A stretch of DNA of 64,000 nucleotides from Candidatus Heimdallarchaeota archaeon (GCA_020353515.1 CP070695.1:4593414-4657413), one strand, 5' to 3'. Shown: positions 1 through 64,000, counted from the first letter of the stretch. Made by a program: numbers and translations. Notes: generated by a model not told the origin, from the letters alone.

Positions 1-602
1 ATCAAACCATTAAAGAACAACCACCATCGTGATGCATGGAGTGGAAGAGTTCTCCTCATTTCCCAAGTATCTCTCTCCTTTTCACTCTTTACAGGCATTT
101 TAAATGGTAAGTGGATCAGATAGGTTCCTTGGAGTGCCTTAATTGTCTCCATTCCAGTTAATCCTGACACAAATCCACCAACTAACATTGCGGTTGTACG
201 GGTCACTCCTTTTTCTTTTACCTCTTTCTCGGGATCAACACTTGGAAAGAGATCCAGTAACAAATGAGATGCGAATCCTAGAAAGAAGGGAGTGAAAACC
301 AGTGCCAAAATAAGAATCTCCTCAGGAAAACCCATAAATTTTTGAATAAAAAAAGTTATAGCGATAATTAGGGGAATAAATACACTATGAGTAGCTATAT
401 CCCTATGATGCATCCAATTCAATAGTAAATCCCAATCAGGAGCCTCTGCCCCAATTAGTGCCATAAGAAAGGCGGTAACAATCCATAACGGTGAGATTTC
501 TTTAAGTTCTGAGATATAATTCATATTAACAAACCAGTAGATCACGATATAAATCAGAAATACGATTATTGCGGTTATTAAGTGCCATTTTCGATTTGCC
601 AT
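1..602 (-). CDS. Membrane-bound metal-dependent hydrolase (YdjM-like), runs off the left edge; missed by the ORF track
   Basis: Read by hand: ATG at 602, MANRKWHLITAIIVFLIY...APDWDLLLNWMHHRDIATHS...GFASHLLLDLF. The PDxD, HR-x-x-THS and SHLLLD motifs are typical of the YdjM family. Confidence 0.75.
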   Translation of the reverse strand, partial: MANRKWHLITAIIVFLIYIVIYWFVNMNYISELKEISPLWIVTAFLMALIGAEAPDWDLLLNWMHHRDIATHSVFIPLIIAITFFIQKFMGFPEEILILALVFTPFFLGFASHLLLDLFPSVDPEKEVKEKGVTRTTAMLVGGFVSGLTGMETIKALQGTYLIHLPFKMPVKSEKERDTWEMRRTLPLHASRWWLFFNGL

Positions 603-742
603 TTGACGTTGCCATCCTTGATTTTTCTTTTCAGCAATTCATCTCTACCTTTAATTTATTTCTGTTTGCTCCCAAAATTGCTTTATAATCCTCTCAATTA
701 TTGGTTTATAAAAGACCATAATGATAATGAGGATCGTTACAT

Positions 743-1243
743 ATGATGGACTGGAAACACTTACGGCCAGCAGTCTGGCCAGGCTCAGAAATGCAGAAAT
801 GTATTCCACAGGGGGATGTTCAACCTAATGGTATTGATATATCCATTGGGAAATTATTCAAATTAACTGGAGAAGTCAAACTGATTTCTGAGAAAAAAAT
901 ACGAAAATATCCTGAACTGCATGAATTGGAGCCTCTTAACAGCTTTTGGTGCTTGGATCCTGGATCTTATCTTGTTGAGGTAGCAGAAGAAATTATGATC
1001 CCCAATGACGCTATTGGTTATGTTGCACCTCGCTCAACACTACTTCGGATGGGAGCGACTGTTTATTCTGGAATATGGGACAAAGGATTTCAAGGTGTTG
1101 GAAACAATCGTGGAAGAATTCTATTACAAACCTCTTTACCCTTTCAAATTCATATCTCTGTTGCCATCGCTCAAATGATCTTCATAAGTGCGGTTGATGA
1201 TAAAACAGTTTATCAGGGAAACTACCAACCCACTTCAAAATAA
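743..1243 (+). CDS. Trimeric dUTPase / dCTP deaminase family protein
   Basis: Motifs QPNGIDI, PRSTLLRMG, GIWDKGFQG, IAQMIF and YQGNYQ match archaeal dUTPase/Dcd. Confidence 0.85.
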   Translation: MMDWKHLRPAVWPGSEMQKCIPQGDVQPNGIDISIGKLFKLTGEVKLISEKKIRKYPELHELEPLNSFWCLDPGSYLVEVAEEIMIPNDAIGYVAPRSTLLRMGATVYSGIWDKGFQGVGNNRGRILLQTSLPFQIHISVAIAQMIFISAVDDKTVYQGNYQPTSK

Positions 1244-1287
1244 TTTGAATTTGAAAAAGGGAATCTTACAGAGAAACCCAAAGAAGC

Positions 1288-1578
1288 TTAGGAAGAGATA
1301 ATCCGGAATATCTGAGGTGAAATTCTCTCTGAATGGCATTCAGGGCATTTATGAGGATCAGATATTCGAGATCTGCCCGAAAAAGTATAATTACAATTCA
1401 TACAGACTGCGGGTCTAACCTCGATCCTTTTATTGTCATATCGGATTGTTTTTCTCACCGAATCTAAATCCTGAGCAACGACTTTTACTGGAACGTTCGT
1501 TAAATCCGCTAATTCCAATAAAGTCTTTCCTTCATTCTCAGATAGAAGCTCTACTATCTTTTCTCTCCGCGTTTTCAT
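1288..1578 (-). CDS. HTH + Zn-ribbon transcriptional regulator (COG3357-like)
   Basis: N-terminal TRREKIVELL HTH, then CMNC...CPECHSERI. Confidence 0.8.
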   Translation of the reverse strand: MKTRREKIVELLSENEGKTLLELADLTNVPVKVVAQDLDSVRKTIRYDNKRIEVRPAVCMNCNYTFSGRSRISDPHKCPECHSERISPQIFRIISS

Positions 1579-1729
1579 AACTTTTCAACTCTTTCTTTTG
1601 TGATCAGAATAAGTGCAGATAAGAAGTGTGTAAAGAAGAGGATTGTATCAATATAAGCGATTTTCAGATTTATGTAAAGTCTTTTCTACAAAGACAGAGC
1701 GAATGAAAGACAACATTATGGGACTTGAA

Positions 1730-2122
1730 TTAAGCTTCATTCTCCTCTAATGTTTCTTCTTCTATCACAGGTAAAATTATTTTGAGAGGCCCATATTGAA
1801 TGGTTGGTAACGTTATTACGTCATATAACGAACTATTTGAAGGTATTCTTGAAATATTACTCATCCTGGCTATATAACTCACTCCTGCAATTGTAACAAG
1901 TACTGGACTCCAATATAAGAAGAAAAAAATATTTAGGCTCATAGGATTAAACCAGTGACTTGATAACCAATTAAAATATTCAAACAAACGATAAGGGGAT
2001 TGTAGCACTGTAAAGAAAAACAGAATATATGGTAAAATTAAATAGACACCTAAAAATATCTTTGCTACTACAATTAAATTCTTCTGTTGTAAGTTTTTTT
2101 CTTGATTTAATTGATTATTCAT
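1730..2122 (-). CDS. Small two-TM membrane protein, paralogue of 2141-2542
   Basis: Two hydrophobic segments and a C-terminal tail nearly identical to that of the neighbour. Confidence 0.6.
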   Translation of the reverse strand: MNNQLNQEKNLQQKNLIVVAKIFLGVYLILPYILFFFTVLQSPYRLFEYFNWLSSHWFNPMSLNIFFFLYWSPVLVTIAGVSYIARMSNISRIPSNSSLYDVITLPTIQYGPLKIILPVIEEETLEENEA

Positions 2123-2301
2123 ATTGAATCAAACCCGTGATTACTTTAGATATGAATCCTTTTTGGAAACTTCATTCTCCTCTAATGTTTCTTCTTCTAT
2201 CACAGGAAATATTATTTTTAGTGGCCCATATTGAATGGTTGGTAACGTTATTACATCATATAAAGAAGAGTTCAAAGGTATTCTCGAAATATTAGTCATC
2301 C
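1735..2301. repeat. Direct repeat of ~130 bp (copies ~1735-1866 and ~2170-2301, offset 435)
   Basis: cttcattctcctctaatgtttcttcttctatcacagg...ggcccatattgaatggttggtaacgttattac present twice with few mismatches. Confidence 0.85.
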
Positions 2302-2542
2302 GAATTATATAAGCAAAAATACCGACAACCATCAGTACTGGTCCCCAAAGAAAAGTCAAAACTACAAAAATCACCAATGGTGAAAAGAACTCATTCAACC
2401 AAACTGCTGGATCAAATGCAATTAAAACCAAATACAGCACGAAAGAGACTATTAAATCCAGTAATATGATGTTCTTAATTAACTTCCCAGATGAATGCCT
2501 ACTATAGACATCTTGTTTAAATATGGGCCGATTCTCCATCAT
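2141..2542 (-). CDS. Small two-TM membrane protein, paralogue of 1730-2122
   Basis: Shares NISRIPxNSSLYDVITLPTIQYGPLKIIxPVIEEETLEENE with the neighbour. Confidence 0.6.
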   Translation of the reverse strand: MMENRPIFKQDVYSRHSSGKLIKNIILLDLIVSFVLYLVLIAFDPAVWLNEFFSPLVIFVVLTFLWGPVLMVVGIFAYIIRMTNISRIPLNSSLYDVITLPTIQYGPLKIIFPVIEEETLEENEVSKKDSYLK

Positions 2543-2664
2543 TAATCAGACTTATTAGAAATTTTCAGTAATTAATATTTTATGGTACAATTATTAAAAT
2601 TTAAGATTATCCATTGGAACGAATCGCTATTTCTATTCTGCATATTTTGACACAACCATTTCCG

Positions 2665-2685
2665 AGAGAAAAAAGTTTTTTCTCT
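2665..2685. promoter_or_regulatory. Perfect 21-bp palindrome in a divergent intergenic region (possible operator)
   Basis: AGAGAAAAAA-G-TTTTTTCTCT; low complexity, so it may be chance. Confidence 0.3.
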
Positions 2686-2765
2686 GCGAAAAACCGATAA
2701 TTATTAGGTATAATATTTCACAAAAAAAGACAGAATTGTCCTAATAGTAATTTTTCCCTGTTTAT

Positions 2766-4106
2766 TTGGTGGTATTCATGTTTGAAATGCTTTTTATTGG
2801 TTTATTTGTAGCTGGTGCCATTTATGTTGTATTCTTTTTAATCTACTCCACTATCAAGGAAGAAAAGGATTTTTCTCTTGATGTATATCGTTATCTCAGT
2901 CGACGATATAATAAAACTGTCGTAGTCGATTACGGGGGACTTTCTTCTGATCCAATCATACAATCTCGTGATGCTGGTCCATTTAAACTTATTGAAGTCA
3001 AGGTAGTAACAGAAAAAGGAGGAAAAACAACTGATCAAGATCTAATTTTACGTGGGGAAGTTGATCCTCAAAAATTTAAAAAAGGGGAGAAATCAGCCAA
3101 CCTTTCCCTCAGTCCTCAACTGCGATGGAAAAAACTTGCCCACGATATTGTTATTGGTATTCCCCGACTTGATGACCGTTTTATTATTTCCTCTGATGAT
3201 CCTTTTTTCCCTCGATTCATATTGACTACAGATCTCGGTGATCTCATCCAGAAGAGTTTTGATCTAGAGGAATATTTCATTAGATGGATGGGTGACAGTC
3301 CTATAGTTCAGGTACGAATGGAAACGATGAGTTCCAACAGTTTTATCCAAGCTTTCAATATCCTCCTTGGGACAATCGGCGCGCTTTCTGAAAAAGGCTA
3401 TCTTTCCCGGACTGGTGTCAAAAAGAAAAAGAGGGAATTTCATATTCCTTCTCCATCACATGAAGAGAAAAAACCATTATCTATTCCTTTTGAATCAGTT
3501 CAATTGCAAGTAGAGAAGAAACTAGAAATAACTAAATCAGGAGAAGAGACCTCGAAGCCAGAAACGCCTGTTATTGGCTGGGAGTCTCTTCCAGAGGATT
3601 CACTAATGCTTGAAAAACCAATTGAAAAGGAATCAATTGAAAGTCCATATAAGTCTCTTTTTACCTCTATACAATATCAAGCTAAGAAAATCGAGTACGA
3701 ACGTGATCGTGTCAGAATATTAACCTTCTCAAGAGCTTCTGAAGAAATCTTTGTCACTTTTCCACAGGAAAATAAAGCACACTTCACAACTTTGGTGGAT
3801 CGCTCTCCACCAGCAGAATTTGAGCTCCAAATTGAGTATCAGGGACAAGCGCGGCAAACAGATTGGAGTAATGCATGGAAAGACATCAAAATAGTTGGAC
3901 CTCCAGATATTATAGAAAAATTGCAAATACGAACAGGAATTGCTCACCGAATTGCAAATACTGGTGAAATAAGGGCAATAGTGAGAGGTCATCCTGATAA
4001 AAAGTTAGAATGTGAATTAACAGTTGTTAAAACAATAAGAGGTATTAATGCAGGGTATTCTCTACTAAAAGATATTATTTGGTTTTTCGAGATGATTTTC
4101 ATGTAA
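2766..4106 (+). CDS. Hypothetical protein with N-terminal membrane anchor, two globular regions and a Pro/Glu/Lys-rich linker
   Basis: 446-aa ORF with a hydrophobic N-terminus; no family recognised. Confidence 0.6.
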   Translation: MVVFMFEMLFIGLFVAGAIYVVFFLIYSTIKEEKDFSLDVYRYLSRRYNKTVVVDYGGLSSDPIIQSRDAGPFKLIEVKVVTEKGGKTTDQDLILRGEVDPQKFKKGEKSANLSLSPQLRWKKLAHDIVIGIPRLDDRFIISSDDPFFPRFILTTDLGDLIQKSFDLEEYFIRWMGDSPIVQVRMETMSSNSFIQAFNILLGTIGALSEKGYLSRTGVKKKKREFHIPSPSHEEKKPLSIPFESVQLQVEKKLEITKSGEETSKPETPVIGWESLPEDSLMLEKPIEKESIESPYKSLFTSIQYQAKKIEYERDRVRILTFSRASEEIFVTFPQENKAHFTTLVDRSPPAEFELQIEYQGQARQTDWSNAWKDIKIVGPPDIIEKLQIRTGIAHRIANTGEIRAIVRGHPDKKLECELTVVKTIRGINAGYSLLKDIIWFFEMIFM

Positions 4107-4338
4107 GTAGTGATCTGTATAAAACAGGGATAATCGATTTTGCAATAAAACAACAAAGATAAATCTAATAAGGAGAAAGTATTGTTCTCTCTTACTTTGG
4201 AAAAGCTATTAAAACTAAGCCTTTTAAAACGACTAAATTCAGAACTTTCGGACAAACTCTCGAGTAAAGCATATTAAAAATCATTAGATAAACTACCTGT
4301 CTTTGAAAGCATAAACAAACTTTGATGAGAGATAACCT

Positions 4339-4965
4339 TTGACAGTTCTCAAAATTGTACTAATTGGCGATGGTGGCGTTGGAAAAACTGCTATCCGGGA
4401 GAGATACCTTGGAAAAGGTTTTAAAGCCCAATATCTCTTGACCATTGGTGCGGATTTCGCCATGAGGGACGATACAATTCGAGGGGATTCTGTTCGATAC
4501 CAAATATGGGACTTAGCAGGACAACAACGATTTGATGCAGTTAGAGAAGTATATTATAAGGGAAGCGTCGGAGCACTGCTTGTATATGATGTTACACGCC
4601 CTGATTCCTACTTCAACACCCCCAAATGGATAAATGAACTTTGGACAAATAATGGTAGGGGTAGAGTGCCCATTGTGGTAGTCGCAAACAAAATTGATAT
4701 GCGAGAACTATCCGATGACACAGTGTCTCCAGAACAAGGGAGGGTCTTTACTGAACGACTTACTAAGCTAACCAGACCAGAAGGTTTTGATTGTTATTAC
4801 ATCGAAACTTCAGCTAAGACTGGAGTAAACATTCAAGCTGCTTTCACACTACTCGGTGAGAACATTATGAGATTTGTAAGCAGACAACGTAAAACAAGTC
4901 GAACATCAACAAGCCGTTTACGAGCAGCAGCTCAGCAACAAAGATCGCATTCAAGACGATACTAG
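4339..4965 (+). CDS. Rab-like small GTPase with polybasic tail
   Basis: GDGGVGKT, TIGADF, WDLAGQ, NKID, ETSAK. Confidence 0.93.
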   Translation: MTVLKIVLIGDGGVGKTAIRERYLGKGFKAQYLLTIGADFAMRDDTIRGDSVRYQIWDLAGQQRFDAVREVYYKGSVGALLVYDVTRPDSYFNTPKWINELWTNNGRGRVPIVVVANKIDMRELSDDTVSPEQGRVFTERLTKLTRPEGFDCYYIETSAKTGVNIQAAFTLLGENIMRFVSRQRKTSRTSTSRLRAAAQQQRSHSRRY

Positions 4966-4995
4966 CTCATTTTTTCGCTCTAGGGATTTAATATT

Positions 4996-5703
4996 CTAAA
5001 ACAGTGACCTAAAGTAAACTAGGATGTGTTTCAGACTAATTTTCGATTCTCCTGCTTCTCGAGTTTGAAAAGTATAAGAAAATTCCCCAATAGAGGTTTT
5101 CCTTGGTAGAACCTTTAACATATCGAATAACAACTTATAACCTTTAGGAGAAACAGTTTTTGGATGTTGGTCAAGAATCTCGGCTATAAATTGAGTTTCC
5201 CCCCCAAAGAAACCACTCATAATATCTTTCGGGCGAGGTCGTCGTCTTATTAGCAGAGAGATTTTACCAAGTGTAGTAGCTCCCCAAGAAATTAGCTTAC
5301 GCCGAAAACCCCACCCTTCAACACTTGATCGGCTTCCAATAACCAATTGATTTCCTTCTGACAATAAAAGAAGGCCATCAGCAATTCTTTCTGGGGGATG
5401 TTGAAAATCACAATCAATAACAAAAAAAAAGTCAGTTGAAGTAATTTTAATCGCATCTACTAGGGATATTGTTAATCCTTTGACAGGTTCATCCTTACGA
5501 TCTAGAAAGCGAATTTTGGGGTTTTTATTCCCCCAATTTCTCACAATTTCTGCAGTTTTATCAGTAGAGCCATCATCAGCCACAATAATCGAAACTTGAG
5601 GGTATAATGATACCAATCGAGTTATCATTCTATCAATATTACTCTCTTCATTCAATGTGGGAGTAATGACAGTTAATCGGGCAGTAGAAGGTGTTTGATC
5701 CAT
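4996..5703 (-). CDS. GT2 glycosyltransferase, dolichol/polyprenol-phosphate mannose synthase-like
   Basis: PTLNEE, DDGSTDKT, DCDFQHPP, DIMSGFF, REAGESKI. Confidence 0.9.
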   Translation of the reverse strand: MDQTPSTARLTVITPTLNEESNIDRMITRLVSLYPQVSIIVADDGSTDKTAEIVRNWGNKNPKIRFLDRKDEPVKGLTISLVDAIKITSTDFFFVIDCDFQHPPERIADGLLLLSEGNQLVIGSRSSVEGWGFRRKLISWGATTLGKISLLIRRRPRPKDIMSGFFGGETQFIAEILDQHPKTVSPKGYKLLFDMLKVLPRKTSIGEFSYTFQTREAGESKISLKHILVYFRSLF

Positions 5704-5958
5704 ATAAATCCCACATAAGACAAGAAATTCTTATAATACTTTGTTTATAAAAATTTAAAAGATTTACTTCATTCCTGTAAGCTCAAGAAATATATATCAG
5801 AGGAGACCTTTGGTTAAAATCTTTTTTTTTCTTTTTCTTTTATTTTCTTTCGTCATCGAAATAGCATTTGCGGAGAACTTGAATGTGTAAGCTTTTTTAG
5901 CATTGATTTTGGAAATACATCTAAAGAATATACACATTCAAAGCTAGGGATTTCATTC

Positions 5959-6381
5959 ATGTCTCTCCGACCAATACTACAAAAATTTGCAGAAGGCTTT
6001 TCGGTTACTGGAATCTTTTTACAAACTCCTCAGGAAATCTTTCCAATTATTCAACAAAAGGCTGATTCTCTTTTACTCCTTAAACGTCATCCAAATCTTC
6101 AAACTGGCATTACTGAATTGAAAGTAGAGGATACTAACATGGGGGTTTTGGTGGATGTGCTGGATTCTGATACAAACATCGTTATTATTTCAGCGCCCAA
6201 ACATATCCAAGAGATTTCAGCTCATTGGAAGCGCTTCCTCCCTGTAGTTAAAAAACAGATCCAAATAGAAGAATTTATTCGTCAGGAAAGTATTGAAAAT
6301 AAGTTAATTAATCGATTAGAAGACATTCGTATCGCACTCAACAAAACAACCACAATTTTGAAGGAGAAAATGAAAATATGA
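5959..6381 (+). CDS. Hypothetical protein, probable Roadblock/profilin-like fold plus short C-terminal helix
   Basis: Helix-strand pattern LRPILQKF / VTGIFLQT / ITELKVE / GVLVDVL / NIVIIS / IQEISAHWKRFLPVVKK; 4-bp overlap with the next gene. Confidence 0.5.
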   Translation: MSLRPILQKFAEGFSVTGIFLQTPQEIFPIIQQKADSLLLLKRHPNLQTGITELKVEDTNMGVLVDVLDSDTNIVIISAPKHIQEISAHWKRFLPVVKKQIQIEEFIRQESIENKLINRLEDIRIALNKTTTILKEKMKI

Positions 6382-7679
6382 ATCAGGATCCTAATAATTC
6401 AGAAGAATTAGACCTCCAACTTGCCCAACGGATCATTGAATTGACAAAAGTTGTAGAAGAAAACAAGGTGATGATTGAAAAACTCGCATCAAACTTGGAA
6501 CATGGGAATTCTACAATAGAAGAATGTGAAAAACAATTACAAGATTGGGATTTAAAACTTGGAACGAGTTTTGAGGAAATAAGAAACCAGATTAGTGCGT
6601 TGGATGAGAAATTAGAACAGCAAGACCAAAATGTGAAAAATGAAAATCAAAAATTCGTAACTCAAGTAACTGAATTAGAAGAAAAGCTCAACCACCAAAT
6701 TCAAAACATAGATACTAAATTCGATGAAGTCTCAAGTCAATTCACAGAAATCCAAGAAGTTCAAAACAAGCATGATGAAACAATTTCATCTCAACAAAAT
6801 ACTCTTGAGGAGCAAAAAACAGAAATTCAAGATCGTGTACGAGAAGAACAATTCAAGAATACCTTTGATGAAGCAGTAAAAGATCTTAATGAGAAAATAT
6901 CTTCTCTAAATCAAAATCAAGAATCCTTACAATCAGAAATAGAAAATTATATCGAAAAAACTCAGGAACAATTCGAAAGTCTAGCAAAAACAATAGAATT
7001 AGTAGCAGACGGATTATCACAGCTTGAAGACCAAAACAAGAATCATTCTTTAATTTTAGAAGAACAACGAAATAGTTTGCGTCAATTTAAACAGAAATTA
7101 AAAGATTTAATTAGTCTTTCAAAAGAGGATCAAAAAACTCATTTCGAAAATTTTTCACGGATTATTGAAAGCTACAATGAAAATATTCGAACAGAATTGA
7201 CCATTGCAGCACAATCGCTCAAAGAATCAGATACTCAGATCCTTGATGAAGTTTCAGCTAGTTTTATGCCGAAAAAAGTAGGAAAAGAACTTCAAAAGAC
7301 GATTGCTGATCTAGCAAGCGAACTAAAGATGGAAACTCAAAAAACACGCGATGATTTAGTGCAAGGTCTTCAGGAAAATGTCCAAGAATATGAAAAAACA
7401 ATGGAGGGACAAAATACAAGTATAAAAAATTATCAAAAACAATTGGAAGAATTTCAAGACGAAATTTTAGCCATTATTGATCGTAAAGTTAATGAGAAAT
7501 ATGAGGTAGTATTTTCTCTTCTATCAAAGGTAGCAGTTCAAGCTGAGGAGCTCGCTCTCCTTATAAAAACTTCAGAAATTCACATATCATCATTTTCTTC
7601 ACAGAAAGATCAAATTCTTTCGGTTAATGATGAAGAAAATCAAGAAGAAGAATTTTCTCCCTCCGAAAGCTCCTTATAA
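6378..7679 (+). CDS. Long coiled-coil protein
   Basis: 433 aa, E/Q/K/L-rich heptad pattern throughout, no catalytic motifs. Confidence 0.75.
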   Translation: MNQDPNNSEELDLQLAQRIIELTKVVEENKVMIEKLASNLEHGNSTIEECEKQLQDWDLKLGTSFEEIRNQISALDEKLEQQDQNVKNENQKFVTQVTELEEKLNHQIQNIDTKFDEVSSQFTEIQEVQNKHDETISSQQNTLEEQKTEIQDRVREEQFKNTFDEAVKDLNEKISSLNQNQESLQSEIENYIEKTQEQFESLAKTIELVADGLSQLEDQNKNHSLILEEQRNSLRQFKQKLKDLISLSKEDQKTHFENFSRIIESYNENIRTELTIAAQSLKESDTQILDEVSASFMPKKVGKELQKTIADLASELKMETQKTRDDLVQGLQENVQEYEKTMEGQNTSIKNYQKQLEEFQDEILAIIDRKVNEKYEVVFSLLSKVAVQAEELALLIKTSEIHISSFSSQKDQILSVNDEENQEEEFSPSESSL

Positions 7680-7784
7680 GACGATAAAGAATGAAATAAA
7701 AAATAGAAGAATTTTGAGAGAAATAATAGAAAAAATCAAAATGTTCGACATTACTATCTTATAGATTACTGATGTGAATAAACC

Positions 7785-8312
7785 GTGACGATGGAAAGAC
7801 CGCTTAAAGTAGTAATTGCGGGAGAAAAACGGGTTGGAAAGTCAACCCTCGTCCATAGATTTATTCATAATCAATTTCCATTGAGAGGATTACGATCAAC
7901 TGTAGGATTTGACTTCACCATCAAAACGATAACTCTAGAAGATGGGGCAACTACAGTTATTCATCTGTTTGATTTTGGGGGTGAACCTGGTTATAAGAAG
8001 ATATTTCCTCAATATGCTTCTGACAGTGATGGACTCATTCTCGCTTTCGATCCGTCACGAGAGGAAACACTTGATGCCTTACATGATTGGATAAATGTTT
8101 ATGACCAACGAGTACGTAAGAAAGAAAGTGTAAACTTTCTAGTTTCAACAAAAGCTGATTTAGGGATTTCTACTTCTCCTCTCAAAATAAATGAATTCAG
8201 GAATAAATATCCCATTGCAGAATATTTCAAAACGAGTGCTCTCACAGGGGAAAACACACAAAGAGTATTCCAAAGGATGGCTGTCATTATTCAACAATCC
8301 CGAAAAAAATGA
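7785..8312 (+). CDS. Rab-like small GTPase
   Basis: GEKRVGKS, TVGFDF, DFGGE, TKAD, TSAL. Confidence 0.88.
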   Translation: MTMERPLKVVIAGEKRVGKSTLVHRFIHNQFPLRGLRSTVGFDFTIKTITLEDGATTVIHLFDFGGEPGYKKIFPQYASDSDGLILAFDPSREETLDALHDWINVYDQRVRKKESVNFLVSTKADLGISTSPLKINEFRNKYPIAEYFKTSALTGENTQRVFQRMAVIIQQSRKK

Positions 8313-8340
8313 TCATTTTACCTAAGAGGCTGCTATCATA

Positions 8341-8895
8341 ATGAAAACTAAATTCTTTGCCGACACAAGCATATTAACAGTTAAAGTAGTGGTAGCGGGT
8401 CCAGGAGGAGTGGGTAAAACCACATTACTAAAGCGATATGAGACAAATAACTTTATACCAGCGGTTAGTACTGTAGGCATCAATTTTTTGGTCATGGATC
8501 AGGAAGTCGGAGAAACTGTTTTACGAATTGCATATTGGGATTACGCAGGGGAAGATCGCTTTCGATCCCTCTTTCCTGGTTATTGTCAAGGTTCATCTGG
8601 CGCATTGGTTGCTTTTGATACATCCAGAATTCAAACCCTGTCAGAATTGCCTGAATGGTTAAGAATGATACGAGAACACAATGATCCAGATATTCCTATT
8701 GTTCTAATTGGAAATAAATTAGATACTACGAACGATAAAACTAGAGAATTGATTGTGAAGTCTGCAGGGAACTTTGTCAAAGAATATAATCTTTCTGGTT
8801 ATTATTTATGCTCTGCAAAGACTGGAGAGGGGATGGAATCACCATTTGCCCATTTAGGTATTCTTATAATTGAAAGTAAAAAACGTCAAAGGTAA
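8341..8895 (+). CDS. Rab-like small GTPase
   Basis: GPGGVGKT, TVGINF, WDYAGE, NKLD, CSAK. Confidence 0.92.
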   Translation: MKTKFFADTSILTVKVVVAGPGGVGKTTLLKRYETNNFIPAVSTVGINFLVMDQEVGETVLRIAYWDYAGEDRFRSLFPGYCQGSSGALVAFDTSRIQTLSELPEWLRMIREHNDPDIPIVLIGNKLDTTNDKTRELIVKSAGNFVKEYNLSGYYLCSAKTGEGMESPFAHLGILIIESKKRQR

Positions 8896-8961
8896 ATAAA
8901 AAGTAAAACAGGGAGGTTTGAAGATCTTTGCTCCCTTCAACCAACAAAGATATCACTTGGG

Positions 8962-10455
8962 TTAAATAATAGCTTCTAGGATTCCATTCAGCTTCTCTTC
9001 AACAAATCCTCTAGCGGAAAGATATCGTTTGTAAAATTTCCTGTACTCATCACGCACCATTTTTTCGTATGAAATGAAGAATAAGAGAATTGTCGCGATT
9101 AACGAGGCAATACCCGCTAGTAAAAACATAATGGCTGTGAACGAATACTGCCAATCAATCAAAAATGTGAGTAAAAAACCACCTAAGATAGCAACAAACG
9201 GTTGAGTCCATAACGAGCCAAATTTATTGATGCCCATAAATTGAGCTTCTTTTCCTTCAGGTACCAGATCCGCAGGTAAAGAAGCACGGACAGCTTCAAT
9301 AAAAACCGCCCCAAAGCCTCCAATGGCAGCAATTATTATAAAAATATGATAATAATTCCCAATTTCTATACCAGCCAGTAAGAAACAAAACCCTGAGTAT
9401 ATTAGGGATCCAACAATAGCTGTTTTAACCTTACCAAATTTTTGGATGAAGAGCCCGGCGGGAATCGCCATAGCAGCTGAAACCAACCCTGTTACTAACA
9501 GGGCGAAAGGAGTTTGATCCTTAGGAAGCCCTGCCGCAACAAGATGGATAATCAGGTATAATGCAACTGCTTCACTAGCAAACCCCCAGAATGATTGAAC
9601 GAAGAACATTTTTCCAAAATCTGAACCCGAAAAATTAAGAAGGTACCGAGGTGTTTGTAAGATATCAGTAATGGGGGAATCAATAGGTGGATATGGAGGA
9701 TTTGCTTTTTCAACTAAAATGAAAACGAGAAATCCACAAACAATGATTATCAAAGCAGGAAATAGAAATAGACCAAATTCTGCTAAAAATGACAGTTGAA
9801 AAACATCAGCCAAATCCAAGAGAGCTGAAGTAAACACATCAAAAAATACTAATCCCATTAAGCTACCCAGTATTGTAAATCCAGCTAAAACCAATCCAAC
9901 CCATCCTCGTTGTTCTTTAGTAAATAACTCTGAAAGCAATGCTCCATGAGGAGATGAAGCTAATCCAAGACCTACATAGATCAGAAAAAAGCACAGTGGA
10001 AATAAGATTATCATCAGATCTTCATTTGCTGTTCCTGCAAAAATCGGGGTCAGAAGCAGCATTATACCTGCAAGTAAACTCCCACCTAATATATAAGGTG
10101 CCCGAGCTCCATACCTTGAACGGTAATCATCGGAAAAAGCACCACCTATAATTACAGTTGCTAGAAAACCAACTGACCCTGCAGCAATCGAATAACTAAA
10201 AATAGTTTCAGCAAGTTCTGGTGATAATTCAAGGAATTCCTGGAGATAACTGAGATTAAAATATGCTATAATGAATGCTACAATTACTGCATTCGCTGTC
10301 CCAAAAATACCTAAAGCGACAATATTTCTAACTTTCTGTGATAAGAATCGCGTTCTTAATTCTTGCGTTGTTAAGAACTTGAATCTTTTTTTACTTTCTT
10401 CAGGAACGTTATTTGATTTTTCAACATCCATTTCTGACACTTCAGCTACTACCAA
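8962..10455 (-). CDS. MFS transporter
   Basis: About 12 TM segments; motif-A-like GAFSDDYRSRYGARAPY. Confidence 0.85.
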   Translation of the reverse strand: MVVAEVSEMDVEKSNNVPEESKKRFKFLTTQELRTRFLSQKVRNIVALGIFGTANAVIVAFIIAYFNLSYLQEFLELSPELAETIFSYSIAAGSVGFLATVIIGGAFSDDYRSRYGARAPYILGGSLLAGIMLLLTPIFAGTANEDLMIILFPLCFFLIYVGLGLASSPHGALLSELFTKEQRGWVGLVLAGFTILGSLMGLVFFDVFTSALLDLADVFQLSFLAEFGLFLFPALIIIVCGFLVFILVEKANPPYPPIDSPITDILQTPRYLLNFSGSDFGKMFFVQSFWGFASEAVALYLIIHLVAAGLPKDQTPFALLVTGLVSAAMAIPAGLFIQKFGKVKTAIVGSLIYSGFCFLLAGIEIGNYYHIFIIIAAIGGFGAVFIEAVRASLPADLVPEGKEAQFMGINKFGSLWTQPFVAILGGFLLTFLIDWQYSFTAIMFLLAGIASLIATILLFFISYEKMVRDEYRKFYKRYLSARGFVEEKLNGILEAII

Positions 10456-10882
10456 TTATTTTTCAGTAGAAATTTTTATTTTTTAAAATTCCTTTCAAAT
10501 CTGTTCATAATTCTACTTGTCGAACAAGTTAGGAGAAAATCTCATTTCGCAGAATTGGGAGGTATCAGAGGAAGATATCTTTTATAATATTCAATGATCT
10601 GAAAGTCTACATTCATTTCAAAAAAATACCCTCAAACGAAATTATAGGATAGGTTAATATTTCCACAGAAACAGAATTCTACTAATTCTTGATCTCATAC
10701 TATCCTTGTTTGAATACATTTATAATGGCAGATGTTAGGCTAGTTCCAGAAACTTATGAAAATTTAAAAGGAATGGCTTTAATCGCTAACCTATAATAGT
10801 ATTCATGGTAAGCATTTTTTCAAATTTTTGTTTTAAAGTTTTTTTTCAGTAAATATTGAAATTTAACAATGAGGTAGAACCA

Positions 10883-13800
10883 ATGGTACATATAAAGGAG
10901 ATAAGAATGACTGGGTGGAAGTCATATGGGCCTGGTACCGTTAGGATGCCTCTAGCAACAGGATTTACAGTAATAGTTGGACCAAACGGCAGTGGGAAAT
11001 CTAATAGCATAGATGGAGTCAACTTCTGTTTAGGAGCCTTGTCAAAAAAATCAATGAGAGCCGAAAAAATGATTGGCCTCATTTATAATGGAATCGGAGG
11101 AAAAAAACCAGCAGAAAGGGCTACAGTCGAAATTATATTTGACAATAGTGATTATGCTATTCCTCTTAAAGAAAAAGAAGTGATTGTTAGTCGAGAATTA
11201 AAACGAAATGGCTCTGGAACTTATAGATTGAATGGAAAGCGGACTACACGAACAGATATCTTGGATAAACTTCGGATCGCTGGAATAGATGTCATTAATT
11301 CCTACAATATTATCGCTCAGGGTCAAGTGGGCGAAATTGTCGGAATGAATCCCATACAACGACGTCAATTAATGGAAAACCTAGCTGGTGTTGGTCAATT
11401 TGATGAAAAAAAGAGGACAGCACTTATTGAGCTAGATGAAGCTCAGCGAAGAATGGATGAACTCCAATTATTAGTAAATGAAGTTGCCAAACGTGTTGAA
11501 GTTTTACGTAAGGAAAAAGAAGATGCAGAACGCTGGACTCAACTTGATCAAGAGATTCTACAGCTTAAAGCACTTTTAATTTCATATGCATTTCATAATA
11601 ATCAACAAAATGCTTCTCAATTCGATGAGGAAATAACAAACTTTCGTACAGATCAAGAAACCAAAATTAACGAACGTGAGCAAGCTAATGAAAGAATTGA
11701 AGAAGTTACTGAAAAAATTAGGTTTTTAGAAGATCAATCAATCCGATTAGAGACTTCTCTCTCAGAAATTCGAACATCAGCAGAAGAAAAGAATATAGAG
11801 AAAGCGAAAATCGAGGAAAAAACGGAATATAACAAGAAAACAATTAAATCTAATGAAAAGCGTATTAAACAACTCCAAGAGCGTTTAGATCAAATTGCCA
11901 AAAAAACCGAAGAAGATTTCAAAAATAAAGAGGAGTTAGAAGAATCAAAAAAGGAACTTCAGACAAAGATCGAGGAAACGCAAAATCAACGAGCAGCAAT
12001 TGAAAGTGAATTAGAGCAAAAAAGTCAGCAATATGATGAAATAAAAAATGAATATGATGATGCTGAGCGTAGACATCGAGTAGAAAGTGACCGATTGACA
12101 AAAACTCAGGTTTCTTTTGAAGTTTCGCAAAATATGGTAACTGCATTCCAAAATAATGTTAATGAGTTTGAAAAACGTCAAAAGGACCTAGAGGATCAAA
12201 TTTTAGCATCACAATCAAGATCTCAAGAACTTTCTCAAAGTCTAATAGAAGATCAAAAACAGCTCGATGAAGCCAAATCTAAGGTGGGAGACGTCGATCA
12301 GAAGAAAATGAATTTAGACACAAAGATAAACTCATTAGAGAGTGAGAGTCGGGAGCTTAATGATAAATATTTAGTCCTCAAGGCACGGATAGACACAATA
12401 TCGTCATTTTTAAAATCAGAAGAAGGAAAAGAGAACCCAGCAGTTTCTTTTATTAGTACCAGAGCAAATAATGGGGAAATTCAGGGTGTATTGGGAGAAT
12501 TTCAGAACTTATCAAGTGATGGGGAAAGTTTACCTACAGAAGTAGGTCATCTCTCCGATGCAATAATAACAGAATCAATTGATTCAGCTATTGGATGTAT
12601 CCAACTTTTAAAGGACAATGCGGTTGGTGCAGCTAATTTTATACCTTTGGAAAAGTATAAACTAAAATCTACTGAAAAATTCTCAAATATTGTAAAAAAG
12701 ATACGTGAACAGAACGAAGTAGTATCTAATCTCAAAGAAGCAGCAAAAACCTGGCGTAAAAGAGAACAGACAATCTCAACTGTTGATGGGGATGTATTTT
12801 ATTCTAATGGAATTATATATGGTGGATTTCACCTTGCTGCAGCACAAGAAACAGTTGATGAGCTTCGTACTGAAATGGATAACACACGTGAGCAACGGGA
12901 TAGTTTAAGAAATCAATTAAAAGAGGAACAAGAGAATAAAAAGAAGTTAATTGACCTTGAAAAAGTAATTACTCAATCTATTCAAAAATTGGAAAAACAG
13001 ATCCAGAATGCTACAATCCAACAAACTCAGCAAGAAAACGAGGTTAACCTCTACCAAGATAATATGGAGAAAAACAGACTGGAATTGGAACCCCTTCAAC
13101 AACAACTTCAAGATCGTTTGAAATCTAGAGACGAACAGCAAAAAGAAATGGAGTTCTATGAAGAAAGTCTTGAAAAAATCGCTAATGAGATCAGTGAAAT
13201 TGAACAAAGACTCGAAGCTGCTGATACACGACCTCTCCTGGAAAAAATGAATCAGGTTGAACAACAGCTTGGAAAGTTACAAGGGAAATTCACAGGTGTC
13301 GAATCACGGATTGAAAGTTTGGTTACAAGTAAAGAAGAAAAAGAGCAAAGATCAAAAGAAACTAGTGAGGAAATTAATGCAGTACAAGTCGAAAATGCAA
13401 ATTTAACAGGTGAATTACAAGCTTTAGAAGAACAACACACCCAATTAGGTGATCAGCTCTCAAAGATATTAGAAAATGAGGAAGAAGTATCAAGGGAGAT
13501 GAAAGATGTGAAATCAGACCTTGGTACTCAAAAGAAATATCAGGGGCAACTTATCAAAGATAAAGAAGAATTAAACGAAAATATTGCAAAATTTGAAGAA
13601 AAAATTACTGAAATTAAACTACAGCGTGAACGTTTAACTGTAGAACTGGAAAATCTACAGAATGAAGCGTCAGATCTCAACATTGAGATCATTCCTGCAG
13701 ATGCAGAAGAATTACAGAAAGTAAATAAAAGTAAGATTACGAAGGATATCGAGCAAAAGACTACTGAGAGGACGCGATTAGAACCCGTCAATATGAGAGC

Positions 13801-14464
13801 ATTGAAAGAATTTCAAGAAGAAAACGCCCGATACATTGAATTATTGGATCGGAGGGACATTCTTATAGAAGAACGTCAGGTGATTCTTGATTTTATTGAA
13901 GAGATAGAGACGGAGAAGTATAGCGTCTTTATGAAAGTCTTCCGATCTGTAAATAAACACTTTGGTTCAATCTTTCACGAATTATCAGGAGGAGATGCTA
14001 GATTAATCCTAGAAAAAGATCCAAAAAAGGGTGAGGATATTTTCGAGGGAGGTATGTTCATTGAGGCTCATCCTGCTGGAAAAAAGGTCGCTTCTCTTGA
14101 ATCCATGTCTGGTGGTGAGAAAGCATTGACTGCACTAGCATTTATCTTTGCAGTCCAAACTGTTGATGCTCAGCCATTTTATATCTTAGATGAAATCGAC
14201 GCTGCTTTAGATCCCATGAACGTTCGGAGAGTGGCAAAATTACTTTATCGAATGAGTAGAAGTGTGGGCCAAGAAGATGATGGAAAAACAGGAAGAGAAC
14301 GGAAATCTTCACCAGGTGCCCAATTCTTAGTTATCAGTCATCGTGACATCTTAATGGCATGGGCTGACAGATTATACGGTTGTACCAATGTTAAAGGATT
14401 AAGTTCCGTCTTCTCAATCCAGATGAGTGAAGAAAAACAGTTAGAACGGGCTGAAGCTTTCTAA
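10883..14464 (+). CDS. smc: Chromosome segregation ATPase SMC
   Basis: Walker A GPNGSGKSN, Q-loop IAQG, hinge Gx6Gx3GG (GDVFYSNGIIYGG), signature MSGGEK, Walker B/D-loop LDEIDAALD. ATG at 10883 follows a GAGGT RBS. Confidence 0.96.
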   Translation: MVHIKEIRMTGWKSYGPGTVRMPLATGFTVIVGPNGSGKSNSIDGVNFCLGALSKKSMRAEKMIGLIYNGIGGKKPAERATVEIIFDNSDYAIPLKEKEVIVSRELKRNGSGTYRLNGKRTTRTDILDKLRIAGIDVINSYNIIAQGQVGEIVGMNPIQRRQLMENLAGVGQFDEKKRTALIELDEAQRRMDELQLLVNEVAKRVEVLRKEKEDAERWTQLDQEILQLKALLISYAFHNNQQNASQFDEEITNFRTDQETKINEREQANERIEEVTEKIRFLEDQSIRLETSLSEIRTSAEEKNIEKAKIEEKTEYNKKTIKSNEKRIKQLQERLDQIAKKTEEDFKNKEELEESKKELQTKIEETQNQRAAIESELEQKSQQYDEIKNEYDDAERRHRVESDRLTKTQVSFEVSQNMVTAFQNNVNEFEKRQKDLEDQILASQSRSQELSQSLIEDQKQLDEAKSKVGDVDQKKMNLDTKINSLESESRELNDKYLVLKARIDTISSFLKSEEGKENPAVSFISTRANNGEIQGVLGEFQNLSSDGESLPTEVGHLSDAIITESIDSAIGCIQLLKDNAVGAANFIPLEKYKLKSTEKFSNIVKKIREQNEVVSNLKEAAKTWRKREQTISTVDGDVFYSNGIIYGGFHLAAAQETVDELRTEMDNTREQRDSLRNQLKEEQENKKKLIDLEKVITQSIQKLEKQIQNATIQQTQQENEVNLYQDNMEKNRLELEPLQQQLQDRLKSRDEQQKEMEFYEESLEKIANEISEIEQRLEAADTRPLLEKMNQVEQQLGKLQGKFTGVESRIESLVTSKEEKEQRSKETSEEINAVQVENANLTGELQALEEQHTQLGDQLSKILENEEEVSREMKDVKSDLGTQKKYQGQLIKDKEELNENIAKFEEKITEIKLQRERLTVELENLQNEASDLNIEIIPADAEELQKVNKSKITKDIEQKTTERTRLEPVNMRALKEFQEENARYIELLDRRDILIEERQVILDFIEEIETEKYSVFMKVFRSVNKHFGSIFHELSGGDARLILEKDPKKGEDIFEGGMFIEAHPAGKKVASLESMSGGEKALTALAFIFAVQTVDAQPFYILDEIDAALDPMNVRRVAKLLYRMSRSVGQEDDGKTGRERKSSPGAQFLVISHRDILMAWADRLYGCTNVKGLSSVFSIQMSEEKQLERAEAF

Positions 14465-14485
14465 GATTAAATCTGAGGTTCTAAA

Positions 14486-15331
14486 TTGACTGAAGTAGTG
14501 GAAACAGAAGAGGAAGACGACGAAGACGATTATATTCGATTGTTCAGTCATAGTGGCCAATTCTTCCTCGAAGAGCCGTACATCTACCTCATCAATCCAG
14601 ATCTGTTTCCAGAACGGGTATCATTCATTCGTGATTTTAAAATGAAAGAGATACTTCCAGATTTTCATCAAAAATTACAGAAACAAGGATTAGATTTCCG
14701 AATTCTTGGTCAAGCAATATATTCAGCTTCACGTATTCACAAGAAGAAAGTTAGTGTCGCAATTCAATATGAAAAAAAGCAAGAAGAAAAACTAGCTATC
14801 CGCGCTAAAAGACGAGAATTTCAATTTAAGATTCCACTTCTTTTTTATGTAACTAGAGACCTCCTTGCTTTGGCAGAGTCAGCTGATCCTGAATCTTTTT
14901 ATGCTGAGCTCTTACTAGGCCTTCAAGAGGAAGATGAAAAGAAAAAATTAGAAAAGATTAAAGCAGAAAGGAAATTGATGAAGGGGGATGTGAAACGACG
15001 AAGACGAAAGTTAGAATTGGCAGACTTCGAAAGTTTTGACTATGAACTCGATTTAGACAGGGTTGCCATTGAAGATATTGTGAAAAATACATTTGAAATC
15101 ATTAAGAAAATTGCTTTCGAAGATAAGAATAAAGAAGCAGAATTTACGAAAGTTGTTAGAGAAATGGAGAGAGAAAGTAAAACTGATGAACAGAGACGTC
15201 TTATTAGAGCACGAGTGTTAATCTCTTGTCTTTACCTCTTCCGTGATGAGCTTATCACTGCAGAACAAGAGCTAAATCCTCCTTATGAAATTTATATTCA
15301 AGTAACTGCTAGAGGGAAAAGAAAAAAATAA
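14486..15331 (+). CDS. scpA: Kleisin ScpA (divergent)
   Basis: Directly after smc; N-terminal DFRILGQAIYSASRIHKKK and C-terminal winged helix VLISCLYLFRDELITAEQE...YEIYI. Confidence 0.78.
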   Translation: MTEVVETEEEDDEDDYIRLFSHSGQFFLEEPYIYLINPDLFPERVSFIRDFKMKEILPDFHQKLQKQGLDFRILGQAIYSASRIHKKKVSVAIQYEKKQEEKLAIRAKRREFQFKIPLLFYVTRDLLALAESADPESFYAELLLGLQEEDEKKKLEKIKAERKLMKGDVKRRRRKLELADFESFDYELDLDRVAIEDIVKNTFEIIKKIAFEDKNKEAEFTKVVREMERESKTDEQRRLIRARVLISCLYLFRDELITAEQELNPPYEIYIQVTARGKRKK

Positions 15332-15353
15332 GAAAAGAGGAAAAGGGACGAAA

Positions 15354-17756
15354 TTACATTCCTACCTCAGTACGGGTAATTTCAATTGAACGGGCTAAGA
15401 AATAATCCCCAAGTACGATTTTCCCCATCAATGTGACAAATGCATCAGAGAAACTCGCGATACCGACTGTTTCTCCTTGATCTTCTGTGATCCCGATAAT
15501 TACCTCTTCCCCATCCCGGTCTGCAGCAATATACTTATCAACACCCTCAAACTTGGTAACATCTACTCTTCGAACACGGACATTTGGCTTTGAAAAGAGC
15601 CTTTTTAAGAGATCAGTATGTTTAGCTGGATCTAAAACTGAGACTAAATTGATTCTTTGATGACTTTTCGTCTCGAGGATTATCTCAACAGGAATATTAT
15701 CAGCCTGAGGAATCAATAATGTCATTCCTCCTTTCATCCTTGAGAACATATCTTGCATGTAGTTTAAGACCGCCTCCCGAGAAACAATCGGAGCTGTTTG
15801 AACTTCAGGATGTTTTGTATCCGTTACCAAAGATGAAATTTTTTCTAAAGAGAATAAGTAATTTTTAAACACCTCTTCATTTCTTTGTGATACTTCTTTA
15901 AATTTAGAAGTATAATCTACAAGTTCTGTCTCCAGAGTTGTGATTTCAGCTTGAATACTAGAAGCTATCAACTCACTAGTAGTGGAAAGTTGATCAGAGG
16001 CACTTTTGCTCATTTCAGTCACTACATTACCCATTTTTTCCTGGAGTTCTCGAGTTTGAACAATTAACTTTTCTGACATTTTGACTGCAGTTTCGGTTAA
16101 TGAGGTGTTGAATTTGGCATCATATTCTTTTATCTGACCATTGATTTCCTCAATAAACTGATTAATATTCTCTAGCAGGGCATTGGTCTCTTGAGTAGTT
16201 AAAGTTTCCATTTCTTGATGTTTTGCATTAACTGCTGCTTTGAAGCTTTCCATCATGTGCTTGAATGATTCTAGCGCCTGAGATCTTGATGTAGAGACCT
16301 CTGTTTTAAATTTTGTAAGTTCCTCTTTCAAATATAGGTCTTGTGGGGTTAATGTCTGCTTAAATTGTTCTAAGTGTGAACTTATTTCGGTTTTCAAAGC
16401 TTCAACGACTTGACTCAATTCTTGTAAAGCAGCTCCTTTAATCTCTTCTGTCTTATCTTTTGCATCTGCGGTCATTTCATTGAATGCTGCAGTGATTCCT
16501 TCCCGTGTTTGTTCATAAGTTGACTGTGTCTCCTGCGTTAATCCTCCAAAGGTTGATTCCGTGTTTATGACAATTTTTTGAACATCACCATCTGTTTGCA
16601 CCTTAACTGCTTCTGAAAACTCTTCAATTGATGTTTGAACTTGATTTCTAGCTTCTGTCACTTTTTGAGATAACGTTTCTTGCGCTTGTTGCAACATTTC
16701 AATAAGTTGATTCTGAGTGGTTACTAAAGAATTATTAAGCGCCTGTTGTAAGCTCTCTGCACTACCAACAGTCTTAGACTTGATCTCATCCCTTGTAGAG
16801 GAAAATGCTCCAATTGCATCTTGCTTACTCAAGTCAAGGTGTTGATGAACTTTCTCATTATATGATTCAAGAGTCGTTCCCAATTTAAGTTGGCTATCTT
16901 CGCTAACTTTGGTAACTCTCTCCGCTATCTCTGAGGTGATGTTTGTCACATGAGATTTTAATTTTTCATCCCGCTCGTCAATCGATTGGAATAACACTTG
17001 CCCAGTCGTATCCATTGATTGATGGACATTTTGAATCCCTTGGGTAAGGGATTCTTGAGACTGTGAAACTAAAGTGTCTATCTGGGTTGTTAATGCCTGA
17101 TTTCGTTCACTTTCTGAAGTTTCTAGTTCAGAAACGCCTCTTTGATATTTTTCAAGTAGCTGTTGATTGGTTTGTTGTAGCTTAGTTCCCATTTCCTTCG
17201 CTTTATCATTATATACTTCTTTTAGGTTTGACACTAAAGTTTGATGCTCACTCTGCTTTGTTTCGAAGATTTTAGTGATTTTGGTTTTTGTTTCGTCAGT
17301 CCCTTGCTCCACCTCGAGAGTGTATCGAGCTATTCTCGCTTCAATATCCCCTTCTGCTTTCATCTCTGCTTGATTTATAGCTGTTTGAGCTGTTCCTATA
17401 CCATCAGAGATTTTTTGTGACTCTTCACGTATCTTACCTAGAATAATTTCCATTTTTTTAGCTACATGTTCATCAAGTTGAGCTGCCAATGCTTCCATTT
17501 GGGAAATAGTAGTCTCAGCAGAGGCTTTTAGATCATTAAAAGGAAGGATCGCATTATATCGAGAAGCAATCCCCGGAATCTGATACACATACCCCTTATT
17601 CTGTAATCCTTCTATCGATTTAATAGCATCAGCTGAAGTGAATTCAGCATTCTTAATTATTTCACCGAGAGAAAGAGGTCCCAACGCTAGAAGAAATATA
17701 TACACTTTTGACTCTTGAGAATTAAGATCTAATGATTCGAGTCCTAGATTAACCAT
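15354..17756 (-). CDS. TrmB-type HTH protein with ~550-aa helical/coiled-coil insert and C-terminal TrmB effector (PLD-like) domain
   Basis: ESKVYIFLLALGPLSLGEI...LQNKGYV...RYNAILP N-terminus; long amphipathic helical middle; C-terminal SREAVLNYMQDMF...AADRDGEEVIIG. Confidence 0.7.
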   Translation of the reverse strand: MVNLGLESLDLNSQESKVYIFLLALGPLSLGEIIKNAEFTSADAIKSIEGLQNKGYVYQIPGIASRYNAILPFNDLKASAETTISQMEALAAQLDEHVAKKMEIILGKIREESQKISDGIGTAQTAINQAEMKAEGDIEARIARYTLEVEQGTDETKTKITKIFETKQSEHQTLVSNLKEVYNDKAKEMGTKLQQTNQQLLEKYQRGVSELETSESERNQALTTQIDTLVSQSQESLTQGIQNVHQSMDTTGQVLFQSIDERDEKLKSHVTNITSEIAERVTKVSEDSQLKLGTTLESYNEKVHQHLDLSKQDAIGAFSSTRDEIKSKTVGSAESLQQALNNSLVTTQNQLIEMLQQAQETLSQKVTEARNQVQTSIEEFSEAVKVQTDGDVQKIVINTESTFGGLTQETQSTYEQTREGITAAFNEMTADAKDKTEEIKGAALQELSQVVEALKTEISSHLEQFKQTLTPQDLYLKEELTKFKTEVSTSRSQALESFKHMMESFKAAVNAKHQEMETLTTQETNALLENINQFIEEINGQIKEYDAKFNTSLTETAVKMSEKLIVQTRELQEKMGNVVTEMSKSASDQLSTTSELIASSIQAEITTLETELVDYTSKFKEVSQRNEEVFKNYLFSLEKISSLVTDTKHPEVQTAPIVSREAVLNYMQDMFSRMKGGMTLLIPQADNIPVEIILETKSHQRINLVSVLDPAKHTDLLKRLFSKPNVRVRRVDVTKFEGVDKYIAADRDGEEVIIGITEDQGETVGIASFSDAFVTLMGKIVLGDYFLARSIEITRTEVGM

Positions 17757-18112
17757 TATGTCACTTCCTAAGTTTATTTCTTATTTTTTTCATGATTTTG
17801 CAGACTTTTAACTTTGTACATCGTTTGCCTAAATTAAGTTTTTCTTATATCATGAGGTTAAATGCAAATTTTCAAAGCATTTTCCACCCAAATCCTCGGT
17901 GATTCGTAAATAACTCCAATAAAGCCGACAAAATAGTTTAAACAATTCCTTATGAGATTTAAGGTGGTATCAGCATTCTATCTATTATGTATTCAAAGTT
18001 TATCACTTATATTCATAAGCAAAAAATCAAGTGAAATTGAAAAATCAATATAAAGTCTTGATTCCCTGACTCTAATAACAGAATTAAATTTGCTTCGGGT
18101 CTGGATTTAATA

Positions 18113-18673
18113 ATGGACATTAAAGCTTTGAAAGAAAAAAATGTGATAGAGGCTGCATTATATCTTTATGATCGTCCGATGAGCTTTACTGAGTTAGCAG
18201 AACTTATTCAGAAGGATGAGGGTGAAGTAGAACGACTCATTGAGAAAATTCGAGATGATCATATGGATCAGAAAAGAGCTTATACCATTATTAATACTGA
18301 AAAAAATGTTGTACAATTGAAACTGAGAGAGGAGATAGCTGCCCACTTACATTGGCCTTTTATCCAGCGTTCTGAGGTTCCCCGGCATTTACTTAAGGTT
18401 CTAAGCCTCACTGCCTTTAAAGAATATGTACTAGAGGAAAAAGTAACCCCAAGTAAACTTCAAAGAATCCTAGGAAAAAGAGTAAGAGAAGATTTAGAAG
18501 AATTAAAAGCAATGAACTTAATTACGATTACCCCTAAGGGGAAAAGAAACATTATCAACGTAACTGAGGACTTCTTAAACCTTTTTAAACTACCCTTTGA
18601 GCCAGAAAAAACAAAAATAGCAATACGAACTGGATTAAAAGAATATGCTCTCCGTGAACTTCAGTTTGAATAA
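18113..18673 (+). CDS. scpB: ScpB-like kite subunit 1
   Basis: VIEAALYLYDRPMSFTELAELI (first winged helix); LLKVLSLTAFK...VTEDFLNLFKL (second winged helix). Confidence 0.75.
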   Translation: MDIKALKEKNVIEAALYLYDRPMSFTELAELIQKDEGEVERLIEKIRDDHMDQKRAYTIINTEKNVVQLKLREEIAAHLHWPFIQRSEVPRHLLKVLSLTAFKEYVLEEKVTPSKLQRILGKRVREDLEELKAMNLITITPKGKRNIINVTEDFLNLFKLPFEPEKTKIAIRTGLKEYALRELQFE

Positions 18674-18690
18674 AATTTTGAGGAAATAGC

Positions 18691-19866
18691 ATGTTTCGTC
18701 TGTTTCGCCGTCGAAAAAAAGATAAAAAGAAAGAAAAAGATATTGAGGAGAAATCTGAATCAAAAACTGAATTACCTCCTCAACCTTCAGAATTAGTTGT
18801 AGAAGATCAAGACAATTCTGATATACAACCAATAAAAGACCTCACTGTTGCTGAAATCCCATTTGAAGAAAGATTTGCTACAATTCCAAAAATTATAACA
18901 GAACCCATTCCTGAAGTTCCTGATACAGTCGAACCTATTTTGGACTTCTTGCCCTTTGCTGAAACAGTAGCTGAAACAGAGGTTTCAATAACTAGTTTTA
19001 TATCTCCTGAACTCTTAAAACCTCAGCCTGAGGTTGAACAAAGCATTCCTATTGTGCGTAAATTAACCACGGCAGAACTTCCGCCCATCACTTTAGAGGA
19101 GCGTATTGAAGGTGCCCTATTTTCTATCGGAAGACCAATTCACGTCAGAGAACTGATTGAAAGTTTTCAAGAAGAATCGCCTCTTGTTAAACGAACGTTA
19201 AGGAAAGTTTCAAGACAAAGAAAGCGAAGTTCCCCCATAATTATTGAAGAAATATCTAAGGACAGATGGGTACTACAACTTAATCCAAAGTATCATGAAT
19301 TTTTCCAGTCTATTGAGACGGAGAAATTCATGACACCAGAAGAGCGGCGAATTGTAACTGAAATTGCCTATCGGCAACCAATTTCTTTAGCAATGGTGAA
19401 AAAGATTGTCAAAAAAATTGGGCCTGTAAAGATCACTGAAATTTGTCGTAATCTTGAAGCTAGAGGATATGTTGTTGGTGAAAAACGTGCACGATCTCTT
19501 GTTTACACATCGACTCCAAAATTCGCTCATGATTTTGGCTTCGATGACGAAAGCCGACGTTTAAAACTTCAAATGCTATGGCGACTGAAGCGCTTAATGG
19601 GTGATTATGAAGAGGAACCAGATGAGAAAGAGATAGACGAAAAACTCAAAGAAGAAGAGGAGAGGGAAAAAGAAGAAGAAGAAACAGTAGACCGGATTGA
19701 CGAAGAGGATGAAAGGGAATTAGTAGAAGAAGCAGAGATAGAAGAGGAATCAAAAAAAGTCATTGAAAAAACAGAGATAATTGAAGATAAAAAAGGAGAG
19801 GAAGAGATTTTAGAGGTAAAATTCACTGAGGAAGTAGAACCTGAAACTGAAACGGAAAGCGAATAA
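18691..19866 (+). CDS. scpB: ScpB-like kite subunit 2 with disordered N-terminus and acidic C-terminal tail
   Basis: IEGALFSIGRPI, EIAYRQPIS and YTSTPKFAHDFGF are ScpB hallmarks; ~130-aa Pro/Glu-rich leader and ~85-aa Glu-rich tail. Confidence 0.82.
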   Translation: MFRLFRRRKKDKKKEKDIEEKSESKTELPPQPSELVVEDQDNSDIQPIKDLTVAEIPFEERFATIPKIITEPIPEVPDTVEPILDFLPFAETVAETEVSITSFISPELLKPQPEVEQSIPIVRKLTTAELPPITLEERIEGALFSIGRPIHVRELIESFQEESPLVKRTLRKVSRQRKRSSPIIIEEISKDRWVLQLNPKYHEFFQSIETEKFMTPEERRIVTEIAYRQPISLAMVKKIVKKIGPVKITEICRNLEARGYVVGEKRARSLVYTSTPKFAHDFGFDDESRRLKLQMLWRLKRLMGDYEEEPDEKEIDEKLKEEEEREKEEEETVDRIDEEDERELVEEAEIEEESKKVIEKTEIIEDKKGEEEILEVKFTEEVEPETETESE

Positions 19867-19903
19867 AGAAAATTTCTTCTAAGGTATTCTTACAATAGAG
19901 AAA

Positions 19904-20440
19904 TTACTCGAGATTTAAAGAAGAAAGGTGTTGGCTTACCATATCAATATAGACTTTTATAATTATCTCTCCACCAAGTTTAGCAGAGCATTCATAAAAA
20001 GGAATCCCATACTGTTCAGTGAAACTTTTACCTTCCTGATTAGTTACAGTTCGAGAATCGTCCAGATCAATCTTATTTCCAATTATTGATATTAAGGCAT
20101 TCTCTCCGACCGCACCTCGAAAGTCAGAAATCCAGCGATCAAGTTCTAAGAATGACTCACGTCTAGTAATATCGTAAACAACTATGCATCCGAAAGCTCC
20201 CTCGAAGTAAGTCTTTCTAATCTTTCCAAAATACTCCTGACCAGCTGTATCAATTAAAAGTAATTTTATTTGATGATTATCAACAGTGACTCGCTTTGTT
20301 GTAATATCCACTCCGATAGTCGGTGTATAACTTGAAGAGAACTTATTTTCAGCATATCGACGGATTAAACTGGTTTTTCCTACTCCATAAGATCCTGCTG
20401 CACAGATCTTCAATATCAAGTCATCTTTAGGAGCACTCAT
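19904..20440 (-). CDS. Rab-like small GTPase (tandem paralogue)
   Basis: GSYGVGKTS, PTIGVD, DTAGQE, NKID, CSAK. Confidence 0.93.
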   Translation of the reverse strand: MSAPKDDLILKICAAGSYGVGKTSLIRRYAENKFSSSYTPTIGVDITTKRVTVDNHQIKLLLIDTAGQEYFGKIRKTYFEGAFGCIVVYDITRRESFLELDRWISDFRGAVGENALISIIGNKIDLDDSRTVTNQEGKSFTEQYGIPFYECSAKLGGEIIIKVYIDMVSQHLSSLNLE

Positions 20441-20671
20441 TTCCCAATAACCTCGATTTTCTCGTAAGTAAACAAAGTTAAACTTTAATAACTTTTCAGC
20501 TAAACCAGCTTTCTTATAGATTTAGTAATCCCAATGAACTGGATGTTTTCCCATTCTTTTATATTATTGTGAACTTTGACATATCATGAATTTATGATAT
20601 TAAAACAGTTCTGATTTTACAAGATAATTTTGGTGACTTATAAAAAAAGAAATAACATTGATTTTTTGAAC

Positions 20672-21217
20672 CTAGATCATATTTTCTTTCTGTAAACTTA
20701 AAAAATATTGGCGTACAAGATCTTCGTATATTTGGGGAATGATTTCTCCACCGAGCTTAGCTGAACACTCGTAGAACGGCACTCCATACTGATCTGCTAC
20801 TTTTTGACCTTGTTCAGGAGTCACACAACGGAGATCTTCTAAATCAATCTTATTTCCAATTATTGATATCGAAGCAGCATCCCCAACCACACTTCTAAAG
20901 TCTGAAATCCAGCGATCAAGTTCTGTGAATGTTTCTTCTCGTGTAATATCATAAACAATGATGCATCCGAATGCTCCCTCAAAGTATGTTTTTCGGATTC
21001 TGCCAAAATACTCTTCTCCTGCCGTATCCACTAATACAATCTTTACTAGATGATCATCAACAGTGATCTTTTTTGTTGTAATATCTACCCCTATGGTTGG
21101 TAGATAATCGTGAATAAACTTCCCTTCAGCGTACCGACGAATCAAACTTGTTTTTCCAACTTGGTAAGATCCTGCTGAACAGATCTTGAGTACCCAAAGA
21201 TCTCGACTTGAACGCAT
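20672..21217 (-). CDS. Rab-like small GTPase (tandem paralogue)
   Basis: GSYQVGKTS, PTIGVD, DTAGEE, NKID, CSAK; closely similar to 19904-20440. Confidence 0.93.
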   Translation of the reverse strand: MRSSRDLWVLKICSAGSYQVGKTSLIRRYAEGKFIHDYLPTIGVDITTKKITVDDHLVKIVLVDTAGEEYFGRIRKTYFEGAFGCIIVYDITREETFTELDRWISDFRSVVGDAASISIIGNKIDLEDLRCVTPEQGQKVADQYGVPFYECSAKLGGEIIPQIYEDLVRQYFLSLQKENMI

Positions 21218-21491
21218 CCTTCACGAACCTCAATCATTGATAAAAACAAAGATTTTCTCTATAATGGTTTTGAACAGATCGCTACAGATGAAATTGTTTC
21301 AATCTATAACTTACTATTACTTTTATTTTTCACTATTTATTTACATCTTTCCGAATATGTGGAGAATTGTGCGCAACTTCTTCACCATTGTTATGCAAGA
21401 TAACTAAAAACAATCTTAAAGAAGTGGGATTTGCCTAGTAAGGTAGAATAATGTTATTAAATAACCTAAAAAACTAGGAGACGTATTTATT

Positions 21492-22064
21492 TTGACAGCA
21501 GAAATTATTGATATTCGATTACATGGTAGAGGGGGACAGGGCGTGATGACCAGTAGTTATCTGATAGCTGAAGCTGCCCTACTTGAGGATAAGTATGTCC
21601 ACGCTTTTCCCTCATTTGGACCAGAACGTTCAGGTGCCCCTATTGCAGCATTTGCACGCATCTCCGATGAACGTTTTTATGTTAAGACGGAGATTTATGA
21701 ACCAGATATAGTCATCATTCAAGATCCCACACTCCTAGGACAGGTGGATGTCTTAGCAGGCCTTCAGGAGGGGGGCCTTGTAATTATAAACACGGAAGAT
21801 CCAAACTCAGAAGGAATTCGGAAGCTAAAGGAATCGCGTTCTGACGCTAAATTTGCCACTATTGATGCTACTGCAATTGCAGCAGAAGAAATTGGAATTA
21901 AACAAACTAACACTGCTATTCTTGGAGCTTTGATCAAACTTACAAATGGCGGTATAATAACCCTTGAATCGGTTAAGAAAGCGATTATGGCCCGATTCCG
22001 TGAAGAACCAGCTAGAAAAAACGTAAAAGCTATTGAACGTTCTTTTAATGAGGTGATAAACTAA
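21492..22064 (+). CDS. porG: Pyruvate/2-oxoacid:ferredoxin oxidoreductase gamma subunit
   Basis: IRLHGRGGQG, FPSFGPERSGAP, NTAILGAL. Confidence 0.92.
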   Translation: MTAEIIDIRLHGRGGQGVMTSSYLIAEAALLEDKYVHAFPSFGPERSGAPIAAFARISDERFYVKTEIYEPDIVIIQDPTLLGQVDVLAGLQEGGLVIINTEDPNSEGIRKLKESRSDAKFATIDATAIAAEEIGIKQTNTAILGALIKLTNGGIITLESVKKAIMARFREEPARKNVKAIERSFNEVIN

Positions 22065-22411
22065 TGCCTGTTCTTCCTACAGATATTTCAGATGAAGAGT
22101 TCAAACAATGGGTAAAAGAAAAATGGGGTTATAAAAAACTCCCTATTGCTGGCAGTACACCACCAGGGAGTGCAAAATTTTTCCGTACTGGTGATTGGGC
22201 TGCCCAACGTCCCAAATTAATTGTTGAAAATTGTATATCCTGTTTAGAATGCTATTTTCTGTGCCCAGACAGTGCAATCACAATGGAAACTGGTGATGAT
22301 GACAAGGCTCACCCGAAATTCGACTACTTCTATTGCAAGGGCTGTGGTATCTGTGCAAATGAATGCCCTGGCAGAAAAGGTGAGAAAGCTATAATTATGG
22401 AGGATATTTAG
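22064..22411 (+). CDS. porD: 2-oxoacid:ferredoxin oxidoreductase delta subunit (2x[4Fe-4S])
   Basis: TGDW..RP, CISCLECYFLCPD, YCKGCGICANECP. Confidence 0.92.
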   Translation: MPVLPTDISDEEFKQWVKEKWGYKKLPIAGSTPPGSAKFFRTGDWAAQRPKLIVENCISCLECYFLCPDSAITMETGDDDKAHPKFDYFYCKGCGICANECPGRKGEKAIIMEDI

Positions 22412-23587
22412 ATGTCAAGAATTGCAGTAACCGGTGATGATGCTGTTGCATTAGCTGCAAAAGCTGTTAATCCTGATGTGGTAGCAGCATATCCCATCAC
22501 CCCTCAAACAATAATAGTTGAAAGATTTGCTGATTTCGTTGCAGATGGCGAAGTGGACACTGAATTCGTAACCGTTGAATCAGAACACAGTGCAATGTCT
22601 GCCTGTGTAGGTGCTAGTTCTGTTGGTGCTCGTGTGTTCACAAGTACTGCTTCTGCAGGCCTTATGCTTATGTATGAAATTGTCTTCATTGCAGCTTCGT
22701 CTCGTACCCCAATAGTTATGGCCCTAGCAAATAGAGCGATTAGTGGTCCTATAAATATTCATGGAGAGCAAACTGATCAGCTTCTTCTACGAGATTCTGG
22801 TTGGATTAGTATGTTCTGTGAAGATAATCAGGAAGCTCACGATCACACTATCTTAGGTTTCAAAATTGGAGAACACCCTGATGTATTACTCCCTGTAGCA
22901 GTTGGACTTGATGGATTTATTCTTTCTCATGCTATAGAAGGAATTGAACCCTTTTCCAAAGAAGAAACAATGAAATTCCTTGGTGGAGATAGACAAACAG
23001 ATTTTAAATTGACTCCTTCAAACCCCATGAGTATTGGCCTCTTACACTTACAGGATTATTATATGGAGGCTCGTGCACAAGTAGGAGAGGCTCAAGAAAG
23101 GTCAAGAAAGGTCATTTTAGAAGTATTTGATGAATGGGGAAAAATCACAGGGCGAAAATACAAACCAGTCGAGTCTTATATGATGGAAGATGCAGAATAT
23201 GCTTTTGTCACAATGGGATCCTCTGCTGGAAATGCTAGAACAACCGTTGATGAGCTCCGTGCAAAAGGTGAGAAAGTAGGATTAATAAAAATTCGGGTTT
23301 ACCGTCCTTTCTGGGGTAACGAGATTATAGAATTATGTAAAAATCTTAAAGGATTGATTTCAATAGAACGAGCGCATTCATTCGGCGGGCCTGGTGGTAT
23401 TCTAAGTCAGGATATAAAATCAACCCTTTTTGGTAGTGAAGTCTCTCCCTTAATGGCCGAATACACCATTGGTTTGGGTGGGCGTGATACACTTATCGAA
23501 GGTTATCATGGAATGTACAACAGAGCTAAGAAGGCTTTTGAAGAGGGGAAAAATTTGCCCATTTTCTGGTGGGGGTTACGTGAATAA
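22412..23587 (+). CDS. porA: 2-oxoacid:ferredoxin oxidoreductase alpha subunit
   Basis: AYPITPQT, VESEHSAMS, NRAISGPINIH. Confidence 0.94.
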   Translation: MSRIAVTGDDAVALAAKAVNPDVVAAYPITPQTIIVERFADFVADGEVDTEFVTVESEHSAMSACVGASSVGARVFTSTASAGLMLMYEIVFIAASSRTPIVMALANRAISGPINIHGEQTDQLLLRDSGWISMFCEDNQEAHDHTILGFKIGEHPDVLLPVAVGLDGFILSHAIEGIEPFSKEETMKFLGGDRQTDFKLTPSNPMSIGLLHLQDYYMEARAQVGEAQERSRKVILEVFDEWGKITGRKYKPVESYMMEDAEYAFVTMGSSAGNARTTVDELRAKGEKVGLIKIRVYRPFWGNEIIELCKNLKGLISIERAHSFGGPGGILSQDIKSTLFGSEVSPLMAEYTIGLGGRDTLIEGYHGMYNRAKKAFEEGKNLPIFWWGLRE

Positions 23588-23600
23588 AGGAAGTGAAACC

Positions 23601-24566
23601 ATGACAATCAATGTACCGAAATATAGACTAAAAGATTTATTAAACAAACCTGTTTCCTTTACTGGTGGCCACCGCCTATGTGCTGGATGTGCAGCTGGAT
23701 CTATGGCACGACAAGTAACAATGGCCTTTAATAAACCAACAATGATATTTAATTCTACTGGATGTCTCGAAGTGGCTTCAACCATTTATCCTTTTTCCGC
23801 ATGGGAGGTTCCATGGCTTCATGTCGCGTTTGAGAATTCAGCAGCAGTTGCTAGCGGTGCTGAAGCAGCAATTAAAGCAATGATAAAAAAAGGTACTTAT
23901 AAAGAGGGAAAAACCGATATTGTTATTTTTGGTGGAGACGGTGGTACCTATGATATTGGTATTCAAGCAATTTCAGGAGCTTTTGAAAGAGGCCATGACC
24001 TCCTCTACATTCTATACGACAATGGAGCATATATGAATACAGGAATCCAAAGATCTGGAGGAACACCCTTCAGTGCCTCTACAACAACCTCACCTGCGGG
24101 ATCAGTAGTTCCAGGAAAAACTCAATTTAGAAAGCCTATAACTGACATCATGGTTGCTCATCGCATTCCTTTCGTAGCAACCGCAGCTCCTGCTTACCCA
24201 GCAGATTTGGTTGCTAAAGTCAGAGCAGGACTTGATGTGGATGGCCCTGCATTCATGCATGTTGAGTGTTCTTGCAACCGAGGACAACGATTTGAGCCAG
24301 CAAAATCAATAGAATATGTAAAAATGGCTGTAGAAACCTGTCTTCACCCTTTATATACTGTAATTGAGGGTGAATACACACTGAGTCGTCCCAGTGAACG
24401 TATTGCCAAAGATCCTTCAAGAAAAGTACCTCTAGTTGAATTTCTTAGAAAAGAAGGACGATGGCGACACCTCTTCAGGCCTACTAAACGAACGGATCTT
24501 ATTGAAAAATTCCAAGCCGAAGTGGATAAACGCTGGGAAGAACTTCTTGCAAAAGCAGGTATCTAG
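23601..24566 (+). CDS. porB: 2-oxoacid:ferredoxin oxidoreductase beta subunit (TPP-binding)
   Basis: GHRLCAGC, TGCLEV, GGDGGTYDIG, YMNTGIQRS. The likely start is ATG 23601 rather than the track's 23469. Confidence 0.94.
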   Translation: MTINVPKYRLKDLLNKPVSFTGGHRLCAGCAAGSMARQVTMAFNKPTMIFNSTGCLEVASTIYPFSAWEVPWLHVAFENSAAVASGAEAAIKAMIKKGTYKEGKTDIVIFGGDGGTYDIGIQAISGAFERGHDLLYILYDNGAYMNTGIQRSGGTPFSASTTTSPAGSVVPGKTQFRKPITDIMVAHRIPFVATAAPAYPADLVAKVRAGLDVDGPAFMHVECSCNRGQRFEPAKSIEYVKMAVETCLHPLYTVIEGEYTLSRPSERIAKDPSRKVPLVEFLRKEGRWRHLFRPTKRTDLIEKFQAEVDKRWEELLAKAGI

Positions 24567-24584
24567 ACTTCCTTTACCTACTAC

Positions 24585-24601
24585 CTTTTTCTTTTTTTCT
24601 C
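24585..24601 (+). terminator. Oligo-T tract after porB (archaeal-type terminator)
   Basis: cctttttctttttttct about 20 nt after the stop codon. Confidence 0.45.
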
Positions 24602-24935
24602 ATCTTGGTTTAGATGATAGTAACTTGGGATTGGGATTGCATAGAAGACGACACGTTTCTGATAATTCCCATAGTACCATCTCCTGTTGTTGTATAGGAA
24701 TGACTGTGAACTTCCATGTGAGAGTTACCATACAACCAACTTGAGATATTTTATGTCCATTACTTTATTTAAGCCTTCTTTACCACTTCATCCAACTTAA
24801 ACAGCAATTATTTTCCTTTTCAACCTTTTTGATCCTATTATTCTTTATCTCTCTGCTTTTTTATTTTTGAGATAATTTTTGTCTCATCATCCATCCCCCA
24901 TCCGAAGGAAGGGGACTTCTGGTTGAGGTAAATCA
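24600..24935 (-). mobile_element. tnpB: IS200/IS605-family relic: end hairpin plus truncated tnpB 5' fragment
   Basis: 24731-24600 encodes MVTLTWKFTVIPIQQQEMVLWELSETCRLLCN..., like the TnpB N-terminus (PxxEQ..LWxLSExCRLLYN). A GC-rich hairpin CCCCATCC-GAA-GGAAGGGG lies at ~24894-24915. Confidence 0.6.
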
Positions 24936-25025
24936 AAAAAGAAGATTTATACGTAATCATGTGGGATAATAATTAAAAGATGATTTCTCAGGTAGATAAA
25001 AAGATTTCAAACTGGAGAGTAAAAA

Positions 25026-25196
25026 TTGATAGAATCTGGAATATCAGTTAAAGATACTGGAAAAGGACTCCAACTGACCTTGGATGGAGAAATGTATCGT
25101 AGAATTGCTCAGGAGTGGGAACAAGGAAAGTTAAAACCTTTCTATTCACATTTAAAAGAATTTATAAGACAAATAGAAAGAGATTATGGTTCTTAA
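25026..25196 (+). CDS. Small hypothetical protein (56 aa), below the ORF-track cutoff
   Basis: TTG start after GGAGAG; MIESGISVKDTGKGLQLTLDGEMYRRIAQEWEQGKLKPFYSHLKEFIRQIERDYGS. Confidence 0.45.
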   Translation: MIESGISVKDTGKGLQLTLDGEMYRRIAQEWEQGKLKPFYSHLKEFIRQIERDYGS

Positions 25197-25210
25197 ACAT
25201 TACATCTAAA

Positions 25211-25543
25211 CTACCAATCATAGGGGGAAATACCATCAACCAATTCTCCCTCGAACAGAATTAATAGGTCATAAATATCTTTACATACAGCAATTTGCTC
25301 CGAATTGAGGTTTTTTTCAGCCTGTAAGATAAAGAGTAGTGCTTCATCTTCCCAAATAACTCGTATTTTTATCATATTACTTTTATAAAACACAAAAAAA
25401 GTAGGTGTTTTCTCTGAGTATTGAAATCTAATTTCATTCTCTTGTAAAGTCGTTTTTAGATCTACTTTGAAGTCATTCCATACCGATTTATCAGCAAACC
25501 GAATATTAAACCTTTTTTGATCTTGGATATCATTCAATCTCAA
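25211..25543 (-). CDS. Hypothetical protein
   Basis: 110-aa ORF overlapping the end of the upstream hydrolase gene. Confidence 0.55.
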   Translation of the reverse strand: MRLNDIQDQKRFNIRFADKSVWNDFKVDLKTTLQENEIRFQYSEKTPTFFVFYKSNMIKIRVIWEDEALLFILQAEKNLNSEQIAVCKDIYDLLILFEGELVDGISPYDW

Positions 25544-26900
25544 TCTGACTCCATTTCTTCGCTATAAACCTGTTGATTTCACGTGCTACCAAATTTGGTT
25601 CCTCAAAAATCACCATATGGCTGCCTGGGATCTCCCTAAAAGTAAGAAGATCGGATGAAACACATTCAATTAACTCCTCTCTTAAATCCTTGGGAATAAG
25701 CTTATCGTTCTTACCCCACACCACCAATATGGGTTTTGTTGATGATTGGAGCTTTTTTGTATAATCACGAGGTATAAAATCTTTGAATATTTCATAATAC
25801 ACTTTGTCAGGGACGTTAAAAGCACTCTGAATAAATGGATTTACGATCTCCTTTTTTGTACTTCTAGAAAAAAGGATCTTTGGGGCTAATTTTTTAACCT
25901 GTCCTTTGAATGAACCCCAAATCGGAGTCGGAGGCAAAACTTTAACTCCATTCCTAAAGTTATCAGGAGCACGATGGGCGCCCGAAACTAAGATAAATTG
26001 GTTTATGTTTGAATATTTTGGTTTCAAAAACTCCTCTAGGATAATTGCAGAAAATAAAGAATGGGCTCCTAATACAATCTCTTTTTCTGTACCAAGATAC
26101 TCTATAAAATCCTTCAAATCTTGTACATAATCCTTTAACTTAAATTCTACATCTTGATCAATTGGTTCAGTAAAACCACGAGTTCCTAAGATATATAGCT
26201 GATATTTTCCCAGAAGAGAAGAAATCATTGGATAATAATTCTCGATTTCTCCACCAACGGGTGAAAGTAATATTAAGATAGTGTCATGGGAGTAAGAAGT
26301 ACTATAGAAACTGACTTTACGACCGCTGAGTTCTATCATTTGGGTTTGGTAAGGAAATTGTGGTTCCAATGGAGACAGGACGGTTTTTGTTACTTCTTTA
26401 GGTTTAGTTGTCAAAATACGTAATCGAGAAGTAACATCTCCAAGTATCTGTTGGAATTGTTCAACAGGTGTCATTAATAATTTCGCAAATGCTTTAACTA
26501 CATCTACCTCTGTATCTTCAGCTTCTTTAGCTTGTACTACCTTATACTCTTCCTGAAATGTAAGAATCTCGTTTTTTACAGCTTCTAGATCGGAAATACT
26601 GAACGAAAACAGAGGTGTCATTACATTTGGTCCTTCACCCAACTCCAGTTGAAGATAATTCTGTTTTTTCATCTTTTGACGTTTTTCAATCAATTTTACT
26701 GTTTGAAGATGATTCAATGGATAATTTACAATAATTATGGGTGAGCTTTCAGCGGTTTGAACAGCGAACTCAATCCTTTGTTTTGTACTATTGAGTCGTA
26801 GAAGTCCATGACGTTTTTCACGAATGCGTGAATCCCCTTCATGATAGGTAGCCAACCATTCTGCTCTAATCTCTTCTGACAAGTTTTCAGACGTCCTCAA
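25530..26900 (-). CDS. Alpha/beta hydrolase with extra N-terminal (PH-like?) domain
   Basis: TRGFT, AHSLF nucleophile elbow, WGKNDKLIP, GSHMVIFEEP. Confidence 0.75.
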   Translation of the reverse strand: MRTSENLSEEIRAEWLATYHEGDSRIREKRHGLLRLNSTKQRIEFAVQTAESSPIIIVNYPLNHLQTVKLIEKRQKMKKQNYLQLELGEGPNVMTPLFSFSISDLEAVKNEILTFQEEYKVVQAKEAEDTEVDVVKAFAKLLMTPVEQFQQILGDVTSRLRILTTKPKEVTKTVLSPLEPQFPYQTQMIELSGRKVSFYSTSYSHDTILILLSPVGGEIENYYPMISSLLGKYQLYILGTRGFTEPIDQDVEFKLKDYVQDLKDFIEYLGTEKEIVLGAHSLFSAIILEEFLKPKYSNINQFILVSGAHRAPDNFRNGVKVLPPTPIWGSFKGQVKKLAPKILFSRSTKKEIVNPFIQSAFNVPDKVYYEIFKDFIPRDYTKKLQSSTKPILVVWGKNDKLIPKDLREELIECVSSDLLTFREIPGSHMVIFEEPNLVAREINRFIAKKWSQIEIE

Positions 26901-26911
26901 AACACTGAAGT

Positions 26912-27103
26912 TTACTTCTCTGTTAATTTCTTTGTAGTTTTGTGAATCTTATCCTTAACAATATCCGTCACCCCACTCTTCTCCAGTTCTTCCTTGATTG
27001 ATTCTTTAGCTATGTCTGCAGCTGCTCCTCCTACTGCTCTGGTTGTGATGTTTAATGCCTCTTTGGAAGCCCCTTTCACAATTTTCTTAGTTATTTTCTT
27101 CAA
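26912..27103 (-). CDS. Small helical hypothetical protein
   Basis: 63-aa amphipathic Lys-rich ORF ending 11 bp before the hydrolase start. Confidence 0.45.
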   Translation of the reverse strand: MKKITKKIVKGASKEALNITTRAVGGAAADIAKESIKEELEKSGVTDIVKDKIHKTTKKLTEK

Positions 27104-27236
27104 AATCTATACCCGAAAGAACTTTATCAGCACTCTTCAAAAATCATTGCATAGAGGTTTCAAAACAAGATGCCTTGAAGGATGAATAATCATCACTAAA
27201 CGGTGAATCTATGTTTCTTGTAGGAGATGAAAGTCC

Positions 27237-29906
27237 ATGAAACCATGGTATGAAATAGTTCACCCTCATTCAATGATTCTTTCAGGACACATAAGGGAGA
27301 ACTTTTTTCTTGCTGATCTAGGTAATATAATCCAAGAGTCAGCCCCCTCAGATTATTTAAATCCTAGGAAGTTCTTTCAACAAACCCTCCTTACAAGAGG
27401 ATTACTAAACATTTTCACTACTATTCAGACTAAATTATGTAGAGGAGAAGGTAGTGGAATAATTAAACTACAGACACCGTTTGGAGGTGGAAAAACACAT
27501 ACTTTAATTTCTATTTATCACTATGCTATAAGTGGAGTCGAAGTTCACAATTATCTCCCAAAAAATTTGTCTCCCTTTAAAGCAGAAATTGTAACAATTG
27601 TAGGGACAAATTTAAACCCTGTAGAGGGGCGACACGAGGATAATATCTTCATTCACACAATTTGGGGGGATATGGCTTTTCAACTTGCTGGTGTCGATGG
27701 CTACAAAGAATTTGAAGCCAATGATATAGAACGTATTAGTCCTGGAAAGGAAAAATTAACAAAATTTCTCAAACAACATCAACCATTTCTACTTTTATTT
27801 GATGAAATGGCTGAATATGTTGCAAAAGCACGAGGGATATCAGTAAATGAGTCGAATCTTGGAATTCAAACATTAATCTTTCTTCAAGAATTAACTGAAG
27901 CAATCGCTTCACTACCTAGGGGATTATTAGTTATTACTCTTCCAGTTCACGGATATGAAGATTTTTCGGAATCAAAACTCGACATTATCAATAGAATCAA
28001 TCGAATCTTAGGACGTGTAGAATCGAGTGAGACCCCAATTGAACGAGAAGACCTATACAAGTTAATTACAAAAAGACTGATAAGAAAAGTGCTTATCCAA
28101 GAAGCTCGTGATGATGTTATCTCAGAATATGTAAGACTCTATCAAAATAAGCGATCTGAACTTCCAGAAAGGATTCAGAACCCTGTGTTTTATAATAAGA
28201 TGAAGGATTCATACCCATTCCATCCTGAACTTATCGATCTGCTGTATGATAGATGGCGAAGCCTCCCATCATTTCAAGGTACAAGGGCAATCTTAAAAAT
28301 CTTAACCCGAACACTTATTCACTTATATGCCTCTAAAGAAAAAGTTAACCTTATTCTTCCTTCGGATATCAATTTGAACGAATCAAATCTTAAGAATGAC
28401 TTCTTAAAGCATATAGATGTTAAATTCGCCTCGATTTTAAATTCAGATGTGCTTGGATTTGATTCTAATGCCACATTTCTAGATAAAAAGTATCCAAATT
28501 GGAACAACTTTGCCTTAGGAATTTCACAGACAATTTTTCTTTATTCTTTCGCACAAGAGGAGATACCAAGAGGCTTAAATCTCTCTGAACTAAAATTAAA
28601 TTTGATAAGACCAGGTACCACCGTTTCCCTACTCTCAGAGGTTCTTCATCGACTCCATTCAACTCTCTCTTACTTACACTTTAGAGATGGACGGAATTTT
28701 TTTAGTCATGAATCCAATTTAAACCACAAAATTCAAGACTTAAAGGAACTATTTCAAGATCAATTTGAAGAAGAATTGAGAAGAGAAATTAAAAAGCACG
28801 TTGGCAAAAAATTAACGACAATTATTTGGCCAAGTTGCTCTAATGAGATACCTGATGATCAACGACTAAAGATCGTTCTAGTTCATCCTTCTGTCAAGAA
28901 AAATACATTAGAGGATTGGTTAGAAAAAAAAGGGACATCATTCCGTCAGAATAAAAACACGATTTTTTTTGTATTACCACATATTTCTCATCTTACCGTT
29001 CTACAAGATTTAATACAGACAAAACTCGCTTTGATTGAATTACATAAGAAGGTCAAGGATGAAGATCTAGAACTTCGCTTAGAAATTAAACAACGACATG
29101 AAAGAATTAATGAAACACTAGCCTACCATATTAGGAAGACTTATTCGATTCTTTACGATGGGCAGAGGACAATATCTTTCAGCCTTCCTTCAGTTGAATA
29201 TGAACCTCTAACAAAATGGTTTCACCGTGAATTGACTGCTCGCGAACTAATTGTGACAAAGCTCCATTATCGAAAACTTAAGGAGCTATTTCTAAGCTCA
29301 AATCATTGTATTTCAACATACCAGATTCTTGAACAATTTTTCGTTGATCTTAATCTATTTAAAATCGAATCAGTCGAAATTATTAAACAAGCTATTTGCT
29401 GGGGCGTCAAAGAAGGTGCCTTTGGGAGAGCACTTCTTCAGGGGGAAGGGATTCAAACAAGTTCCTTCTTCTTTTCTGTAGAAATTCCTCCAACGCAGAT
29501 CATGTTTACATCGAATGAATTTCTAATTAATAGGGAAATTGCGAGAACAATTAATAATCAAATAGCTCAAAATCCTGAAATTATAGAAGTAATTATTCCA
29601 GAAGAACGCAAGAATAGTGCCTCTTCTTCCGAATTAATATTTAAGAAAACTTTGGAAACTAAAGATGAAGCTGATGAGATTCATTCATTATCTCTGGAGG
29701 TGCAGGATCTTAATTCAAAATCTCTACTTGATTTCTACCGTGGAGTTATAGAACCACTTGAATCCAATAACGCAGATATTTCTATAAAAATAAAATTAGA
29801 TGTGAAGAGTAAGAAAAAGATCCCTGAAACTACAATTAACACAACTATAAAGGAAACGATTTCTCAACTTGGAGCCCAAATTACCATAATTGATGAAGAG
29901 GAATAG
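27237..29906 (+). CDS. DUF499 family AAA+ ATPase (COG1483-like)
   Basis: MKPWYEIVHPH, LQTPFGGGKTH, TIWGDMAFQL, LLFDE, YPFHPEL, FQGTR. Confidence 0.85.
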   Translation: MKPWYEIVHPHSMILSGHIRENFFLADLGNIIQESAPSDYLNPRKFFQQTLLTRGLLNIFTTIQTKLCRGEGSGIIKLQTPFGGGKTHTLISIYHYAISGVEVHNYLPKNLSPFKAEIVTIVGTNLNPVEGRHEDNIFIHTIWGDMAFQLAGVDGYKEFEANDIERISPGKEKLTKFLKQHQPFLLLFDEMAEYVAKARGISVNESNLGIQTLIFLQELTEAIASLPRGLLVITLPVHGYEDFSESKLDIINRINRILGRVESSETPIEREDLYKLITKRLIRKVLIQEARDDVISEYVRLYQNKRSELPERIQNPVFYNKMKDSYPFHPELIDLLYDRWRSLPSFQGTRAILKILTRTLIHLYASKEKVNLILPSDINLNESNLKNDFLKHIDVKFASILNSDVLGFDSNATFLDKKYPNWNNFALGISQTIFLYSFAQEEIPRGLNLSELKLNLIRPGTTVSLLSEVLHRLHSTLSYLHFRDGRNFFSHESNLNHKIQDLKELFQDQFEEELRREIKKHVGKKLTTIIWPSCSNEIPDDQRLKIVLVHPSVKKNTLEDWLEKKGTSFRQNKNTIFFVLPHISHLTVLQDLIQTKLALIELHKKVKDEDLELRLEIKQRHERINETLAYHIRKTYSILYDGQRTISFSLPSVEYEPLTKWFHRELTARELIVTKLHYRKLKELFLSSNHCISTYQILEQFFVDLNLFKIESVEIIKQAICWGVKEGAFGRALLQGEGIQTSSFFFSVEIPPTQIMFTSNEFLINREIARTINNQIAQNPEIIEVIIPEERKNSASSSELIFKKTLETKDEADEIHSLSLEVQDLNSKSLLDFYRGVIEPLESNNADISIKIKLDVKSKKKIPETTINTTIKETISQLGAQITIIDEEE

Positions 29907-29929
29907 AATTCACATCAACAATAAAATTT

Positions 29930-31813
29930 CTACTGTCTATTTGTTCTAAAAAAAAGATATATTCGTTCTGCTACAGCACGATTAATTCCTTCAACTTGAC
30001 ACAATTCCTCAACAGTCGCCTCTCGAATTCTGTTTATATCACCAAAATGTTGTAGTAAGGAATTTCTTCGTTTCGTTCCTATCCCCACAATTTGATCTAA
30101 TTGGGATTTTGGTTCACGTAACCTTCTCCGACGATGATAAGTAATGGCAAATCGATGGGCTTCGTCACGACATTGTTTGAGTAGATTGAGGGCAGCACTA
30201 TTTTGAGGTATTGCAAGGGGGTTTTTCTTTTTTGGAAGAAAAACTTCCTCTTCTTTCTTAGCAATCCCGATAACAGGGATTTTTTGGTTAGATCGTAACA
30301 GGACAGCATATACACCGTTTACTTGAGGTTTACCTCCATCTATTACGATTAAATCTGGTAGAGATGTAGCAAACTGCGAGTCATCATGCTTAAGACGACG
30401 GGTTAGTACTTCTTGTAACATTGCTACATCATTAGGTTCAGGTTTAACTGATTTTATCTTAAAACGGCGATATTGTGATTTTACTGATTCTCCATTTTGA
30501 AAAACAACCATAGAACCTACAGGGAGAGTTCCTTGAATATTGGAGATATCATAAGTTTCTATTCGTTGGGGGATATTTACTAGATTGAGATACTTTTGAA
30601 GTTCGACTAAGGCTTCTGTTTTGACTTGTTTTTTCTTTTGAATTGACTTGATTTTTTCACTAAGCTCTAATTGAAGTTTGTAAACTTGTATTTTGAGAAT
30701 AGAGTTATCAAGAATATTGGGTTTGACCTTGATCCTGACACTTCTCCCCTGTTTTTTAGACAACCAATTTTCTAAAATCTCTCTCTCCTGGTCCAGTTCA
30801 CTTGAAACTTCAATAATATCAGGAATGAAATCTGTTTTGAAATAATAATGAGTAATGAAAGATTTAAGGATCTCTATTTCTGGTAACGCTTCAAGAATTC
30901 CTAAAAATTTTGATTCATGGTCTATAATATTGTCATCACGAATCCAAAAAATTCCAAACATATAATAATTTGAATTCTCTAGTAGAATAATGATATCTTT
31001 ATCTCTAGGTTGAGGAAATTCTGTTTGAGACTCAATTATAGTTTTTATTTGACTAATACGATCACGAATTTTAGCAGCTGATTCAAAATCTAAATCTTTG
31101 GCAGCTTGATCCATTCTTAGGTATAAAACTTCTAATAGATCCTTTTTCTTGCCCTGAAGAAATAATACAAATTGATCAACTATTTGTTGATATTCTTCAA
31201 CGGATATTTTACCAACACAGGGAGCAGAACAGCGATGAATGGAGTAATCTAAACACTCCTTTTTTGCTCGAAAACAGTAACTTTTGTTAGCAATAGGGAA
31301 GAGCCTACGAAGAGAACGAACAGATGCACGAAGAGCCTTAACATCTTTTTTCCTACTAAAATACCAATCCTTAGGATTTGTGATACTTCGGACTATAAGC
31401 AATCGGGAAAAGGGCTCTTCATCTGAAGGTACGGTAATCTGAATCCTGGGGTATTGTTTATCATCTTTCCAATCAATATTATATCGAGGAGAATGAATTT
31501 GAATTAAATCCCTTTCACGGAGAAATGCAGCTTCTATAGATTTATGAATTTCATAATCTATTGATTTGATTTTGGAAGCTAGTCGCCTGGTTTTTCGATC
31601 AGGAAAGTCTTTCCTTAAATAGGAAGCCACACGCTTTTTTAGATTTGATGTGGCTCCAATATAGATTATTTTCCCCTTTTCATTTAACATGAGATAGACG
31701 CCTGGAGCTGATGGAAGTGTATTCAAAACTTTAGAATTAAAAGAAGAGACCTCAGTTGGCATTCTACTCATTAAATTTCCATATGATTTTTTCCTTAAAT
31801 GTAATCCATACAC
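29930..31813 (-). CDS. uvrC: Excinuclease ABC subunit C (real start probably ATG 31771)
   Basis: GIY-YIG PGVY...IYIG, Cys cluster, UVR LDFESAAKIRD, RNase H YDISNIQG/DGGKPQ, RDEAHRFA, C-terminal HhH. Confidence 0.95.
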   Translation of the reverse strand: MYGLHLRKKSYGNLMSRMPTEVSSFNSKVLNTLPSAPGVYLMLNEKGKIIYIGATSNLKKRVASYLRKDFPDRKTRRLASKIKSIDYEIHKSIEAAFLRERDLIQIHSPRYNIDWKDDKQYPRIQITVPSDEEPFSRLLIVRSITNPKDWYFSRKKDVKALRASVRSLRRLFPIANKSYCFRAKKECLDYSIHRCSAPCVGKISVEEYQQIVDQFVLFLQGKKKDLLEVLYLRMDQAAKDLDFESAAKIRDRISQIKTIIESQTEFPQPRDKDIIILLENSNYYMFGIFWIRDDNIIDHESKFLGILEALPEIEILKSFITHYYFKTDFIPDIIEVSSELDQEREILENWLSKKQGRSVRIKVKPNILDNSILKIQVYKLQLELSEKIKSIQKKKQVKTEALVELQKYLNLVNIPQRIETYDISNIQGTLPVGSMVVFQNGESVKSQYRRFKIKSVKPEPNDVAMLQEVLTRRLKHDDSQFATSLPDLIVIDGGKPQVNGVYAVLLRSNQKIPVIGIAKKEEEVFLPKKKNPLAIPQNSAALNLLKQCRDEAHRFAITYHRRRRLREPKSQLDQIVGIGTKRRNSLLQHFGDINRIREATVEELCQVEGINRAVAERIYLFFRTNRQ

Positions 31814-31861
31814 TTCATTGTCATAAATTGAAGATCAAAAAGGAAAAAAGGATTTAGTCAA

Positions 31862-34800
31862 TTATTTATGGATAACTTCACGCCATTGATTAACTATAGC
31901 TTGAAACTCTTCAATCTTATTCTTGTTATTGAAGAGTAGAAATACATCAATTCTTCTTTCTTTTCCAGGGGGTAGTTTAAAGCTATTACTGCACACCATC
32001 TCGCTATAATTGTTCGCGTTCATATAATCTCCACTTATAGGAATCTTGGGATCAGGTGAAAACAAGAGAATTTTCTCTTTAGCTTCTCCAAATGACACAA
32101 GTGCCCAATTATCTGGTGGAATAGTATGTAAAACCCGCTCTCTTTCAGTCTTCCTATATGTCCAAATGTCATTGTGACGTTTGGTAATTAATTCTTCTAT
32201 TGGTTTCAAGAATAGGAAAAAACCTGCCTGTATTGATGTTGAAATCCCAGAATTATTTTTGATTGAGAGCTGACTCCATAATAAAGGGCTTTCAGATCGT
32301 GTATAGTAAGTGACTCTACAGGAAATATTTTTTAACCGGAAATCATTAACTGGAGAATCAAGATGATATGTTAGTCCAAACCATTTATCTTTGTTCGTAA
32401 CAAGAACAGGGGAAGACCAAGTATTGTCAAGAAACTCTAACCAATTCCAGCTATAGGAGGGTTTGAGAAAAGGATGAAATCCACCAACAAAACGTTTGAA
32501 CCAAACAAAAGAGTCGCGATTGGGAAAACGTGAAAAGAAGAGTTCATCACTATTTGAAAATTTCCCAGAGAATAAACTCGCACCGTGGGTTGGAGATGTT
32601 TGAAAAGATAATAAGTTGTTTGAGAATAGCCATTCTTCCTCTTTCTTTTCAAGAATTACCCTTTTTGTACTCCTATATGGGATTAAAGCTCCAGTTATAG
32701 GACGAGAAGTATATGGAAGTTGAATTACTCCTTTGAAAGTATAGAGTTGTACATCTAGATTTTTTATATCTATCTCTTTTCTAATCTGTTTATTAATTCC
32801 ACCTTCAAGTTTCATTTTCCATTGGATAGGAGATTTCCATAAGGTACTTTCTAAATCAATTTGAGCTTCTATTGATGTTTCTCGACAAGCATGATATAAG
32901 ATTTCAATCGGTACATTTCTAGAATCCCCATCTATCCAATTTAAACCTGGTAAGGGATTATTTTTTACTCCTGGAACTGCTAGGTCTTGTCCACATCGAA
33001 CTTCAAGAATTGAAGTAGAATATTCAACAGTTTTATCTTCATCTGAGGATATTTCACTACCGTTAAACTCGTTTAACCATATTTTACGAGTTAGAGGAGC
33101 TATATTCCTACCAAAAACCCAAGTAAAATGCCCTAATTTGATAGTTTCTCCTGGTTGCAAAGTGTAGGCTTTAGTATCTACCATTGGACCACTATACGGA
33201 TTACCTCGAATTGTTTCAACTTGGGAATCCCAGATAAGACCACATCCAAAACCAAGTTGATTCTCTTTTGCTATCCATGGTTCAGCATATTCTTCAGCAT
33301 TCTGAGGAAAATCGAAGTTATCATTGAATTCAGGATCATCTGATACAATCCACCCCGATTTTAATGGTAAGAAATATTTTCCCAATAAAATACTCGGTGT
33401 TCTCCAAGGACTCCAGAGACGAATGGCAATATTAGTTATTGGAAGATCAGATGTATTAGTCATCTCATAGTAACTTGAGATAAATGGTTTCCCACCCTCA
33501 ACATTGATCCAGCGGGTAACTTGTAAACCAGGTTTTTCGACTTTACTGAGCATTACTTGTTTAAAAGAAACTCCAGAGTCTTCTTTTATGATTTCATATG
33601 GACGATCAAGCCGCCAAAATTCTGATGATTCAGCAGGGAACGGTTTTCCAATATTCATTCCCAGAGTTGAAAAAGTAAATTCACCCACGTCTCTTGATTT
33701 AACAAGTCGTAATTCATTTGTCTCCTTTAAATCAAAATGAAACCGTAACTGTTCATTCTCAACGACTGCTTCTTTATGAGGATTTACGTAAGCAACAGCT
33801 CCCGCTTTAGTGAAACAACTTATATATCGAATGATTGGAGGTAGGGCTTCTTCTCCGCTGGATTTTTGATGATAAAAACGGATATTCCATCGCCAAGCTG
33901 TAACTATAGGTTTTTTAGGTTTTTTAATCATTATTTGGGTTTCAAGAGCGGCACTAGGTTCTAGTAAGTTGATTTTAACTTCATGAGGAGTTGGTAAACC
34001 TTCTCCAATAATTTTAACATGGCCATCAAAAGGAATATTCATCATATTTCGAAATCCAATAGGGATTGCAATTTGTTTTGTGTATCTTCCGAAATATGCT
34101 GAAGGTTCACTCATTGTTACTTGTAAAGACTCTTTGGGTACCCATCCAATGGCTAGTTGAATTTCTTTGTTATCAAGTAGAAAATTCCCATAAAGACGAC
34201 AATCAGTTCGTTTCCAAGGAACCTGATCTATAATATATGTTTCAACTTCAGGGTTCAGTTGAACTTCGATGGAGATATGTTTCTTGGTTCCAGCTTCTAC
34301 AATTACATCTATTGATTCAATAGATACTTTTTCGATACCTTTGAAGAGTGTGAAGTTACCTTTGACTACAATGGGCCGACTTAAGTTATTAATTATTCTT
34401 AATTCGGCTGAAGCTGAATCAATACCGAAAAATACTTCATGTAGATTAGGAACTAGTTGTACAGAAAGCTCCTCCCCATTAATAACATGAGAAAATCCCG
34501 AAATTTCTTTTGCGTGACGATCTATGTAGACAGTTAATGAATTCTGTTTATCTTGAACAAAATGATAGAAGTAAGATTTCATACCAAACTTTTCGAATTC
34601 ATCAGCTTTTTGAGTGACAGTAAGTATCCGAGACTCATACCAATCATTTCGACTAAAGAATGCTTTTTTAAAGAAACCTGTATTTAAAATCGCAGGCATA
34701 AAATTTTCCATGAGTACAGAGGTCTTAGGGCACCACATGAATCCCGTTTTTTTGTAAACAGGGACAGCACGTAGGTTCCCAGCCCATGTATGTAGATCTA

Positions 34801-35251
34801 GTCGCCTTTTACCATGTTGAGTCGCAGTTTCAACAGCTTTTAATAACAATCCTTTTCCGAAACCCTTTTTTTGTTGAGATGGACGAACACCTAACAACTC
34901 AGCATACATCGAATCTTCATCTGTCCAATGATTGTCTATAGAACAATACCCCTGAATAATTCCCTCTTCATCAACGACCATTCGCCTTACTTGTTTTGTT
35001 GCGAACCATTCTTTAAGTATTCTCTCTGCTGTGAACTTTGTGGCACCAAATCCACCACCCCAACTGTCGTCATCTGACCATTCGTTCACACAATCCGCAA
35101 GGCGCCCAGTATCTTCTAGAGTGGCTAATAATTCGCGAATTTTCATCATTTGGGGAGTATTGGGATAGAGTATTCTGATACTATCTACTCGCTCGGATTG
35201 TTGTTCATTTGAACCATGACTCGGTTCTTGTATATGAAGATTTTTGGTCAA
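31862..35251 (-). CDS. Large GNAT-family acetyltransferase with long beta-rich C-terminal region
   Basis: LGVRPSQQKKGFGKGLL (acetyl-CoA loop) and LHTWAGNLRAVPVYKKTGF in the first ~180 aa. Confidence 0.8.
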   Translation of the reverse strand: MTKNLHIQEPSHGSNEQQSERVDSIRILYPNTPQMMKIRELLATLEDTGRLADCVNEWSDDDSWGGGFGATKFTAERILKEWFATKQVRRMVVDEEGIIQGYCSIDNHWTDEDSMYAELLGVRPSQQKKGFGKGLLLKAVETATQHGKRRLDLHTWAGNLRAVPVYKKTGFMWCPKTSVLMENFMPAILNTGFFKKAFFSRNDWYESRILTVTQKADEFEKFGMKSYFYHFVQDKQNSLTVYIDRHAKEISGFSHVINGEELSVQLVPNLHEVFFGIDSASAELRIINNLSRPIVVKGNFTLFKGIEKVSIESIDVIVEAGTKKHISIEVQLNPEVETYIIDQVPWKRTDCRLYGNFLLDNKEIQLAIGWVPKESLQVTMSEPSAYFGRYTKQIAIPIGFRNMMNIPFDGHVKIIGEGLPTPHEVKINLLEPSAALETQIMIKKPKKPIVTAWRWNIRFYHQKSSGEEALPPIIRYISCFTKAGAVAYVNPHKEAVVENEQLRFHFDLKETNELRLVKSRDVGEFTFSTLGMNIGKPFPAESSEFWRLDRPYEIIKEDSGVSFKQVMLSKVEKPGLQVTRWINVEGGKPFISSYYEMTNTSDLPITNIAIRLWSPWRTPSILLGKYFLPLKSGWIVSDDPEFNDNFDFPQNAEEYAEPWIAKENQLGFGCGLIWDSQVETIRGNPYSGPMVDTKAYTLQPGETIKLGHFTWVFGRNIAPLTRKIWLNEFNGSEISSDEDKTVEYSTSILEVRCGQDLAVPGVKNNPLPGLNWIDGDSRNVPIEILYHACRETSIEAQIDLESTLWKSPIQWKMKLEGGINKQIRKEIDIKNLDVQLYTFKGVIQLPYTSRPITGALIPYRSTKRVILEKKEEEWLFSNNLLSFQTSPTHGASLFSGKFSNSDELFFSRFPNRDSFVWFKRFVGGFHPFLKPSYSWNWLEFLDNTWSSPVLVTNKDKWFGLTYHLDSPVNDFRLKNISCRVTYYTRSESPLLWSQLSIKNNSGISTSIQAGFFLFLKPIEELITKRHNDIWTYRKTERERVLHTIPPDNWALVSFGEAKEKILLFSPDPKIPISGDYMNANNYSEMVCSNSFKLPPGKERRIDVFLLFNNKNKIEEFQAIVNQWREVIHK

Positions 35252-35459
35252 GATCTTTTCCTCTACTGATGTCCATGTCTACCCAAAATTTATGATAGAC
35301 AATAACCATAGATAAACATATTTGCACGTAAAAAAGGCTAAACTTAAAAATACAGATTCTGGCAATTCAAATCTGATTCGAATTGAATCGTTATTTAGAA
35401 AAAAACAAATACAAGAACAACCCAAAAGCACTTAACTAGTGTTCTAATTCTCATGTAAG

Positions 35460-36281
35460 GTGAAACTGCTTTTGAGTAGTACAACGCATTTCTTTATTAT
35501 GGTACCTCCTTTCGAAATTACAGGTAGTCGTATTTCTATTGTTACAAAAAGGGGTTATTACGAAATTAATCCCCCAAATAAAATCCAATATAAGGTCACA
35601 AACCTGACCACTGATTTCATAGTGTTATACTCCCATGAGGGAATAGGGATGATGACCGAATTACCACCTTACGCAGATATCAATGCCTTTGATTTGCTTA
35701 ATACGCTATGTCAAGGATTATTTGAGGTCTGTTTTTCATTAACAGGAAGGAGAAAAAGTGATCTGTTATTAGATTTCATCTTTGGAGAAATTTTACCTTT
35801 CACGATGAGGGATTACAAAACTGGTTTTTTTCAATTGAAATTATTACCTGATTCCATTTATCAAGAATTCTATAGACGGTCGTCAACTGTTGAAGAAACC
35901 ATGACTACAACGATTACAACGTTTGATGAAAACATTTTTATCCCATTCAAACAGAAATTTATATCTACAATCCATAATCGCACTGAGGAAAAAGCAAACA
36001 CTACCGTTGGCACTTTTTCTAGAGATTTTCCTAGATTTTTCAGACTACATAAGGATCTATTGACAATTCTCCTCTCTCAAGCGAAGCAAGTCTCTGATCA
36101 TCAACATCTGTCCTTTAGCATATTTGCTCCAATACTAAGAAAAATTAGAATGCTCGATACAATGATGGATCATTTTAAAGTTGAGGAACATAAAAAGCAC
36201 ATCGAACTGAAAATAGAGCCGATGAAAGTGGATTCAGCAGAAATTGCAGGAAAAATCTCTCCCTTAGTAAAGGTGAAGTAA
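35460..36281 (+). CDS. Hypothetical protein
   Basis: 273-aa ORF (possible start ATG 35499); no family recognised. Confidence 0.55.
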   Translation: MKLLLSSTTHFFIMVPPFEITGSRISIVTKRGYYEINPPNKIQYKVTNLTTDFIVLYSHEGIGMMTELPPYADINAFDLLNTLCQGLFEVCFSLTGRRKSDLLLDFIFGEILPFTMRDYKTGFFQLKLLPDSIYQEFYRRSSTVEETMTTTITTFDENIFIPFKQKFISTIHNRTEEKANTTVGTFSRDFPRFFRLHKDLLTILLSQAKQVSDHQHLSFSIFAPILRKIRMLDTMMDHFKVEEHKKHIELKIEPMKVDSAEIAGKISPLVKVK

Positions 36282-36302
36282 AGCAGGGAGAATTCAATAT
36301 CT

Positions 36303-36677
36303 TTAAATTTCAGATGCGATGTCATAAGCGTCCTTGATACTCGCAATCCAACTCAGAGGGAAAAGAAAATAAGAAATCAAGAGAAAATACAATGTTAACA
36401 AGCCTATGGGAGGAATCATTAGATCAATGGTGAACAATGTATCAAATAGGAAAATTGTAATAGCAAGAGTGAGGGCGACTAGGGATGGTATGAACATGAA
36501 ACCAACTCCTCTTCGTACACGTCCAAGATAAATTTGACCTAATCCTGGTAAAATAAAAGATAATACGCTAACTACGTATTTATTTTTGATAATTCGCTTT
36601 CTTGGTTCATCTGCAGTAAATTGAGTAGTATATGCCTTTGATTCGGTTATTCCTTCCAAAATTATTTCCATCTTCAA
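36303..36677 (-). CDS. TM2-like small membrane protein
   Basis: LSFILPGLGQIYLGRVRRG...WIASIKDAY. Confidence 0.65.
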   Translation of the reverse strand: MKMEIILEGITESKAYTTQFTADEPRKRIIKNKYVVSVLSFILPGLGQIYLGRVRRGVGFMFIPSLVALTLAITIFLFDTLFTIDLMIPPIGLLTLYFLLISYFLFPLSWIASIKDAYDIASEI

Positions 36678-36727
36678 AAATAGTATTAAATCATTTTATT
36701 TTAGCATTACTAGGTTTGAAGCATTTA

Positions 36728-37396
36728 TTAAGTTTGATATAGAAATACTTTGAGAATTTCGAATAATTTGTCCAGAGATTTGTAAGGACTGTATAATGTA
36801 GATAGATAAGATATTCCGAACTTAGAAAGTGGAAATGTTGTTTTAAACTCATCCATAGTTGGGGCAAAATGTGCTAAGAAATCGACAGCTTGTTCTTTAA
36901 TTTTGGGGGACATCTTGAATTCGTTAGGATCTTCCGATGAAAATAAATCTACTTTATTCACAACAAAATGGAAGATATATTTTGTATCCGCTGCTTTCTT
37001 GTCCGCTTTTTCGGGTTTTAAATCAAGTGAATCTAGAAAGTAATTGTAAGAATCCTCCATTGCTACCCGCTGTACCTCAACTGATTGATCAGGATCGAGT
37101 AAGAAGAGCATACCATCAGTTTTAAACTTTCGCATGGCTTCACGCCATTTCCGTCGAAGTTTATAGTCCCCTGGATTATCAATTGCAATAATTCGATATT
37201 TTCTGTGTGCTTCTGGCGAGTACCATGGATAGTCTTCTGAACTTTTCAATTTAATCTTCTTTTCTTCAATATTAATCTCAAGAGTCTTTTTACTCACAAT
37301 TTTCTTAACATCGGTTCCTATCATCCGATTAATTAGTGTTGTCTTACCCACCCCTGTATTCCCTAAGACTGTAACTCGAATATCACGATCAAACAC
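36728..37396 (-). CDS. Divergent small GTPase (Arf-like features)
   Basis: GNTGVGKTT, DNPG, LRRKWREAM (Arf-type switch II helix), NKVD, degenerate G5 LSTL. Confidence 0.78.
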   Translation of the reverse strand: MFDRDIRVTVLGNTGVGKTTLINRMIGTDVKKIVSKKTLEINIEEKKIKLKSSEDYPWYSPEAHRKYRIIAIDNPGDYKLRRKWREAMRKFKTDGMLFLLDPDQSVEVQRVAMEDSYNYFLDSLDLKPEKADKKAADTKYIFHFVVNKVDLFSSEDPNEFKMSPKIKEQAVDFLAHFAPTMDEFKTTFPLSKFGISYLSTLYSPYKSLDKLFEILKVFLYQT

Positions 37397-37573
37397 ATTC
37401 TAACCTCGTGTAGAACAATAACCTCTGAATATTATTCTTGTTGTGTATTGATTAAAAAGATGGATTATTTAAAAATTAATTGTTTCAAACAAAGGAAATT
37501 AAATTGCCAATAAGCTTTTATTTATGAATAAGTAAGCAAACGTTATAATATAAAGAAAGATATCTGTTTCCAG

Positions 37574-39592
37574 TTGGAGAGAAGCATCCTGCCAGAGTTT
37601 CAGCTAAAGTCTCCTTATCAACCTCGTGGTGATCAAATACCTGCAATACAGCAATTAATTCAAGGAATTAGTGATGGAAAAAAGTACCAAACTCTTTTAG
37701 GAGTGACAGGGAGCGGAAAAACATTTACAGTAGCCAATGTCATTGAACAAGTACAGAAACCTACTCTAGTAATCTCTCACAACAAGACGTTAGCAGCCCA
37801 GTTGTTTCAAGAATTTTCAGAGTATTTTCCTCATAATGCAGTAGAATACTTCGTTTCTTTTTATGACTACTACCAACCTGAAGCATACCTGCCAACAACT
37901 GACCGTTACATCGAGAAAGACTTCAGTATCAATGAGGAAATAGAGAAGATGAGATCTTCAACCACGAGAAGTCTCCTCGAACGGGATGATGTGATTGTTG
38001 TCGCGAGTGTTAGTTGTATTTATGGTCTTGGAGCCCCTGGATCTTATAAAGATATGAGTCTTTTTGTTGAGCGTGGTATGCATATTTCAAAAGAGGAAAT
38101 CCTAGCTACCCTAATTGATATCCAGTATGAACGCGATCAAATGGATTTTTCACGAGGAAAAATCAGAACACGTGGAGACACGATTGATATCTGGCCAATA
38201 TACGAAGACAACAAAGCAGTCCGAATAGAACTCTTTGGAGATGAAATTGACCGTATTACTTATATTCACCCCATCTCGGGGAAAACTCTGCTTTCTCTTG
38301 ATCGTGCGATCGTTTTTCCTGCAAAACACTATATTCGACCCAAAGACGAGCTTAGAGCGGCACTTAGTGGAATTCGAAAAGAATTAAGAGTCCGACTCAA
38401 AGAATTGAGACACCAAAATAAGATAGTTGAAGCACATAGACTGCAACAACGAACACTGTATGACCTAGAGTTGCTAGAAGAGATCGGCCATTGTCCTGGG
38501 ATAGAGAACTATTCTAGATACTTTGACAAGCGTGAGGAAGGAGAACCACCTTCAACATTGCTGGAATTCTTTCCTAAGGATTTTCTCCTAATCATTGATG
38601 AATCTCATATGACGATTCCACAAATTGCAGGAATGAGAGAAGGTGATCTTTCAAGGAAGAAAAATCTGGTAGATTATGGTTTTAGACTCCCCTCTGCTTT
38701 TGACCATCGGCCATTGAGTTTTAAAGAATTTGAAGTTCGGATGGGACAAACAATATTTGTTAGTGCGACTCCAGGTGATTATGCACGGAAAAAAAGCGGA
38801 ATGAACAGTATTGTAGAACAGATAATTAGACCTACAGGATTAATTGATCCAGAGATTGCAGTCAAGTTAAAATTACCAAATCCAATAGATGATTTAATCA
38901 GTGAAATACAGCAGACCACAAAAAGAGGCGAACGGACATTAGTGACTACTTTGACGAAAAGAATGGCTGAAAACCTTGCTGACTACCTTGAAGAGATAAA
39001 AGTACGTGCACGGTACCTTCATTCTGAGATTAAAACCCTAGAAAGAACTGATATCCTACGATCATTGAGGCTTGGGGATTTTGATGTTCTTGTTGGAATT
39101 AACCTTCTCCGAGAAGGGCTTGATTTGCCAGAGGTCTCTTTAGTTGCTATTCTAGATGCAGATAAACAGGGATTCCTAAGAAATGAACGATCTTTAATAC
39201 AAACTATTGGTCGGGCAGCTCGAAATGTCAACGGACGAGTTGTTTTTTATGCAGACAAAGTTTCAGAATCAATGGAGATGGCCATAGCGGAAACGAAAAG
39301 GCGTCGTCGAAAACAATTAGAATTCAATGAGAGAATGGGGATTACTCCACAAACAATATTTAAGGAAGTACGCTCTCCACTTGTTGAACTACAGACATCC
39401 TTTACAGCCATCCAACGAGAGAAAATATCTGCAGAAGATTTACCTGAATATATTGAAGCCTTGAGAAGTGAAATGCAACTAGCTGCAAAAAATCTGGAGT
39501 TTGAAAAAGCTGCAGAAATACGAGATATGATTATTGACCTAGAGAGTCCAAAAATTAAGACACCAAAAATTGTGGATAGAAAAAGTTTCTGA
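37574..39592 (+). CDS. uvrB: Excinuclease ABC subunit B
   Basis: LGVTGSGKT, HNKTLAAQL, YDYYQPEAY, DESH, QTIGRAARN, C-terminal UVR. Confidence 0.97.
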   Translation: MERSILPEFQLKSPYQPRGDQIPAIQQLIQGISDGKKYQTLLGVTGSGKTFTVANVIEQVQKPTLVISHNKTLAAQLFQEFSEYFPHNAVEYFVSFYDYYQPEAYLPTTDRYIEKDFSINEEIEKMRSSTTRSLLERDDVIVVASVSCIYGLGAPGSYKDMSLFVERGMHISKEEILATLIDIQYERDQMDFSRGKIRTRGDTIDIWPIYEDNKAVRIELFGDEIDRITYIHPISGKTLLSLDRAIVFPAKHYIRPKDELRAALSGIRKELRVRLKELRHQNKIVEAHRLQQRTLYDLELLEEIGHCPGIENYSRYFDKREEGEPPSTLLEFFPKDFLLIIDESHMTIPQIAGMREGDLSRKKNLVDYGFRLPSAFDHRPLSFKEFEVRMGQTIFVSATPGDYARKKSGMNSIVEQIIRPTGLIDPEIAVKLKLPNPIDDLISEIQQTTKRGERTLVTTLTKRMAENLADYLEEIKVRARYLHSEIKTLERTDILRSLRLGDFDVLVGINLLREGLDLPEVSLVAILDADKQGFLRNERSLIQTIGRAARNVNGRVVFYADKVSESMEMAIAETKRRRRKQLEFNERMGITPQTIFKEVRSPLVELQTSFTAIQREKISAEDLPEYIEALRSEMQLAAKNLEFEKAAEIRDMIIDLESPKIKTPKIVDRKSF

Positions 39593-39616
39593 TTGGATTT
39601 AGACTCTCTAGTTTGA

Positions 39617-41038
39617 TTACGTATGGATAGGACGGTCTAAAGCACACAGAACTGCTTCTTTGATTGTTTCATAGAATACTGGGTGTGAATGTTCAACTTT
39701 AATTAAATCTTCTGCTTTCATTCGATTCCCTACCGCTAAAGCGCCTTCTGCAATTAACTCAGTTGCGCTGGGACCGATAATGTGCACTCCAATAATTTCT
39801 GTAGTTTTTGCATCCAGAATTACCTTAACAAATCCACGGTTCTGCCCGGCAATAATTGCTCGGCCATTTCCTTGAAAGGGAAACTTTCCTACAAGAATTT
39901 CACCATATTTTTCTTTTGCTTTCTCCTCGGATAAACCAACCGAGGCTACTTCAGGATTAGTAAAAATAGTGGTCGGGATAGCATGATAATTCATTTCAGT
40001 ATCATGACCTAATGCATTTTCAACAGCAACTTCGCCTTCGTGTGATGCTGTGTAAGCTAACATAGGCGAAGGTACTCCTTGAACTACATCACCTGCAGCA
40101 TATACTCCAGGAATATTTGTTTCCATCTTTTTATTAACGATAATTCCACGATCATGTTCAATTCCTGCTTTATCAAGGTTTAATCCCTTTATTGCTGGAG
40201 CTCGCCCAATTGAGACTAGTACGTAATCAGCTTCGATATTATATTCTTTATTTTCAGCATCTATGAATATAACCCTTTTTTTACCAACAGGAGTATCTGA
40301 AATACGAGTGACACGTGAACTAGTATGGACTTTGATTCCACTTCGTTTAAAGGAAGCTTCAAGCTCCTTACTAAGATCAGGATCTTCCATTGGGATTAAA
40401 CGGGGGAGCATCTCTACAACAGTAACATCTGTTTCCTCAAAACATCTAAAAACGCATGCAAATTCTCCACCAATAGCACCACCTCCAATTACAATTAAGC
40501 TCTTAGGAATATGACTCAGTTCAAGCAATTTCTTACTCGTTAGAACTTTCACTCCATCAATTCCTGGTATCGGTACAAAAAATGGTTGACTTCCTGTGGC
40601 AATGATGACTTTTTTAGCAGAAACACGATATGTCCTATTCGATGTGGTTACAGAGAGTGTATAAGGATCAATGAATTTTCCCTCTCCATTCAACACACGA
40701 ACGTTGGCATTTTTCAAGAGGAAATCGATACCTTTCACAAGCCGACGAACAATCATGGTTTTCCTTTTTTGAATACGAGGAAAATCAACACCGATATATT
40801 CAGATTTTAGCCCAAACCGAGCCATTTCCCTTAGTGCCTTGCATCGTTTCGCGGACTCAACTAATACTTTAGTAGGAATACATCCACGATTAAGACAGGT
40901 ACCTCCTATCTGGCCTTTTTCGATGAGTACAACACCATTATCACTCAACTGAGCTGCTCTTATCGCTGCTACGTAACCTGCTGGCCCACCTCCTAGAATG
41001 GCAATTTCGGCATGAACTATTTCTACTATTTCTTCCAT
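39617..41038 (-). CDS. lpdA: Dihydrolipoamide dehydrogenase
   Basis: GGGPAGY, GGTCLNRGCIPTK, IGGGAIG, HSHP...E. Confidence 0.93.
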   Translation of the reverse strand: MEEIVEIVHAEIAILGGGPAGYVAAIRAAQLSDNGVVLIEKGQIGGTCLNRGCIPTKVLVESAKRCKALREMARFGLKSEYIGVDFPRIQKRKTMIVRRLVKGIDFLLKNANVRVLNGEGKFIDPYTLSVTTSNRTYRVSAKKVIIATGSQPFFVPIPGIDGVKVLTSKKLLELSHIPKSLIVIGGGAIGGEFACVFRCFEETDVTVVEMLPRLIPMEDPDLSKELEASFKRSGIKVHTSSRVTRISDTPVGKKRVIFIDAENKEYNIEADYVLVSIGRAPAIKGLNLDKAGIEHDRGIIVNKKMETNIPGVYAAGDVVQGVPSPMLAYTASHEGEVAVENALGHDTEMNYHAIPTTIFTNPEVASVGLSEEKAKEKYGEILVGKFPFQGNGRAIIAGQNRGFVKVILDAKTTEIIGVHIIGPSATELIAEGALAVGNRMKAEDLIKVEHSHPVFYETIKEAVLCALDRPIHT

Positions 41039-41357
41039 TTGAAAACAACTCGGAATTGATGGTTATTCAATGAAGAATATAATTAATCATTTAAATCAAT
41101 TCTTTAACTATAATGTATTGCTAACGTCAAATATGATTTTTTTATATCAAAATCGTCCGAAGAGATCCAATAAAGAAAACATTTTCCTTTTGACTAGATT
41201 TAACGCGACTACAGTATTAATTACTAGTGATTCACAATTCAGTGAATAATTGTCTTTATAAAAATAATGTATTTTACTTAAATCAGGTATTATTTCCACT
41301 GAAATTGTCTAATAATCCCAGAAAAAGTGGAAAACCAAACGAAAATACTTCTAAGGT

Positions 41358-42683
41358 TTGATCATGGCATTGCATCCTGTGCAGGTGATTGGTTTAATAA
41401 TATTTATTGGAACTTACATTTTAATCACGTCAGAGAAATTGCATAGACCGATTTCTGCTCTTCTAGGAGCAAGTGTCATATCCATTTTGTTGATAGTTAC
41501 CCAGTGGCCATACGAGGGACATGCGACAACTTTCCACACAATCGTTTCCCGTGTAGAATGGAATACTCTTCTTTTCATCACTGCAATGATGATTATTACG
41601 ATAATTTCTAGCCGATCAGGCCTTTTTCAATATATCAGCATCATCATTGTACGCTTTACAAAAGGGAATCCAAAGACTTTGTTGCTTTCATTATCCTTGC
41701 TAACTTTCATAATCAGTTTTGTCTTTGATGTCATCACTACAATGTTAATAATTGCACCTTTAACAGTTGAAATATATAAAATTCTAGAATTCGACTTTAG
41801 ACCAACTCTCATTGTGGAAGCAATTACAGCTAATTTTGCGTCAATTTCATCTTTGGTAGGAAGTATACCAAATATTGTTTTGGCAGATAAGAGCGGTGCA
41901 TTATTTCTTGACTTTGTAATAGTAATGGGGCCCCTTAGTCTTATTTTGTTACTAACAGCTCTACCCGTATACTATCTCACTGCAAAAAAGACATTTGTAG
42001 ATACCCCTATATCGTTGGTAAAGGAAATATTCTTATTAGACCCAAACATTCTCGTCGAAGATAAACGTACTTTCTATGTAGTAATTGTGGGATTGATTAT
42101 ATTGGTAATAGGATTCATTTTTGGAGGTATTGTGCAGTTAAAGGCAGCAGAGATTGCTTTATTAATTGCTTCAGGATTGTTACTGTTTTCAGGAATGCAC
42201 CCTAAAGACATTTTCAGGGATGTGGAGTGGATTTCAGTTTATTTTATTATTGGACTCTTTGTTCTTGTGGGTTCAATTGAAATCTTAGGATTACTTGACC
42301 TTTTGGGTGAAATCCTGACCCCATTTTTGGAACTCCCCTTATTCCTCTCACTACCATTTATTTCATTTGGAATAGGATTCACATCTGCTGTAGTTGACAA
42401 CATTCCTATTTCAGCAGCATTAGCTCCTGTATTTGCTGATCTCCAGGGGGCAGGAGTGATTGGTACTATCGAATGGTGGGCTTTAGTGATAGCTGTGAAC
42501 CTAGGTGGATATGTATTACCAATTGGCAGCCCTGCTAATATTCTAGCAATTAATCTTTCTAATCGAGAAGGGGCCACCATCACTTTCATGGAATTTCTCA
42601 AGATAGGGGCTCTATTAGGACTTCTTCATCTTCTAATCGGTACGATTTACTTGATTTTTCTTTCCACAATTGGTTTTTTTTAA
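41358..42683 (+). CDS. ArsB/NhaD/SLC13 (P-protein-like) ion transporter
   Basis: SRSGLFQY, LVGSIPNIV, SAVVDNIP, NLGGYVLPIGSPAN. Confidence 0.85.
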   Translation: MIMALHPVQVIGLIIFIGTYILITSEKLHRPISALLGASVISILLIVTQWPYEGHATTFHTIVSRVEWNTLLFITAMMIITIISSRSGLFQYISIIIVRFTKGNPKTLLLSLSLLTFIISFVFDVITTMLIIAPLTVEIYKILEFDFRPTLIVEAITANFASISSLVGSIPNIVLADKSGALFLDFVIVMGPLSLILLLTALPVYYLTAKKTFVDTPISLVKEIFLLDPNILVEDKRTFYVVIVGLIILVIGFIFGGIVQLKAAEIALLIASGLLLFSGMHPKDIFRDVEWISVYFIIGLFVLVGSIEILGLLDLLGEILTPFLELPLFLSLPFISFGIGFTSAVVDNIPISAALAPVFADLQGAGVIGTIEWWALVIAVNLGGYVLPIGSPANILAINLSNREGATITFMEFLKIGALLGLLHLLIGTIYLIFLSTIGFF

Positions 42684-42814
42684 TATCTAAACACTCTCAC
42701 TCTTGAATTATTTCTCTTGCATTTAATGACAGAATTATAAAAAGCCTTTTTGGTTAAAAATTTCTGTTTTTTCAGTAATAACTGCTTCATTGTGGATAGA
42801 AGGAAGGAAAAAGT

Positions 42815-43879
42815 TTGAGAAAAAACCTAAGAATCTTGATTGCACTCTGTTTATTCTCCTCTTTTAACATAATTTCTCAAGGATATTTTCAAATCTCATT
42901 TACATGGACAGAAACAATGGAGGGAGTAGAAGTTATTGCTTTTATAGCTGATGATTTTGATCGGGGAGAATTAAATTTTATTCAAAACTATTTAGAATCA
43001 TATGGATGTAATGTTACCATTGCAGGAATAAATAGAACTGTATCAGGAGTATCTACAGATATTTTAATATCCAATGTAAACATTACCCGCTATGATTGTA
43101 TATTAATCCCTGGAGGAGGAAGTCCCGCAAATTTAGTGGAACATGAAGAGGTTTTAGAAATTATTAGAACAGCCTATTCAGAAGGAATACTGTTAGCTGC
43201 TATCTGTCATGGTCCACTGGTCTTAGCTGAAGCTGGAGTGATTGACGGGAAAAATGTAACTGGTTATCAAGGAATCAGAGCAGATCTGGAATCTGCAGGT
43301 GGGAATTATGTGTCTGAAAGCGTTGTCATTGATGGATCAATAATTACAGCCAATGCGCCTTTTTTTCAAGAGATAAGCTTAGCTATTGCCACTGTTTTAG
43401 GTTATTATGAAACTGATCCACCAACAATAAAAAATTGCAGTTATGAAGTCTTAAGTGTAAATGAAGTCATAACTTATAATGTAACAGTCGAAACTACTGA
43501 TGAAACAGGTATCTATATGATCACAGCTTTTATCTATGAAGTTTCCGAGAATAAAGAACGATTATACCCCTATTTTACCACGTTTGGGATATTAGATGAT
43601 GAAAACGAAGATGGTATTTATAAACGGTCATTTATCTTAGACAAAGGATATTACTGTGTGGATATTGCGACTGTGGATGTTTTTGGAAACGAAGAGACTT
43701 ATTCAAATGCATTGTATATAACTCGGTTAATTGGGTCTTTGACTACATCAGAAAATAATTCCTCAGTAACAAAAACAACAGAAACAAGGGAAACTTCAAC
43801 AATTTTCCCTGAATTGATAATAATCTGGATATCATTAATTTCTCTTGTTTTTCATACACGAAAACGACGGGGAGTATGA
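42815..43879 (+). CDS. Exported DJ-1/PfpI family protein with C-terminal beta domain, Ser/Thr linker and membrane anchor
   Basis: Signal peptide; YDCILIPGG and AICHGP; TTETRETSTIFPE + hydrophobic helix + RKRR tail. Confidence 0.82.
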   Translation: MRKNLRILIALCLFSSFNIISQGYFQISFTWTETMEGVEVIAFIADDFDRGELNFIQNYLESYGCNVTIAGINRTVSGVSTDILISNVNITRYDCILIPGGGSPANLVEHEEVLEIIRTAYSEGILLAAICHGPLVLAEAGVIDGKNVTGYQGIRADLESAGGNYVSESVVIDGSIITANAPFFQEISLAIATVLGYYETDPPTIKNCSYEVLSVNEVITYNVTVETTDETGIYMITAFIYEVSENKERLYPYFTTFGILDDENEDGIYKRSFILDKGYYCVDIATVDVFGNEETYSNALYITRLIGSLTTSENNSSVTKTTETRETSTIFPELIIIWISLISLVFHTRKRRGV

Positions 43880-44093
43880 ACCCATCTATTGTATTAAGGC
43901 TTTTATATTGTTACACTTAGTTTCTTATTTTATTCGAAGGAAATGATGTTTTGATTGATCTAAACAACATTGAACTATCTAAATAGAATATACTTAAAAA
44001 ATCATTCAATTAAAGAATTTTAAAGCTGAAAGAAACTTTTTGCCAAAAAGATAGTCTATTTAAAGACTTAGTGTAATTTTAATACAGAACTAT

Positions 44094-44157
44094 AACTGTA
44101 ATAAACATCCATGAAACTGTAAAAAGAAGGTTCAAAATCCAACTACACATTTACAGT
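44094..44157. promoter_or_regulatory. Repeated ACTGTAA motif upstream of the ArsR-like gene (possible operator)
   Basis: AACTGTAA at 44094 and 44115 (21-bp spacing) and inverted TTACAGT at 44151. Confidence 0.3.
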
Positions 44158-44190
44158 GCTCATAGGATGACTAATTAGGAGTTAATTGTT

Positions 44191-44943
44191 TTGGATAATA
44201 ATAAAAAGGACCCTGAAGAACCTCAAAATGAAGTAGATGATGTTACAGACCTTAAAGAATCAATTCGTGAAATGAAACAAGAAATTCGGGAACAGATGAG
44301 GGAACTCAGGGAAGAACTTGGGGATTTTAAAGAGGATTTTCCACCACCACGACGTCCAAGAAAACCGAGACCACCACGACCTCCCCGAGGTGAAATTGGT
44401 ATTCGTATAGATAAGGAAGACTGGGAAGATTGGGGTGAACGCTTTGGTAAATCCTTCGAACATTATATTGGAGGGATCTTAGATTCAATAGGAGAGACCA
44501 TTGATCGGTCTGTAGGTTCCATTTTCCACCCTCCTTCTGCCCGACGTGAACGGCGCTGGAAAGGAAAGAGAAAGGAACCATTCTTTGTTCCTGAAGAAGA
44601 ATTAGAAGAATTTTATACAGAGGGATCGAAAATTGCAGCAGCCCTCTCTGATCAAACTCGTCTAAGAATGTTGAAAGAACTTGAAAAAGAACCCCTCAGA
44701 CAATCTGATCTCTCAGAAAAAACCAATACCCGTGGTGGGAACTTCAAGCATCACATCACTATCCTCAAAGATGAAGGACTTGTCCGACAAGAAGGAGTTC
44801 GTGAACGCTATATGCTTACTTATTCTGGGCGAGAAGCCCTAAAACTTGTGGAATTCTTGTATTCTCGTGGTAAGAAGCGTATTCCTATCCCAGTCTATGC
44901 CACTGATGAGGAAGAAGAAGATATTCTAGATGAGGAGGAATAA
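44191..44943 (+). CDS. ArsR/SmtB winged-helix regulator with long N-terminal helical/Pro-Arg region
   Basis: AALSDQTRLRMLKEL...GGNFKHHITILKDEGLV...YMLTYSG. Confidence 0.8.
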   Translation: MDNNKKDPEEPQNEVDDVTDLKESIREMKQEIREQMRELREELGDFKEDFPPPRRPRKPRPPRPPRGEIGIRIDKEDWEDWGERFGKSFEHYIGGILDSIGETIDRSVGSIFHPPSARRERRWKGKRKEPFFVPEEELEEFYTEGSKIAAALSDQTRLRMLKELEKEPLRQSDLSEKTNTRGGNFKHHITILKDEGLVRQEGVRERYMLTYSGREALKLVEFLYSRGKKRIPIPVYATDEEEEDILDEEE

Positions 44944-45628
44944 CTGCGTGAACACCATTCAATTAGGAGACATTCTCTATGATTGGTATGGAGAACCAGA
45001 AATCCTTTCAACTCCTTATTATAAAATAATTCTCACGAAACCTGCTAAAATAATGGAAATCACCACAGATTTACCATCAACCAACGGAATAGTCATTCTA
45101 GGGGATATAGAAGCGATAGTTGATTCAATTATGTACACCAAGTCTCATGGTGCAGTTGGTAATACAACTAATTTTTCAGGAACCAATTTGGTCATCTTAG
45201 GTCTTTCAATAGCTAATTTAGAAAGTTCTCTCAAGAAAAGTGACCTTCCAGATGAAGAGGATCAAAAATTCAAAAATCAGGCTGAAGCGATAATCTCGAA
45301 ATTTAAAAGACGAGTTGAAGACCCGAATATGAATATTTCACTTGATAATGAAGATGACGAATTTCATCATATGATTTTCGGTCGGAGAAACTTTTTCCTT
45401 ATTGGAGGTATTCATAGTAGGAAATTCGTTTTAATTCACAAAAAGCAGATCTCAATCCGTGAAGGAGAATATAAATTAGTCCAGATTGATCCAGTAGAAG
45501 GCATTACTATTGCTAAACGGGATAATGTTTTGAATATTGGTGGTACACGAAATAATCTAGGCTCATTAGTGGGGGAATTTGGTTTGAATATTGCCTCTTC
45601 AGTACTTGAACATCTACTCTGGGATTAA
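44930..45628 (+). CDS. Hypothetical protein coupled to the ArsR-like gene (possible start GTG 44948)
   Basis: Abuts the upstream stop; GAGGAGG RBS. Confidence 0.6.
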   Translation: MRRNNCVNTIQLGDILYDWYGEPEILSTPYYKIILTKPAKIMEITTDLPSTNGIVILGDIEAIVDSIMYTKSHGAVGNTTNFSGTNLVILGLSIANLESSLKKSDLPDEEDQKFKNQAEAIISKFKRRVEDPNMNISLDNEDDEFHHMIFGRRNFFLIGGIHSRKFVLIHKKQISIREGEYKLVQIDPVEGITIAKRDNVLNIGGTRNNLGSLVGEFGLNIASSVLEHLLWD

Positions 45629-45675
45629 TGTCCTATCTTTTTTTCTCACTTTTACCTAGGAGAGGGGTCTGAAGG

Positions 45676-46995
45676 CTAAATTGCCTTCATTTCACCAGAT
45701 TTAACCCCAAACATCATTATAAAAGCTATTACAAAACAAATAGAACTCACTGGGAACAGCAGAGAGAATGTACCAGCAGCAAATAAGTCAAAAATTAACC
45801 CAATAATTGCAGGACCAGCAACAGCAGCAGAACTACTGAATAGGTAATAAAGGCCAGTGTATGACCCCAACTTCTCATCAGTGGCGATTTCCCAGACAAT
45901 TACAATCGAATTAATATTAATTAAAGCCCACCCAATTCCTCCACAACCCATAATTATCATTGTTATGTAATACTGGAGTTGAGGAGTCAAACCTAGTATG
46001 TTAAATTGCCCAATAGCCATTGTACATATTAAAAAAAAGAGTAAAACTGGTAATCCAATCCTTATTGTATTTGCCCTTCCAATTTTTTGTCCAATATACC
46101 CAGCAGGGATAGCAAAAACTACAAAAACTAGCGCAAATAGCGTTAACATCAGACTTGCTGCTGCTTCTGCATCTTCAATTGCTGCTTCGGTCCCTGGTTC
46201 TGCAATATTCATTATATGAGGAACAATCGTCGTTGCCCAGCTTGTAAACCATGTTTCAAGAGCATTATATCCTAGGAACCAGAAGAATATAGCGATTAAT
46301 ACAAAAAGACATGATTTATCTTTGTCAGTAAGAACTTCTCTTATACTTGAAATAACTGAGACTTTAGGAACTGTGATCTCTTCAGTACTTTCACGAATTA
46401 CGACATCTTCGGGTTCCTTTACGAAACTCACAAGTAATATAAGTGCTATTATCATAATTAGCGCTGTACTTCCAAAAGCAACTACTGGATCAATTGAGTA
46501 GAGTATTGAACCAAAAAGAAAAGCGTAAACTGCTCCAAGACCACCCATCAGATTTATTACTCCGTTTGCTTTACTTCTCTGTTTTGATGGTATTACATCT
46601 GGCATCAGAGCAACCACAGGTGCCCGATAGAATGCCATCATTAGCAAGAAACAAATTATGGCAGCCATTAGAACGAGTAAAACATCTTTCACTAGTGGAA
46701 GTGATGTTAAAAAGAAAGCAGAGATAGGAACACCTATAATTAGAAATGGGATCCGCCGTCCCCATCGGGTTCTCGTCCGATCTGAGATTGATCCAACTAT
46801 AGGTTCCATAAATATCATTGCTAGGTTATCAAGTCCCATAATAGCCCCGACAACAACACGATCGGGAATGAAGCTGTTTAACCATAATGGAACATAACTG
46901 TTGTATAAAGCCCAACTGATTCCAGTTGTAAAAAATCCTAATCCTATCAAAAACGTCTTTGACCAATTTAGGCCTGAATCTTCACCCGAATGCAT
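45676..46995 (-). CDS. MFS transporter (SLC45/GPH maltose-type)
   Basis: GSISDRTRTRWGRRIPF, YRAPVVALMPD, ANGVINLMGG, WALININS. Confidence 0.88.
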   Translation of the reverse strand: MHSGEDSGLNWSKTFLIGLGFFTTGISWALYNSYVPLWLNSFIPDRVVVGAIMGLDNLAMIFMEPIVGSISDRTRTRWGRRIPFLIIGVPISAFFLTSLPLVKDVLLVLMAAIICFLLMMAFYRAPVVALMPDVIPSKQRSKANGVINLMGGLGAVYAFLFGSILYSIDPVVAFGSTALIMIIALILLVSFVKEPEDVVIRESTEEITVPKVSVISSIREVLTDKDKSCLFVLIAIFFWFLGYNALETWFTSWATTIVPHIMNIAEPGTEAAIEDAEAAASLMLTLFALVFVVFAIPAGYIGQKIGRANTIRIGLPVLLFFLICTMAIGQFNILGLTPQLQYYITMIIMGCGGIGWALININSIVIVWEIATDEKLGSYTGLYYLFSSSAAVAGPAIIGLIFDLFAAGTFSLLFPVSSICFVIAFIMMFGVKSGEMKAI

Positions 46996-47127
46996 AGTTT
47001 AACCTAAAGAAATGAGAGAGCATATTATTATTTCGTAGCTTTCAAGGTCAGAGAATAAGAGTTAGACCTGCATTTTGACTAGGAATTTCTTTGTTAAAAG
47101 TGTTCTTTTATCTCATTATGAGAATAA

Positions 47128-47601
47128 CTATTTGTGTGGAGTAACTGAAGCTGTAATTATATCTCGAATTTTCCCCCCTTCTGTTTTATCAGATTTTGCT
47201 AAGAAACGCTTCCAGTAATCAACCGGAACACCAATTAAATCAAATAATTCTTTCAAAATGATGTACATTTCAATGATTAAATCAGAATTATTTTTTAAGA
47301 TGGCTTCATCTCCAGGTCGGCGGAGAAAACTACGTATAGTAGTTAAAACATCTATTGCTACTTCATTCAATTTTACATTTTTATCTTGAGCTAAGGAAAT
47401 CTCTGTAAACTCATGTTCCTTAGCAAAATTCATAGTCTCAACATTTGCAGCTAAGACAGTAAAGCCATCTGTGTCACTTTTAATATAATGGAAGATAATA
47501 TCATCTTTAGGAACACGATTCATAAGAAAAGGACCTAATTGGGAAAAATTGATCTGTTTCATCTTGTCAAACGAGATTTGATAGTATTTCATTAACATCA
47601 A
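47128..47601 (-). CDS. Hypothetical protein
   Basis: 157-aa ORF, no motif recognised. Confidence 0.55.
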   Translation of the reverse strand: MMLMKYYQISFDKMKQINFSQLGPFLMNRVPKDDIIFHYIKSDTDGFTVLAANVETMNFAKEHEFTEISLAQDKNVKLNEVAIDVLTTIRSFLRRPGDEAILKNNSDLIIEMYIILKELFDLIGVPVDYWKRFLAKSDKTEGGKIRDIITASVTPHK

Positions 47602-47764
47602 CTAAGAAAAAAAGAAAGAAAGAGAGGTTAGGTGAGGTTGGATGAGTAACCTTTCAGTCACTTAGTACAACCTATAGATTAATTTCGTCACTAGTATATA
47701 AATATGCCGATAGACATAACCGTGCTAAAACACTGCGAATTATACTTAAAGAGTTCACACCTCT

Positions 47765-48517
47765 TTACAAGCTCGGAATCTTTCCCACTGGAGCGACATA
47801 TACAGTAAATTCATTTTCTCCATCAATCCCGAGTAATGTATCAACTTTATTCTGATTATAAAATCCGATTGCGCATGTTCCTGCATTTATTGCTGCACAA
47901 GCTAAGTACAAATTCTGACAAATATGACCTGCTTCTAATGCAATGAATTTGCTTGATAGAATTGAGTGTCTCCATTCCATTCGATAAGGAACTGCTACCC
48001 AACACAAAATAATTGCTCCGTTTACAGCAAAAGAGTATTGTTTATAACAAATTTTTTCCATTAAAGCTTCCATATCTTTTATATATTCTAAATAGCAAAG
48101 CTTATGACTAAGTGAAAGGTATCGGTAGAGGCCTTGTTCTAAACTTGTAACTCTATTTATGAAAAGATAAGTTTCAAACGGGTGTCTTCCCCCAGCTGAA
48201 GGAGTTGTTCGTTTGACCTGATTTTGAGTTACTTTTCTCACTCCTTGTGTACACCATAACAAAAATGATAATTCCTCAAGCGTTAAGGGATCTTTAACAT
48301 ATTTTCTATGACTCCTTCGCAATCTGATCACCTCCTTAAATGCAATATTCCCAACACTAATGTCTTCTGGAGAAATCAGATCTATTACTTTTGCCTCCTT
48401 AGGATAGTCTTTTTGTATTGGGGGTTGAGGAAGGTTCTTCTCTTGATCTGACTCAGGAAAATCCTTTGAATATCTGTCTTCATCCCATGCTTTAAGCACT
48501 TTTCTGAATTCGTTCAA
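47765..48517 (-). CDS. SagB/ThcOx-type nitroreductase-family flavoprotein
   Basis: RRSHRKY, LSFLLWCTQG, RTTPSAGGRHPFETY, EAGHICQNLYL. The likely start is TTG 48517 after AGGTGA. Confidence 0.88.
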   Translation of the reverse strand: MNEFRKVLKAWDEDRYSKDFPESDQEKNLPQPPIQKDYPKEAKVIDLISPEDISVGNIAFKEVIRLRRSHRKYVKDPLTLEELSFLLWCTQGVRKVTQNQVKRTTPSAGGRHPFETYLFINRVTSLEQGLYRYLSLSHKLCYLEYIKDMEALMEKICYKQYSFAVNGAIILCWVAVPYRMEWRHSILSSKFIALEAGHICQNLYLACAAINAGTCAIGFYNQNKVDTLLGIDGENEFTVYVAPVGKIPSL

Positions 48518-48563
48518 CTGATCACCTAAAGCTTTGGATAATTGAACTATTAGATTATTTATC

Positions 48564-49610
48564 CTAATGAGAGTATCCCTGCAGTTTTTGGGCACCCTTC
48601 TGTTCAAGTATCTTAATCTTGTTTAAGATGTCCACAACAACGAGTATTATTTGATTTCTTTCTTGATCTGATGAATCGGGTATTCTTTGTACGGTTTGGG
48701 AGATTTCTTCCCATTTCATACCTAGATTTTTGTAAAATTCACCCAAACTGTCCAAGGAAGGATAAAATTCTGCGGATTCTTCCAAAAATTGTGAATATAG
48801 GAGTCTAAACAGTCCCCCACCAGTTCCATAGTCTGAGATGAATCCTGCAATTTCATCACACCGTTCTTGGAGTTTTGGATTACTCATGATTGATAATTTT
48901 TCTAAATCTAGGACAAATTTTGTTATGGCATCAATCCCATTTGTTGTTCCGAAAATACGCATCATTCGACTTTTTTTCAAGATATTCTGACCATTCTTTT
49001 GAATAGCAATTAGGATAACATCCTTGGGATCTGGAACTTTTTCTGGAAATGAAAATTCATACATGAAATTTCGTGGATCCATCCAACGACTATATGAAGA
49101 ATTTCTCGCTCTAGCTAAATCATCTAATGAGATTTTTTGTAAATCAGGAAAATGAGTATCTGCAATTAAGACTTTAGAATTTTCAGGATTGTATCCTGCA
49201 ACCACAATCGCATGCTGTCCAAAGTGGAAACCCTTAGGTAATTGTTGATATGGTAAGTAAGCCATATCTACGTTGATTGCTGTAGGTATTCCATTCTCTA
49301 TCCGTTCTCTGAGTCGATGCCATCCCTCTTCCTTATTATTCGTCATGAATTTGTGTAATTCGATGTTCAATAGTTTACACAGATTATCTTCAAATCTATA
49401 TTGTCGTCCACCCATTATTGGATTCTCACTTCCAAGTTTTCCATACCCCAACCCCAAACCGCTGCCTAAACCAAAAATCATTGCCTCACTCATTGTTAAT
49501 CCGTGAAATTCAAAGACATCTCGAATGGCTGAGGAAGTACAATGTACACCAGGGACGTGACGAAAATTAGAGATAGGATAATTGTTTATATGTTTCGCAT
49601 TGCTAACCAT
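48564..49610 (-). CDS. BtrH_N/DUF4872 papain-like (Cys-His-Asp) protein
   Basis: HCTSSAIRD, SEAMIFGLGSGL, VDMAYLPY, FGQHAIVVAGY, IADT, GTGGGLFR. Confidence 0.82.
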   Translation of the reverse strand: MVSNAKHINNYPISNFRHVPGVHCTSSAIRDVFEFHGLTMSEAMIFGLGSGLGLGYGKLGSENPIMGGRQYRFEDNLCKLLNIELHKFMTNNKEEGWHRLRERIENGIPTAINVDMAYLPYQQLPKGFHFGQHAIVVAGYNPENSKVLIADTHFPDLQKISLDDLARARNSSYSRWMDPRNFMYEFSFPEKVPDPKDVILIAIQKNGQNILKKSRMMRIFGTTNGIDAITKFVLDLEKLSIMSNPKLQERCDEIAGFISDYGTGGGLFRLLYSQFLEESAEFYPSLDSLGEFYKNLGMKWEEISQTVQRIPDSSDQERNQIILVVVDILNKIKILEQKGAQKLQGYSH

Positions 49611-49627
49611 GATTATGAACTCCAGAG

Positions 49628-52093
49628 TTAATGGACAAGAAAGGTAGCAACTTTCGATTGTTTAATCTTTTTAATGTCTTCTGGAGATCCTGTTGCGATT
49701 ACTTCTCCTCCCTCAGGACCCCCTTGAGGACCCAATTCTATTAAATAATCTACATAAGACAATACGTCCACATCATGCTCAATTATCAATACAGTATTCC
49801 CTTGGTTAACTAATTTATCTAAGAGAGTAATCGTTTTCAGGATATCATTGTAATGAAGTCCAGTGGTAGGCTCGTCTAAAACATAGAGTGTTTTCTTCTT
49901 CCTCGCCCTTCCCAGTTCCTTAGCCAATTTAATCCTTTGAGCTTCTCCACCACTTAATGTTGTTGCAGGTTGCCCTAGCGTTATATAGCCCATCCCGATA
50001 TCGTCAAGGATGTTCAGATGGTTTATAATTTTCTCTTCATTCTTGAAGATTTCAAGGGATTCAGATACAGTTAAGTTGAGTATTTCATGGATATTCCGTT
50101 CTTTGTATTTTACTTCTAGAATTTCCAACAAATAGCCTGTTCCATCGCATTCTTCACACGGTAAATCGATTTTCGTGAAGAATGAAATCTGTAAATCAAT
50201 AAATCCACCCCCTTTACAATGAGGACACCGTCCTTTATCACTATTAAAGGAAAAATGTCCAGGACTATATTTTCGTGTTCTAGCTACCCGCTGTTTGGCA
50301 AACAACTTTCTGATATCGTCCCAAATTCCAATGTAACTAACAGGATTTGATGTTTTGGTTCTACCAATAGGGGACTGAGAGACTACAATGCAATCTGAAA
50401 CCTCTTCCCAGCCTGAAAGCTTTCCTTTAATTTCATCGATCTGGATGTATCCCTCCTCTTCCCCATTTTTCTTATTGAAATGTTCTTGTAACAAAGGTAC
50501 GAGCGTTTCACTGATTAAAGAACTCTTTCCACTTCCAGAAACACCAGCAACTCCAACCATTATTCCTAAGGGTATTTTTATTTCTATATTTTTCAAATTG
50601 TTTGTAGTTACATCCTTCAGTACAAGGAATCCTGCTGATTTTAATATCTTTCTCTTTTCTGTGGGTTTTTTTCGGGGAAGTTGAAGTTCTCCACTCATGA
50701 ACTTTCCAGTATAAGACTTTTTATTTTTCTTGATTTCCTCTAGCGATCCTTGAAAGATGATCTCCCCACCATTTATTCCCGCACCAGGCCCCAGATCAAT
50801 TATTTGATCCGCTTTTGAAATAATATTTCTATCATGTTCCACAATGATCACGGAATTTCCAAGTTCTTTTATTTCTGATAATATGGTCATTAGACTGTTC
50901 TTTTCAAGCTCATGCATCCCCATACTGGGTTCATCAAGAATGAAAATCAAGGAGTCCAATCCAGCATCCAAATGGGACATTAAACTCAGTCTTTGAAGCT
51001 CTCCACCTGATAAAGTTGTCATACTCCTATTCAAACTGAGATAGGAAAGTCCAACAAGCTTTGATTTCTCGAGACGCTTAATTATTTCATTTTTAAGCGC
51101 TTTTCCATGACTAGTTTTCACATGAGAATCCAAATCTTTCAAGAACTTGATTAATTCAGCGATGGTCATGGTTCCCAATTCTCCGATGTGTTTCTCATTA
51201 ATTAATGCCGTTCTTGCCTGCTCATTGACCTTATACCCATGACAACTGGGACAAGTTACTTTCGTCATAAAATTCTTTTCAATCTTATTCCTTCTATAAG
51301 CACTTGTGGTTTTGGCCATCGCTCTTTCAAGATGGGGGATGATTCCTTCAAATTTTGTTTCTATCAGGCCCTCAAATCTTCGAGATTTCCACTTGAATTG
51401 CATCTTCTTGTCTGTTCCATACAAAAAAATATCCTGAATCTTTTGGGGGAGTCGGTTGTATGGGGTATTGATATCAAATTCCATTACGTCAGCTAAACCT
51501 ATTGTAAAATTCTTCATGTCTCCAAAAGCAGCTGATCCACTTGCACAGATTTCTAGGAGATTTTTTGTAGGATCGGGTATCAACTTTTCCTCACGAAATT
51601 CTGCGATATAACCTCTTCCTTTACATTCTAAGCACATTCCAGAAGGTTCGTTATAACTGAAGTGCTTGATCTCAAGATTTATTGCCTTCATTCCACAAGT
51701 TGGGCATGATAGATCAATATCAACTGGTATTTGACAAATCTGACATGTTTTTATACTTTCTAAGGCAAATAGATGACGTAATAAAGTGTAGATTGTGGTT
51801 TTTGTTCCAACAGTGGATCGAGGACTAACAATACGGGCAGTTCGTTGTTCTACTGCCACGGTCGGAGACAACCCACTTAATAAATCGAATGGTTTCTCTT
51901 TCTCAACTTTGGGAGGTAGTCCTATCGATTGGAGATATCGTCTCATTCCTTCTTCAAACAGAATGTCGAAAGCGAGTGAGCTTTTCCCGGAGCCTGAAAC
52001 TCCAGTAATCGCAATGATTTGGCTTTTCGGAATATTAACATTTATGTTTTTCAAATTATGAATTCTTGCCCCAACTACTTTAATCTGATTCAT
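49628..52093 (-). CDS. Class II UvrA-like ATPase (UvrA2/DrrC type, lacks the UvrB-binding domain)
   Basis: Two ABC modules (GVSGSGKSS x2, LSGGE x2). Only ~9 aa separate CQIC and CPTC, where canonical UvrA has a ~110-aa UvrB-binding domain. Confidence 0.9.
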   Translation of the reverse strand: MNQIKVVGARIHNLKNINVNIPKSQIIAITGVSGSGKSSLAFDILFEEGMRRYLQSIGLPPKVEKEKPFDLLSGLSPTVAVEQRTARIVSPRSTVGTKTTIYTLLRHLFALESIKTCQICQIPVDIDLSCPTCGMKAINLEIKHFSYNEPSGMCLECKGRGYIAEFREEKLIPDPTKNLLEICASGSAAFGDMKNFTIGLADVMEFDINTPYNRLPQKIQDIFLYGTDKKMQFKWKSRRFEGLIETKFEGIIPHLERAMAKTTSAYRRNKIEKNFMTKVTCPSCHGYKVNEQARTALINEKHIGELGTMTIAELIKFLKDLDSHVKTSHGKALKNEIIKRLEKSKLVGLSYLSLNRSMTTLSGGELQRLSLMSHLDAGLDSLIFILDEPSMGMHELEKNSLMTILSEIKELGNSVIIVEHDRNIISKADQIIDLGPGAGINGGEIIFQGSLEEIKKNKKSYTGKFMSGELQLPRKKPTEKRKILKSAGFLVLKDVTTNNLKNIEIKIPLGIMVGVAGVSGSGKSSLISETLVPLLQEHFNKKNGEEEGYIQIDEIKGKLSGWEEVSDCIVVSQSPIGRTKTSNPVSYIGIWDDIRKLFAKQRVARTRKYSPGHFSFNSDKGRCPHCKGGGFIDLQISFFTKIDLPCEECDGTGYLLEILEVKYKERNIHEILNLTVSESLEIFKNEEKIINHLNILDDIGMGYITLGQPATTLSGGEAQRIKLAKELGRARKKKTLYVLDEPTTGLHYNDILKTITLLDKLVNQGNTVLIIEHDVDVLSYVDYLIELGPQGGPEGGEVIATGSPEDIKKIKQSKVATFLVH

Positions 52094-52105
52094 TTTTTCA
52101 CTCTC

Positions 52106-53248
52106 TCATAGTTTTATTTGCAATAATTTCCTAAATCCACTTTCTTCTAGGTTAATGATATCTTCAACGAGTTTGGCTAATCCTGTTAAATCTAGGAGTT
52201 GTAAACATTCTTCCTCGTCTTGATCCAAAACCTTCTTGATATTACTCGAAAATTCAGTCCACAACGCAGCTGATTTCGCAATTTTCTCCATTGCATCCTT
52301 CAAATAGAAGAGTTCCTCCTCCTTCCAAGCATGTATTCCCTCTCTAATGTCATGATGATTCAAAAGTTCTTTCAAATAGTTTGAATAAAGATTTCGAAAG
52401 ATAGCTCCTCCTGTTCCCATTTCCTCGATTAATCCATATACCATTTCAAGTGTAAATGCTGCCTTTGATATAGTTTCATTGGAATAAGGTGTTTTCATTG
52501 TTCCTTTCAAAATATTTGGCCAAGTTGGTATTGATTCCATAAATGATTTTAATGCAGGAATCCCATGATAGTTTGTTGATGGAGCTACGACTTGTCGGGC
52601 AACCTGTTGAAGGGGCAACTTTATTGCTCTAGCAAAGGGAGATTTTTTCCCATCTGATCTTTTAAAGATACGAACATGTTTATTATGGGGATGCAAGAGT
52701 CGCTCTCCAAATTTTGAACTGCGTGCTTTCTTGAGGTCTTCGATTGGAACCTCTTGAACATCATCAAATTCTGTATCATAGATAAAGGCTACATCTTTTA
52801 CTTCATCATATCCAGTTAGTGTAACATAATGGCCTCCAAAGTGCATTTCTTCGGGCCAATCAAAATATGATAAGAAACCCATATCAACCTGCAATCCTAA
52901 GGGAATATTTTGCGTGATCCATTTTTTAGAAACTTCCCAAGCAATATTAGCAGAAGTAAACGTTTCTATACTAATATTCAATCCCAATATACGGCACACC
53001 ATACTCTCATCAGTGACTGTTCCTTGTTTCCCTCCAATGAATAACGGAAATTCCCTACCAAACAAATCTTCTGTTTGATCACTCTGTGAATTATTGAAAA
53101 AAGTAAATCCAAATGTGCAATCTAGACCAAACACCATATTCTCAGTAATTTCAACTCCTTCATGTACAATTAGGTTTCTTAATGTTGTAGATTCACAATG
53201 GCTCCCCTTATTATGGGAAAAATTTTCAATAGTATGACTTGTATTCAT
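52106..53248 (-). CDS. Second BtrH_N/DUF4872 papain-like protein
   Basis: HCESTTLRN, ENMVFGL, VDMGFLSY, FGGHYVTLTGY, IYDT, GTGGAIFR. Confidence 0.82.
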   Translation of the reverse strand: MNTSHTIENFSHNKGSHCESTTLRNLIVHEGVEITENMVFGLDCTFGFTFFNNSQSDQTEDLFGREFPLFIGGKQGTVTDESMVCRILGLNISIETFTSANIAWEVSKKWITQNIPLGLQVDMGFLSYFDWPEEMHFGGHYVTLTGYDEVKDVAFIYDTEFDDVQEVPIEDLKKARSSKFGERLLHPHNKHVRIFKRSDGKKSPFARAIKLPLQQVARQVVAPSTNYHGIPALKSFMESIPTWPNILKGTMKTPYSNETISKAAFTLEMVYGLIEEMGTGGAIFRNLYSNYLKELLNHHDIREGIHAWKEEELFYLKDAMEKIAKSAALWTEFSSNIKKVLDQDEEECLQLLDLTGLAKLVEDIINLEESGFRKLLQIKL

Positions 53249-53251
53249 TTT

Positions 53252-53932
53252 TCATACCTCTCGAAATTTAAACTCTCCTTCATCTTCTCTAATGGATTGA
53301 ATAAACTCCTCTACCCATTGTCTTTGAGCTTTGACTATATAGTATGGCCTTTCAAATAAGGCTTTGACAACAAATTTATGTCTAGAACTTTGAAACTCTT
53401 TTGCAGTCGCACCTCCTACTATAATCTGGTTAGGGGCAGATTTTACAATTTCCTCCACATTCTCCATTTTTTCAAGTTGTAGCTCAAACCAGTAAATACC
53501 GTTGTCAAGTTCTCCCTTATATTCCTCCAAAGCAGAAAGGGCATCAGATTTAGGCAAAAGAGAAATTCCCGCTAATCCTAAATCGAATAAGGATTTTGTT
53601 CTTGGAGGACTACGCAGACAAAACTGGATTTGCTCGCAAATTTTCTGTTCCCCGATTTCAGTGATTGTGTAGATTTTTTTAGAGAGCTGTTCATCCCGTT
53701 TTTTCTCTCCTTGAATGTACTTTTTATTTTCTAATATACCTAAACTCTTATAGATTGTTGACAGTTTCATATCAACCCATTCTTCGAACCCCCTCTCATC
53801 AAGTATTTTCTTGATATGCCAAGCATGTGCTGGTCCTTCTGATAAGATTAATAACAATGCTATTTGGGTTGCTGGGATAAATTTCACTTTATTAGATTGA
53901 GTTTGGTTCTTTCTTGATTTTTGACTCTGCAT
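53252..53932 (-). CDS. PadR family transcriptional regulator
   Basis: LLILSEGPAHAWHIKK, STIYKSLGILE, KKIYTITEIG. Confidence 0.85.
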   Translation of the reverse strand: MQSQKSRKNQTQSNKVKFIPATQIALLLILSEGPAHAWHIKKILDERGFEEWVDMKLSTIYKSLGILENKKYIQGEKKRDEQLSKKIYTITEIGEQKICEQIQFCLRSPPRTKSLFDLGLAGISLLPKSDALSALEEYKGELDNGIYWFELQLEKMENVEEIVKSAPNQIIVGGATAKEFQSSRHKFVVKALFERPYYIVKAQRQWVEEFIQSIREDEGEFKFREV

Positions 53933-53952
53933 TTATTATCGCCACTTAAAGA

Positions 53953-53991
53953 ATATTCTACTAATGTAACTTCTACTAGTAGAATATATAA
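53953..53991 (-). promoter_or_regulatory. TATA box plus palindromic operator upstream of padR
   Basis: Perfect 14-bp palindrome TTCTACTAGTAGAA (53971-53984), a further half-site ATATTCTACTA (53953-53963), and minus-strand TTATATA at ~53985-53991. Confidence 0.65.
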
Positions 53992-54089
53992 CAATGTCTA
54001 AATGGGTAATTCTATGATATCCGGATGATTTCTCTAGGCCTATTATTAAAAAATTAGATATCTAAACTTATAAGGATTGGATAAGAATA

Positions 54090-54368
54090 ATGAATTTTCC
54101 GAATACACCGTGTTATTATTATAAGAGTAAGATTGCAGTCACAAAATGTGAACGATACAATCATCCTATCTGTTTAGAAGACAAACGAATATATAAAAGA
54201 ACAAGATGTTATAAAAATGGAGTGAGTAATGGAAGAGTATCCTATTCATATGATTATGTGTACTATGATTGTATTCCGTGTAATGCAATTGATACCACAC
54301 ATAAGAAGCAGAGCTTTGAAAGAAGTTTGTCTCCAAATGATGAACTCAGAGGTGACCCTAGTGAATAA
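54090..54368 (+). pseudogene. Degenerate Zn-finger (B-box-like) ORF fragment
   Basis: CYYYKSKIAVTKCERYNHPICLED resembles CYYH..R.AV.KCE.C..PICLED with ligands lost; later CIPC. Confidence 0.4.
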
Positions 54369-55176
54369 TTTTCAAAATCGTGATAGTTGGAACACTATTT
54401 CAAGATCGTATCAAGGTGAGAAACGAATTTCCCTACAAGACGTTCATTACGGTCCTGTTGCTCCTGGCGAAAGGAAATTAAATTTCCTCGGTGATGTTAA
54501 GGGTAAAAGAATCTTAGAACTCGGTTGCGGGGGTGGCCAAAACTCAATTGTGCTAACCAAATGGGGTGCAGAAGTTATTGGGTTAGATATCTCAGATATT
54601 CAGCTAGAACATGCGAATACCCTCGCAAAAGAGGAAGGCGTAAGAGTCCAATTTGTACAGGGGAGGATGGAAGACTTAGAAAGATTTAAAAATAATACAT
54701 TCGATATTGTAATTTCTTCCCATGCTATTGGGTATGCAGACGATTTAAAGGCAGTGTATAAGGAAACTGCCCGTGTTCTAAAACCTGAAGGATTCTTAGT
54801 GTTTTGTTTCGAGCATCCTATTTACTTAACTATTGGATCAGCACTAGAAGAATGGGATTTTAAAAAGGTTAAAAACTACTTTGATAGAAACCGAGAAGAA
54901 TGGGATTGGTCCTGTTTTGACGGAACTATAGCAACGTTCAATCAAGGAAATTGGTCGATTAAGGAAATTATCAATGATTGCATTGAAGTAGGATTGCATA
55001 TAATTCGAATAGAGGAACCTCAAGCACATGATATCGCTAATATGGATAAGAAAGCCAGGTCAGCTGTTCCTTACATCTCAGCAGTGGATGAAACACATGA
55101 TAACTACTTTAACAAATTTGTACAGGTAATTAGAATCATCCCGTTTTCATTAATACTCAAAGCTAAAAAGTCATGA
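54361..55176 (+). CDS. Class I SAM-dependent methyltransferase
   Basis: ILELGCGGGQ, GLDISDIQL, FDIVIS, RVLKPEG. The likely start is GTG 54361 after GAGGTGA. Confidence 0.9.
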   Translation: MNNFQNRDSWNTISRSYQGEKRISLQDVHYGPVAPGERKLNFLGDVKGKRILELGCGGGQNSIVLTKWGAEVIGLDISDIQLEHANTLAKEEGVRVQFVQGRMEDLERFKNNTFDIVISSHAIGYADDLKAVYKETARVLKPEGFLVFCFEHPIYLTIGSALEEWDFKKVKNYFDRNREEWDWSCFDGTIATFNQGNWSIKEIINDCIEVGLHIIRIEEPQAHDIANMDKKARSAVPYISAVDETHDNYFNKFVQVIRIIPFSLILKAKKS

Positions 55177-55244
55177 TATACGACTTTTTCTCACCATCCT
55201 ATCTTTAAATAACCCCTAGCACAAATGCAAAAATAGAAAGGTAA

Positions 55245-55588
55245 ATTCCACTAAACAAAAAAAAAGTTGATGAGGTTGATCGCATCCTAATGAGATTAGA
55301 AGCAGGTACCTCAGTCGAGGCAATTTTTGATGACACTAGTATTCCTTTAGAATCAATTAAGAAAGTAAAATATTATTACAAAGCGTCAAATTATGCAAGA
55401 AGAGTGCCTTTGATCCCAGAGTTGTAAACAAATTGAAAAAAACTCATAAATGTTGTAAATGCGAGGCAGAGTTCTACGCGAGCTATAAGGGATTATATTA
55501 TTGTCCGATTCATCTAGAAGAAGCGCTAGCTAAAGAGAAGAAAGCCACTAAAGAAAAGATTGAAAGCCTAACTCTGAAAAATCATTAG
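55245..55588 (+). pseudogene. Frameshifted HTH + Zn-finger gene remnant
   Basis: One frame reads VDEVDRILMRLEAGTSVEAIFDDTSIPLESIKKV; another continues KKTHKCCKCEAEFYASYKGLYYCPIHLEEALAK. No clean start codon. Confidence 0.35.
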
Positions 55589-55703
55589 CACTAGAAATTT
55601 TATATTGAACGCAGTTTAGATTAAAAAGAAAGTTTCTTAAGAAATCAGAAAAAATTCTTAATATAGCTGATGGTAATTTTATTACAATACGGAGATAACT
55701 TTA

Positions 55704-56261
55704 ATGTCCACCGATGAAATTCTATTTGAAATGCCTCATTTTTCGCAATATAAGATCGTTGTAGCTGGTGATGCGCTAGTTGGAAAGACTCAATTAGTAT
55801 CTGTATTTACTGGAAGAGATTTTGAGCACAAACCGACCGCAGGAGCTGATATTTCGTTTCTTAAATTACGGGGTAAAGGAGATAAAGGTGACCAAACAAC
55901 AACTGCTATTTTTTGGGATCTATCAGGACAACCTGCTTTTGATAAAGTACGCCCCCTCTTCTATGAGGGAGCCCATGCAGTAATCTATACTTTTGATGTA
56001 ACTAGGGAGTCTACGGTTTTATCACTTCCAAGCTGGGTGAAAGAAGTGAAAAAAAATCTACCTAATAGTCCCGCTATCTTAATTGGGAATAAAATTGATC
56101 TGAAAAAAGAACGACAAGTTAGTGATGATATAGGCCAGAAATTTGCTGATCGAATGAACGCAGCATACTTTCCGACATCTGCTACCAAGAATCAAGGCGT
56201 TGGGACAGCTTTTGCATCTGCGATTCGACGCGCTGTGTATTTCAGGGATGCAGAGGGATAA
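55704..56261 (+). CDS. Rab-like small GTPase
   Basis: GDALVGKT, PTAGAD, WDLSGQ, NKID, TSAT. Confidence 0.92.
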   Translation: MSTDEILFEMPHFSQYKIVVAGDALVGKTQLVSVFTGRDFEHKPTAGADISFLKLRGKGDKGDQTTTAIFWDLSGQPAFDKVRPLFYEGAHAVIYTFDVTRESTVLSLPSWVKEVKKNLPNSPAILIGNKIDLKKERQVSDDIGQKFADRMNAAYFPTSATKNQGVGTAFASAIRRAVYFRDAEG

Positions 56262-56282
56262 ACAGCTCCTTTCTTGAAATTA

Positions 56283-56951
56283 CTAATCAAAACCCTTTAA
56301 TAACTCCGAAACGCGTTTTTGAACATTTTCAAGTCGATTTGAGCTCAGAAGATCGATATACTGAATTATTCCATGATTATTTGAGAAAGAAATCTTCCAA
56401 TTAGAAGGATATGGATCGCTAATGATTCCTTTTTTGGCTAGATCACGAGTGAATGTGCCAACCTTCCTGATTAAGGAAGGATAAGCCTGAATGGCTTCTC
56501 CTGCTGCCTCTGTTGTCATTAATACAGGAAAAAATCGAGAAAAAGTTTCAATCTTAGCCAGTCCAACTACATTTGGTAGCTTTACTTGGATTTCTTTGTC
56601 ATTCAATTGAAATTGCATATTCTGGAACTCATAGACATAGTCCTGCCAAGTCAAATAGTGGATTATCAATGCCAATAATTCACGACTATAATAGGGTTTT
56701 ATGATAATAGACCCAATTTTGTCAAAAGGAAAGCTCCAACCAAATAGACAACTACTCCCTCCAGGATACAGAGTTGTTCCTTTCATTTGAACGCCTAGTT
56801 TTTGTGATATTCGGTTTATAGCTTCACAGCTCAAACTATTCCCTTTGGAAAAGCCAACAATACTTTCAACTAAGTCGAGGCTTTTTTGCAATGCACAAGA
56901 GGAAATCTGGTTTTTGTACTCAGGAAATAAAAAAAATGGAATGCGAGACAT
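56283..56951 (-). CDS. Atypical protein-kinase-like fold protein (putative)
   Basis: Gly loop PGGSSCLF, beta3 IIIKP, LMTTEAAG hinge, catalytic-loop-like GIISDPYPSNW, DFG-like YIDL. Confidence 0.5.
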   Translation of the reverse strand: MSRIPFFLFPEYKNQISSCALQKSLDLVESIVGFSKGNSLSCEAINRISQKLGVQMKGTTLYPGGSSCLFGWSFPFDKIGSIIIKPYYSRELLALIIHYLTWQDYVYEFQNMQFQLNDKEIQVKLPNVVGLAKIETFSRFFPVLMTTEAAGEAIQAYPSLIRKVGTFTRDLAKKGIISDPYPSNWKISFSNNHGIIQYIDLLSSNRLENVQKRVSELLKGFD

Positions 56952-56957
56952 AGGTTA

Positions 56958-58370
56958 TTAAACCCAATCTGCAGAGTCAATCTTTGTGGGCAGATAGGTA
57001 CCAGTCATAAATCGCCAGTCTTTCCCAGCTAGCGCTTGGATCTCGGCCTTTCTCCCAGTTTCAGTCATAATTTTAATCTGTTTTTCCCATTCAGGACGAG
57101 ATTTCACAAAATCTTCTTGAAGTAAATCCTCGGCTCGTTTCATGTCGTTTTCGGTCATTTTGATGAGCACAGACTTTGGAATTGAATATTCCTTGATATC
57201 GGAAGGTAATAATCCTAGCCATCGAATATCTGGAACAGCAAGTTCCACACTTTCAAAACTCAGGGCTTTACTCCCTATTGAATACACTCTCAAGATATCT
57301 AGACCATAAGGATCAGCATCTAAAAACCCCAAGATTGGAATTTGTAGCTCTTCATGAATCTTTTTGATGAACATTCTCGTGGCCATATCTGGTTGGCCAG
57401 AAGCGGTTATTAAAACGCATGGAAGATAGTTAAAGAATTTATCTTCTGCTAAATCTTGGAAAACTGCATCTTTTTCTATCACTAGGACGAATTCGGCATC
57501 ACTCTCGATATTGTCAATCTGATCTAACATCGGAGTAATAGCATGCCCTCCTAAGCCTTGAGTACAATCAATCCGATCCCCGCCTTCAGTAAAAGACATT
57601 CTACCTATGACTTTCCCTTTCGCAGAAGCGATTACGTTCAAAGAATTTCGAGATACCCGTAATAATGCTCCTAGGTCTTCAATTAATCCGTCGGATACTC
57701 GTTGATTTTCAAATAGGTTGACATCACGATAAAATAAGTGTCGCTTTGTCGCATGTTTTTCGGTATCGAGGATTTCACTTACATACCGCATTAAACCTGT
57801 CAACTGTACAACACTTTTCACACTACTGAGGTGGCGAAATTGTCTATCAACTACATGGCTTCCTAAGAGAACCATTTTAGAATTGTCATCATAACCTACA
57901 TTTTCAGAACTACGAGCTGGAATGCGAAATGCTGCTCCTTTGGGATCCTCAGCAATTTCTTCAAGAAATCTTCTTGCAACTGCCTGTAAACGTGCCCTTG
58001 TTTCCTCTGGAAGTACATTGTCTACTTTAAGAACTGATACAGGTAAGTCGATATCCTGAGACGTCATCACCTTTCGTAGTTCCTTTACTTTGGATAAATC
58101 AACTTTTCGTCGTATTTGTAATACTACCTCCTCTGACTTTGCCAATTGCCACAGTGAATCAAGATTACTCTTTTTAAGTTCTTGATAACGTTTTGTTTTC
58201 TTTGCTCCAAAAAAGATTAAAAACGGTTGTTTTGTTTTTAAACCTAGCTGGTTTTTTACAATCGTTCTAATGGCACTAAGAGAACCATCTTTTTCAATAT
58301 CAGATTTTATAACCTTATTAGTGAAGGAATAATCTTCAATAATTGTTTTAATAAATTGTTTAGACACCAT
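56958..58370 (-). CDS. top6A: DNA topoisomerase VI subunit A (Spo11 homologue) with N-terminal extension
   Basis: Winged helix TKRHLFY (catalytic Tyr), TOPRIM VIEKDAVF and DADPYG, WLGLLPSDI, KAEIQAL. Confidence 0.95.
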   Translation of the reverse strand: MVSKQFIKTIIEDYSFTNKVIKSDIEKDGSLSAIRTIVKNQLGLKTKQPFLIFFGAKKTKRYQELKKSNLDSLWQLAKSEEVVLQIRRKVDLSKVKELRKVMTSQDIDLPVSVLKVDNVLPEETRARLQAVARRFLEEIAEDPKGAAFRIPARSSENVGYDDNSKMVLLGSHVVDRQFRHLSSVKSVVQLTGLMRYVSEILDTEKHATKRHLFYRDVNLFENQRVSDGLIEDLGALLRVSRNSLNVIASAKGKVIGRMSFTEGGDRIDCTQGLGGHAITPMLDQIDNIESDAEFVLVIEKDAVFQDLAEDKFFNYLPCVLITASGQPDMATRMFIKKIHEELQIPILGFLDADPYGLDILRVYSIGSKALSFESVELAVPDIRWLGLLPSDIKEYSIPKSVLIKMTENDMKRAEDLLQEDFVKSRPEWEKQIKIMTETGRKAEIQALAGKDWRFMTGTYLPTKIDSADWV

Positions 58371-58379
58371 TAATCCATC

Positions 58380-61300
58380 CTATTCTTTTGTCATATAAGC
58401 GTCCAGTCGTCCAACAACATCTGCTTTTCTTCTAAGTCGGACATTAGCTTTTATCTGTTTGATTTTTGCTGCTGATAAACCATAAACTTGCTTTAGATCA
58501 CCATCAGGCCAATAAAGGAAATCAATTATCCGGTTTATCCCCTTTTTAACTAATTCTTGAGCAACAGGAATAGGTAAATCTGCTAATCTAACGATTGGAC
58601 TTTCTAAATCATGAATACAAGCTTTTATTAATTTAGATGGGACGTAATCATCAGGAATGAAGTTATATCTCTTAAGATGAAAGTAGAGATCCTCTATATT
58701 GTCAATCCCCATTTCGTGAAAAGTAGCAATATGTTCTTCAGGAATCCTTACGAAGTTTTCAATTGGGGTTCCTAGACTCTTTTTCCGCTTTAAAGCACCA
58801 AGGTTGACTTTTCGATATTTCGATAATTCATATCTCTTTATTTCAAGTAATTCCGCTAAGTCATCTTTAGGCCAGAATAAGAACTCAATTGTTGAAGTTA
58901 TCCCTGCATTATACAATAAGGGGATCTTCTGGGGAAAGCTATCTTGTACGGTTGGTAAAATTGCAACAGGTTTCTCTAACACCCGTTTTACGGTTTCAAC
59001 TGGTTTTACAAGTGACTTGGTTAATCTTTCTGTATCTAAACGGAAGTATAGATCTACAACATTATCGACCCCCAGACTCGTAATTTGTTCTAATTGTTTA
59101 GGAGAAAATGCTCTGAGTGAGGATAATTTGACCCTAAATTCGGTATCAGTTTTTTTATGGGTTATTATATCTACTAGATTTATTGAATTCCTCGCTGAAT
59201 TGTATTCTTCCTCATCTATGATTCCCATAGGATCTTCTAGTTGAGAAAATTCAGTTTTTATTAGTTGAGTTACCGAAGTTACTCCGTTGAACGCTAATGG
59301 AGTAACATATTGCGGAGGGAGTAAGCTATAATAAGCTAAAGATGAGTTAAGGGCATCTTTAAGGTTTGCTAAACGGGATTTTAATTGATCAGAGACAGAA
59401 ATTGTTCCTAAGTCTATAAATAGAAGATCTTCCAGAACCCTAATCCCATGTTTCTCAATTTCTGTAAAATCTATGTACCCTGACTCAATGAAAGTTGGAA
59501 GAGGAGTATCGGCCTCGGTTATTTCACCAGCAGCCTCAAAGTCGAACTCTGTTTTTAGAGAAGCTATCTCAGATATATCCATACCTATAAGTTTGGTTAA
59601 AGCACCATTGGGAGTGAATAACCAATCGGAGATTGTTGAAACACCACTTTGTGACAGTTTTCGCAAATCATTTAAAGGTAACTCCTCAGATAACCGATTT
59701 ATTGGACTATCAAGAATTTCATATAGCTTTTCCAATTCCTTCTGCTTAAAATCCTCTCTATCACGTAAGATAAATTCCTGGATTGAAGTAATATTCTTCT
59801 TATCCAATTCAGAAATGATTTTAGTAGGAATAATTCCTGAAAAATTATCTAGTGGAATTATCTCATCCTCTAAGTGTTTAATAACTTCAGGCATCTTGAT
59901 TCCGGTTACCAATGCCCTAGTCTTAGGTGAGGTAGATCCTATCTTTTCAGCAAGTTCTCTAATACTCTCGTCGAAAATGTCTCCAATATGATTTATGGAA
60001 TGTTCTTTGAAAATAGATAACCATTCTAAGGTTATTTTAGGAATAAAACATATGGGAATGTTTAAGAATTGTTCTATTTCATTGAAATTTAGTGTTTCCA
60101 ATTCAGCAAAGAATTCAGAGGGATCAGTTCCTAATATTGTCTCAATCCGTTCTGTAGAAGTTGAATAGGCATCTTGTAAGGTCTCAATACGTTTTTGTTT
60201 TAGATTTTTAACCTCTTCTCGGTCTGATCCAAAAACTAAACTCAACGGGATAGTCAAAATTGAAAATATTCGAGTCCATCTCTCTCTGTCTATCCGTATT
60301 GTTTTATCTCCTTCTTTTGCAAGATAGATGTCCTCCTTGGGGCTAGTTAAAAGCTCAAAAACGGTTTTTATTTCCTCACGTTGTAATGCGGCGAGATAGT
60401 CTGAAGGAAAATTGAGTTTCTCTATTGTCAATCGTTTTAGAAAAGTTATAACTGCAGTAATATTAATTGAATCCTGAATGGCTTTAATTCTTGCTGCTTG
60501 TATTTGTGTACGATTTTCAAGTTCCTCCTGAGACTCTATCATCAGATCTAAAACCGTTCTGACTTTTGCTTTTTGGAAATTCTTTATTTCTTCTTTTGTA
60601 GGTATAGGACTTATTTCGATTGGTAGGTCTAGAATGGTTTTTGCATCAAGTATTATTTGCCAATCAATATCACTATCAACAAAGGTTTTCGGAGTTGCCA
60701 CATAATATAAATCAGCTAGACTCTCTATACCCAAACGAGTAAGTTTTCGAATAGTGTTTCTATCGAAAAGTGAAACTTTAGTAAGAGGAATCATCTTCTC
60801 CTCTTTCATTGATTTAATATTATTGAAGTTAAGGTCTTTCTTCATCGCAACCACTTGTTTTAAGTCCATCTCAAGTGTATTGATAATTTGGTCCTCAGGC
60901 GTAGTTAAGAAGTCGTAAATTGTAGATATTTGCTCATCAGCGAGTATTTGAAGCTGCTTCCGAGGCAATCCTTCCAGAATTGAAACAGATGTTTCTGTTG
61001 ACTCACGAAGCTGGACAAGATTAATTTTCTTTCTTAAATTAGCAACATTTTCTGGGGGTGTCTCCAAGATCTCGGAAAGTTCTTCCTCAGAGGTTATTAG
61101 GAAACGAATTATGGTGTCAATCCGTTTTTTAACCAAATTATCGATATATTTAGCTGCAATAATACCAGTAAGGTAAGTCACGGGAAGTTCTAAAGCTTCC
61201 ATGGCTTTTTCAACATAACTCCAATCTATTTCGTCATCTTCATCTAACATGTCTTCAGAAGCGGTAAAGTAGAGATCCTCAACCGTTTCAATACCATAAC

Positions 61301-64000
61301 CTAATAATGTTGAAATTGTCTTACGATTGTATCCACACACTGCTTCCAAAGGCATTCCGTGTTCTTTAATTGCTACTGATTGCTTTAATTCGTCAATACG
61401 AGGTAAAGACATTTTAAGAATTGATTTTAAATCATTAGGTGACCAATAAATAAGCTTTATTATCTGATCAATTCCATTACTTGCTAATCGTTCGAGACCA
61501 TCATGTGAAATTCGGATTGCAGTTTTATCTGAACTACTCCGAAGCTGTAACATTGCCACGGGTGTTTCAAGGATACGTTGAAACCTTTCAATTTTTTTCC
61601 ACTTAACACCCATTACTCCAAATGTGTCCTTTCGTGCACAGAAATACACACTTTCCACTGTGGAGAAGCCTTTAGAAATTAAGGATTTCATTTCAGTAGC
61701 GGAAATGACTCCAAGGTCAATCAGAGGCATGCCAGAGAGGAAGAGATCGAAACTTGACAGCATGGTATTAACAAAATTCTCATCACGACCGATTAATTCT
61801 TCAATTTCTGTTTTTGACCAAGTAACTAAATCAATAAAGGAATTGATGTTATTAGCATGAAGTCTAGCAATCCATATCGGTTTTATTTGAGGAATTCTCG
61901 AGATTGGAGTTAAAAAGAGTGTATTTAATTGCTCTATTTCACGTTTAGATAATTCTAATTGTTTTATTTTGCCATTAGAATATGGAAGTTGATAGTAAAG
62001 CTCTTGAACACTAAATTCTGTCTGGAGTAATTTCTGCCAAGCTTTTCCCTCTAAATTATTTGCCAATATAGATACAGGAAGAACTTTAGAGTCAATGAGA
62101 GATTTAATTTCTTCGATGGAAATTTTACTTTTTGTTCGTTCAATTAGTTTATAGGACATACCTGTTTTACGATGCAAGTCAGTATCAGGCCATAGTAGAA
62201 AATCAATAATTCTTGAGACTCCCATATGATGAAGGGTATGATAGTATTTACTTGGTATAGGAAGATAACAAATAGGAGAGTTTAAAAGATTGAGTAATTC
62301 TTCTATTCGATTTTGGAATGTCTTAGGTTTTAATTCAAACTCGGTTGCTGCTGCTTGTAATTCTTCCAGACAGAGAATATTATTTGTTTCCAATTTTTCA
62401 CGCTCTTCTGGAGTCAATAGGGGAACTGGTGTACCATACGTTCTCTTAATTGTTTCCAGAATTTGAGGATCCAATTCTTCTAGTTTCATCAAAGTCGAGG
62501 AAGGGCATCGAATAAAATCATAGACAGTTTCTATGCCAAGACCCTTTAACTTAGTTTCTAATCCTGAGTCTAACCACCAAGCAGCTTTTGTTGGGAATAT
62601 TTCATGTTCCTGTTCTATTTGTTCTTGAATCTCATCCTGTTTCATAGAAATCAGACGAGATATTAAACCACGAATGATCTGAAGCTCTCTTTCCTCCATC
62701 AGGAGAAAGTCTATGAAACCCTTAATCTCGAGACGTTCCAAATCTGGCTGCATAGTTTCATCTAGAGCATCTACTTTTTGGAAAGGTTTTTCCTCATTTA
62801 ATTGAGTAATTTCTTCACTTTGGACTTTTTTTGAACGGAGAATAAGTTTTTCTGTGAGCTCGGAGATATCTGCCAACTTTTCAGTTGGTGTTTGAAGAAA
62901 TTCCTTTATTTTCGAAATATTTCGTCCCCTTAAACGTGGTGTTACACGATAGTCCATCCAATCGAATGTTGCAGCGCCTATGACCTTGTCTGCATCTATA
63001 TATCCCTGTTTTATTCCTTCTTGGATTTCTTTCTTTATCATTTCAAGAATTTTAATTGATAAATTGGGAACTATAGCTAATTTTTCTGGGAATGCTATCA
63101 TGTAATCTAGGATATTGAGAATCTTTGCTGATTTCAATCCTTTTTTGATGTCTTCAGTTATCCAAGGCATTGTTTCAAAATCAAATGCTGTTACAGGATA
63201 ATCCGTTAGAATTTCATTAATAGCTCTCTGCTTTGCTTCATAAATTAGCTTTTCAGGGAAATTCTCAACCATACGAAGTTGGGATATCGGTGTGGCAAAA
63301 AAGTCAAGGGAAGATACTATCCAACGCTTATTTAGCGCTTTATGTATTCTTAAAGCTTGACGGTATTTACTATAATCATCTTCTATCCCTTTTGGAAATA
63401 TTTCGAACTCACGCATTGTAGGCGCTTTATTTGATCTTTCCTGACTATTAACTGTTGCACGTTTAATTTCGACTATTTTTTCTTCTGTTAATCCAGTAAT
63501 GTTACTCAATTCTGCTATTGGGGCTCGTAAAAATTGATATATTGTTTGGATATTGTGTTCAACAAGGGTTACATAAGTCGAAGTGGGTAACCATTCCCCA
63601 ATGCTTGAAATTAAAGGACTTGGAGGAAAAGTGCGACGAACTAAACGTGGTACTGCAGATGCTAATGCTTTTTCGAGCTTTGCCATCTCTTCAGTGGATT
63701 GCAGTAGGAAAGGAGTTTCAGTTACATCTAATATTTTCGATAAGTTCCTAAGAACTTTTGGGGCCGCACTTTCAAATCTGGACTGCCTTTGTTTCTCCCT
63801 ACGCTCTCGTTCAGCTCGTCCTAGATGTTGACTTAAACCACGGGCTAATTTTTTCAGAACTTTCATTATTTCTTTTCGAAGTTCATCAACATCAGCAATG
63901 TACTCTTTACTCGTCTCTGGAAAAGGAATCTTTGAGGAAACCAATGAAACGACAATAGCAATAGGTGATTTATTGATCTTGATCTTATAATTCTTCCAAG
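58380..64000 (-). CDS. top6B: DNA topoisomerase VI subunit B (5' part outside the window) fused to a giant repeat array
   Basis: The frame is open to the window edge: WKNYKI...PIAIVVSLVSSKIPFPETSKEYIADVDELRKEI...LARGLSQHL is the Top6B transducer. It ends 9 bp before top6A. Confidence 0.85.
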   Translation of the reverse strand, partial: WKNYKIKINKSPIAIVVSLVSSKIPFPETSKEYIADVDELRKEIMKVLKKLARGLSQHLGRAERERREKQRQSRFESAAPKVLRNLSKILDVTETPFLLQSTEEMAKLEKALASAVPRLVRRTFPPSPLISSIGEWLPTSTYVTLVEHNIQTIYQFLRAPIAELSNITGLTEEKIVEIKRATVNSQERSNKAPTMREFEIFPKGIEDDYSKYRQALRIHKALNKRWIVSSLDFFATPISQLRMVENFPEKLIYEAKQRAINEILTDYPVTAFDFETMPWITEDIKKGLKSAKILNILDYMIAFPEKLAIVPNLSIKILEMIKKEIQEGIKQGYIDADKVIGAATFDWMDYRVTPRLRGRNISKIKEFLQTPTEKLADISELTEKLILRSKKVQSEEITQLNEEKPFQKVDALDETMQPDLERLEIKGFIDFLLMEERELQIIRGLISRLISMKQDEIQEQIEQEHEIFPTKAAWWLDSGLETKLKGLGIETVYDFIRCPSSTLMKLEELDPQILETIKRTYGTPVPLLTPEEREKLETNNILCLEELQAAATEFELKPKTFQNRIEELLNLLNSPICYLPIPSKYYHTLHHMGVSRIIDFLLWPDTDLHRKTGMSYKLIERTKSKISIEEIKSLIDSKVLPVSILANNLEGKAWQKLLQTEFSVQELYYQLPYSNGKIKQLELSKREIEQLNTLFLTPISRIPQIKPIWIARLHANNINSFIDLVTWSKTEIEELIGRDENFVNTMLSSFDLFLSGMPLIDLGVISATEMKSLISKGFSTVESVYFCARKDTFGVMGVKWKKIERFQRILETPVAMLQLRSSSDKTAIRISHDGLERLASNGIDQIIKLIYWSPNDLKSILKMSLPRIDELKQSVAIKEHGMPLEAVCGYNRKTISTLLGYGIETVEDLYFTASEDMLDEDDEIDWSYVEKAMEALELPVTYLTGIIAAKYIDNLVKKRIDTIIRFLITSEEELSEILETPPENVANLRKKINLVQLRESTETSVSILEGLPRKQLQILADEQISTIYDFLTTPEDQIINTLEMDLKQVVAMKKDLNFNNIKSMKEEKMIPLTKVSLFDRNTIRKLTRLGIESLADLYYVATPKTFVDSDIDWQIILDAKTILDLPIEISPIPTKEEIKNFQKAKVRTVLDLMIESQEELENRTQIQAARIKAIQDSINITAVITFLKRLTIEKLNFPSDYLAALQREEIKTVFELLTSPKEDIYLAKEGDKTIRIDRERWTRIFSILTIPLSLVFGSDREEVKNLKQKRIETLQDAYSTSTERIETILGTDPSEFFAELETLNFNEIEQFLNIPICFIPKITLEWLSIFKEHSINHIGDIFDESIRELAEKIGSTSPKTRALVTGIKMPEVIKHLEDEIIPLDNFSGIIPTKIISELDKKNITSIQEFILRDREDFKQKELEKLYEILDSPINRLSEELPLNDLRKLSQSGVSTISDWLFTPNGALTKLIGMDISEIASLKTEFDFEAAGEITEADTPLPTFIESGYIDFTEIEKHGIRVLEDLLFIDLGTISVSDQLKSRLANLKDALNSSLAYYSLLPPQYVTPLAFNGVTSVTQLIKTEFSQLEDPMGIIDEEEYNSARNSINLVDIITHKKTDTEFRVKLSSLRAFSPKQLEQITSLGVDNVVDLYFRLDTERLTKSLVKPVETVKRVLEKPVAILPTVQDSFPQKIPLLYNAGITSTIEFLFWPKDDLAELLEIKRYELSKYRKVNLGALKRKKSLGTPIENFVRIPEEHIATFHEMGIDNIEDLYFHLKRYNFIPDDYVPSKLIKACIHDLESPIVRLADLPIPVAQELVKKGINRIIDFLYWPDGDLKQVYGLSAAKIKQIKANVRLRRKADVVGRLDAYMTKE
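58400..63620 (-). repeat. Protein-level tandem array of ~28 degenerate ~55-70-aa alphaCTD/HhH-like units
   Basis: Recurrent P(I/V)xxL..h....xxLxxxGIx(T/S)hxD(F/L)h....L....Gh....IxxhK; no DNA-level identity between units. Confidence 0.85.

Follow-up and report, generated by a model that had tools for sequence, protein, structure and literature searches.

A giant topoisomerase VI B subunit with an arm of 28 HhH-type units beside the gyrase genes of a Hodarchaeum genome

The top6B locus and its enzyme core

The DNA analysed here, referred to as the window, is a stretch of 64,000 nucleotides from a Candidatus Heimdallarchaeota archaeon (CP070695.1:4593414-4657413). The host genome is represented by one 4.94-Mb contig and belongs to Hodarchaeum, the same genus as Ca. 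Hodarchaeum mangrovi. At the right edge of the window lies the gene for the B subunit of DNA topoisomerase VI (Topo VI), read on the minus strand in a frame that is open from the edge to a stop codon at 58380. In the genome sequence, this gene runs past the edge to window-equivalent 65315 and encodes a product of 2,311 aa, four times the usual Top6B length. [quoted passage not shown] The resulting order, gyrB-gyrA-top6B-top6A, is conserved in Hodarchaeales. The features discussed below are as follows.

58380..64000, minus strand: top6B, in-window part (aa 440-2311 of 2,311); the whole gene is genome 4651793-4658728
63636..63998, minus strand: transducer end and stalk of Top6B (aa 440-560), with WKxY, switch lysine, basic stalk and Top6A-binding helices
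58419..63617, minus strand: arm of 28 predicted RAD51-NTD/alpha-CTD-fold units (aa 567-2299), in which long units are often paired with short ones
63189..63617, minus strand: units 1-2 (aa 567-709), with a basic-aromatic motif conserved in unit 2
58419..58604, minus strand: terminal unit 28, with the highest conservation in the genus (75%) and the most basic (+5.4)
58392..58418, minus strand: candidate PCNA-box-like C-terminal peptide (aa 2300-2308, L-D-x-Y-M, no Gln)
56958..58370, minus strand: top6A, 470 aa (Pfam PF04406 and PF21180; motif check)
58101..58370, minus strand: ubiquitin-fold (beta-grasp) domain of Top6A, about aa 1-90, no di-Gly
56283..56951, minus strand: ORF of 222 aa without a Pfam family, 6 bp downstream of top6A

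The 222-aa ORF is syntenic across the genus (42-83% identity) and was not seen at the loci of other families. Another cluster of co-oriented ORFs occupies window 47765-53932 (minus strand). A promoter and terminator scan, made with a bacterial model on this archaeal DNA, returned hits at chance level. Some gyrase genes of Heimdallarchaeia are long and give split matches, consistent with inteins (L069:3839-7477, plus strand; several gyrA frames of 1,270-1,730 aa).

The first 560 aa of the giant protein constitute a complete Top6B. The N-strap, GHKL ATPase and H2TH region are encoded outside the window, between its edge and window-equivalent 65315, and the first residue within it is W440. Pfam places both GHKL (aa 42-173; HATPase_c at aa 44-139, with boxes N, G1 and G2 intact at aa 45, 100 and 130) and the transducer (PF09239, aa 350-510, E 3.6e-51) in the same ORF; WKxY is found at aa 440 and the switch-lysine KIPF motif at aa 461-465, and the motif check found these and the ATP-binding boxes all intact. 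The NCBIfam Top6B model gives 434 bits, its cut-off being 274. Top6B of S. shibatae aligns in one continuous stretch, aa 11-529, which includes the H2TH region, this region being assigned from the 2zbk_B alignment and not from an H2TH profile. A first-pass annotation, made from the window alone, had read the frame as open to the right edge, 9 bp from top6A, and as starting in the transducer and stalk of a Top6B, and had called for GHKL and H2TH to be sought upstream; the ORF reading, the motifs and basic stalk in their places, and both domains in the same ORF bear this out. The giant gene is the sole top6B of the host genome. Its product is Top6B by every sequence test, and ATP-dependent relaxation and decatenation as an A2B2 tetramer are predicted. 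Assignment to the TOPOVIBL or meiotic Spo11-partner type was ruled out, since the H2TH region and every GHKL box are retained.

In the partner subunit Top6A, the 5Y-CAP tyrosine (Y214 by motif) and the Toprim motifs are intact, and the length of 470 aa is accounted for by the N-terminal ubiquitin-fold domain. The profile of this N-terminus matches ubiquitin, and among family members Pfam gives ubiquitin at E 2.6e-7 and Rad60-SLD at 6.4e-8. The modelled N-terminus has beta-grasp topology with Foldseek matches to PB1/UBL domains (prob 1.0); all matches in the Atlas feature search stayed under 0.9. Prediction of a complex between this domain and aa 504-903 of Top6B scored 0.00, which is no evidence either way. 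A 744-aa Top6A elsewhere (L086:7366-9600, plus strand) has a long N-terminal extension that opens with a PIP-like peptide and is not matched by the ubiquitin-fold profile.

Fold, conservation and charge of the arm

The first-pass annotation had counted about 28 units of the alphaCTD/RadA-Rad51 N-terminal HhH fold after the stalk, and both the count and the fold stood up. Mapping over 12 orthologues gave 28 units at a spacing of 50-75 aa, a count that is partly circular for this genus because the profile was built from these very units (column-shuffled controls, 0-1); an HMM seeded on the giant Top6B itself found 23 units and none in 200 shuffles. Pfam RAD51D_N, which is independent of the purpose-built models, matched above its cut-off over the whole Top6B (summed E 2e-26), with weaker matches on the arm to HHH_5, alpha-CTD and NusA repeats (TIGR01954 weak). 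Profile comparison shows homology between the two ends of the arm (98.7%). An AlphaFold2 model of the last seven units, 22-28, is a packed helical array (pLDDT 86, pTM 0.76) in which long units alternate with short ones missing one hairpin helix; the fold of units 1-21 is assigned by sequence alone. The closest structural neighbours of this model are RAD51-family N-terminal domains at middling VIA Z-scores of 6.3-7.1, led by an N-terminal domain from a complex of RAD51 paralogues (Z 7.1; 64 residues aligned at rmsd 4.7), followed by DisA, NusA, SAM and alpha-CTD domains. Modelling thus indicates that the arm unit is a RAD51-NTD/alpha-CTD HhH-type bundle of four or five helices and about 55-65 aa. 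Foldseek with the seven-unit model gave no match at E<=0.001, and Atlas searches by structure and by feature yielded weak HhH/NusA/alpha-CTD leads alone. The supra-domain arrangement found no clear match in the structure searches, and a new fold is not thereby shown.

The closest relative of an arm unit within the genome is a 432-aa protein (L173:5126-6424, minus strand; genome about 2181125-2182423), in which a beta-rich domain at the N-terminus is combined with four HhH-type units of canonical form with intact GIG hairpins (HHH_5 E 1.6e-26).

Mis-assembly, or a lost stop codon fusing Top6B to a neighbouring repeat protein, might be suspected in a single metagenome-derived contig with a contamination estimate of 7% and a full-length product known from DNA only. 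At the DNA level this explanation is refuted and its probability is negligible. In the probable source run, two Logan contigs agree with the window over 56000-63100 and 63079-64000 with zero differences and cover the stalk-arm junction, and more than 30 independent orthologues, including those on two complete Heimdallarchaeum chromosomes, show the same fusion. Moreover, the units are about 19% identical to each other and no near-identical DNA repeats were found, so that collapse or expansion of the arm during assembly is implausible. In a search of sequencing runs, no run of RNA was among those listed as holding the sequence.

Among orthologues of the genus, dN/dS is 0.05-0.15 in the arm versus 0.02-0.04 in the core, indicating from the coding sequence that the arm is under purifying selection. 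Unit number and order are fixed within the genus, and units 1-2 are orthologous in all giant-arm families. The internal units 11-14 are 68-74% conserved, on a par with the tip.

The net charge of the arm, taken from its sequence, is -46. Only units 8, 11, 25, 26 and 28 are clearly basic, and units 5, 13 and 23 are conserved and strongly acidic. One GhG hairpin occurs in the 1,751 aa of this arm, and 0-2 per 1,700-3,700 aa in giant arms generally; by this test the giant arm is not a canonical array of the Topo V type. The short tail of the sister lineage has 5 GhG per 550 aa, with canonical hairpins (HHH_5 E 8e-28). The tails of some other giant-arm lineages are net basic overall.

Unit 28 keeps a hairpin with the Rad51-type second glycine, which resembles the DNA-binding hairpin of RAD51. 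The last 60 aa are net basic in all 40 C-terminally complete representatives, and the make-up of the tip varies by lineage: a Rad51-like unit here, lysine-rich, histone-H1-like tails in several families, and in one a SAP domain (E 4e-7, above the Pfam cut-off, in a fragment directly upstream of its top6A). Within the same 60 aa, Q-[TKGVI]-[TS]-L is found in 18 representatives (shuffle mean 0.4, max 3) and the full PIP box QxxLxx[FY], with the consensus as in PMC7776575, in 4 (shuffle mean 0.2), these patterns having been picked after inspection of the data and the 40 including non-independent kin. About half of the representatives, mostly from lysine-rich-tail lineages, have no PIP-type motif. 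The host genome encodes PCNA, the gene lying at genome position 4069465, and PIP-type ends are found there on Nre, Fen1, NucS, PolB and an HhH-GPD glycosylase; in two of these proteins the canonical Gln is missing. At the same time, a loose motif like the end peptide of this Top6B terminates 31 of the 3,375 ORFs of the genome. PIP-like ends are also carried by two DNA methyltransferases and by a radical-SAM/HhH plus DUF4130 pair (L176:277-1041, minus strand; L181:250-1359, plus strand; L178:246-2027, plus strand), which are candidate PCNA partners by sequence.

Distribution and evolution

A survey of Top6B length across Asgard genomes, proposed in the first-pass annotation, revealed orthologues of 2,300-4,300 aa in Heimdallarchaeia and Borrarchaeum. 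Those of the host genus have 2,310-2,340 aa throughout, and those of other Heimdallarchaeia families about 2,350-2,970, 3,400-3,900 and 4,140-4,340 aa. Ca. Heimdallarchaeum aukensis and endolithica, both with complete chromosomes, have Top6Bs of 4,172 and 4,292 aa in which no fewer than 43 units can be detected. A Top6B of 2,290 aa is present in Borrarchaeum besides a normal pair, and its arm is colinear with the one described here over 1,790 aa; this giant pair is possibly a transfer from Heimdallarchaeia. At one Borrarchaeum locus (L084:5362-19606, minus strand), the giant and the normal-length top6B/top6A pairs lie within 15 kb. In the JABLTI01 family, which we take to be Gerdarchaeales, Top6B has 1,110 aa with a tail of 7 units and is accompanied by a second, normal Topo VI.

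In the core tree, which was rooted at the midpoint and contains Asgard sequences only, the tailed Top6Bs are monophyletic (100/99), with the short form branching as the sister of the giants as a whole (99/97). By this sequence comparison, the short 7-unit tail with canonical hairpins is probably the ancestral state. No lineage that had lost the arm was seen among the tailed Top6Bs surveyed. In a profile search of 1.8 billion representatives, all strong long matches that retain the N-terminus were Top6B fusions. The ubiquitin-fold profile of Top6A matches in 70 of 400 Asgard genomes. These are exactly the genomes of the giant-arm families, Borrarchaeum among them, and none of the 12 short-tail genomes has a match; the Top6As with this domain form one clade (100/99).

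An Asgard-wide arm was considered and rejected: the Top6Bs of other families, 950-1,280 aa in size, owe their length to insertions inside the core (L074:7217-10681, minus strand; L075:5867-9283, plus strand; L080:7227-10874, minus strand; L085:3852-7640, plus strand). They are a second, independent elaboration of Topo VI, and the C-terminus of some is a short helical domain, possibly of a winged-helix-like kind. Two single-contig genomes, each about 70% complete, carry a giant top6B cut at about 1,250-1,430 aa (L066:9101-12844; L067:7628-11584 / L068:6888-9356), the remainder of one lying 1.7 Mb away beside top6A; these cuts are probably scaffolding errors.

Gyrase is encoded by 68 of 70 giant-arm Heimdallarchaeia versus 0 of 12 short-tail ones. 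However, it was not found in Borrarchaeum (0 of 5 genomes, two of them 100% complete) despite the giant arm. The link between Top6B extensions and gyrase proposed in PMC9348778 is therefore at most partial for the arm. A strict coupling of arm and gyrase was likewise rejected, as Borrarchaeum has the arm without gyrase and the converse holds for other Asgard families.

Possible roles of the arm and comparison with known systems

In archaea, Topo VI serves as the main decatenase, and the meiotic complex of Spo11 and TOPOVIBL descends from it. The Heimdall group is often placed closest to eukaryotes, and the relation to the origin of Spo11/TOPOVIBL drawn in the first-pass annotation is background to this Hodarchaeum host. 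The reading of the arm that we prefer, at a confidence somewhat short of even, is a long tether of Topo VI to DNA or to the sliding clamp through its tip. The core would perform ordinary ATP-driven strand passage. The arm has a single origin, probably in a short tail whose roughly 7 units had canonical DNA-binding hairpins; its later 4- to 8-fold expansion in a sub-clade was accompanied by the decay of most hairpins and the gain of the ubiquitin-fold domain by Top6A. In the preferred reading the tail would at first have contributed to DNA-binding processivity and later have become a tether. It would now act mainly as a long, partly rigid spacer whose far end anchors the enzyme, to DNA via the basic tip (units 25-26 and 28 in this protein, in other lineages the lysine-rich tails or the SAP domain) and to the PCNA clamp via the PIP-like peptide. 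The two arms per heterotetramer could hold Topo VI near replicated DNA, leading to a higher local concentration and decatenation processivity, and in most hosts labour may be divided between Topo VI and gyrase.

Such a tether is consistent with the intact, single-copy core and low dN/dS along the arm, with the loss of GhG hairpins in the giants and a net charge of -46 in which the basic charge is gathered at the end, and with a net basic end in 40 of 40 representatives, be it of SAP or lysine-rich type in other lineages. The Q-x-x-L core in 18 and the full PIP box in 4 of these, like the PIP-type ends on Nre, Fen1, NucS, the glycosylase and PolB, point to the clamp. The single clade of tailed Top6Bs with a short canonical tail sister to the giants, the packed array modelled for the last 7 units, the gene order conserved in Hodarchaeales and the gyrase distribution also fit. 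Against it, the end peptide of this very protein lacks the Gln, a motif of its form closes 31 of the 3,375 ORFs of the genome, the PIP patterns are post hoc, drawn from related sequences and missing from about half of the representatives, and the fixed order and number of units, together with the conservation of units 11-14, exceed the needs of a passive spacer. Gyrase cannot be required, given the Borrarchaeum arm, and the tails of some lineages are net basic overall.

The first-pass annotation had proposed a DNA-wrapping or scaffolding tail. DNA wrapping on the model of Topo V is weakened by the 0-2 GhG per giant tail, the acidic net charge and the small number of clearly basic units. In the form of a processivity arm, with many units touching DNA loosely so as to encircle or track the G- or T-segment and shape the selection of crossings, it is unlikely. 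In its favour, the structural neighbours include RAD51, alpha-CTD and DisA, members of the same fold class that bind DNA; hairpins of the canonical kind are present in the short sister tail, and some giant tails are net basic. The tandem domains of Topo V surround DNA with few direct contacts (PMC9489208), so that weak motifs are compatible with wrapping. The conserved, strongly acidic units 5, 13 and 23 argue against it, as does the match of Topo V to the arm model at TM about 0.1 and E 0.35-0.4 only. A rather unlikely alternative would have the units serve as docking sites, whether for gyrase, for proteins of the replisome or chromatin or for the ubiquitin-fold domain of Top6A, or polymerise the enzyme into a chromosome-organising assembly, in the manner of SAM domains or the acidic repeats of NusA. 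SAM domains and the C-terminal repeats of NusA are indeed neighbours (Z 5-6, besides the weak TIGR01954 match), every unit is individually conserved in fixed order, units 11-14 highly so, the ubiquitin/PB1-like domain of Top6A is confined to the giant-arm families (70 of 400 genomes, one clade), and in the passages of PMC9665070 searched the post-stalk region of Top6B docks accessory factors in plants and animals. These Z-scores, however, are middling and tied with those of DNA-binding fold members, and the invariably basic, DNA-binding-type tips are left unexplained by scaffolding alone. Largely neutral expansion of a once-useful short HhH tail, kept because it must fold, could account for the spread of lengths from 2,300 to 4,300 aa between families and for the decayed hairpins; it is very improbable in view of the dN/dS of 0.05-0.15, the genus-wide fixed unit number, the 1,790-aa colinearity with Borrarchaeum, the absence of any arm-loss lineage among those surveyed and the cost of 5-11 kb of extra coding sequence.

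A more far-reaching version, unlikely as a whole and to be taken as speculative, would make Topo VI a targeted chromosome machine in Heimdallarchaeia, with two arms tens of nanometres long, tips (H1-like, SAP, Rad51-like) on clamp and chromatin, and internal units and the Top6A ubiquitin-fold handle recruiting partners. If true, these archaea would have fused into the enzyme itself the kind of targeting for which TOP6B/TOPOVIBL in eukaryotes depend on separate accessory factors.

Whatever the role of the arm, a whole Asgard class relies on a Top6B of 1,100-4,300 aa, usually as the sole copy, against 530 and 621 aa in the solved B subunits. Surveys that trim alignments to the Top6B core would miss the arm, and databases label the giant proteins simply Top6B. 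An Asgard replisome study (PMC12680538), in its main-text passages searched, treats Top6A/B as vertically inherited by eukaryotes and makes no mention of the arm. No published description of the arm, of a Top6A with a ubiquitin-like domain or of an Asgard Topo VI with HhH was found in the portions of the literature searched; the giant-arm architecture of this essential enzyme is real, conserved and apparently undescribed. Descent of the eukaryotic enzyme from the tailed clade would imply that the arm had been lost or that separate accessory proteins had taken its place. The natural series of no tail, 7 canonical units, 28 units and more than 40, with interchangeable DNA-binding tips, makes the targeting of type IIB enzymes in the cell, and their work-sharing with gyrase, testable.

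With canonical archaeal Top6Bs (S. shibatae 2zbk_B, 530 aa; M. mazei 2q2e_B, 621 aa), the giant protein shares an alignable GHKL domain, H2TH region, transducer, WKxY and stalk (E 7.6e-82 and 4.9e-63) and the adjacent top6A. The canonical proteins have nothing or an Ig-like CTD of about 100 aa after the stalk, whereas the giant one has an arm of 1,750 aa with 28 HhH-type units, and its Top6A carries the extra ubiquitin-fold domain. The unit fold is that of the RAD51/RadA N-terminal domain, the RNA polymerase alpha-CTD and the NusA acidic repeats (Pfam RAD51D_N, HHH_5, RNA_pol_A_CTD), which occur in one to a few copies. Topo V of Methanopyrus kandleri (type IC, 12 tandem (HhH)2 domains; PMC9489208) is similar in that a topoisomerase domain is followed by a long tandem HhH-type array; it is, however, an unrelated enzyme, the arrays have no significant structural match (TM about 0.1), and the Top6B hairpins are degenerate and the array acidic. 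Known Top6B extensions, as described in the passages searched of PMC9348778, PMC11302465 and PMC9665070, are single small domains. Those of gyrase-containing archaea (Villain et al. 2022, PMC9348778, in the same passages) resemble the arm in following the transducer, in the gyrase-encoding Asgard host and in clustering with gyrBA; in contrast to the arm, each is a single globular domain and not a repeat array, and the arm also occurs without gyrase in Borrarchaeum, as does the short tail in its hosts. Plant TOP6B with RHL1/BIN4 and metazoan TOPOVIBL with REC114 (PMC9665070, passages searched) likewise use the post-stalk region as a site for targeting or DNA-binding accessories, through short CTDs that bind separate proteins, unlike the fused giant arm; the likeness considered is one of place.
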